Below are positions 1 to 40,493 of a DNA stretch of 40,493 nucleotides, in pieces. The notes under the pieces are model-generated. The model saw only the letters and a list, made by a program, of their open reading frames with translations, made no database searches and had not been told where the DNA came from. Origin of the DNA: Craspedostauros australis. Taxonomy: Eukaryota. The stretch is from the NCBI GenBank assembly GCA_030167865.1, contig JALAGF010002295.1, positions 1 to 40,493 on the forward strand. Reading direction: 5' to 3'. The position numbers and the translations under genes were made by a program. The stretch's first letter is position 1, and every line of letters starts with the position of its first letter.

Positions 1-2220
1 TGCTGCCAAGGATCCTCGGGATGCACTTCAGTCACCGGTTCCGCCTCCAACTCTCCTCCATTCATGACCATCGCCATTACAGCATGCACCGGCGACAGCG
101 CATGCAAAGATATGGGCCCCAATCCCCTCATCCTCGATTCCTCCTGCACTGGAGACAGTGCATGCGAGTTGATGAATGAGAACGAGATCAACCCGTCCAT
201 CACGGGAGTCACCTTCGTTGGTGAGATGGCATGCACCACCCCTCGATCTTGTGAGGGAGTGGGACGCCGTGCTCATGGCGATGTCACCATCCAGACTGGA
301 GCATGCATTGGGTCAGAGGCATGCAACTCCGCTGGCCGTCGTGTGGAGCAATCAGCACCATCTTTTCGCTTCCGCAGCCACATCGATATTGGTTCGAACG
401 CGTGCGTCGGCAGCAATGCCTGCAAGGATGCCCATTCCGCTGTCAATCATGGGACTGGTGGCAAGTATGCAGGCAGCCTGACCATTGGTGCTGGCGGTTG
501 CGCCGCCGATGGGTCATGCGAGAAAATGGGCTTCAGTGACAGGATGAGAACCGACCTCGTCGTCCCTCCTGGTGGATGCGGCAGTGTCAAAGGCTGCAGG
601 GGATGCATGACGAAGACGGAGTGCGCCTCCGACAAAGTCTACATCATCAGCGATGTCGATGGGGCCTGTCCAAAGGGAGGCAATGACAGCAACATGAATC
701 CCACGGGTGACAAAGTGGAGGAGTACTGCATTGCCCAAGACACCTTGCCCACAGACTGTCCAACTTTCTCTCCAACTCCTTTCCCAACACCTGCCACGTC
801 ACCTCCCACATCAGCCCCCACTGCTCCAACTTCAGCACCGACATCAGCCCCCACATCGGCTCCTACATCGGCTCCCACATCGGCTCCTACATCGACTCCG
901 ACGTCAGCCCCCACATTGGCTCCAACATCAGCCCCCACATCGGCTCCTACATCAGCTCCGACGTCAGCTCCCACATCGGCTCCTACATCGACTCCGACGT
1001 CAGCCCCCACATCAGCTCCTACATCGACTCCGACGTCAGCTCCCACATTGGCTCCTACATCGGCTCCAACGTCAGCTCCCACATCAGCTCCTACATCGGC
1101 TCCGACAGCGGCTCTGACAGCGGTCCCCACTGCTCCTACATCGGCTCCCACATCGATCCCAACTCTCAGCCCAGCATCCTTCACCGTAGGATGTCTCTCA
1201 ACAGCGGGTAACTACACATTACCGTTCAATCCCATCGATGGTGACATATTGTGCGATGGTGCTACAGGCACATGCGCGGCTTTCGTTGCTGCGGTCGACG
1301 GCCTCGGTGACAAGGGGAAGATGATCAAGAGCATCTTTGGATGCGATGATTCAGACCCTCCACAGCCTGTGACATTGCAGGAGGCGCAGGAACGCTTTGA
1401 CAACATCAAGAACAACGAAAGTGTGACCAGCGCACTGGTGACGATCGTGAACGAGGGCAAAAAGCTCTTCACTGGTAGTGTGAATGTGCTGGATCGTGAC
1501 TGTGATGGCTCATGCTGCATTGATGATGGTCCTCTTGCTGGTGTTTTTGATGTTTGCGTCACTGAAGGCCAAGTCAGTGTCATGACGGTGAGTTCAGGGT
1601 CATGTGTTGGGGGATCATCATGCTTCGGAGTGCGGCCTAACACAATCATACTTGACAGTTGCAAGGATGATTCTGCCTGCTTAAACATGGGCAGCTTCTC
1701 TCCAAGTCAGCCAGCTGCTGGTGTCAAAGTCGGGTCAGTGGTGATCGGGCCAGGGGCTTGTCTTGGACAAGCCAGTTGCGCTTCTATGGGAGCAAACATC
1801 TTTGGCGATATACGAATAGAAGAAGGAGCATGCGATTCATACGCTTCATGCGTAAGACTTGCTGAGCGCAACAACCAAGGGTCTGCAACCATGACACCCA
1901 TCGTGGCAAGTGTCTTCATCGGAAAGAAGTCATGCAGAGGGTGTTTCGCTTGCGGCAGCTTGCACGCTGGGAGCAGATTTGCAGGAAACGTGATCATCGA
2001 AGACACTGCCTGCTCGGGCGAGAACACGTGCGATCAGCTTGGCTACGGTGACAGTTCAACCAATGACATCATCATCAAACAAGGAGTCTGTACGGCAGAC
2101 GCCAAGTGCACCAATTGCGCCCAAGGACAATTGTGCATGTCGGCCAAAGAGACGTACGTAATCGACGACGCAGGCGAGGACTGCCCTGCACCATCCTCAC
2201 TTGCCTGCGAAGTACTCTAA
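1..2220 (+). CDS. Cys-rich, probably extracellular protein with two CxGxxA/SC repeat domains separated by a PTSA mucin-like linker; 5'-partial
   Basis: The frame is open from base 1 (CCQGSSGC...) through ORF 64..2220 to TAA. Many C-x-G-x-x-[AS]-C units in both halves, a central (PTSA)n tract. No start or signal peptide lies in the window. Confidence 0.8.
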   Translation, partial: CCQGSSGCTSVTGSASNSPPFMTIAITACTGDSACKDMGPNPLILDSSCTGDSACELMNENEINPSITGVTFVGEMACTTPRSCEGVGRRAHGDVTIQTGACIGSEACNSAGRRVEQSAPSFRFRSHIDIGSNACVGSNACKDAHSAVNHGTGGKYAGSLTIGAGGCAADGSCEKMGFSDRMRTDLVVPPGGCGSVKGCRGCMTKTECASDKVYIISDVDGACPKGGNDSNMNPTGDKVEEYCIAQDTLPTDCPTFSPTPFPTPATSPPTSAPTAPTSAPTSAPTSAPTSAPTSAPTSTPTSAPTLAPTSAPTSAPTSAPTSAPTSAPTSTPTSAPTSAPTSTPTSAPTLAPTSAPTSAPTSAPTSAPTAALTAVPTAPTSAPTSIPTLSPASFTVGCLSTAGNYTLPFNPIDGDILCDGATGTCAAFVAAVDGLGDKGKMIKSIFGCDDSDPPQPVTLQEAQERFDNIKNNESVTSALVTIVNEGKKLFTGSVNVLDRDCDGSCCIDDGPLAGVFDVCVTEGQVSVMTVSSGSCVGGSSCFGVRPNTIILDSCKDDSACLNMGSFSPSQPAAGVKVGSVVIGPGACLGQASCASMGANIFGDIRIEEGACDSYASCVRLAERNNQGSATMTPIVASVFIGKKSCRGCFACGSLHAGSRFAGNVIIEDTACSGENTCDQLGYGDSSTNDIIIKQGVCTADAKCTNCAQGQLCMSAKETYVIDDAGEDCPAPSSLACEVL
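802..1165 (+). repeat. 12-bp coding minisatellite (CCNACRTCRGCY) encoding about 28-30 PTSA/PTST/PTLA units
   Basis: Directly visible: cccacatcggct / cctacatcggct / ccgacgtcagct units. Confidence 0.95.
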
Positions 2221-2399
2221 TCATCACATACACAGCCACGCATACTAGCATGCTGTAGTTCGCAATCGATCATCATTTTCCTCTTATGTGCTGACAAAGC
2301 AGAGCACTCTGTGACGAGTATGCAACTCTAGCTTCACTTGTGTGTTCTAGATCATCTCAAACACTAATTGAGTTGAGGATACTGGCTTGATGCCAAATG

Positions 2400-3146
2400 T
2401 TTTTTTGTCGTTGCTGTTGCTGCTGTTGCTTGTCGCTTCAGTGAGGACATGCATCACATTGTCGATGCGCTTGATTCCTTCTTGCGGGATTGCAATGACT
2501 GCAACGATGGCCTCAAGCTCTTGTTCCACCTCCACAGGCCCCAGCCCAAAGTCAGCAGCGTTGCCTCTCCCAGCATGACCAGGATGTGTCATGGCATCCA
2601 CCTTCATCTGGGGGCGCATATTTGCAATGGGTATGGCCATTCCTGCGATGGAAGGATCCTCTGGCTGGATCCGCTTCAGGAACGGAGTCCTCTGGTACGA
2701 CACAGGCTCAGAAGCCTGTTCCACTTGTTCATTGTTGGTGTTCCCTTTCTTGATGGACTCAACAACTTGAACCCAAAGCTCGAACAGATGCTTGTGCTCA
2801 AGGATGTCACAGATAGAATTGGGGACTTCGATGGCACTCTGCAACAGAGCCACAAACGCTCCGCCCCGCCGCACCCTGAGCCTTTCTCAATGGGGCGACA
2901 GATGAAGAGACCGTCCACCCCAGTATCAACCTTTGCCTTGCCATGGCTGGCCATGCCCCAGTGATTGAGACCTCCAGAAACCACGTTTGTAAAGAATGCC
3001 TTGCCAATTTCTCATTGAGACCACCACAGAAATCCACTCCACCAGCCATCCTCACTTCGAAGAGAGAGAGAAGCTCCAGCTCCGACAAACCGACTGGATC
3101 AACCAGCATCGCGCTGCACGACTCGCCACCCAAACTGCCCCCTTGA
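2400..3146 (+). pseudogene. Probable decayed gene relic of unknown family
   Basis: ORF 2449..2964 and an adjacent frame (about 2883..3146) give protein-like text joined by an apparent frameshift near 2885. The ORF has 13 His, 5 Cys and only 1 Tyr, and long TpA-free tracts are present. Confidence 0.35.
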
Positions 3147-3911
3147 ACCCAACCCCCTCTGCCAAGCAACACGGAGCCAGCACCATCGAAGCTGAGATGA
3201 GCTGCGGCCTCAGTGAGGTCAGAACAAGACGACATGATGAAGAAAAGAACGGAGAGAGGATCCAAACATCTCCCACACCAACTTGCACTGTTGTTGCCTC
3301 ATGAGATGTCTGTATGTGTGATCCTGCTCCATGTTCTGTTGTTGTTGGTCCTGGTGCGGCTTCTGTTGTTACGGGGTTGTGGTCTTCATCACTCAGCAGC
3401 GACGGGCCTACATCGGTAGGTCTTTCTAGCATCCCAAGGCTGGGAGGCGTTCACGAGCGTGCCCCTGAGTCCTGACTGGCGATGGTTTCCTGATGCTGTG
3501 TTGGTCACGTCGTCACCGTGTCTGTTTCTTGTGTGTGTGGTTCCTGGGTTAATTGATACAACCTGGGACAACACACCACCATCATGATGCAGCAAAGTCT
3601 CTGTTTGTGATGTTTCCAACCACAGCAAGGCTACTATGTACGACTACATACTTGTACGTACATCCACAGAACGTGGATGTTGCAGACTGCGGAGGTGAAG
3701 TGCGCAATTCAGACATAGATGCATTCGACCCGCTGGAGGATGGAGAGAAGGCCAGACCGTGGAGAACCATTCGAACACAACAATTTTTCTTCAACTTTCC
3801 GCATTTTCTCCACAAGTTTGCTGGGTAGAACAAAATAAACGCAAATGGTGCGCAAAAAGATGAAAATCTAACACTAATTTTCTGAAGCGTCGGCACAGAA
3901 TCCACAAAAGC

Positions 3912-3960
3912 ATCAACGTCAACAAACGTCAACAAACGTCAAGCAACGTCAACAAACGAC
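3912..3960. repeat. 10-bp tandem repeat (AACGTCAACA), about 4-5 copies, upstream of the BASS gene
   Basis: aacgtcaaca aacgtcaaca aacgtcaagc aacgtcaaca aacgac. Confidence 0.85.
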
Positions 3961-4187
3961 ACCAACAACCATCCTCGCCACACCATCCAGAACAGCATCC
4001 AAATCTTGCGAAAGCGCTGGAGGGCATCTACCCCGCATAATCCTTTTGCTTGATCTTCTTGCTCTTCTTGCTCATCATTCCGAGAGGACAGCATTTGACA
4101 AGCAACAGCCCACAGGCACCGCGCGAACGACCGCATTCATACTCATTCATCACAAGTTATTTCAGGAGACAAGAAATCGCGTGCACG

Positions 4188-5537
4188 ATGACGGCCACAG
4201 CATGCCTCAGGATCACGTTCGCGATCGTCGCCACCTTGTTCGCATCACAGTCGATGGCGTTTCAAACGAGAACGCGGCCGCATGCGGAGAAGAGAATGAC
4301 GCATCACGACGTTGTGGGGAATAACTGTGGCGCTTCGTCCGTTCTGCGATATTCCGAAGATCGGGAACATCAGCACAGGTTCAAGCCGCAAGCAGTCGTA
4401 ATTTCGTCATCGAGCTATCACGCAAAAGTCGGGACATCGACGAGGCTTCGCCAATCCATGCTGTCCGATGGCAACGTCAATGGCGTGCCGCGTCCGGCTC
4501 GATTGGATCAGATCCTATCCACCTGCACTTCGGCGTTCCCTTTCTTCGTGCTGGGTTCCGCGCTGCTGGGCCTCTTCCGTCCCTCCACCTTGCTGTGGAC
4601 CAACAAGGGGTCGTTGATCACCTTCATGCTGGCCAGCGTCATGTGCGCCACGGGCCTCACGTTGGAGAAGAAGGATTTCACGACCGTCCTGGAGCGCGAT
4701 TGGGCGGCCGTGCCCACGGGAGTGCTGTGCCAATTCCTCATCATGCCATTCACCTCGATGATCCTGGGGCGGTTGCTGCTGTTGAACGCCGGCGATGCGC
4801 AGCTGGGTCCTGCCATGTTCCTGGGATTGTGCTTGGTCGGCTGTTCGCCAGGCGGCACGGCGTCCAACTTGGTGTCGCTCATCGCCAACGCCGACGTGGC
4901 CCTGTCGGTGCTGCTGACATCGTGCTCGACCTTGCTGGCGGCCTTCGCGACGCCGTTGCTCGTCAAGCTGCTGGTCGGCAGCACGGTGCGCGTGTCGGGG
5001 TTGGCGTTGTGCAGCGCCACGGCCAAGGTGGTCCTGCTGCCCGTGCTGTTCGGCATGTTCGTCAATGCCAAGGCGCCGGGTTTGTCCAAGCGCGTGTCGC
5101 GGTTCACGCCGTTCGCGTCGGTGCTTTTGGTCAGCATGATCTGCGGCGGCGTCGTGGCGCAGAATTCCGGTCTCCTGCTACAGTCGTCGTCGCTGCTGCC
5201 GCGTATGGTCGCCGCGGTGCTGGGATTGCATTGCGTGGGATTTTTGGTGGGATACACGGTGCCCAAATTAGGAATGAAGTTCTCGGAGACGACGAGCCGC
5301 ACCATTTCCATTGAGACGGGCATGCAGAACTCGGCGCTTGCCGTTGTTCTGGCGCGGTCGATCGGTGCCGATGCCGTGGCCAGTCTGCCCGGAGCATTGT
5401 CGGCCACCGCGCATTCCTGCTTGGGGAGTCTGCTGGCCGCCTACTGGAGGGGACGCAACTTTCGCCTGGACCAAGTGCAGGAGAAGCTAGATGTCAAGGC
5501 GGAATCGCCGGATGATTACCCAGAGCTGCTCATATGA
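4188..5537 (+). CDS. Bile acid:sodium symporter (SBF/BASS family), probably plastid-targeted
   Basis: Motifs MxxxGLTL, LVGCSPGGTASN, TISIETGMQNSALA and multiple TM helices. From ATG 4188 there is a signal peptide ending SMA-F (ASAFAP-like) followed by an Arg/Ser-rich transit region. Single exon. Confidence 0.9.
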   Translation: MTATACLRITFAIVATLFASQSMAFQTRTRPHAEKRMTHHDVVGNNCGASSVLRYSEDREHQHRFKPQAVVISSSSYHAKVGTSTRLRQSMLSDGNVNGVPRPARLDQILSTCTSAFPFFVLGSALLGLFRPSTLLWTNKGSLITFMLASVMCATGLTLEKKDFTTVLERDWAAVPTGVLCQFLIMPFTSMILGRLLLLNAGDAQLGPAMFLGLCLVGCSPGGTASNLVSLIANADVALSVLLTSCSTLLAAFATPLLVKLLVGSTVRVSGLALCSATAKVVLLPVLFGMFVNAKAPGLSKRVSRFTPFASVLLVSMICGGVVAQNSGLLLQSSSLLPRMVAAVLGLHCVGFLVGYTVPKLGMKFSETTSRTISIETGMQNSALAVVLARSIGADAVASLPGALSATAHSCLGSLLAAYWRGRNFRLDQVQEKLDVKAESPDDYPELLI

Positions 5538-5686
5538 GGCAAGGCTGCCCATGCTACCGTTCCTACTCGTACTATTTGCACGTATGCACAAGTGAATGCA
5601 TCCACACGAGAGGCGAGGAACATTAAAGAATGCCAGTGCATCTACAATCAGTGTCCTAATGTACCAATGTATGAGTATACTTGAAC

Positions 5687-7553
5687 TTAAAACTTGAAGT
5701 CCTTGCCAAGATCGCCGTATTCGTCGGAGTCCTTCTTGCTCTTTTTCTTCTTCTTGCCTTCGGTTGCCTTGACGAGAACGCTCTCGGCACCAGCGGCTGC
5801 TGCAGCGCCGTCGCCCTTCTCCTCTTGACCGGGCAGCACGTACTCGACAGATGATTTGAAGACGGCGGTGTCGGGTCCGTCGGCGGTCGGATTGCGTTCG
5901 GACAGCACGGTGTACAGTTGTTTCTGCGGTTTGGCAGGCGTCTCATCGCCTCCGACGTCCTTGCGCAGGTTGATTGCGGCGGCCACCGTGGGAGCCTCCT
6001 CCTCTTCCTCCGAGCCTTCCGTGTTGACGGATTCGTCCATGCCGTCATCGCTGTCCGATTCTGATTCGGATTCCGACTCGCTTTCCTCGTCATCATCGTC
6101 ACCGTCGTCGTTGTCGCCGAGTGGCATACCGCCCCAGTAATCTCTCAGCAGAGTGCTGCCGCTCGATGTGACCAGGGAACCCTTCTCCTGCTCGCTCGTC
6201 TTGCTGCCGGGTGGGTCGAAGGGGTTGCCACCGTACGTGGGGTTGCCGTAGGCATCCGTCGGTGGTTTTCCTTCGCGATGTACGGGGAGTTTGGTACGGT
6301 GTAGAATGTAGTAACGTAAAATGAGAAATCAATAAATGGGTGAGACGATGATGGACAACGGGCACATTCATGAATGCGACAATGAACGAAATGCCCTGAT
6401 TCCTCTCGCACCAATGTCAATGTCAATGGCAATCGCGATGGGGATAGACAAGGCCACACCAATTACAGTATTGCCAACACAACAGCCGCGACAAAATCAT
6501 CCATCCACCATGGCACTTACCCCATCCACCAGGGTGGAAACCGTACTGGCACTTATCGCTTGGTAGAGGGGCGTTGAGTCCAGGAATCTTGAGAGTCCCG
6601 TAGCTCGGTGGTGGACCGTACCGCTGCATGTTCATGAGGTAGGGCGGAGGTGAAGTCTCGTTGATCATTCCAAGCGCCTCGCGCAGATCCTTGCTGAGCA
6701 CACCGCCCGGCAGAATATCCTTGGAGGTTTCCAATTCCTTGCCCTCGTAGTACAGATCGCCGAAGCCGGTGAGGTTGGCGGGCTTCGTCTGATGCTTGAA
6801 GAAGGCCTCGTGCAGCACGCCGTAATCCACATCCATCGCGCCCATCTTGGGTGCCATGCGGCTGCGGTTCTTTTGCTTCGCGGACTGATCGGCCTCATCA
6901 TCGGCCAGCGTGTCGCGGATCTGCGCGATGCCCGTCTTGAGGATGAAATCCGGCAGCTGGAACGGCGCCTTCTCGTAGCCGCGTTTGCCCTGCAGGTACT
7001 TGCGCTTGCGTCCCCAATGGCGCGGCACCGGCACCGTTCCGTCGACGGATTTGAGCTCGATGAGGAAGTCCGGATTGTCGGCCGTGATGTCATGCGCGTC
7101 GACGAGGTCGGGACGTTGCACGCGTCGCTTCAGTTCGGAGACGCTGGGTCGCGTCATCTCCCTCCATTTGCGTTTGCTGACGCGGTTGGCATCGTCCTCG
7201 TCGTCATCGTCATCCTCGTCGCTGTCGCCGTCCGCCTTGGCCGCGCGCTTAGCATCGTTCTCGTCGTCCGTGATGACCGACGAGATGTTGGCGCGTTCCT
7301 GGTATCGCTTGAAGACGGCCTCGAGGTCGTTGAGGTCCTCCTCCTTCGGCGGCAGGCCGTCGTTCGTGGCCGCTGGCTTGCCGCTCAGCGTGGTCTCCGT
7401 CACGTACTCGATCTCGACATCGACATCCTCCGCAGCGTCTTCCTGCTTCGTATCTGCCTTCTGCGCTGCCTCCTCCTGCTTCAGCTGTTCCGCGCGTTGC
7501 TTCTTCTTGCGCTCGCGCTTGCGGCGGTTGCGCTCGGCCGTGGAGAGTCCCAT
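5687..7553 (-). CDS. SF3B2: Splicing factor 3B subunit 2 (SAP145/Cus1); exons 7553-6521 and 6270-5687, 538 aa
   Basis: VPVPRHWGRKRKYLQGKRG, FQLPDFI, PKMG..D.DY..LHEAFF, GDLYYEGKE, PPPYLMNMQRYGPPPSY and FHPGGWG|KPP joined across GT-AG intron 6520-6271; C-terminus KDFKF. Confidence 0.95.
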
Positions 7554-8126
7554 CTTGCTTGTTTGGGTTGTTGGGTATCCTCGCAGAGGGTGGATGCAAC
7601 TCTGCTTCTGTTTCTATTTCTGTTTGTTGTGTCGTGTTGGGTTGGGTTGAGCGCTTCTCCTTGTGATCGCGACAGTCGGCGCGAAACGCAAAAAACGGCG
7701 GCAGTCCACGATGATGGGTGGTGAGAGTGTGCTGGAGCCGGCCAGACGATGCTGAGACGATTCCATCAATGTGAGGTGTTGCGTCGAAATAGTATTTTAT
7801 TGTAATTGTGAATCTGTATTGTTCATAACACTTACTAGCATGTACAGCACATAGTAAATACAGATTATTTATAATTGCACATAACTTTCATATCGTAACG
7901 AATTGTTGGTCTCCAAGTCGGCATTTCTTCACGCAATCGCAGTCTTGCACAGTCACCTGCAACATCATTGGCGCCGAAAGTCTTTGACACAATTGGTACG
8001 TACGAGTGCACACATTCGGGTGAGAACAAGATCCAACGCACCGCCCAACACCCGCACTCGCGCAGCAGGCAAGAGCGTTGCCGCCCGTGGCAGATCCAGC
8101 AAAGGAAAGGATTAGACATCTCCACG

Positions 8127-11100
8127 ATGGGAAAGTCCAAGAAGAAGGAAAGCGGGGCCAAGAAAAGCCAACCCGCATGTGCGTGCGATCATCCGTACAA
8201 ATGTGTATGCGGCAACCGACCCGAACGTCCATCGAAAGGACACAAGTGGGATCCGGAGACGCAGCAATGGGGCGGCAAGGGACACAAGCAGAAGGGGGCG
8301 TCGGGCCAGACATCCTCGGCCTCGCAGGCCGCCACGACGACGACCGTCGGCAAGACGAAGGTGGCGCAATGGCAGAGGCTGCCATCGCAGCTGCTGGGGG
8401 AGTTCTGCAAGAAGGACCGCAGGAGGCCGCCCAAGCTCAAGGACGTTGGCAGCCGCGGCAAGCACAAGCACCGCTGCATCGTGCCGGATGCCAAGGATCC
8501 CAACAAGGACCTCTTCTTCGTGCCCAGCGAACCCGTGCAAAACGAGGAGCAGAGCAAGGAGGAAGCGTGCTTGCTGGCCTTGCTGGCACTCACGCCCTCC
8601 CTGCCGCACGAACGCAAGCTGCCCGAACCGTACAAGACGACCTGGTTGCATGCCATCGAAGCCGTGAAGAAGAACAATTCCGCCAACAAGAAAGGTCCGA
8701 AAGCGAAGAAGACTGCGTCGCCAGATGCAAGTGCCACAAACCAGCCTCCCAAACATGGTGGCAACAGCATGGCCAAACCTTCGTCAGGTGGTGGCGGCGG
8801 CGGCCGTGGTGGAGGCGCGAAAGCCTCCACATCCCTAACGTCGTCGAGCTCCTACACATCCGCAGCGGATCGCAGACGTCAGATGGATGCAAAGCGTCGC
8901 GAACGTAATGCGCGTGTCCGCAAACACGAAGCCATCCGCATGGCCAATCAGCGTCATCCGGTCTTTCTGTCCGCCTCCTTGCGCCAGACCATCGAGCAGA
9001 TCCTGCGTGGCGATACCAACATTAACCTCAACGACGATGACGATGACGATGAATATGATGAAGACGGCGAGGCGAAGGACAACGAGAACGACGACAGATC
9101 TGACGTGCAGACGTACGTGGAGGAACGGTTGCACACGGAGGGTTTCACGAGGAAACACGTTGCGAAGGCATTCAAGCAGCTTCCATCATCAGTGCATCAA
9201 TGCGACGACGAGGAGTGGGACAAGATCTACGAAGAGTGCCTGCAGTGGCTGCTTGTTCATCTTGACGAGGCGCAACTGCCCGAGGGACTTGATCCCAGAG
9301 GCCGAGGCCTGGATGTTCTCGTCTCTGCGAACCCATCATCCAGTGCCAACGGTGGCGGTCAGAGCACCGCTGGCGAGAACGGCAAAGACGATTCGGAATC
9401 GGTGCTGTCGAAGGACGTCATCCACTTCGCGAAGCAGTTCGGACTGTCACCATCGGAAGCCATCAGTCTTTGCGGCAAGACGAAGAACGCAGATAAAGAG
9501 AGCGAACTTTGGCAAACACTTAAAGACATGTCCGACTACAAGGCGGTGCAGACCACCGCACCTGAGGCTGACAAGCCAACAGAGCAATGGCAAGAAGAAC
9601 TGGAGGCGCTCAGCGCCATTTACGGTGAGGACTTCAAGATCATGGAATCAAAAGGCTTATCCACGGTAGTGCTGCCACTCGAAGATGACCTCACGATATG
9701 CATCTCCATCCGGACAAAGGCCTATCCCAACTGCTTCCCAGAGCGCATCCTCGTTCGGTGCGCCAACAAGCAGTCCTGGCCGTCCAACCAAGGCATCGCG
9801 CTTCACATTGACATGCTCAACGATGCAGCGACTTTGTCCACGGGCGACCCCATGATCTTCGAACTCCATGGAATGGCCCAATCGTCGCTGTTCAAGCTTA
9901 CGGATGGATCTCTCACTCCACTGTCCTTGCCCGGCACCGCGCGAGAACAGCCATCGTCTGGGCAGCAGAAACAGCAACCGCACAAGCCCAGCGGAAAAGA
10001 TAATCCTTCGGCGAAAGCCACGAAGCAACAAAGCGGCCGCCAATCCAAGCGTCCGAACAAGCGGTATCTCCGACCCAGAGACCGAGCACCATTCTGGTCC
10101 CTCTCACCGCAGAAAACACCTCCCGCCACCGCATTTCCGAGCATACCAGGTAGCATGAAGAGAATCCGACAATCCCTCCCGGCCACGAAGGCACGCCAAG
10201 AGTTCTTGGACACGCTCAAGAAGTCAGAAAAGACTGGCCGTGTGGTGCTGGTGCAAGGCGAAACCGGTTGCGGTAAGTCGACGCAGCTGCCGCAGATAAT
10301 TTTGGAAGAGTTCCCAGCCTCGGCCAAGATCGTCGTCGCCCAACCTCGTCGCCTTGCTGCCACCGGCGTGGGCGCTCGCGTCGCCGAGGAACGCGGTGAA
10401 ACCCAACCAGGCAAGGCGAGCGTGGGATACGTGGTGCGTGGTGACACCGCCATGTGCAAGCACACTCGATTGGTGTTCTGCACAACCGGAGTGTTGCTGC
10501 GACAATTTCAGAACGATGGTGCGTTGGATGCCATCACCCACGTCGTGGTGGACGAAGTCCATGAGCGTCATCTTGATACGGACGTGTTGCTGGGGTTGCT
10601 GAAGGTAGCGCTGCACAAGTATTCTCATCTCAAAGTCATTCTCATGAGCGCTACGCTGGACGCGGACCGATTTGCTGCGTACTGGGGACCGAAAACGCCC
10701 AAAATGTTCATTCCAGGACGCACGTTCCCAGTGAAGAGCTACTTTTTGGAGGACGTGCTGTCGCTGACTGGCTACATGCCTCCGAAGAAGCGGAAAGGCA
10801 AGCGGCGTTACAACACCCAGCGCCCACGCCGATCCTCGCCGTGGGATGATTCCGAGATGTCCGATGAAGAATCTGTCGACGAAGGCGACAACGCCGATGC
10901 CGACGAAGATGCTGACGGTGAGTACTCGAACGATCCCGCGAACACCACACCAAAACACTACTTCAACATGGAAGAGATGGCGAAGCGTGTGGACGAAGCC
11001 AACGTGGATTACGACATGCTGGGGAGCTTGGTTTCGACTCTGCTTCGAACGAAGGCCACCATGGGAGGTTCTATTCTGGTGTTTTTGTCCGGTGCACCCG

Positions 11101-12713
11101 AAATCAATCAGGCCATCGAAGCACTGCGGTATCACACCAAAGGTCAGAAGGTGGTGTTGCTTCCGTTGCATGGTGGATTGCAGCCCAGGGACCAGAACGT
11201 TGTCTTCCGTCCACCTCCGTCCGGATGCACCAAGGTCATCTGCTCGACTAACGTCGCGGAAACATCTGTCACGATTCCTGATTGCACCGTCGTGATCGAC
11301 GCCGCACGAGAGAAACAGTCCTCATACGACCCGAGCAACCGCATGCCGTTGTTGCTCGAGCAATTTGCCTGCAAGGCAAGTCTGAAGCAGCGCCAGGGCC
11401 GAGCAGGGCGCGTTCGCGAAGGTGTATGCTACAAACTGATTTCGAAGGCAACGTATTCGTCCCTTGATGCACATGGTACGCCGGAAATCCGCCGCTGCGC
11501 CTTGGATCAAACTCTCCTGTCGCTGCTGCATCTCGGCGTCGAAAGCGGAGCCGGGACATTCATGAACACCCTCCTCGACCCACCAAGCCACCAATCACTG
11601 GCCGCCGCTACCCACAGCCTGGAGGCAATCGGTGCGGTTCGTCGCGCTGATGGTGATGGGAACGGGCTTGATCTCACGCCATTGGGCGTGCACTTGGCTG
11701 TCATTCCCGCACCGCCGACGGTTGGCAAATTGCTGGTTATGGGATCGATCTTGGGTTGCAGGACCGCAGCACTGGCCATGGCAGCAGGGATGAGCTCGGG
11801 GCGAAGTCCGTTTCTGAGGATCGACAGACCTCGAAATAGGCATGGGGCAGACTTGTCCATGGAAGATATGAAGAAAGAGCGCGTGCTAGATGAGCGGAAG
11901 GAGCTCTTCAAGACAGTCGGGAACAGCGATCATGCCTTGCTCGCTGCCGTGTTCACTTTGTGGAAGAACACTGGAATGGGAGGCGGGCACCGAAAGAAGT
12001 TATGTGATCAATACGGTCTCAGTTTCACGGGCATGAGGGATATGAATCAGATGGTGAAGCAGCTCGACGGATCCTTGTCTTCCGCCGGGTACGTCGATTC
12101 ACGCGAGTCAGACGCGCACCAGGAATCTTGGAGGATCATTCGCTGCTGTGCAGTGTCCGCAATGTCACCGAGCCAACTTGTGAAGGTTCGACGACCCGCG
12201 ACCAAGTACCAAGAAACACAAGGTGGAGCGCAGGAGAAGGGTGGCGAGGCCCGAACGCTCAAATTCTTCATCCGAAACAATGCTACTACCCCCAGCGCTG
12301 ATAACTCGAGCAATCGAAATGGACCGGGGAGATTTGACAACGAAGAGCGGGTGTTCATCCATCCATCATCGTTCAACTTCGAAACAGGCAACTACAGCTG
12401 TCCATGGCTGGTCTACAATGCTTTGGTTCGCACATCCAAACCGTTCCTCCGTGATGCTACGGAATGCAGCGCGTATTCGCTGCTATTATTCGGTGGGCAG
12501 CTCGATGTTCAGGCATCAAAGGACGTAGTCTCCATCGCGGGTTGGGCCGAGCTTGGTGCCAACGCTCGTATCGGCGCCTTGATCGGCGGGCTGCGCAAAA
12601 AAGTGGACGGCCTGCTGGAACAGAAAGTGAACGACCCCAAAATGGACTTGGCGAGCAGTACTGTGATGCGTCTCATCACGAAACTCGTTCGCACCGATGG
12701 TTTGGGATCTTGA
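8127..12713 (+). CDS. DEAH-box RNA helicase, DHX57/DHX29 (YLR419W/Ucp12-like) subgroup, with dsRBD-like, UBA-like and RWD-like N-terminal regions
   Basis: GETGCGKST, QPRRLAA, TTGVL, DEVH, MSAT, STNVAETSVTIPD, QRQGRAGR, an HA2 region and OB-fold IHPSS. Also LQWLLVHLDEAQLP and EELEALSAIYG (RWD start). Likely start is MGKSKK at 8127. Confidence 0.92.
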   Translation: MGKSKKKESGAKKSQPACACDHPYKCVCGNRPERPSKGHKWDPETQQWGGKGHKQKGASGQTSSASQAATTTTVGKTKVAQWQRLPSQLLGEFCKKDRRRPPKLKDVGSRGKHKHRCIVPDAKDPNKDLFFVPSEPVQNEEQSKEEACLLALLALTPSLPHERKLPEPYKTTWLHAIEAVKKNNSANKKGPKAKKTASPDASATNQPPKHGGNSMAKPSSGGGGGGRGGGAKASTSLTSSSSYTSAADRRRQMDAKRRERNARVRKHEAIRMANQRHPVFLSASLRQTIEQILRGDTNINLNDDDDDDEYDEDGEAKDNENDDRSDVQTYVEERLHTEGFTRKHVAKAFKQLPSSVHQCDDEEWDKIYEECLQWLLVHLDEAQLPEGLDPRGRGLDVLVSANPSSSANGGGQSTAGENGKDDSESVLSKDVIHFAKQFGLSPSEAISLCGKTKNADKESELWQTLKDMSDYKAVQTTAPEADKPTEQWQEELEALSAIYGEDFKIMESKGLSTVVLPLEDDLTICISIRTKAYPNCFPERILVRCANKQSWPSNQGIALHIDMLNDAATLSTGDPMIFELHGMAQSSLFKLTDGSLTPLSLPGTAREQPSSGQQKQQPHKPSGKDNPSAKATKQQSGRQSKRPNKRYLRPRDRAPFWSLSPQKTPPATAFPSIPGSMKRIRQSLPATKARQEFLDTLKKSEKTGRVVLVQGETGCGKSTQLPQIILEEFPASAKIVVAQPRRLAATGVGARVAEERGETQPGKASVGYVVRGDTAMCKHTRLVFCTTGVLLRQFQNDGALDAITHVVVDEVHERHLDTDVLLGLLKVALHKYSHLKVILMSATLDADRFAAYWGPKTPKMFIPGRTFPVKSYFLEDVLSLTGYMPPKKRKGKRRYNTQRPRRSSPWDDSEMSDEESVDEGDNADADEDADGEYSNDPANTTPKHYFNMEEMAKRVDEANVDYDMLGSLVSTLLRTKATMGGSILVFLSGAPEINQAIEALRYHTKGQKVVLLPLHGGLQPRDQNVVFRPPPSGCTKVICSTNVAETSVTIPDCTVVIDAAREKQSSYDPSNRMPLLLEQFACKASLKQRQGRAGRVREGVCYKLISKATYSSLDAHGTPEIRRCALDQTLLSLLHLGVESGAGTFMNTLLDPPSHQSLAAATHSLEAIGAVRRADGDGNGLDLTPLGVHLAVIPAPPTVGKLLVMGSILGCRTAALAMAAGMSSGRSPFLRIDRPRNRHGADLSMEDMKKERVLDERKELFKTVGNSDHALLAAVFTLWKNTGMGGGHRKKLCDQYGLSFTGMRDMNQMVKQLDGSLSSAGYVDSRESDAHQESWRIIRCCAVSAMSPSQLVKVRRPATKYQETQGGAQEKGGEARTLKFFIRNNATTPSADNSSNRNGPGRFDNEERVFIHPSSFNFETGNYSCPWLVYNALVRTSKPFLRDATECSAYSLLLFGGQLDVQASKDVVSIAGWAELGANARIGALIGGLRKKVDGLLEQKVNDPKMDLASSTVMRLITKLVRTDGLGS

Positions 12714-13199
12714 GAACGGTATTCCATGTGATACAACGATGAATCATGTCGAGAGGGTCGCGAAGCATAAACACCGACTTGTGGCAAGCGGCATCGTCAT
12801 GAATAGCGACAGTAGACCCAAGATCCATGCCGGTCAGATCCGCCTGTGGATACATCACATCGGCATACGAGCATTCTATTCGTACCATGGCACCCGCATC
12901 ATGCTACTGCTATCAGTACAAGTTCAGTAGGCATTCATTATGAAATTAGCTTAGTCCCGAACGTTGCGGACATTGCCATGACGACTCCATCAAATTGGAG
13001 GTTATCAAGGTGCCTTGTCTCTACTTCTTGTTTGCGTCACCAATGTATTATTGATTCGCGTTCCTTCTGAGGACAGTCTCTTCCTGTATCATGGCACGAC
13101 AAAGGGCATCGGTGGGGGATGACGTTGTTCCGTGGTTGAGCCATCTTCGTAGCTGCTGCTACCATTGAATCCTTGGCCGTTTCCAGGATGGTTGGATGC

Positions 13200-14202
13200 T
13201 TAATGTTCCGTGTCCGTCGCAGTGACTCCGCGCAGGCTCCTTCGGACATCGCACTGCCCAAAACTGACGGTTTCGTTGTTACCGAAGTCGGTGCCATTGC
13301 TTGCCTCCGCACCATCTGCGACGACCTTGTACCAGCCTTGACCGTGAGAACAACAAATGCCATCGCTTCCGACATCATCGATCGCGAATTCCAAGCAGGC
13401 TGATCGCGAAGCACAAGTTTGGTTGACGACAAGCTGCGGCATGGAGTTGGGACAACGCCCGCCTTGCAAGATGATATCGTCTGTGTGCTTCACATACCAT
13501 GTGATGTCGGATCCATGGTCGTCTGTCTGTTGTTTCCCAGCAGTGGACTCGCCTGGTTTGGACGAGGACACTGCCTGGCTCGCTGGTGACAACTAATAGT
13601 AACTTGGGAATGCATTGTAACTGTGAAACTAGATTGTGAGTATGATTATGTATGGATGTTGCTTCGTTGCTTTGCTTGACGTTCGCTTTGCTATTTGAAG
13701 TCTCTCCTCTTTTGGTTTGAATGTATCATGTATACGTGTTTACGATGTCATTGATTGGCAGGACAGCTTTGATCAATAATTCATTTTCTCCAGGATCCGA
13801 TTTGAAGCCGAATGTTGTCCAGGGCGGTAGTTCTGGACTTCAGGACTTTTTGAGTCTCCCACACCGTCATGATCTGAATTTGGATTGCGATCTCATCTGC
13901 ACCACGGCCTTGGGACGGTTTGTGGGTGCCAGGGACGAGACTGGGACAAGAGCAGGATGGGGGGTTGGAGATGAAGATTGGTTCGTCATTGGCATCGCAG
14001 ATGATGTGATTCCCGGAGTTGTCATGGACGACGCACCAGTTGAGCTGCAGGATGTCGGCGGTGGAGTTTGTTCTGTCGTTTGGTGCTCATTCGGCATTGT
14101 TGTTGGGCTGTTGCTTGGATATTGGAGTTCAGTCGAGACTGCGGTTGTCAAGTTCATTGCGTGCATGTTCTGCGACATGGTTGAAAGTGAAATTGCTGTG
14201 TT
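13200..14202 (-). pseudogene. Decayed former 3' extension of the M6 protease gene: S/T/P linker plus a second TDDYG...DGICCSYG-type domain
   Basis: ORF 13867..14178 is in frame with the protease behind TAG 14203-14205. ORF 13200..13592 aligns with the protease C-terminal domain. The AT-rich stretch 13594-13744 looks like an intron. Confidence 0.55.
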
Positions 14203-16783
14203 CTAGGATGGGCAACTGCCAACGCTGGCCGTGTCCCAAAACCAAAAATCTCCACCTGACGCAACTGTGACACCGTCCAATAAGATTGTGTAGGACCCTT
14301 CGCCATAGGAACAGCAGATGCCATCAGCGAATAGATCAAGGATCACAAATTCCATACAAACGGAGGAACCGACGCAGATTCTGCTGACGAATAGCTGTGG
14401 AGCGCCATCTGGATACGGACCACCTTGAATGACGAAGCTGGTGCCATCTGTGATTGACCAGGTTGTTTCTGAGCCATAGTCGTCAGTCATGATACGGACT
14501 TCTACCATGGTCTCATCCACAGCGCATTGCGGCGCACTAGAGCACCCGCTCCCCTCACAATGGAATGTCATGAGATGCCCTGATGCGCTGATATCCGTGA
14601 TCTTGAGCCCTGTTGTCTGGATGGTTCCATGTTGGTAACTGTCGGTGTTCGGGTAGATACTGCTTCCAAGTGCGGGATCATTCGATGGCAACAACCTATC
14701 GACGCCATTTCCATGAAAAACATCGCCCGAATCACCCCAATTGGCATTCCGTTCGAGATTGTACAATCCGTCAGCTTGCAGCAACGCAACCTGGTAATGC
14801 TTGTTGCTCTTTGGCCATCCTGGCAGTCCTGGCTGTCCTGGGTAGCCTTGGTCGTACCGCTGTGTGGCTTTCTCCGTATCGATGTGCCAGATGCAGAGAC
14901 CTCCTTGAGGCATGTCCTGGTCGGATTGAAGCGGTTGGCGGTTCTCGATGAGCAAGTATCTACAAAGAGAGGCGAAGCATTGAGCGATGAGATAGACAGC
15001 GAACGAGATGAAGTGAGACGCGAGAGGGCTGAATAGGAAGGATTAAGGCTCAGACAAGCGAGGGAGGCGCATCGCGAGAATGTGACGCCCGGTGCCACAC
15101 AATCCAGTACATATTCTTGCATCGACAAAACATCCATCCACCACCATCCACCCGCACACGAAGAGTCAACGTCGCCAGCATACGAACTCACTCTCCGACT
15201 GGATATCCGCCTTCCCCATCCCCGATTTTGTAAACATCCTTGTTGGTCTGGACTGCTGCGATTTGGTTGACGCCGTTGGCAGGTCGCTTTGGAGTTATCC
15301 AATTGAGCGCTATTTTGCTCCAAGCACAAGGGTGGGGAGGATGATACTGATCGCCGCTGAATCCCCAGCTGTTTGCCATAAGACCGAAATAACCGATACC
15401 ACGACCATCGCCATCTCTATCGTACAGGTCAGGTAGGCCGAGGAAGTGACCAAGCTCGTGTGTTATCACGCCAACGCGCGTGATGTTCGTACCGGAGATG
15501 CTCCACATACCAGGGTTCATGTGATAGTCTTGAATCGCGATGCCGTCCCAGGTTGTAAAGTTGCTGAGCAGTGCCCCTCTGTGAGACCAGATGCGATTAC
15601 TCTGGCTAGTGCCATACGCGTCTGGGTCCACTGAAGCTTCTGCCCCATACCCAGAATGGATGATCGTGAAACCGTCAATCCAACCGTCGTTGTCGGTGTC
15701 GAACTGGGTGAAGTCGGTCTGTGCATCGTCAAGAATCGTCAACGCTTCGAGAATGCATGAATGAAGAGTTATAGATCTCCCAGAAAGGCCATTGGCGCAT
15801 GCTGCCTCAGTCGAAGGAATAGTGATCCACTCGGTAACTGTTGACTCGACGTCCAGCTGATCGTACGAGAACTCAGCGTACATATGCTTCACGGATCCGG
15901 TTGGGGCGGAGGGTGGCATTTCGTTCTTCCCAGCATTCATGAGGTCCACATACTGTTGACGAGTTGGGAGGGGACGATTTGCGTGGTCGTGGAAACGCAG
16001 AAGGATGACCAAGTTCTCAAGCGTGCCTGTTGTAGCGGCAAGCCGGCGCTGGCGATGCTCCCGCAGCTCCCGATAGTCCGGATGGTCCTCCATCAAATGG
16101 CGACCGGAGATGTCATCGATGGAGGGCTCTGGCTTAGGGTTAATGAGATGCTTTGGCCATCCAGCAGCCTTCGGGTTGAAAGTTCCTCCAACTTTGTGTT
16201 CGGAAGGCACGAGGCTGGTGCCATCCGGGTTCATCTTGGCGTAGACGAAGTCACCTGTATCGTTCTGGATGATAGTGTAGTCTGGGAGTCCAGAGAAACC
16301 GGCACACAGCAATGAAATACAAAAGCAGCGACGCAATGTCGAATGAGAAAACAAGAATGTACGAAGTATCATCTGTGCTCTCTGATAGACTGCGACTACA
16401 GTACACCCTTGCTATACCTCGCCCTTGCGCCATCCGAGTATGTCGATGAAGCTTGACAGTGCCGCAATGGCGAGGGCGATCGCAAGTCCCCGAAAACAAG
16501 TCGACGTCTTGCGTTTGTGTCGCTTTGCTGGAAGTATGATGATGGCACCAGCAAAAGTAGAATATCATACTCTTGAGACAGACTTACCCTCCATATCGGT
16601 GATGTCGTGGTGAAGCTCGTTGCCATGCATGCAAACCACGATCTTCGTGCCGTCCGGTTGATGACTTTCGATCGGATTGGGATTCGCCATCATGGCGACG
16701 CATGGAGCCAGTAACCACGACGACATGAATGCAATGGCTGCCGCTAAGGCGATTCCGCCTTTCTTCATATCTTCAATCTTCAT
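14203..16783 (-). CDS. Secreted M6-family (immune inhibitor A-like) zinc metalloprotease; exons 16783-16588, 16281-15192, 14959-14203, about 680 aa
   Basis: Signal peptide, QPDGT...D|YTI prodomain, IHSGYGAE, RIWSH, HELGHFLGLPDLYD zinc motif, GLMANSW Met-turn, WSKIALNW, E|YLLIENRQ. Both GT-AG introns preserve the frame. Confidence 0.9.
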
Positions 16784-16984
16784 CGTCGTTATCGTTTCTC
16801 GAGTGCTGTTGGATATCGGGGTTGTTGTCACTGGTGTGGGCATCGACGTTTCGAAGAAATTATGAGTGGAACATCTGCTTCGATAGAATTGATCTTGTGA
16901 GCACATGTACAAGTACGAGGATCTCTGCGGGCACACATAATGTTCCTGCAGTGTTTCTTGCTTTTCTGATGGTGTAGTAAATCA

Positions 16985-17050
16985 GCTGTGGCTGCTGTGG
17001 CTGCTGTGGCCGTTGTGTGCTGGGTTGGGTTGGGTTGGGTTGGGTTCGGT
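16985..17050. repeat. (GCTGTGGCT)x3 followed by (TTGGG)x5
   Basis: Directly visible. Confidence 0.85.
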
Positions 17051-17131
17051 TGCGATCATGAAATCGAATGCGATCATGTGGCTGCGATCATGCGGCTGCG
17101 GTCATGTTGGCTTCATTTATGAGGCTGCATT

Positions 17132-17197
17132 CATGAAGGTGCATCCATGAAGGTGCATCCATGAAGGTGCGTCCATGAAGGTGTATCCATGAAGATG
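17132..17197. repeat. 14-bp tandem repeat CATGAAGGTGCATC, about 4.7 copies
   Basis: Units start at 17132, 17146, 17160, 17174 and 17188. Confidence 0.9.
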
Positions 17198-17667
17198 CGA
17201 TCTTGGGGCTGCAATCGCGCGGTTGAGAAATTATGGACACCGTCCACCAAGGTCGCATGCCACATGAGCTTTGGGAACACAATTCACAAGATCGGCATCG
17301 CAGACACAAGAACACAAGGCGGCTGGTTGCTCTCTCGGTCAAGTGCCATACATGTAGCTCCTTCCGCTGTATCGCGCCTATGTTCTTTGGCGTGTTTGGA
17401 GGTGCCACTCCGATGCGCGTCTTTTTCCAAATGTGTCAAGAAACGCGATTGCTGTTGCAGCGAAAGTGGCCCTCGAATCGGATGCTGGAGACGGTCTGAG
17501 AGGTAGCCCCATGGCCACCTTTCTGTTGTGGGTTTTCCGTTCGTCTTGGGCTAGTGACATCCGGGTTCTGGATACGATTTTGCTCCAATAAATGCCAGAA
17601 TGCGAGGAACAACATACCGACGCCGGACACACGATTGGTAGAACAAATAATAAGCCTCCATCTAGCC

Positions 17668-17729
17668 GAACAGAGGAGAATAGAGGATTCTGGGGAACAG
17701 AGGAGAATAGAGGATTCTGGGGAACAGAG
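17668..17729. repeat. 27-bp perfect tandem duplication GAACAGAGGAGAATAGAGGATTCTGGG, 2.3 copies
   Basis: Directly visible. Confidence 0.9.
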
Positions 17730-18355
17730 CGAGGACAAGGGATAGTCATGCGCAGCCTCCCGGTTTGAAAAGAAGTCAGTTGGCCAGTCGGACTTCGGAG
17801 TGTCTTCTTCAAGATGGTCTTTGGAGACTGGAACGGCTTCGACGAACCTAAGCCACCTGTTTGGTTGAGGGCAACGCTCTATCAAGTCGCATCTGCACTT
17901 CGACGGAACAATCTGTGCTGAGCATGAAGTAGGTAAGAGCGCATGGACAACTCTCCTCAACAGTGCATTGTCAGCATGAGCTCTCATAGCACACTCTTCT
18001 GAAGCCCAGCAACATTGCCACATGTGCTGGTACGACGTTGAAAGCGATGTTCATCTACTTGTGTAATGTTGATGCCTTTGTCTATTGATTCACTGATGAC
18101 TGTCGCTATCACAATGGTGCCGTGTGGGCATGAACTGCGATGACTTGCAAACGGAATCGAGTGCTCTGTGCAGGTGTCCGAAGTGTTCGCGTGGTGGCAA
18201 CACCATGCGATTCTGGTCTCACTTGTGATCATGCTATGCGTTTAAATCGCTGTTGTTTCGTCTCAGATTCTCCGGTGCAAGTATGTGTGGTATGGTTGAC
18301 TCTAAATGGTCGGAGACCGCACTGGAATGGGCTGTATCGACAGCCTTTTGTGCTG

Positions 18356-18375
18356 CTCTCTCTCTCTCTCTCTCT
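18356..18375. repeat. (CT)10 microsatellite
   Basis: Directly visible. Confidence 0.85.
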
Positions 18376-18428
18376 AGACGGGGTTGCCTTCAATCATGTT
18401 GGTGGAAGGCGGAGACGACAAGGTTGCA

Positions 18429-19082
18429 TCATAATCGTCGTACGGAATCGTTGGCGTTCATATCTTCATTCTTATCCACCCCTACGAACGTTGCAGGTGC
18501 GTTGGCTTGGCCGAAAGCTGGCTGAGATGATGTGACAGCATCAGGTTCGCAGCTCTTCTCAATTCCAGCGGCGCACATGTTTTGAGGTGAAACGATTGAT
18601 GATGGGGCACTAAGGGTGCGTTCCATGGTCGGCACCATGTTGGAATCCTGCATTGTTGATGAGGCGATGTTGGTGGGCATGAAAAGATATCGATGGTAAG
18701 GTCCCAGAAAGTATTCCTGGATCCATTGGCTGGTACAGATCATGATCTTGGTGTCGCCGCTGATGGTGGGGCCATCAACGAAAGTGTTGGAGGCATGGTC
18801 TGGAATGCGCTGTCTCGTGTCATCGATCAGCACGATGCCGCGCGCCAATTGCAACTGGATGGAGACGTGTTGGAATGCCAATCGATATATCAAATCATGG
18901 TAGACCCGCGGTAGTCGTCCCACGTTGTGATAATCGAACAATGCCAGCGGCACATTCGTGAACTGCATAGGGGTGCAGAACAGGCAACATTTGAGGTAGT
19001 ACGATAATCTGGCCACGTCGTTCTGCGGAATGACTGCTGGGCCACCAAAAGGTATTCTCATTGAGCTACGTTGTCTGTTCAT
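18429..19082 (-). CDS. Hypothetical protein, 217 aa, with N-terminal IPFGG..IPQNDVARLSYYLKC domain
   Basis: ATG-initiated ORF preceded by a CA-rich leader like the other genes here. The first 135 aa look globular and the tail is low-complexity. Confidence 0.65.
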   Translation of the reverse strand: MNRQRSSMRIPFGGPAVIPQNDVARLSYYLKCCLFCTPMQFTNVPLALFDYHNVGRLPRVYHDLIYRLAFQHVSIQLQLARGIVLIDDTRQRIPDHASNTFVDGPTISGDTKIMICTSQWIQEYFLGPYHRYLFMPTNIASSTMQDSNMVPTMERTLSAPSSIVSPQNMCAAGIEKSCEPDAVTSSQPAFGQANAPATFVGVDKNEDMNANDSVRRL

Positions 19083-20834
19083 GTTGTCTGTTCTGCGCTT
19101 GTCGCAACTGTCTTGTTGGCTTGGAATGATGGGGTGGTTTTGCTCTTGCTACTGCTGCTACTGCTGCTGTTGCTGTTTGTTGATGTCCCGAGGCTGTTTG
19201 CTTTTGGTTTTGGTTTTGTTGGTTGCGATTTTATGATGTGACGTTTGTCGTACTGATACAATCCACGAATGTCGCTTGGGCAAGAGGAAGGAGTCAGAGT
19301 ATGTGGTGTCGACGAGGCCTGCGGTTTGCGATAGAGCTGTGCGATGCTGTTGATTGAGTTTGTGACCAGTTGGGTTGGTCTGGGACGCGTAGGATGTATT
19401 GAATGTATTGGATGTGCTGGGTGTCTGGATGGATCGATTCGCGGATGTCGCTCGTCGTTACCTCTTCTCACGATCACAGTTTCGCGACTCCTCCCAGCCC
19501 CGCTCTTGTTGTGGCGGTCGTAGTTTTGCATTTGGTGGTTGTTCTTTTTCTCATTTGGACATACATACCCGCGGCGAATTGATAAATGTCATCACACGAA
19601 CTGATGCCTCTTTGTGGCACGAATGGAGTGGAACGCAATAAACACCCTGTGGATATACATACAATTTGGGCGACAAAGAACAAGTCGCCTGTTGTTCTTG
19701 TTTAGTTCTCCACACAAGTGGAATAGTCCCCAATTGGTGTTGATATCCGGATTTACTTCCGATTCTCCACCAACCAATATTTACTTGCTTGTGTTCCTCA
19801 CGACGAGCATTATTCTCCTGTGGCGAAATGTGAACGCAATTCACACAGAATTTCTTTGCCGAAGGGCACTCGTGATTCGACGATATATATGGCATGAGAC
19901 AAATTGTGACATAGTGGACGAAATTATGATAAGATTAGAAGATCACTGCAACACCGCTCGTTTGCTCCGATGATTTGTCCATACTGCAAAATGTCTCTCT
20001 TGACCAACACCATCTTCTTTTTCTCACACTTGATGTTTCGCACTGTTTCCATTGTTGATCGAGAGAAACGATCGGAGAAATTCGAAGAAGTCTCCAGTGA
20101 CTCACAACAACAAGAACGAAGCGGAGATGTTTGTGCCCCGTTTTCTGTCTCAACCAAACTGAGAACACACAGAGGTCAAAACCTCCATCTCATCGACAGC
20201 CTCACCGGTCGCAAACGCCGTGCACAAACAACATGGCTTTGTCATCCCTTCGAATGCAAATATCCACCATCGCCAACAACAACAAAAGTCGCGGAGTACT
20301 CTCTGCAGTCGTAACATCTTGATGGACGTGACCTGTGCCGTCGGCATGAAAACTTGGTTGCCTCATGTGATGGATGTCGCTGGACGCAACGTCCACAACA
20401 TCTTACTGTTCACTTCCAGCCATCATCAAATCTTCGCCGAGACCGAGGACACAAGCGCTTCCAGAAGGAGATGAACTGACACTATCTCAATACTTGGGCT
20501 GTGTGCATCACCGCTGCTCTGTGCAAACATTGGAGCTGCTCGCTTCTGCTGCTGACACTGCTTGTCGTCGCTTCTTCCGTCGACCGTGGCGGAACAACTG
20601 ACAGAAGAGAAACGAGGATGCAAAACACGGAGTCCCAACATCTTCCCCTACCCCATCGCGCACGCATCATTCATCGTCTATGGCAATCACCATTCACGGC
20701 ATTGGGAGGGGAGGCTTGCATGTTCCAAGGGCCCAACATTCCACTCTCCCTGTCAAAGTAAATAATGCTCTACAAATATTATAGAAACATGTATGACAGA
20801 TGAGAGTGGATGGCGTCACGGCACTCTCGGCGAC

Positions 20835-22658
20835 TTACTCCTTCGCTTTGCCGGCGGCGATGTCGGCTTTGTTGATGAAGCCAGTCTTGCTGATATCAAA
20901 CGAGCGGAACAAGGCCTTCAGCTCGTCAATGTCCTCCTTGTCGACCTTCTGCAAAGCGACCAGCATGTGCGAGAGGAATTCGCCTTCGCTCACTTTGCCA
21001 TCATGGTCGGTGTCCATCCGGTGCAAGTCGACCAGCGTCATGGATCGACCCAGGAAACGATCTTCGAAGGCATCCGCCTTGGTCTCGAAGAATATTCCCG
21101 CGATGCGTCCAAGGAACTCTCCCATCACGGCAACCGCCAGCGGTATGTACAGGATGCAAAGGACCCTGGTGAGTTCATTGCCAGGGCTCAGGTCACCGAA
21201 CCCGATGGTGGTTCCGGTGATCGTGCACCAGTAGATGCTGCACGAGGACACGGCACATCAAACGACGGAAGAAATTGGAAAACAAAAAGGAGAAACAAAG
21301 CATGGTGTGGATGCCAAGTGCATTCTTCATGTCAGGGTTGATCTCATCAAGTCCTGGATTGCCTGCATTTACGCGTGCAGCATTTGCTTCCACGCTTGGA
21401 GAGGTCAATTTCATGATTGAGAAATGGCGCCAGTGCACTGTATGGTACACGTATCCTTTGGTTGGGCGACATCGAGCAACGACAGATTGGTTGGGGAGAG
21501 AGCGCACTGCGGCTTACCTTTCGACGAACGACCAAGGCTCGTTGAGGCAGATGGGAATGGCCAGCAAGATCAAGACCAGAATGACTGGAAGCTCGAGCGC
21601 GATGATCGAGCAAACCTTGCCGATTGTCGTCGTCCTCTGCGTGGACTGAAGCTTGTTGCCGCTCGCAGTATTGGTGCTGGGTTTCGTATCAATAATCACT
21701 GTGCCCTCTTCTGTAACTTCTTGCACCGCGTTGAGCACGACCTTCCGCGCATCCGCCATGCGTTCTTCGATCATATTCTCGTGCTGTTCGAAGATGAGCG
21801 TGCCGAAGATGCCAAGGAAGATACCGAGGATGATGATGCCAAGCAATGACAAAAAGACGACGAACAGCATGCTGGCATCGCTCGTTGGTGAAAAGTCGCC
21901 ATACCCTACGACATCCCCATCGTTTGCGGGGGGTGTTTGAGAGTATCGGGTGGATGTCACATATCCGTACGTTTGTTGCAGTGCCGTTCATCCGTTTCCG
22001 ATGCGTTGATTTGTTGTTGGTAGTGTTGTTGTGATGGAGCATATGTACCACACGCATGGATGCGCCAGCATTCGTACGCTCCCATTTGCACGCAGAGAGA
22101 ACGCACGAATGAGCAGTGTGACAGATTGGTGATGCGATGTGAGACAGCCAAATGGAAAAGTGCATATTGATTGGATGTGCCACCACCATCGCCGCCACCA
22201 CCAATTATACTGCACAACACCAGCGTGGGCATCACAATTCCTTGCCTCCACAAGCGATACGTACCAACGGTGGTAAAGATCACGGTCGCAAAGTACATGG
22301 AGTCGATGATCGTCCACTTTTCAAAGACGAAGGAGAAACCGAGGATAGCAACTGCGAAGTACGCGGCGAGGTAGCAGATCGCGCTGCGCCAGGCTCTTGC
22401 CGAGTGGTGATAATCCGTCCATCGGTCCGTCAAGCCCTTCCTCGGTGATGGCGTTTCGATGGAGGAGTAATCCGCATTGGTCTGTCCACCGAGGATGGCC
22501 CGTGCTGGGCTGTAGGCGTTGCTTGCGTCCTCAGTTGCTGACGCTGATGCCGTCGCCGCTGATTGAACGTCCGTGCCGTCTCGACAGCATGAGGACGATG
22601 GCGGAAGCGACCCACCGGCTTTCCGCACAAGATCCACGAAGAAGTTGATGATGAACAT
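20835..22658 (-). CDS. Two-pore-domain K+ channel (TPK/KCO-type) with C-terminal EF-hands; exons 22658-22265, 21905-21518, 21237-20835, about 394 aa
   Basis: Pore 1 DSMYF...FTTVG|YGD, pore 2 S|IYW..ITGTTIGFGD, 4 TM segments, EF-hand loops DTDHDGKVSEGE and DISKTGFINKAD. Both GT-AG introns restore the frame. The start codon is uncertain. Confidence 0.9.
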
Positions 22659-23245
22659 GCCACCACTGCTGCTTCTGCTGCTACTTCTGCTGATACGACT
22701 GATGCTTCTTGATATGTCGATTCTGTACGCCTGCTGAAAGGCGGACGCTTCCTCTGATTCGATGGGTGGCCTCTTTGGTGCTGTTGCGATTGCTGTGTTG
22801 GTCAGAAGTGTGCTGTTTCTCTCTTCTCTCTCGGATCTGGCTTTGTGGGCGAGTCGTTGTGGGGGAAAAGAACCCCTTCGAAGATACGTTTGGGAGTCAA
22901 GGGTAAATGGATTGCGAAGCGTATTTACAAATTTGACATCAACTGGACCGTTAGTGACACGGACACGTCTGCAAGTCTGTCCGGACAGGTATTGTTTGGA
23001 CCGCATCTGTCTACTCACAAAGCAAGACACAAACCTGAAGGCGACGTCTTCGTGAAGCACCGAGCTCTGCCATTCTTCAAACACAGGAGCACGTGGATAT
23101 GGTACGTGTACTAACTGAAGTGTGCGAGTATTGATATGGTCATCATCCTCGCCTAGTAGTAGTACAAATACAGTACCCTTTCTAGAGTCAAGTCGCTAAT
23201 CAATAAATAAAGAAATAAATCAGCACCGGATCGCCTGTCGACGCC

Positions 23246-25133
23246 TTAGCTTCCTCCGATCTGCATCTTTCCGTCCAAGTCGAAGCCTGGAAGGATGGCA
23301 TTGTCGTCCTCATCCGGGTTGGTCCAAGGGGCATTCTCCCCTCTGGCCTCGGCCTCCAGCTCCATCTTCTCCAAATCGAAAATCGACGTCGTCTCGTCTT
23401 CCCACATGCGGTCCTGCTGCTCGCGCAGGCTCATGCCCTGGCCGTAAATTCTCGTGGCGACGACCTCGGCTTCCGACGCAATCTGCTTGATCCGCGATGC
23501 CAAATCGCCACGGTCGTCGTCGTACGACAGGTTTCCGAAATTCAACATGACGGCCTTGCAGGCGTTGATGAAGTCCGGTGGTGGGACGTCTGGCATTGCC
23601 TTGTCTTGCTCCGGCTGCTCTCCGTCGATGGCCTTCATTGCGTTCTCCGGAGTTCCGGCGACCTGGTAAGTTTGGAATGAAGTTGAGTCGAGACATTAAG
23701 ATAGACAGATAGATAGATAGATAGAGAGAGAGAGACAATCATGGATAGATGTATGCCATGTTGACACGCGTCCAACAAAAGAGTTTCACAAATGATGAGA
23801 AATGTACGTCGCCGCATGCACAAACCACAAACAATAAATGACGCACAAACTTCGTAGTACAGTTGGCATGCGGATGATGTGACAGGCAACCCGAAGATAT
23901 TGTCCCGACTCGAATTCGTACACAACACCACCAAGTACTCCACGAGTCGATACTCACCAACAGATTCTCCTTGGGAGTAAAGGCATCCTCGAGGATGGCC
24001 TCGCGCTCTTGCGAATTCTCCGCACGCAGCAGCTTGCGGATGAGACGAATTTCTTTGCTGGAGACCTGCTTGTCCTTTTCCTCCGCGGCGCGTTCGCGCA
24101 ATCGCTTCATGAGATTGGCGGGACCGGCCGCACCGGCATCGCGCGCCTGCGTCTCGTTGGCCTCGAGGAGAAGCAGGACGGATTCGTCAATGTCGCCTTC
24201 GCGCGCCATCTTGACGATGGCACCCTCCATGCGCATGGGGTCACCCAGCGACAGGATCTTCTGCAATGTCTCCGTCGCTGCCGCGATGCGCTTTTGCTGT
24301 TCCTGCGCCAAGGCCTGCAGCAGTGCGACGGCGCCTTCGTCGCCGCCGTTGGCACGCTCGGTGAGGACCTTGGCGAATTGGGCGTCGAATCGGTCGTAGT
24401 TGTTGGCCACGACCTTCTCGGGCGTTTCGCCAGACTTGTAGGGTGGCAGGAACTTGGCGAGCTGGTCTTCGTAGCTCATGCGGATCTCCGGCGTGAGCTC
24501 CTGCTCAAAGAATGTCTTTTTCGGCGCCATGTCCGCCTCGGCCTGATCGTTGGCCGCAGAATCGATGGCAACGGCCTTCTTGAGGATGTCGGCGTTGGAC
24601 AGCTTGCGACCTGCCGCGGCCTCCGCCTCGGCATCGGCCACACGTCCGGCCTCCTGCTGTTCGGCTTCGGCGGCGGCGCGCGCCTCCGCTATTTTGGACA
24701 GCTCCGATGTCCTCTTGACCTCCTTGATCATGTCGTTGAGGTCCTTGAGAGCGTTGCGCTCATCTGGATCGGTGGAATTCTCCACCTTGTTGTCGAGCCA
24801 GGTGAGGAACTCCTCGTTCGTGGCCTCCTCGTAACGGTTGATGATGTCCATGCGCGGGTCGTTGGTGGAAAAGACGAGATCGGCGAGGAACATTTCGAAC
24901 TGGTCATTCATCTTGATGTCGGACTCGTTGGTGGAGCCCATGAGGTTGTAGTCGTCGCCGTTGATTTCATCGAGCAGTCCCTTCAACGCGGTGCCTGCAG
25001 ACGCATGGCCCACGAAAGGCCTCGATGCGGAATTGCTGATCCTGCTGTTGCTGTTGGAGGCGACGAATGCCGGAGAGAATGCCGAGACGCATTCGGTCAA
25101 GAGAATTGCTGACAATGCGGTGGAGAGCTTCAT
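23246..25133 (-). CDS. Plastid-targeted alpha-helical protein with an At4g37920 (CDB1)-like C-terminal half; exons 25133-23958 and 23662-23246, 530 aa
   Basis: Bipartite presequence MKLSTALSAILLTECVSA-FSP. KEIRLIRKLLRAENSQEREAILEDAFTP resembles the recalled At4g37920-family motif. Phase-0 GT-AG intron 23957-23663. The gene model is firm; the family call is tentative. Confidence 0.75.
23699..23735. repeat. Compound (GATA)n(GA)n microsatellite within an intron
   Basis: agatagacagatagatagatagatagagagagagaga. Confidence 0.85.
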
Positions 25134-25964
25134 GGTTTTTAATAATCTGGATGGGTGCTGTTGATGATGGTGATGATGATGCTGATGATGATGTGTGGGT
25201 ATAGTGGAGTATACGAGTACAGAGTTGGAGTATTGGTAGGTATGGGTGAAAGGGATGTTGGTGGAAGGAAGTTGATCTACTAAAGCAACTTGTTTCAATG
25301 AGTTCCGATTGATGACCGACAAGTGCGAGAGTGATTGCGAGTGGAGCAGATCGTCTGACTTTGTGCATGTTGATGGTGGGCAACATCCATCCGTCCATCC
25401 ATCCAGAAACGACACAGCCCAGCTCAACGCAACGCAACAAACTGCTCCCCATCAACCACATCTCCGTTGCAACGAAGAGAACGACGATTCGTTCACACCT
25501 CTCAGTCTTTGGTGGTTTGTCGTTCGTCGATTGTCATTCGTCGCAGGCACAATTCTTGTTGGTGACAACGAAGAACAAGAACGTCACACATCAGAAATGG
25601 GTGGAGGAAAACTGGCCGCAATCGGTTGAGTCAAAAGATACCTTCTGGTGTGCGTCTTTTTGAACCTTCGGAGTGCGGCTGGACGGAACATGTGATGATA
25701 TGAATTGACAAGCACGACTAAGACTTCGAAAAAGGTCTGACACAGAAGCATCCAAAACACCCAGACATCGAATCAAGTCTGCCGCCAAACTCCCACACAA
25801 ACATCCTTCTCTCTCTCTCTCCCTCACTACCTCTGCGCATCTGGACGAGTCGTCATAGTATCGCCAACATTACAAACATAGTCGTAACAAACATCACAAG
25901 CATCAACACCACAGCAACACCACGGCAACACAAAGAGGCAACAGAGAGAAAGTGCCATGTCAAG

Positions 25965-28900
25965 ATGATGCGACGCCAGAACGTTCATGCCTCAGCACGG
26001 CGCAGGCCGCACATCGTGGCGTACCGATTCCCGCCGTTCGTGGCTTGGACGTGCTCGCTCATCGCCGTCGTGCTGGGCCCCTTCCTTTGGTTCCACCTCT
26101 TCGCGTCTTCCGGCGAGACGTACAAGAAGGTGGCGGTGCAGCAGAGCCTGCAGCGGTTCTCCTCGCGGTTGGGCGCGAAGGGCAGCCAGCGAATTGCCAT
26201 CATCATCCCCTTCATCTCGGCGTCCACCGCGGGCATGCCAACGTACCTCGAGCTGTTCTGCACGGCGGCGGCCGGATCGGCGCCGCTGGTGGACTTCCTC
26301 ATCTTCCACAACGGCGCGCTGGACGGACTCGAACCAACGGTGTGTCCCTTCAACGTCAAGCTCATCTCGCTCGAGACGACGGAGAAGTTCGTCGATCTGG
26401 CGCTGCGCGTGCTGGACCGCAAGGAAGACGCGCAGCTCGCCATCGACCGCAACAAGCTCAGTCTCATCCTGACGCGCCACATGCTCAGGTATCCCTACGT
26501 TTTAGTGGAACTCAAGCCTGCGCTGGGACACATCTTTGCGGACTACATCGCAGAGTACACGCACTGGGGGTACTCCGATCTCGACATCATCTTCGGCGAC
26601 CTGCCGCGATGGATCACGCGCGATGAGATCACCGACTTCGACATCGTCACGTACGGGTTCGGCGATCAGCACAGACTCTATCTGCGCGGCCAGTTCACAT
26701 TCCACAAGAACACCGAAGAGATCAACCAGCTGTGGAGAGGCTGCGATTACCTGTCCCACATGGACGAGCGATTCTACCGCGTGCTCAAGGACACCGAGAA
26801 GTTCCGATTCGAATCTGCCGAAGGTTGCTATTCCTCCGTCATCCTGCAGCAAACCAACATCAAGGTCAAGTACGCTGTCAAGGCATTCACGGACGTCAAG
26901 TCGCACGACACAGCCAGCACGCACGGTGTGCACATCGCGCTGGGCACCAATCGAGATCGCACGGTCCTCTACAAGGCCGGATCACCGCAGACGGGTGTCC
27001 AGCTGGCGCGGCTGTCGTCGACGTGGTTCGAGGCACCGCAAAGTCCGTACTCCCTCTTGTCCAAATCGCTGCAATCGGAAATCGGCAGTCGGGAGTCGCT
27101 GGCCCTTGTGGCGACGGACGAGAAGTGCATGTACTGGGCACGCAAGGAGTATCAGCGCTTTTTGTGCAACGATGAGCTCGAAGCGTCCGACACGGTCTTT
27201 TGGATCAACGGGTGAGTTACAATTGAGTATTCTATGTTTGTGCACAAGATGCATGCAGCGAACTCTTGTGTACCACACACAGCTACGGAAGGTGCATGCG
27301 GTCCCAACTTTCTACACCCTCACCTGCTCACACATTTGTGCGCTCATTTCCTCGCCCATTCGAATATTCGACACTCTACGAACAGACAACTGTTCAAGCA
27401 AAAATACGAGACCATGGAATTCCCAAACAACATCGCAAGCGCCCCATTCTTCCACTTTCAGGAATGGAAACGATATTACCGACGATCGCCTCTCGTCGCG
27501 ATGGATCGATCTGGTATTCCAAAACTCTTCGAGATGGGAAAGGACGGCATCATCCCGATCTACGACAATGACTCGCCGAGACGGAAAAAGAGGGCCGTGC
27601 CATCTCCCCTTGGTGTTGCCCCATCACGGTGGAAGTCGGTCAAAAGAAACTATCGCGAACAGCTGCCAACGCACCTGTACTGCCTTCGATCTGGTCCGCG
27701 CGAGTTCCCACCCACCCCGCCAGCCCCGCAGTGCCAGCTCATGATGTCGTGGCGCGACAACGAAAACGTCCAGATCCTGTCGGGAGCGCCGGGCTGGACC
27801 CAGATCGACCCTGCCGTCGATGTCACGATGGCGCTGACCCTGCAGATCAATGCAGAGCAAGCCAACGACGGAAACGCCGTGCGATCCCTCTTGACCCTGA
27901 TTGCGAATTATCTGGACAGCTGGCAGGGACAACCGTCGGTGCTGGTCGTGCACGTCGCCGGTGGGACGGATGAAATCAAAACGACACTGGAAAATCGTCT
28001 TGGGCCAACATCAAACCTCTCCTTCGGCCTGGAATCTTGCCTCGTTGCGTTGATCCTCAGTGAAAATGGACAGACCGTGAGCCGCAAGGCGCTGATGAAC
28101 ATGGCCACAGACGCCTCACCCACACGATGGGTCGTGAGCGGATTCGAGCTGGAGCGGGGCCTTGTGATGTCCAGAGACATGGCTTTCTTCACGCACCGGG
28201 CATCCAGGATTCACATGGAACTGCCCGGCAGCGTCTTCATCCTCCCGCAATTCGGTTTCACGGAGGGCGGCGAAGAGCTGACGCTTTCGTCGGTGTTTGC
28301 TGCCAGAGCCCAGGAGGAGCTCAGATTCCTCACCGAGTTCGATGAAGACGACTGCCAGAGCAAGATTGATCGCAGCCATGCTCACGGTGCAATGTCAGGC
28401 AACGCTCTGTCTCTGTGGTGGGAGCTGAGCAGCAAGTACGTCCATGGACAAGACGACGGGGAGGAAGGAGATGCGTTGACGGAGGAAGCCGTGGCGAAGC
28501 GAGTGAAGGCTCTGGAGGATATGCAAGTGGGGCTTATGGAACTCCTTAGCAATGACAAACACTTCAATCTGTTCGCCATGGACGTGTCACCGATCCTGAT
28601 GGTCGATCACATGGGCCCGCGCGAGGGAATGAAGACATCGTTGCTGGCACGCGAAGTGGAAGAATTCGCCGGCATGCAATGCTACAACGGGCTGCGCCTC
28701 GCCCAGCTCGCAATGTTCGGCTACCACGTCAACGTTCTGCCTGGTGCCTTCGCCGCGTCCACACCGACTACGCGGAAGTTGGCATCAAGAGATGCTTCGA
28801 ATGCGTCCAACGAACTGGGCATCTCGCGGTGTGATGGGTGCTTCCTCTTCGACGAGCAGCACGAAGACATCTTGGAGGGCATCGCGAAGGACGAGCGCCA

Positions 28901-28970
28901 TCGACCGGCCAAGGCCGCTGTTCTTTGGTATCACACAAGGACTGATGAACATCTAGAAGGGCATACGTAA
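25965..28970 (+). CDS. Type II membrane putative glycosyltransferase: DUF6625-like domain plus divergent GT49 (LARGE/B4GAT1)-like domain; exons 25965-27211 and 27386-28970, 943 aa
   Basis: N-terminal TM anchor; LVELKPALGHIFADYIAEYTHWGYSDLDIIFGDL (DxD motif); C-terminal ALMNMA..ASPTRWV, VFILPQF and EEFAG...LAMFGYHVNVLPGAF. GT-AG intron 27212-27385 joins the two frames. Confidence 0.75.
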
Positions 28971-29253
28971 ACATTCTCGTGGAGGAGCAATTGCACACAT
29001 GACAGGCTGCAGCACATCATGGCAGAGTCTCATCCGTCCGTCCATCTTTGGGTTTGCAAAAAATCGCAGACATATCGGCATACTGCTACTGGTGAGGTAC
29101 CCTAATTCGAGTAAGCTGGAAGTGAATTTACGTGCACTATCACCCATCGTTAATACGCACCATCCAAGTCCAAATGGACAAGCCCAAACCGCATGTGCTC
29201 ATATTGGCATAGAGTTCATGCTCGTGTCGTCCTGTGTCATCGCGGCGCACGAA

Positions 29254-31724
29254 TTAGGCGCGTTCAATCTTGGCGCAGGATTCCTCGAGCCACTTCATCG
29301 CGGGACTGCCGACCTCGAGGTGCGGGCTGACCTTGCCAAACACTTCCGCGTGGTACGCATCCAACCAGTCCAGCTCCTGCAGGGTCATGAGATTGACCTT
29401 GATGAGATTCTTCTGAATTGGAATCATGGTGAGCTTGTTGAATTTGAGGAACTTCTTGTCGCCGCTGGTGGCGGATTTGTCTTCCTCCTTCGCCTCCGCA
29501 TCGCTCTCTGCGGCCTCGTTCAAGGCATCATCCACAAATCGAATCTCCAGCAAGTTCTCGATACGAATTCCAAACTTGCCGTCGACGTAATATCCAGGTT
29601 CGTTGCTGATGACCATTCCCTTCTTCAATCCTTCCTGGTTGCCAAATCGAGGACTGATGGACATCGGTCCTTCGTGCACGTTGAGCGCGGCGCCGACGCC
29701 ATGACCCGTACCGTGACCGTAGTCCATTCCTGCTTCCCACAACGCCTTGCGCGCGAAGACATCCAGCACGAATCCTGGACTGTTCTCGGGGAAGATCATG
29801 GAATCGACGCCGATGTTGCCCTTGAGCACGCGTGTGTAGGCATCCTTGAACTCGTCCGTGGCCTCGCCAAAGTGCCACGTGCGCGTGACATCCGTCGTGC
29901 CGTAGGTGTACTGACCGCCGGAATCGATGAGGATGGGAGTCTTGTCGTCGAGGTGCTTCAGAATTTCATTTTCTTCCGCGCGGTAATGGATGATGGCTGC
30001 GTTGGGTCCGACACCGGCGATCGTTGGGAAGCTGCATTCCAGGAACCCTGGCTGCTTGGCACGGTACCCCGTGAGCACCTCATCGATCTCCACCTCGCTG
30101 ATGGTCTGTCCCTGGTTGTTGATCCTTTCGACCATGTCCGCCATGAAATGCGCCATGGCGACGCCGTCCACGATGTGCGCCTGTCGCATGCCCTCCAGCT
30201 CCGCCTTATTCTTGGCCGCCTTCATGGGAGTGACGGCGTTCTGGCTGTCGATCAATTGGGTCTCTGGAATGACGTTGGCCAGCGCGTAGTTGGCCCGCGA
30301 CGTGTCCAGCCACACCTTGTGCGCGGAATCCGACGTGCAGTGTGCGGCGACATCGTCGACAATGTCGTCATAGGGCTTGATCGTCACGCCGGACAGATGC
30401 GTCTGGACATCATCCGATTCCACCTTTCTGGAATCGCAGTACAAGGTGACGTCTTCTAGCGTCACGGTCGCGTAGGCGATGCCGACAGGACACGTGTCGA
30501 CGTCACCTTGCGCGCGCACATTGAGCAAGTACGCGACATCGTCCAACGTGCAAAAGATGGCCATCGTGGACTTGTTGTCCTTCATCTGAGCGCGGATCTT
30601 TTCGAATTTCGTGTCGATGGACCAGCCGGCATATTCCACTGGATGCACGCGGAATGGATTGTACGGCACCTCCGGTCGTTCCTCGCCCCAGATCGGATCG
30701 ATGAGATTGTCAGGCACGGTCTGCACGCCTCCGATGACTTTGCTTTCGTCGTCGAGCTCCTTCTTGGCCGCCTCTTTGAATGCTTCCTCCAGGTCCTTGA
30801 CGAAGGAGGCAGGGTGGACGTACCCATCCAAGCCAACCTGCAGCTTTTCGGACGAGTCTGTGAATCGCTTCGTGGCAAGCTCCGCCAAGAATTTTGGGAT
30901 GGTGGGAGTGCTGGGCTGGCCTGCCTTTTGGAGCTGCCAGCAGCTGGAGTCCAACTGCATGGAGGCCTCGTTCCAGTACCGCGAGTCCGTCCACAGGTAA
31001 GCGGCATCGTGCGTGACGACGGCGGTGCCTGCCGATCCGCCGAATCCGCTCAGGAATCGCCGGCGCATGTAGGCGTCTGGCACGTATTCTGTGGAATGTT
31101 CAGACCAGACAATAGGAGAGCGCATGAGTGTGGGTGTGCGTGAGTAAGGTGTGGAAGAAGGAGCAAAAGGCCGCGTTGCGAATGAAAGACAAGCTGAATT
31201 CTAACAAGCACACTTGATGAATAGCTCGCACGTGATGGAAGATGGAGACAGGCAGAGAAAGGACACCATGAAGTCGCGCAACCTCAATCGCAACCTCAAT
31301 CGCAATGTCAAGCGCAATCGCAATCAGACGTACCGCTCAAGTGGGGATCATCGCTGGGCACCAGGTACACGTCCAAGTTCTGCTCCTTCATCTTGGAACG
31401 CAGCGCGTCCAACTTGGCTTGCGACGTCATTGCCTCCATTTCTGCGATTGCTTCTGTTGTAGTTGCAACATGACGGGATGTTGTTGCTGTTGTTGTTGTT
31501 GTTGCACCATTGTTGCTCTGCTGATGTCTGTGGAAGAGGGATGCGAATCCACCTCCTCCGCGCAAGATCTTAGCCGCCTGACTCGACTGACTCACGAATG
31601 GAACCGCTGTCGAAAATCCTTCCACGGCCACAACGCAGAACTGCTGTGTCGATGAGGGTGGTGCCGACGAAGTCATGGCCAGCAATGCCGTCGCTGCGGC
31701 GCGCCTGCTCATGCGGGATACCAT
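29254..31724 (-). CDS. Xaa-Pro aminopeptidase (aminopeptidase P, M24B, XPNPEP1/APP2-like); exons 31724-31334 and 31088-29254, about 741 aa
   Basis: VPSDDPHLS|EYV, FLSGFGGSAGT, LWTDSRY, DSGGQY..GTTDVTRT, HGTGHGVG..LNVHEGP, SNEPGYY, GIRIEN. A long N-terminal presequence precedes the enzyme. Confidence 0.95.
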
Positions 31725-33090
31725 TGTCGATTTGCTTGTCTTGTCGCTATTGCTGCTTTTGGTGTTTTTGTTTATGTTTATGTTTATGTTGTGTGATGTT
31801 GTGTTGGCGTCGTTCCGCGAGAGAGTCGTACGTATCTTCAGCGCTTTTCTTTGTGATGCGATGTTGTGTGCACTTGAGAAATCGTGGATTGTGTTGACGA
31901 AGCCTCGTGGTGAAACGACGCGTTGATGTGCGAAACCACGCAAATTGGCAGAATTGTGAGAGAAGCACATTTCTCATGAGCGGATGACGTATCAACTCAT
32001 GACTCATCGATGTTGTCGACTCAGTGGACCAAAACTACGTCATGTTGTTCTAGAGAGAGGGAGCAAGGTTCCTTCTCGTTGCGCGCAGTTCATGCAGTCC
32101 TTTCATCGAAGTCGTTCCTCTCTGGAGAGACAGAGAAGATGATTAGGTCATATACCCTACATCTTCTGGAGAGAGCTTCCCACATGCCATTGCTGCGCTG
32201 ATTCTCACGCCAAAGAAAGTGACGGAACCAGGTATGAGATCGCTCCACCTTTCGTAAATGGCTGTCGTTGGCACACTACTCGCATTGTGCATGCATTGCG
32301 GTGGCCCATCCTTCTTCGTTCTTAGAGGCAGTGCATTGCACTCGTAACAGGGTTGCTGAATCATTCGCTTCGTGTCGATGCGTGGTGGTTGGGAAGCAAA
32401 GAAGAAGAAGCAGTTTTCCACATTCCGGTAGACCTTGTTCGGTTCTCTTTCTCTCCCTCTCTCTTCGATTGCTTTGCCCCAGTCCACTCGTAAACCTGCA
32501 GAGACCCGTACGAGCTGCGGATGTGAAGTATTTTATGCTTTCTCCCGACCGCCTGTCTCTACGCGCAGAACAGCTCCATGGATCCGCTCCCTCACATGTT
32601 GTCTCACGCCATGACCTCATGGTGCTGCTGTGCCACTACAACCATTCTTGGGCACCTCTCTGATTTGCACTGCGCGACGACAGAAAAGAAACGATCCGCC
32701 CCACCACCGAGGGCAATCCGAACAGGCGCCTTTTCTGGAACATTCGCAGTTGGTGCCCCCACATTCGGAACAGTTGTGAATACCCCTCTGGACGTTCTTT
32801 TGTTCTCCCACTATACGCCACCAAACTCCATTGCCGGCTCTCGAAACCTAACTTTCAAAGACGAGATGATTCTCTGCACGTTATCACCACCAATGTCCAC
32901 AGACAAGAACAGCAATCAGCAAGTACCCACCACAACAGTCTCATAAAATCAGTACGATCTCACAAACCACAAAGCAAACATAAACACAAACACAAGCACA
33001 CCGCCAACCTTACCACCTAACCCATCTGCAGAAGCACCATAAACACCAAACACCGCCAGCATCCATCACAGTTCATCACCGTTGATCACC

Positions 33091-35174
33091 ATGTCTGCCA
33101 CCAAGAACAACGTCGAAGATATCGAAAATGCTGTGCCCAAAGTCCCCATGAAGGGTCGATCAAACATCCATGGAGATCCATTCGCTGAGCGCGCAGGCAA
33201 GACCCTGACATGGACCAACGTCGACATGGTCCTCAAGGGGCAGGAAGGAGAGGAGGATCGCAAGCTCCTCGACAACGTGTGGGGAGAGGTTCCTGCAAAG
33301 CAGACCACTGCCATCATGGGACCAAGGTACGCACGCGCAAACGTTGGCAACCCCGTTGCTGGATATCCGGTTTGCGACCGATGCAACCAACACAGCAACA
33401 TTTGATCGGCATTCCCTTGGGTGCATCCGTTATCCACTACGATTTCATATCACGGAACCAACTCATCAATCGATCGCTCTTCGCCACTCCCCATCTCGCA
33501 ACACAAACCAACAACGACCGACGACCCAACAGTGGCGCCGGAAAGACATCCCTCCTCAACATCCTGGCTGGACGTGCCGCTTCCCGTGGTCGCATCACCA
33601 TCACCTTCGACGTCCGGCTTAACAACTACAGGGTCGATCCAACCGATGTCAAGGTGCGCCAGCAGATCGCCTTCGTCGCCCAGGATGACTCCCTCCAGGT
33701 CACATCCACGCCACGGGAGGCGATCCGCTTCTCTGCTCGCCTTCGTCTGCCTCGATCCACCACTGACGAGGAGATCGAGCTCCTCACCAACCGCATGCTG
33801 ACCGAGCTCGGATTGGAGGACTGCGCCGATACCATCGTTGGAGGTGCATTGATCAAGGGAATCAGCGGCGGGCAGCGCAAGCGTGCATCCGTCGGAGTGG
33901 AGCTGGTGACCAAGCCGGCCCTCGTGTTCCTGGACGAACCCACATCTGGATTGGACAGCTTCTCCGCGGTTCAGCTTTGCCGCGTCCTGAGGAAGGTCGC
34001 GAATGCCGGATCTAGCGTCCTCTTCACCATCCACCAACCCAGCTCCGAGATCTTCAACTCCTTCGACCATCTCATCCTCTTGAACAAGGGCCGTGTGATG
34101 TACCAAGGTGCGGTCGCAGCCGTTCCAGAGTATTTTGCTGGGCGCGGACAGGCGGTGCCGCAATACTACAACAGCGCCGATCACATCATGAACGTGGCAC
34201 AGTCCGTCGACATGGCCGATCTTGACCAGGCTGGGTTCTTCCCGGCTGACGAGCGTGATCTGCCAGATCCATTCGACGGCGAGGAGACCAGCAAACATGA
34301 TGCGTTGGGAGTCACAGCCCGCTCCAATAGCGGTGAGGACGACTTCGATCCACGCCCCGTCGGTCTCTTCACTCAACTCTATCTGTTGTTCACCCGCGAG
34401 CTGATCAACTTGCGCCGCGATGCGGCCACGCTTGGCACCAAGTTCGGTCTGACCACCTTCTTGTCCATGCTCATCGGCATCATCTTCAATGATGTTGGAT
34501 CATCTGACCCGTCCGATATCATCAACACCCAGAGCAGATTCGGCGCTCTCATCATCTGCTTGATGATGGGGATGTTCGGTACGGCCCAGCACGCATTGCT
34601 GCAGTTCCCATCAGAGCGTCCTGTCTTCCTCCGCGAGTACTCGACCAATCACTACTCTGTCATTTCCTACTTCCTCTCCCGGCTCACTATGGAGGCGATC
34701 GTGACGCTTGCCCAGAACATGTTCCTGACGACCATCACCTACTTCCTCATCGACTTTCAGATGGATTATGGTCAGTACTTGATCATCACCTACGCTCTGT
34801 CCATGGTATCCACGGCACTTGCCGTCACTCTCGGTAGCACAGTCGAAGATCCCAAGACCGCAACCGAGATGCTCCCAATCCTCTTCGTCCCGCAGATGCT
34901 GTTCGCAGGCTTCTTCGTTGCCACAGACCTCATCCCGTCCTGGTTGCGATGGGCGCAGTACCTTTGCTCCTTGACGTACGTCCTTCGGCTGTTGGTGATC
35001 GAAGAGTTCGAGGGCTGCGAGGATGAGTTTGAGAACTGCAAGGACACCCTCGACCAGCTTGAGGCCGACGACGATGAAACCTACTGGTACTGGCTGGTGC
35101 TCATCACGCTTTTCGTGGTGTTCCGTCTGCTGTCACTCACGATCCTGACGAGCAAGGCGAACAAGTTCTACTAA
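33091..35174 (+). CDS. ABCG (White/BCRP-type) half-transporter; exons 33091-33326 and 33533-35174, 625 aa
   Basis: Walker A GP|SGAGKT across GT-AG intron 33327-33532, ISGGQRKR signature, VFLDEPTSGLD, TIHQP, and a C-terminal TMD with ERPVFLRE. Confidence 0.95.
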
Positions 35175-35469
35175 GACCTGATGGTGGCGCTTGTCTTCTT
35201 GATAGAGCTCTGTCCTGATGGTATCTGGCTCGGCCAAAGGACAAACCTGCAATGCACGAGAAAGCGCGCAACGAATGTAGTGTTCCACCGAATCCGCAAA
35301 CACGCTGGCACAGCTACACCTACACCAACATAAATCTAGAATAGTAGCATTAGACATTATGGCACGTTTTAGAGTAGCGACGCATTTCGTCTTTGCTGGT
35401 TCAGCTTTGAGCTGTTTGTGTGATTTCTGCAATCATTGGAGAGATTTGGCCAGTGCGATTGCCGCATGG

Positions 35470-37656
35470 TTATTGAGATGAATTCGTCTTGGCTTGCTTG
35501 CAACTTGAGGGATACTCCTCGTGCTGGTTTTTGCGCTTGCGACGCGAACATCCGCCGTGCGCTTCAGTGTCATGTGGATGCGGGTTGTTTGCAACACTGT
35601 GATCCCGGACCACCGAGTGGGAAAGTTCAATAGACTCCACAGGAGGCCCATCAATCGTATCCGGCACAGATCCACCTGGGGCTCTGTGCACAGTTGGAGC
35701 TCTCTCATCGTCGCTCATAGCATCCTCTGTCTCCTCCAATGTGTTTGATCCCGAATCGTGCGAAGATGCAGGTTCATGGTGCGTCGGCTGGATCATTGGT
35801 TCTTTCTGGATTGGGTATCCGAAACGTCCGGAACGGACTGCGTGTACGGATTCGAAATCACTTTCATGGTCACGGCTCGCCGCGTTCACTTGCGGGCAGA
35901 AGTATGGAGAAGTGAAGGGTGGTTGACGCATGCCCTGTCGAGGGGGTTCGGCCGATGCAGTGGGTGCTGACGGTGACGAAAACGGGTGATAACGACCATA
36001 CAAGTGCGGTTGAGAGAATCCCGGCTGACGCACGGGCCACATGCTTCCTCCTGTACCATCGTTGGAATATTCAAGGGGATTGCTCGCATCGAATGCATGT
36101 CGGAACCTAGGTTGGATTGCACCGTGCAACGAGACAATTGGTCGCTCCATTTGTTGTGAATCGACCATCGCGGCCGTGCCGTTTGATGCTGGAATACAAT
36201 CCATTCCGCACGGTCGCGACACCTGGGCTTGGTACGCAGTTCTGTCCAACTTGTTTCCCATGAAACCACTCCCATCGGTCTCGTGGTGACGGAGTTCGGT
36301 TGTGCCCATTTTATCCGTCCAAGTGTTGGTCAACGACGTCAATCGAGCGTCCATGGAGTGGAGCTGTTGCATCAAAGCAGATACGTCTGTGTCTGTTGCA
36401 CCATCGAACCCATTCCGCTGTGGCGCATTTGAAAAGACGGATCGGTAGATGCCGTGGAGATATAGAATTGCGACAAGCGACGCCATCAAGTTGGCGAAGA
36501 GTTGGAGCACTGGAATTCCTCCCACCTGCATTGCTGTGTGCGTTTCTAAAATGCGGTTGAAGACGGTGTGAATGACACCCAAAATGATGAGACGTTGACG
36601 CGTTGCTCGGTGCGACAGAGGCGCCGTGGCGATGATGATGACCGCAAGCCACCCAAGCATGGCGACCAATGCTTTGAGCAGGGCGATCTTGCTTCGTCCG
36701 AAGTGTTGCACCGCATCGAATAGTGAAAACCAAGGATCGACAGTATTTCTAGCCTGATGCAAGGCGCTCATAATTCCCTCAAGTTCTGCCTTTTGGGCCG
36801 CCAAGGACTGTTCCTGTTGCTCCCTCAACTCCGAATGCATCTGCTTCCATTTGGTGGTCTTGTCGGTGATTTCGGATTGGATGAGATGGACTTGAGTCGC
36901 GAGGGAGCCAGTTTGGTTTTGAACGTGTTGTGAGAAGACGCTGTGCAGGTCCATCATATGATGGTACTGCTCCCTGTGGGCGAGTTGCATTCTTTGCTGC
37001 TCGAGCTTGAGATCGTCAAGGTTGTTGCGAACCTGGCTTGATGCTTGTGCGAGCAGGTGGCTGGTGGATTCGAAATGCAGCACGGCCACCTCCTGGAGCA
37101 AGCGGGTGCAGAGTTGGTTGACGTATGAGAAAAAGTGCGTGTACGCCTGAAGGCCAGGCTCGGAAAGCAGTTTCAAGCACGTGGATGTATCTTCCGGCGT
37201 GGTCGGAACCTGCTGTGCGCACATTTCTAGGGCTTGATCTGTTCCGGTGGCCCTGTTGCCATCATAGAGCGGACGCCCAACATCGGTGAGATGGCAGCTC
37301 GCCAGGGCCAAGGCGAGCTGTTTCTGTTGATCCACCGTCATTGACAGGCACATCTGGGAGGCGTCACCCTGCGCTGGAACTGCGTTGATGGCATCAACTG
37401 CCTCCAACCAACACTGTGGTGACGACGGCAGTTGGTGGGTCGCTGGCATGATGTTATGGTCATCATTAGATTGGGGCATGCCGTGCACTGATCCATCGTG
37501 TCGGTTGCGAATGGAGTTGACGTTGCCGTTGGCGTAGTGCTGGTTGATGTGCTGGGAACCGAGCATGATGTTTCCTGCTGCTGATTGCGCAACGGCAGTG
37601 GACGGTGCATGTTGCACTGCCAGCATTGCGAAGAGAAAGGGGCATTTGAAGGCCAT
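35470..37656 (-). CDS. GEX1: GEX1/KAR5/Brambleberry-family nuclear envelope fusion protein, 728 aa
   Basis: Signal peptide; Cys-rich domain CW...C..M...QQKQLALALASCHL...GRP...C...C...L.....AYTHFF..VNQLC; coiled coil; 2-3 TM helices; long disordered tail. Confidence 0.85.
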   Translation of the reverse strand: MAFKCPFLFAMLAVQHAPSTAVAQSAAGNIMLGSQHINQHYANGNVNSIRNRHDGSVHGMPQSNDDHNIMPATHQLPSSPQCWLEAVDAINAVPAQGDASQMCLSMTVDQQKQLALALASCHLTDVGRPLYDGNRATGTDQALEMCAQQVPTTPEDTSTCLKLLSEPGLQAYTHFFSYVNQLCTRLLQEVAVLHFESTSHLLAQASSQVRNNLDDLKLEQQRMQLAHREQYHHMMDLHSVFSQHVQNQTGSLATQVHLIQSEITDKTTKWKQMHSELREQQEQSLAAQKAELEGIMSALHQARNTVDPWFSLFDAVQHFGRSKIALLKALVAMLGWLAVIIIATAPLSHRATRQRLIILGVIHTVFNRILETHTAMQVGGIPVLQLFANLMASLVAILYLHGIYRSVFSNAPQRNGFDGATDTDVSALMQQLHSMDARLTSLTNTWTDKMGTTELRHHETDGSGFMGNKLDRTAYQAQVSRPCGMDCIPASNGTAAMVDSQQMERPIVSLHGAIQPRFRHAFDASNPLEYSNDGTGGSMWPVRQPGFSQPHLYGRYHPFSSPSAPTASAEPPRQGMRQPPFTSPYFCPQVNAASRDHESDFESVHAVRSGRFGYPIQKEPMIQPTHHEPASSHDSGSNTLEETEDAMSDDERAPTVHRAPGGSVPDTIDGPPVESIELSHSVVRDHSVANNPHPHDTEAHGGCSRRKRKNQHEEYPSSCKQAKTNSSQ

Positions 37657-38459
37657 GGCGGTTGATCGATGCTTACTATCAGATGATGTGTTGTGATGTA
37701 AATAGCTGGTGTTGCTGCTACTGCTGCTGTTGTCGATGGCGATGATGAAGACGATGGTGATGACAGATGAACATTCGAAAAGAATGAGAGGAGAGGAGCT
37801 GTGATCAGAGCTGTGACTTCCAACGCCCGAAGCGTAGCTGTCGGCCGATGTGTGCTCGTCTTCTCTTCCTCTGGACTAGTAGTATGTCACCACCGCCATG
37901 CAGAACTCGTCGACCGCAGTCGTGCTCGTGCCGTGCTCAATTGAGATCCGTCAACTCATGATCAATCCATGCACCCTCGGCAGATCCATCATCGTGCCTT
38001 CATCTGTTGGCAATGCTACACACACGATTGTGATTGCAACTGCGAACATGATTATGGTGCCTATGATTACTCCACGATTGCGTCCAACACCATCTTCCGA
38101 TCTTGTTGTGTGGCGTCCAGTGCCAACAAAACCACCACAGTCTTTCCGATCGTGTTCGAGTTTCGCGCGCTTCCACAGACAATAATTTCAACCCTGATGC
38201 GGTTTAACCGTTACTTAACTGTGATTCGAAATGTTCGTCAAGCACAACGGACGGAAATTCGAAAGACAAGGTCCGACACCGAGACAAGATCCAAAACCCC
38301 CGAAACAGACAGACCACACACAAAGGTCCTCGACGCCACACATCGCTGCGGATCGAGTAGCCAGAGATGATGGTCGTAGAAGGCAAAACAGAACAATCGC
38401 GAAAACATTATCTCTCCAAACACAACCACCACATTTGCACAACTAAACTCGGACGCAAC

Positions 38460-39437
38460 ATGATGATGTCTTCTTCGTCTCGAATGGTGCTGCGGCGGTT
38501 GCAGATGCAGCATGGCGCAGCAAGCGCAAGCGCAATGAAGATGGCCATGGCGCGGCCCTTCTCCAGCACGCAGAGCGTGCTCATGGCAGCCAAATCGAAG
38601 TCCAAGAGCAATCTCATCACCAAGATCAATATCGCTGAACATGTTGCCGCCGAACACGAACTCTCCAAGGCAAAGTCGAAGCGGATTGTGGATTCCATCG
38701 TTGACTTCATGACACAAGTAAGGAACCTCAGTCAGCGCAACAAGCGCAGATGCATGGATGTATCGATGCGTGTATACGCACACACAGGCTGGTGGGAGGT
38801 GGCATATTAGAGTAGAGGTGATTCTACACTTCCAGTTCACGCACATTCGTTTCGCACGGCACGATCCATCATCTATCCATCAGAGACGGGTTGGGCTGAG
38901 TTGCATTGCATTGCACTGGGCGAGTGGATGAACATGTGATCTCATGGTAGCTCGTTCCACAGCTGTGTGCATGCGTGGTTGTGGTTGATCCATTGTATCA
39001 TCGCTTCATCGGTTGTTGGCAGCAAACAATGAGTCCTCGTACTTGACTTCGCGCGTAAATCGGATCATTGACTGGGACCGTTGTGTTGATGATCGCCCAT
39101 CAGCATGTGTCATTCCAATGACGAGATAGCGTCACCACTGTTGCTGCTTCTGCTGATGATGATACAGTCACCTTGCCACATCTTGCACTCAACAACTCAC
39201 CACTCTCTCTCTCTCTCTCTCTGCCGTTCTGTACTCACGACGCTTCTTGATCACACCAATGAAAAGACCATTGTGGATGGCGGGACTGTCAGACTCACCA
39301 AGTTCGGAAGCTTGTCTAGAAAGACATCCAAGGCGCGAATGGGCACCAACCCACAGACGATGGCCCAAATGAAGATCCCTGAGAAGCAACGGATCAAGTT
39401 CAAGGCTTCCGGCGTGTTGAAGGAGCAGGTGAACTAG
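38460..39437 (+). CDS. Bacterial-type histone-like DNA-binding protein (HU/IHF family) with a mitochondrial-type presequence; exons 38460-38717 and 39267-39437, 142 aa
   Basis: ITK..IAEHVAAEHELSKAKSKRIVDSIVDFMTQ|TIVDGGTVRLTKFGSL....SKARMGTNPQT...MKIPEKQRIKFKASGVLKEQVN follows the HU pattern. Phase-0 GT-AG intron 38718-39266. Confidence 0.9.
39203..39222. repeat. (CT)10 microsatellite near the 3' end of the HU intron
   Basis: Directly visible. Confidence 0.85.
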
Positions 39438-39834
39438 TAGGGGCGCTGCCAACAGGTATCGACTTGCTCACTTCTGTTCGTCGACAGCATGGAGGTAAAC
39501 TAAGACATCTTGACTACCACACATACATTTGGACGTTCATACGCACATACGTAAGAGTATGTCCAAACAAGGCTTTGAGTATCTGATCATGTCTTGCTAG
39601 CGGAGTGGCAGGGCATGGCCGCGACGGAGACTGCACTTGCCTTCCGAACGGCTCGATTCTCTCTAGAGAGGTTCCGTTACTATTGATAACATTGCCATTT
39701 GATAGGTAGAGCATACAGTGTCATCATGTTGGAGGATCCCCAGCTTCGTCGCTCACCCAAGGCTTCTACCATCATGTCTCTACTCGCACGGGCCATCGCT
39801 CTTGACTACGATCGTGGCCTTTCCTGACTTGAAG

Positions 39835-40249
39835 ATGCGCTTGCTTCTGTTTGCCTTGGTCTTGCAATCTTCAGCAGTCACCACTATTCACTGTTGTCGT
39901 CTATGACTGCTGCAAGGGTGGAGTTTCCCACGAGTTCTGCTGGAGTGCCACCGAGAGTGCTTGCAATGATGTCGGAGACACCTGCCGCCAAGTCGTCAGC
40001 GAGACTTCGGACGATCCTGGGGACAAAGATCAAGATGAAGATGAGGAGGAGGTTGTCGGTGGACATCAACATGTGGTTTGGCACAACAAGAGAGCGGTGT
40101 CTGTGTCTTCCACAGCACCAAGCTCGATCTTGCCATGGAAAGATGGTGTTGGGATTCTTGCTCCTGCTTTTGCTTGCCTTTGGACCAACAGGAGTTCCAA
40201 AGTTGTGATTCAAGTGAGGAGTGGGCACGAAAGCCGTGCCGCATGTTGA
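39835..40249 (+). pseudogene. Probable decayed secreted-protein gene relic
   Basis: Signal-peptide-like MRLLLFALVLQSSAVTT at 39835 is frameshifted relative to ORF 39851..40249, which is His/Cys-rich and Tyr-poor. No TpA occurs from 39904 to 40269. Confidence 0.35.
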
Positions 40250-40493
40250 GTCAAGCACCCTGATGATCTTAGATCAGACTGAGTGAGAAAGAACGCTTCA
40301 TCATCATGTTCCAAGTACGAAGACACGCCACTCGTATCCAAAAGCGAGGACACAAACACGCAAACGATTGGCCACAGAACACGATCGGCACAATCCGAAG
40401 AGATGATGATGGATGAACGTTCGTTGCTTTGATTCTTTCATTCCGCAACAAGACGACATGGGCACTAATGTTCCTTGCTTGCTCCAGACAATC

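What the first reader, a model, noticed from the sequence alone, without database searches (positions are those of the whole stretch)
38460..39437. Nucleus-encoded bacterial HU protein apparently targeted to mitochondria
Seen: an HU fold is preceded by about 45 aa rich in Arg/Ser/Met/Ala with no acidic residues, no hydrophobic signal peptide, and an R-x-F-S-S cleavage-like motif (ARPFSS). The canonical GRNP arm is GTNP. Established: eukaryotic HU homologues are best known from plastid/apicoplast nucleoids and dinoflagellates, while animal and fungal mtDNA is packaged by HMG-box TFAM/Abf2. Diatom plastid import needs a signal peptide, which is absent here. Inference: diatom mitochondrial nucleoids may be organised by HU, either retained from the endosymbiont or acquired laterally.
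Basis: partly seen in the sequence, partly recalled or inferred. Interest (0 to 1): 0.7.

Follow-up and report, generated by a model that had tools for sequence, protein, structure and literature searches.

The report
Diatom nuclear HU gene, likely mitochondrial
A diatom nuclear gene with one intron encodes a bacterial-type DNA-bending protein (HU) behind a leader that looks like a mitochondrial import signal, so it may package mitochondrial DNA, though its location in the cell has not been shown.

Summary
Two exons (38460-38717 and 39267-39437), split by a 549-nt GT..AG intron, encode a 142-aa protein. It is identical to a transcriptome peptide that its source labels 'Craspedosta...', and a public contig carries the spliced junction. 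Residues 54-142 are a full HU/IHF domain (Pfam PF00216, 84.9 bits against a cut-off of 22.4). The predicted fold is HU, and the homodimer model passes its controls. The first 50 residues have no Asp or Glu and no signal-peptide-like hydrophobic core. They carry R32-P-F-S, a motif of the kind cut by the mitochondrial processing peptidase.

The mitochondrial reading is plausible but not shown. At least 42 relative clusters carry similar leaders, and the R-x-F-S-S motif aligns in 7 of 8 relatives examined. Against it:
- the relatives have no organism names;
- the window protein falls just outside their clade in both trees (joining it is not rejected, AU p 0.22);
- a test for an amphipathic helix was not significant;
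- the transcript start is unmapped;
- diatoms often send one gene's product to both plastid and mitochondrion.

The bacterial origin is unresolved. A mitochondrial HU was shown in Acanthamoeba in 2026, so this is a new member of a known kind. My ten literature searches found no description for diatoms.

The parts
38367..38459 (+). In-frame upstream stretch that could add 31 residues (MMVVEGKTEQ...) if transcription starts further upstream. It follows a TAG at 38358-38360.
   Evidence: ORF 38367..38810; sequence read. It is not hydrophobic: adding it leaves the highest 9-residue hydropathy at 0.91. It is absent from the database peptide P0003.
38460..38717 (+). Exon 1, 86 codons: the leader (residues 1-50) and the first part of the HU domain (helices 1-2).
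   Evidence: Translation. PF00216 profile positions 2-34 lie at residues 54-86. Identical to residues 1-86 of P0003.
38460..38561 (+). Putative mitochondrial presequence, residues 1-34 (MMMSSSSRMVLRRLQMQHGAASASAMKMAMARPF), pI 12.0, no D or E.
   Evidence: Composition and hydropathy; charge; pLDDT 54-65 and no secondary structure. That it is cleaved is inferred.
38550..38567 (+). ARPFSS, residues 31-36. It fits R-x-F followed by S, which I recall as the R-3 type of mitochondrial processing peptidase site.
   Evidence: Sequence. The same columns read R-x-F/I/L-S/H/F-S/T/A in 7 of 8 relatives with a leader; the eighth has Q in place of R.
38619..38717 (+). N-terminal half of the HU domain (residues 54-86). 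This is the part most like the relatives that carry leaders.
   Evidence: Of the 20 best-scoring rows for residues 51-86, 16 belong to the 42-row clade of leader-bearing relatives, which makes up 42 of 217 rows.
38718..39266 (+). Spliceosomal intron, 549 nt, GT..AG, phase 0, with a CT-rich tract before the acceptor.
   Evidence: A contig of run X1 skips exactly 38718-39266. The two exons abut on the Pfam profile.
39267..39437 (+). Exon 2, 56 codons plus TAG: the beta-sheet and DNA-binding arm of the HU domain and the C-terminal helix.
   Evidence: Translation; PF00216 profile positions 36-90, E 3e-15.
39342..39353 (+). GTNP, residues 112-115, at the arm. N114 and P115 are conserved, and Thr stands where Arg is usual.
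   Evidence: N114, P115 and R110 are nearly invariant in alignment A1. T at this position occurs in 8 of 218 rows.

Best explanation
This is an expressed nuclear gene of a raphid diatom. The source label reads 'Craspedosta...', which I take to be Craspedostauros. It encodes a 142-aa precursor of an HU/IHF-family DNA-architectural protein.

Shown or computed here: the gene model and its splice; the HU domain and predicted HU fold; a predicted symmetric homodimer; and a basic, acid-free leader of about 50 residues with no signal-peptide core.

Inferred:
- The leader is a mitochondrial presequence.
- The precursor is imported into the matrix and cut near R32-P-F/S35. This would leave a basic mature protein of about 108 residues (pI 10.4).
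- Like bacterial HU, the mature protein dimerises through helices 1-2. It clamps and bends DNA with two beta-arms whose conserved proline (P115) wedges into the minor groove.
- It thereby compacts mitochondrial DNA without sequence preference, the role TFAM/Abf2 plays in animals and fungi.
For: Gene and expression:
- The spliced product is identical to transcriptome peptide P0003.
- A contig joins 38717 to 39267 across a GT..AG intron.
- Exon G+C is 0.53, against 0.54 for the whole window.

HU identity:
- PF00216 scores 84.9 bits against a cut-off of 22.4, over residues 54-142.
- AlphaFold2 gives pLDDT above 94 for residues 51-142.
- Foldseek finds HU structures, for example 3rhi_A (target TM-score 0.89, rmsd 1.3 A) and the Anabaena HU-DNA complex 1p71.
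- R110, N114 and P115 are conserved.

Homodimer: score 0.78, best of 3 controls 0.00. The mark was reached by 20 of 30 proteins solved as pairs of one chain and by 1 of 23 solved as single chains. The runs agree in at least 96% of contacts, and the partner's pLDDT is at least 88. HU dimers are solved, so this pass may come from memory and shows likeness only.

Leader:
- It has no D or E and 8 R+K in 50 residues. Its highest 9-residue hydropathy is 0.91, against 2.37 for the neighbouring gene's signal-peptide-like start.
- The in-frame upstream extension adds no hydrophobic core.
- R32-P-F-S aligns with the same motif in 7 of 8 leader-bearing relatives.

Relatives, of the 42 rows in the related clade:
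- 38 have an extension of 20 residues or more.
- 27 have an acid-free, basic first 20 residues.
- 20 carry R-x-[FYLI]-[SATH].
- 5 have a hydrophobic stretch.

Plastid import in diatoms needs a signal peptide followed by an aromatic residue (passages of PMC4494062).

Precedent: Acanthamoeba HupA binds DNA and co-localises with mtDNA (passages of PMC13632651).
Against: - No localisation data exist for this protein or, in the library I could search, for any diatom HU.
- No dedicated predictor (TargetP, MitoFates, HECTAR, SignalP, ASAFind) could be run. My hydropathy and charge rules are crude.
- The largest helical hydrophobic moment of the leader is ordinary: 30% of 2000 shuffles reach it. AlphaFold2 predicts no helix there.
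Some could come from algae with primary plastids, where such leaders would be chloroplast transit peptides.
- Of the 38 relatives with an extension, 11 fail my presequence rule and 5 have a hydrophobic stretch.
- In both trees the window protein lies outside the 42-row clade. It pairs with P0079, an unnamed 91-aa protein with no leader, at support 97/88.
- The 5' end of the transcript is unmapped. One of the 24 upstream ATG frames (37898) has a hydrophobic stretch.
- Diatoms dual-target 17 of 20 aminoacyl-tRNA synthetases to plastid and mitochondrion.
Confidence: 0.58

Rival explanations
1. The protein serves the plastid, alone or together with the mitochondrion. A longer isoform from an unmapped upstream start or exon would supply a signal peptide, or the leader would be ambiguous. 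The protein would then package plastid DNA, as HU does in apicoplasts and in red-lineage plastids.
For: Eukaryotic HU proteins are described as mainly a plastid clade, often with signal peptides, that spread to stramenopiles (passage of PMC5499826). Diatoms dual-target 17 of 20 aminoacyl-tRNA synthetases, typically with a signal-peptide isoform plus a presequence starting at a downstream Met. This leader has eight Met residues before residue 31. The transcript start is unmapped. One upstream frame (37898, MQNSSTAVVLVPCSIEI) has a 9-residue hydropathy of 2.53. From recall, untested here: diatom plastid genomes carry no HU gene, so a nuclear one would be expected for the plastid.
Against: There is no signal-peptide-like core in the 142-aa protein or in its 31-residue in-frame extension: highest 9-residue hydropathy 0.91. 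The database peptide starts at the Met of 38460. No aromatic residue follows an A-x-A site directly; F34 lies three residues after A29-M30-A31. Cyanobacterial Anabaena HU ranks only 20th of 25 solved relatives by sequence. An unnamed relative whose leader I read as chloroplast-type (P0102) lies outside the leader-bearing clade.
Confidence: 0.22
2. The protein is a nuclear or cytosolic DNA- or RNA-binding protein, in the manner of the dinoflagellate histone-like proteins, and the leader is only a basic disordered tail.
For: HU-family proteins were recruited to nuclear chromatin in dinoflagellates (passage of PMC5499826). The leader is disordered in the model and shows no significant amphipathic signal.
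Against: The leader resembles those of many relatives and shares an aligned R-x-F-S-S motif with them. Such a motif has no known role in nuclear proteins. I saw no classical nuclear localisation signal beyond KSKSKS. This is my own reading of the sequence.
Confidence: 0.08
3. The gene is bacterial contamination, a very recent unexpressed transfer, or a chance frame.
For: The family is overwhelmingly bacterial. Of 5644 library hits, only 54 reach E 1e-10.
Against: A spliceosomal GT..AG intron is removed in a public contig. Base composition matches the window. The gene sits among intron-bearing eukaryotic genes. The best prokaryotic matches to the leaderless relative used as probe (P0016) are at most 44% identical. 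The Pfam E-value is 4.6e-24.
Confidence: 0.01

Closest known systems
Acanthamoeba castellanii mitochondrial HupA (AcHupA; PMC13632651, passages read)
   Same: Both are nucleus-encoded HU-family proteins proposed to replace a TFAM-like packager of mitochondrial DNA. AcHupA keeps the DNA-binding arginines, shifts DNA in EMSA and co-localises with mtDNA.
   Different: AcHupA is described as a recent transfer confined to Acanthamoeba. The diatom protein belongs to, or sits next to, a diverse set of at least 42 clusters at 50% identity. Orthology was not tested because I had no AcHupA sequence. The location of the diatom protein is only predicted.
Apicoplast HU of Plasmodium and Toxoplasma (PfHU abstract, PMC2528193, in the listing; the Toxoplasma paper seen only as a reference)
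   Same: A nucleus-encoded HU of a red-lineage secondary alga relative, imported into a DNA-bearing organelle to organise its genome.
   Different: Those proteins go to a complex plastid through a signal-peptide-led bipartite leader. This one has no signal-peptide core.
Plastid-encoded HU-like proteins of red algae and cryptomonads (Kobayashi 2002; Grasser 1997, hlpA; seen only as references)
   Same: The same protein family and an organelle-nucleoid role.
   Different: Those are encoded in the plastid genome with no leader. This one is nuclear, has an intron and carries a leader.
Bacterial HU and IHF (solved examples: 1b8z, best sequence match at E 1.3e-10; Anabaena HU-DNA 1p71; IHF-DNA 1ihf)
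   Same: The fold, the predicted dimer, the conserved arm proline and the basic arm residues.
   Different: It is not an equivalog of any curated bacterial subfamily. The best NCBIfam model is IHF-alpha at 68.2 bits against a cut-off of 111, and HU-beta scores 50.4 against 157. It also has Thr in place of the usual Arg before N-P, Met in place of Gly after Q-T, and a eukaryotic leader and intron.
TFAM/Abf2 HMG-box packagers of animal and fungal mtDNA (review PMC7463775, passage)
   Same: The proposed job: bending and compacting mtDNA without sequence preference.
   Different: The fold and ancestry are unrelated. [quoted passage not shown]

Membership tests
HU/IHF family (Pfam PF00216, Bac_DNA_binding) | Profile match over the whole domain, above the curated cut-off | tested here: met
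   84.9 bits against 22.4, E 4.6e-24; residues 54-142 match profile positions 2-90.
HU/IHF family (Pfam PF00216, Bac_DNA_binding) | HU fold: two helices, a beta-sheet with an extended arm, and a C-terminal helix | tested here: met
   The AlphaFold2 model has helices 55-66 and 70-89, strands 93-133 and helix 135-141, with pLDDT above 94. Foldseek finds HU and IHF structures with target TM-scores up to 0.91. This is a predicted structure, not a solved one.
HU/IHF family (Pfam PF00216, Bac_DNA_binding) | Conserved arm residues, including the intercalating proline and the basic residues | tested here: met
   R110, N114 and P115 are nearly invariant in A1. Position 113 is Thr rather than Arg, as in 8 of 218 rows. 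The solved HU 1b8z has Val there.
HU/IHF family (Pfam PF00216, Bac_DNA_binding) | Dimer formed through the helical body | tested here: met
   Homodimer model: score 0.78, best control 0.00. The mark was reached by 20 of 30 proteins solved as pairs of one chain and by 1 of 23 solved as single chains. Contacts agree in at least 96%, and pLDDT is at least 88. The pass may come from memory of solved HU dimers.
HU/IHF family (Pfam PF00216, Bac_DNA_binding) | Binds and bends DNA | not testable with these tools
   Needs EMSA or ChIP.
Curated bacterial subfamilies (IHF-alpha, IHF-beta, HU-alpha, HU-beta; NCBIfam equivalogs) | Score above the equivalog cut-off | tested here: not met
   IHF-alpha 68.2 against 111; IHF-beta 50.0 against 115; HU-beta 50.4 against 157; HU-alpha 34.5 against 162. 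The name 'HU' is therefore a family-level label.
Proteins with a cleavable mitochondrial presequence | N-terminal extension beyond the bacterial domain, positively charged and without acidic residues | tested here: met
   50 residues, 8 R+K, no D or E; pI 12.0 for residues 1-34.
Proteins with a cleavable mitochondrial presequence | Amphipathic helix | tested here: inconclusive
   The largest hydrophobic moment is 1.45, against a shuffle mean of 1.31; 30% of 2000 shuffles reach it. AlphaFold2 predicts no helix.
Proteins with a cleavable mitochondrial presequence | Processing-peptidase motif with Arg at -2 or -3 (the motif definition is recalled) | tested here: met
   R32-P-F34 followed by S35. 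The same columns hold the motif in 7 of 8 leader-bearing relatives and in 20 of 38 clade members with an extension.
Proteins with a cleavable mitochondrial presequence | Import into mitochondria | not testable with these tools
   Needs GFP fusion or fractionation. Dedicated predictors were not available.
Diatom plastid stromal proteins (bipartite signal, ASAFAP-type) | ER signal peptide with a hydrophobic core | tested here: not met
   The highest 9-residue hydropathy is 0.91, also with the 31-residue upstream extension, against 2.37 for the neighbouring gene's N-terminus. This is a crude index; SignalP was not run.
Diatom plastid stromal proteins (bipartite signal, ASAFAP-type) | Aromatic residue or Leu at +1 of the signal-peptide cleavage site (rule from passages of PMC4494062) | tested here: not met
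   There is no signal peptide to be cleaved. After the A-x-A sites come M26 or R32. F34 is at +3.
Plastid-type eukaryotic HU clade of cyanobacterial origin (PMC5499826) | Groups with cyanobacterial and plastid HU | tested here: inconclusive
   Anabaena HU ranks 20th of 25 solved relatives. None of the 80 named prokaryotic loci is cyanobacterial or alphaproteobacterial by its title, but they were picked with patterns from a single relative. No named plastid HU was on hand.

The most novel reading that the evidence does not exclude
A large, old family of nucleus-encoded HU/IHF proteins with mitochondrial presequences is the main packager of mitochondrial DNA in diatoms and many other non-opisthokont eukaryotes. 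It would descend from the IHF/HU of the proto-mitochondrial endosymbiont. In that case the replacement by HMG-box proteins (TFAM/Abf2) would be a lineage-specific event and not a feature of the first mitochondria.
Probability: 0.12. Interest if true: 0.85.

Novelty: new member of a known kind. Interest (0 to 1): 0.5.

Why it matters
It is unknown what packages mitochondrial DNA outside animals, fungi, plants and a few protists. The textbook account holds that the endosymbiont's HU-type protein was replaced by host HMG-box proteins (PMC7463775). A mitochondrial HU in diatoms, a major group of marine primary producers, would be the second such case after Acanthamoeba. Together with the many relatives that carry similar leaders, it would suggest that mitochondrial HU is widespread and not a curiosity. 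The question can be tested directly by GFP fusions in Phaeodactylum, which can be transformed. It also raises the question of what packages diatom plastid DNA.

Tried and rejected
- Whole genome of the window: none is held. I could not look for a second HU gene in this organism.
The profile search of the named collection returned 19 proteins, and only the window's own carried an organism label.
- ESM Atlas: busy at first. The repeat gave only generic bacterial HU clusters with scores of 0.78 or less.
I then probed with the single leaderless relative P0016, which gave 80 named prokaryotic loci at no more than 44% identity.
- Control genomes of the genome search were named, but their sequences were not given.
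- P0079, the tree sister: the metagenome scan found one weak locus at 39% identity. Its origin stays unknown.
- RNA runs: no RNA holder listed. The region upstream of 38469 has no cover in run X1, which says nothing about the transcript start.
- Hydrophobic-moment test of the leader: not significant.
- Supplements: those of PMC5499826 could not be read. They may list stramenopile HU proteins and their signals. The held supplement of the Thalassiosira organelle proteome (PMC6683858) has 0 occurrences of five HU-related terms. That is no evidence either way, because its annotation wording is unknown.
- PMC5462543 (main text) holds none of four HU-related terms.
- Earlier findings of this scan: nothing relevant.
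- Rejected readings: the antisense ORF 38238-38846 as a gene, because the splice sites read GT..AG on the + strand; and the retained-intron ORF 39105-39437 as a plastid isoform, because it holds only half of the HU domain.
Full report
**What is in the sequence**

On the + strand an ATG at 38460 opens a frame of 86 codons that ends at a GTAAGG donor (38718). A second frame of 56 codons runs from 39267, just after an AG acceptor preceded by a CT-rich tract, to a TAG at 39435-39437. The two translations match Pfam PF00216 at profile positions 2-34 and 36-90, so they abut on the profile.

A word-index search with exon 1 returned a 142-aa peptide, P0003, from the eukprot/MMETSP collection. Its source labels it 'Craspedosta...'. 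It equals exon 1 plus exon 2 letter for letter. I take the organism to be the raphid diatom Craspedostauros; the full name is my recall. I used P0003 as the full-length query throughout.

Contigs of one public run (X1, whose kind is only guessed to be RNA) were laid on 36500-40493. One contig of 387 nt joins 38717 to 39267 and skips exactly 549 nt with GT..AG ends. A second contig of 465 nt runs from inside the intron across the acceptor, 38817-39281. So the spliced form exists, and an intron-bearing form exists too. Contig depths (509.8 and 27) cannot rank the two forms. Exon G+C (0.53) matches the window (0.54). No whole genome is held for this window.

**The protein**

- The full-length protein scores 84.9 bits on PF00216 against a cut-off of 22.4 (E 4.6e-24), over residues 54-142.
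- AlphaFold2, run with an alignment of 46 relatives, gives pLDDT above 94 for residues 51-142. Its secondary structure is HU-like: helices 55-66 and 70-89, strands 93-133 and helix 135-141. Residues 1-50 score 54-65 with no secondary structure.
- Foldseek against the PDB returns HU and IHF structures. Examples are Bacillus anthracis HU 3rhi_A (target TM-score 0.89, rmsd 1.3 A) and the Anabaena HU-DNA complex 1p71.
- By sequence the best solved relative is 1b8z (E 1.3e-10).
- Among NCBIfam models the best is IHF-alpha (68.2 bits, cut-off 111), ahead of HU-beta (50.4, cut-off 157). None reaches its cut-off. All 46 aligned relatives behave alike. 'HU' is therefore a family-level name.
- R110, N114 and P115 are nearly invariant among relatives.
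The residue before N-P is R in 167 of 218 rows examined, T in 8, and V or I in 23. The solved 1b8z has Val there. This Thr gives no reason to doubt DNA binding.
- A homodimer model of residues 51-142 passed. The score was 0.78 and the best of 3 controls 0.00. The mark was reached by 20 of 30 proteins solved as pairs of one chain and by 1 of 23 solved as single chains. The runs agree in at least 96% of contacts, and the partner's pLDDT is at least 88. HU dimers are solved, so the pass may come from memory. It shows likeness, not binding.

**The leader**

The first 50 residues are S12 M9 A8 R4 K4 with no Asp or Glu. The first acidic residue is E60 (read). Residues 1-34 have a pI of 12.0, and a mature form of residues 35-142 would have a pI of 10.4.

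The highest 9-residue Kyte-Doolittle mean in the leader is 0.91. On the same index, the N-terminus of the neighbouring gene (35470-37656, minus strand, MAFKCPFLFAMLAVQ...) scores 2.37, and the frame inside the retained intron scores 3.46. By this crude index there is no signal-peptide core.

ARPFSS (residues 31-36) fits R-x-F followed by S, which I recall as the R-3 type of processing-peptidase site.

Two results do not help the mitochondrial reading. The largest helical hydrophobic moment of the leader is reached by 30% of 2000 shuffles. AlphaFold2 predicts no helix there.

**The 5' end**

An in-frame ATG at 38367, just after a TAG at 38358, could add 31 residues (MMVVEGKTEQSRKHYLSKHNHHICTTKLGRN). 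These include two Glu and no hydrophobic core. The database peptide starts at the Met of 38460.

Of the 24 ATG-led frames between 37657 and 38459, only the one at 37898 (MQNSSTAVVLVPCSIEI, 2.53) has a 9-residue hydropathy above 2.0. No transcript evidence links it to this gene. The public contigs do not cover the region. An upstream exon therefore cannot be excluded, but nothing points to one.

**Relatives**

A full HMMER pass over 1.84 billion representatives gave 5644 hits at E 0.001 or better, but only 54 at 1e-10 or better. The best non-self single-domain relatives are 37-44% identical, so the protein is divergent.

Many of the best hits are 114-220 aa long and carry leaders such as MLRSFSLLRSTGSRL... 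or MLLSRSSSVLLRSRS.... Of 135 unnamed single-domain rows, 34 have an extension of 20 residues or more whose first 20 residues lack D and E and hold at least two R or K. In a 10-sequence alignment, the motif columns read R-x-F/I/L-S/H/F-S/T/A in 7 of 8 leader-bearing relatives; the eighth has Q where the others have R.

**Trees**

I built a FastTree of 218 HU domains: 135 unnamed proteins and 83 named prokaryotic loci. I left out proteins with more than one HU stretch or with under 70 profile positions, and also P0001, P0002, P0004 and P0005.

I then built a careful IQ-TREE of 98 rows, made of the 80-tip FastTree neighbourhood plus 18 of the 83 named loci drawn at random. This left out 120 rows. 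In it, 42 leader-type rows fall on one side of a branch (support 81/86, not starred).

The window protein does not fall inside that set. It sits in an unresolved polytomy next to it and pairs (97/88) with P0079, an unnamed 91-aa protein with no leader and a long branch. Holding the window protein together with the 42 costs 16.7 log-likelihood units (p-AU 0.224), so the join is not rejected. I named the group after seeing the tree, so this p-value is only indicative.

Split by halves, residues 51-86 find 16 of their 20 best-scoring rows among the 42, which are 42 of 217 rows. The more generic arm half, residues 87-142, finds only 3 of 20, though its single best row is a clade member, P0010. I read this as probable but unproven membership.

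Within the 42:
- 38 have an extension of 20 residues or more.
- 35 of those start with Met.
- 27 pass my presequence rule.
- 20 carry R-x-[FYLI]-[SATH].
- 5 have a stretch with hydropathy of 2.0 or more.
- 11 of the 38 fail the rule, several because the called start lies far upstream.

**Limits of the comparative argument**

The relatives have no organism names. Some relatives may come from algae with primary plastids, where such leaders would be chloroplast transit peptides. For the diatom gene itself, the argument rests on the rule that stromal import needs a signal peptide followed by an aromatic residue (passages of PMC4494062; abstract of PMC4329603 in the listing).

**Origin**

I probed prokaryotic genomes with patterns from P0016, a leaderless member of the clade. 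This returned 80 loci at no more than 44% identity, from Acidobacteriota, Nitrospirota, Planctomycetia, Zeta- and Gammaproteobacteria and others. None is alphaproteobacterial or cyanobacterial by its title. The choice of loci is biased by the patterns.

In the careful tree, 17 of the 18 named rows form their own starred clade, away from the leader-type set. Cyanobacterial Anabaena HU ranks 20th of 25 solved relatives. The origin is unresolved.

**Literature**

I ran ten full-text searches (one search failed on a term that was too short). None found a description of a diatom HU or of its location.

- Passages of PMC5499826 describe eukaryotic HU as mainly a plastid clade, often with signal peptides, passed on to alveolates and stramenopiles, plus sporadic transfers that include Acanthamoeba. 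Its supplement could not be read.
- A passage of the review PMC7463775 states the accepted view that the endosymbiont's packager was replaced by an HMG-box protein, in contrast to chloroplasts.
- Passages of PMC13632651 (2026) report AcHupA, a horizontally acquired HU in the Acanthamoeba mitochondrial proteome. It shifts DNA in EMSA and co-localises with mtDNA.
- Passages of PMC4494062 show that diatoms send 17 of 20 aminoacyl-tRNA synthetases to both plastid and mitochondrion. Typically they use a signal-peptide isoform plus a presequence starting at a downstream Met. This is the main reason to keep a dual-targeting rival.

**Verdict**

The most likely reading, at about 0.58, is a nucleus-encoded HU/IHF-family protein imported into mitochondria. 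There it would be cut near F34/S35 and, as a homodimer, would bend and compact mitochondrial DNA. Plastid or dual targeting is about 0.22, a nuclear or other role about 0.08, and an artefact about 0.01.

Because a mitochondrial HU is now documented in Acanthamoeba, this is a new member of a known kind. The wider point is that many clusters of leader-bearing HU/IHF relatives exist and appear undescribed in the searched literature. That point is worth a proper survey with named taxa.

Noticed in passing
window 39105-39437 (+): A frame inside the retained intron (MCHSNDEIASPLLLLLLMMIQ..., 9-residue hydropathy 3.46) runs into exon 2. It matches a second transcriptome peptide, P0005 (110 aa, one residue different, called 'complete' by its source). 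It carries only the arm half of the HU domain. It is most likely a by-product of an unspliced transcript, and its hydrophobic start comes from a CTG-rich stretch.
   Followed up: partly
window 38817-39281: The intron-bearing public contig differs from the window at 39153 (C>T) and 39162 (A>C). The spliced contig shows no difference over 387 nt. This is probably allelic or strain variation in the intron.
   Followed up: no
window 35470-37656 (-): The neighbouring gene is a single 728-codon frame, head-to-head with the HU gene about 800 bp away. It has a signal-peptide-like start (MAFKCPFLFAMLAVQ, hydropathy 2.37) and Gln/His-rich low-complexity stretches. Its function was not examined.
   Followed up: no
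window 37704-37756 and 39194-39230: Two simple repeats were flagged by the read-laying tool: a CTG/CAG-type run in the shared upstream region, and the CT run that forms the polypyrimidine tract of the intron.
   Followed up: no
proteins P0006-P0009: The best non-self hits by score are 460-604-aa proteins with N-terminal membrane helices and three or four HU-like stretches. I do not know this architecture, and their origin is unknown.
   Followed up: no
protein P0079: An unnamed 91-aa HU with no leader, rich in Lys, Ile and Ser, is the starred tree sister of the window protein. It shares N-P-x-T-M at the arm tip. A metagenome scan found no close relative, so its source could not be identified.
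   Followed up: partly
window 37898-38185 (+): An upstream ATG frame of 95 codons has a moderately hydrophobic start. It is the only candidate of 24 upstream frames for a signal-peptide exon. No transcript evidence exists for it.
   Followed up: partly
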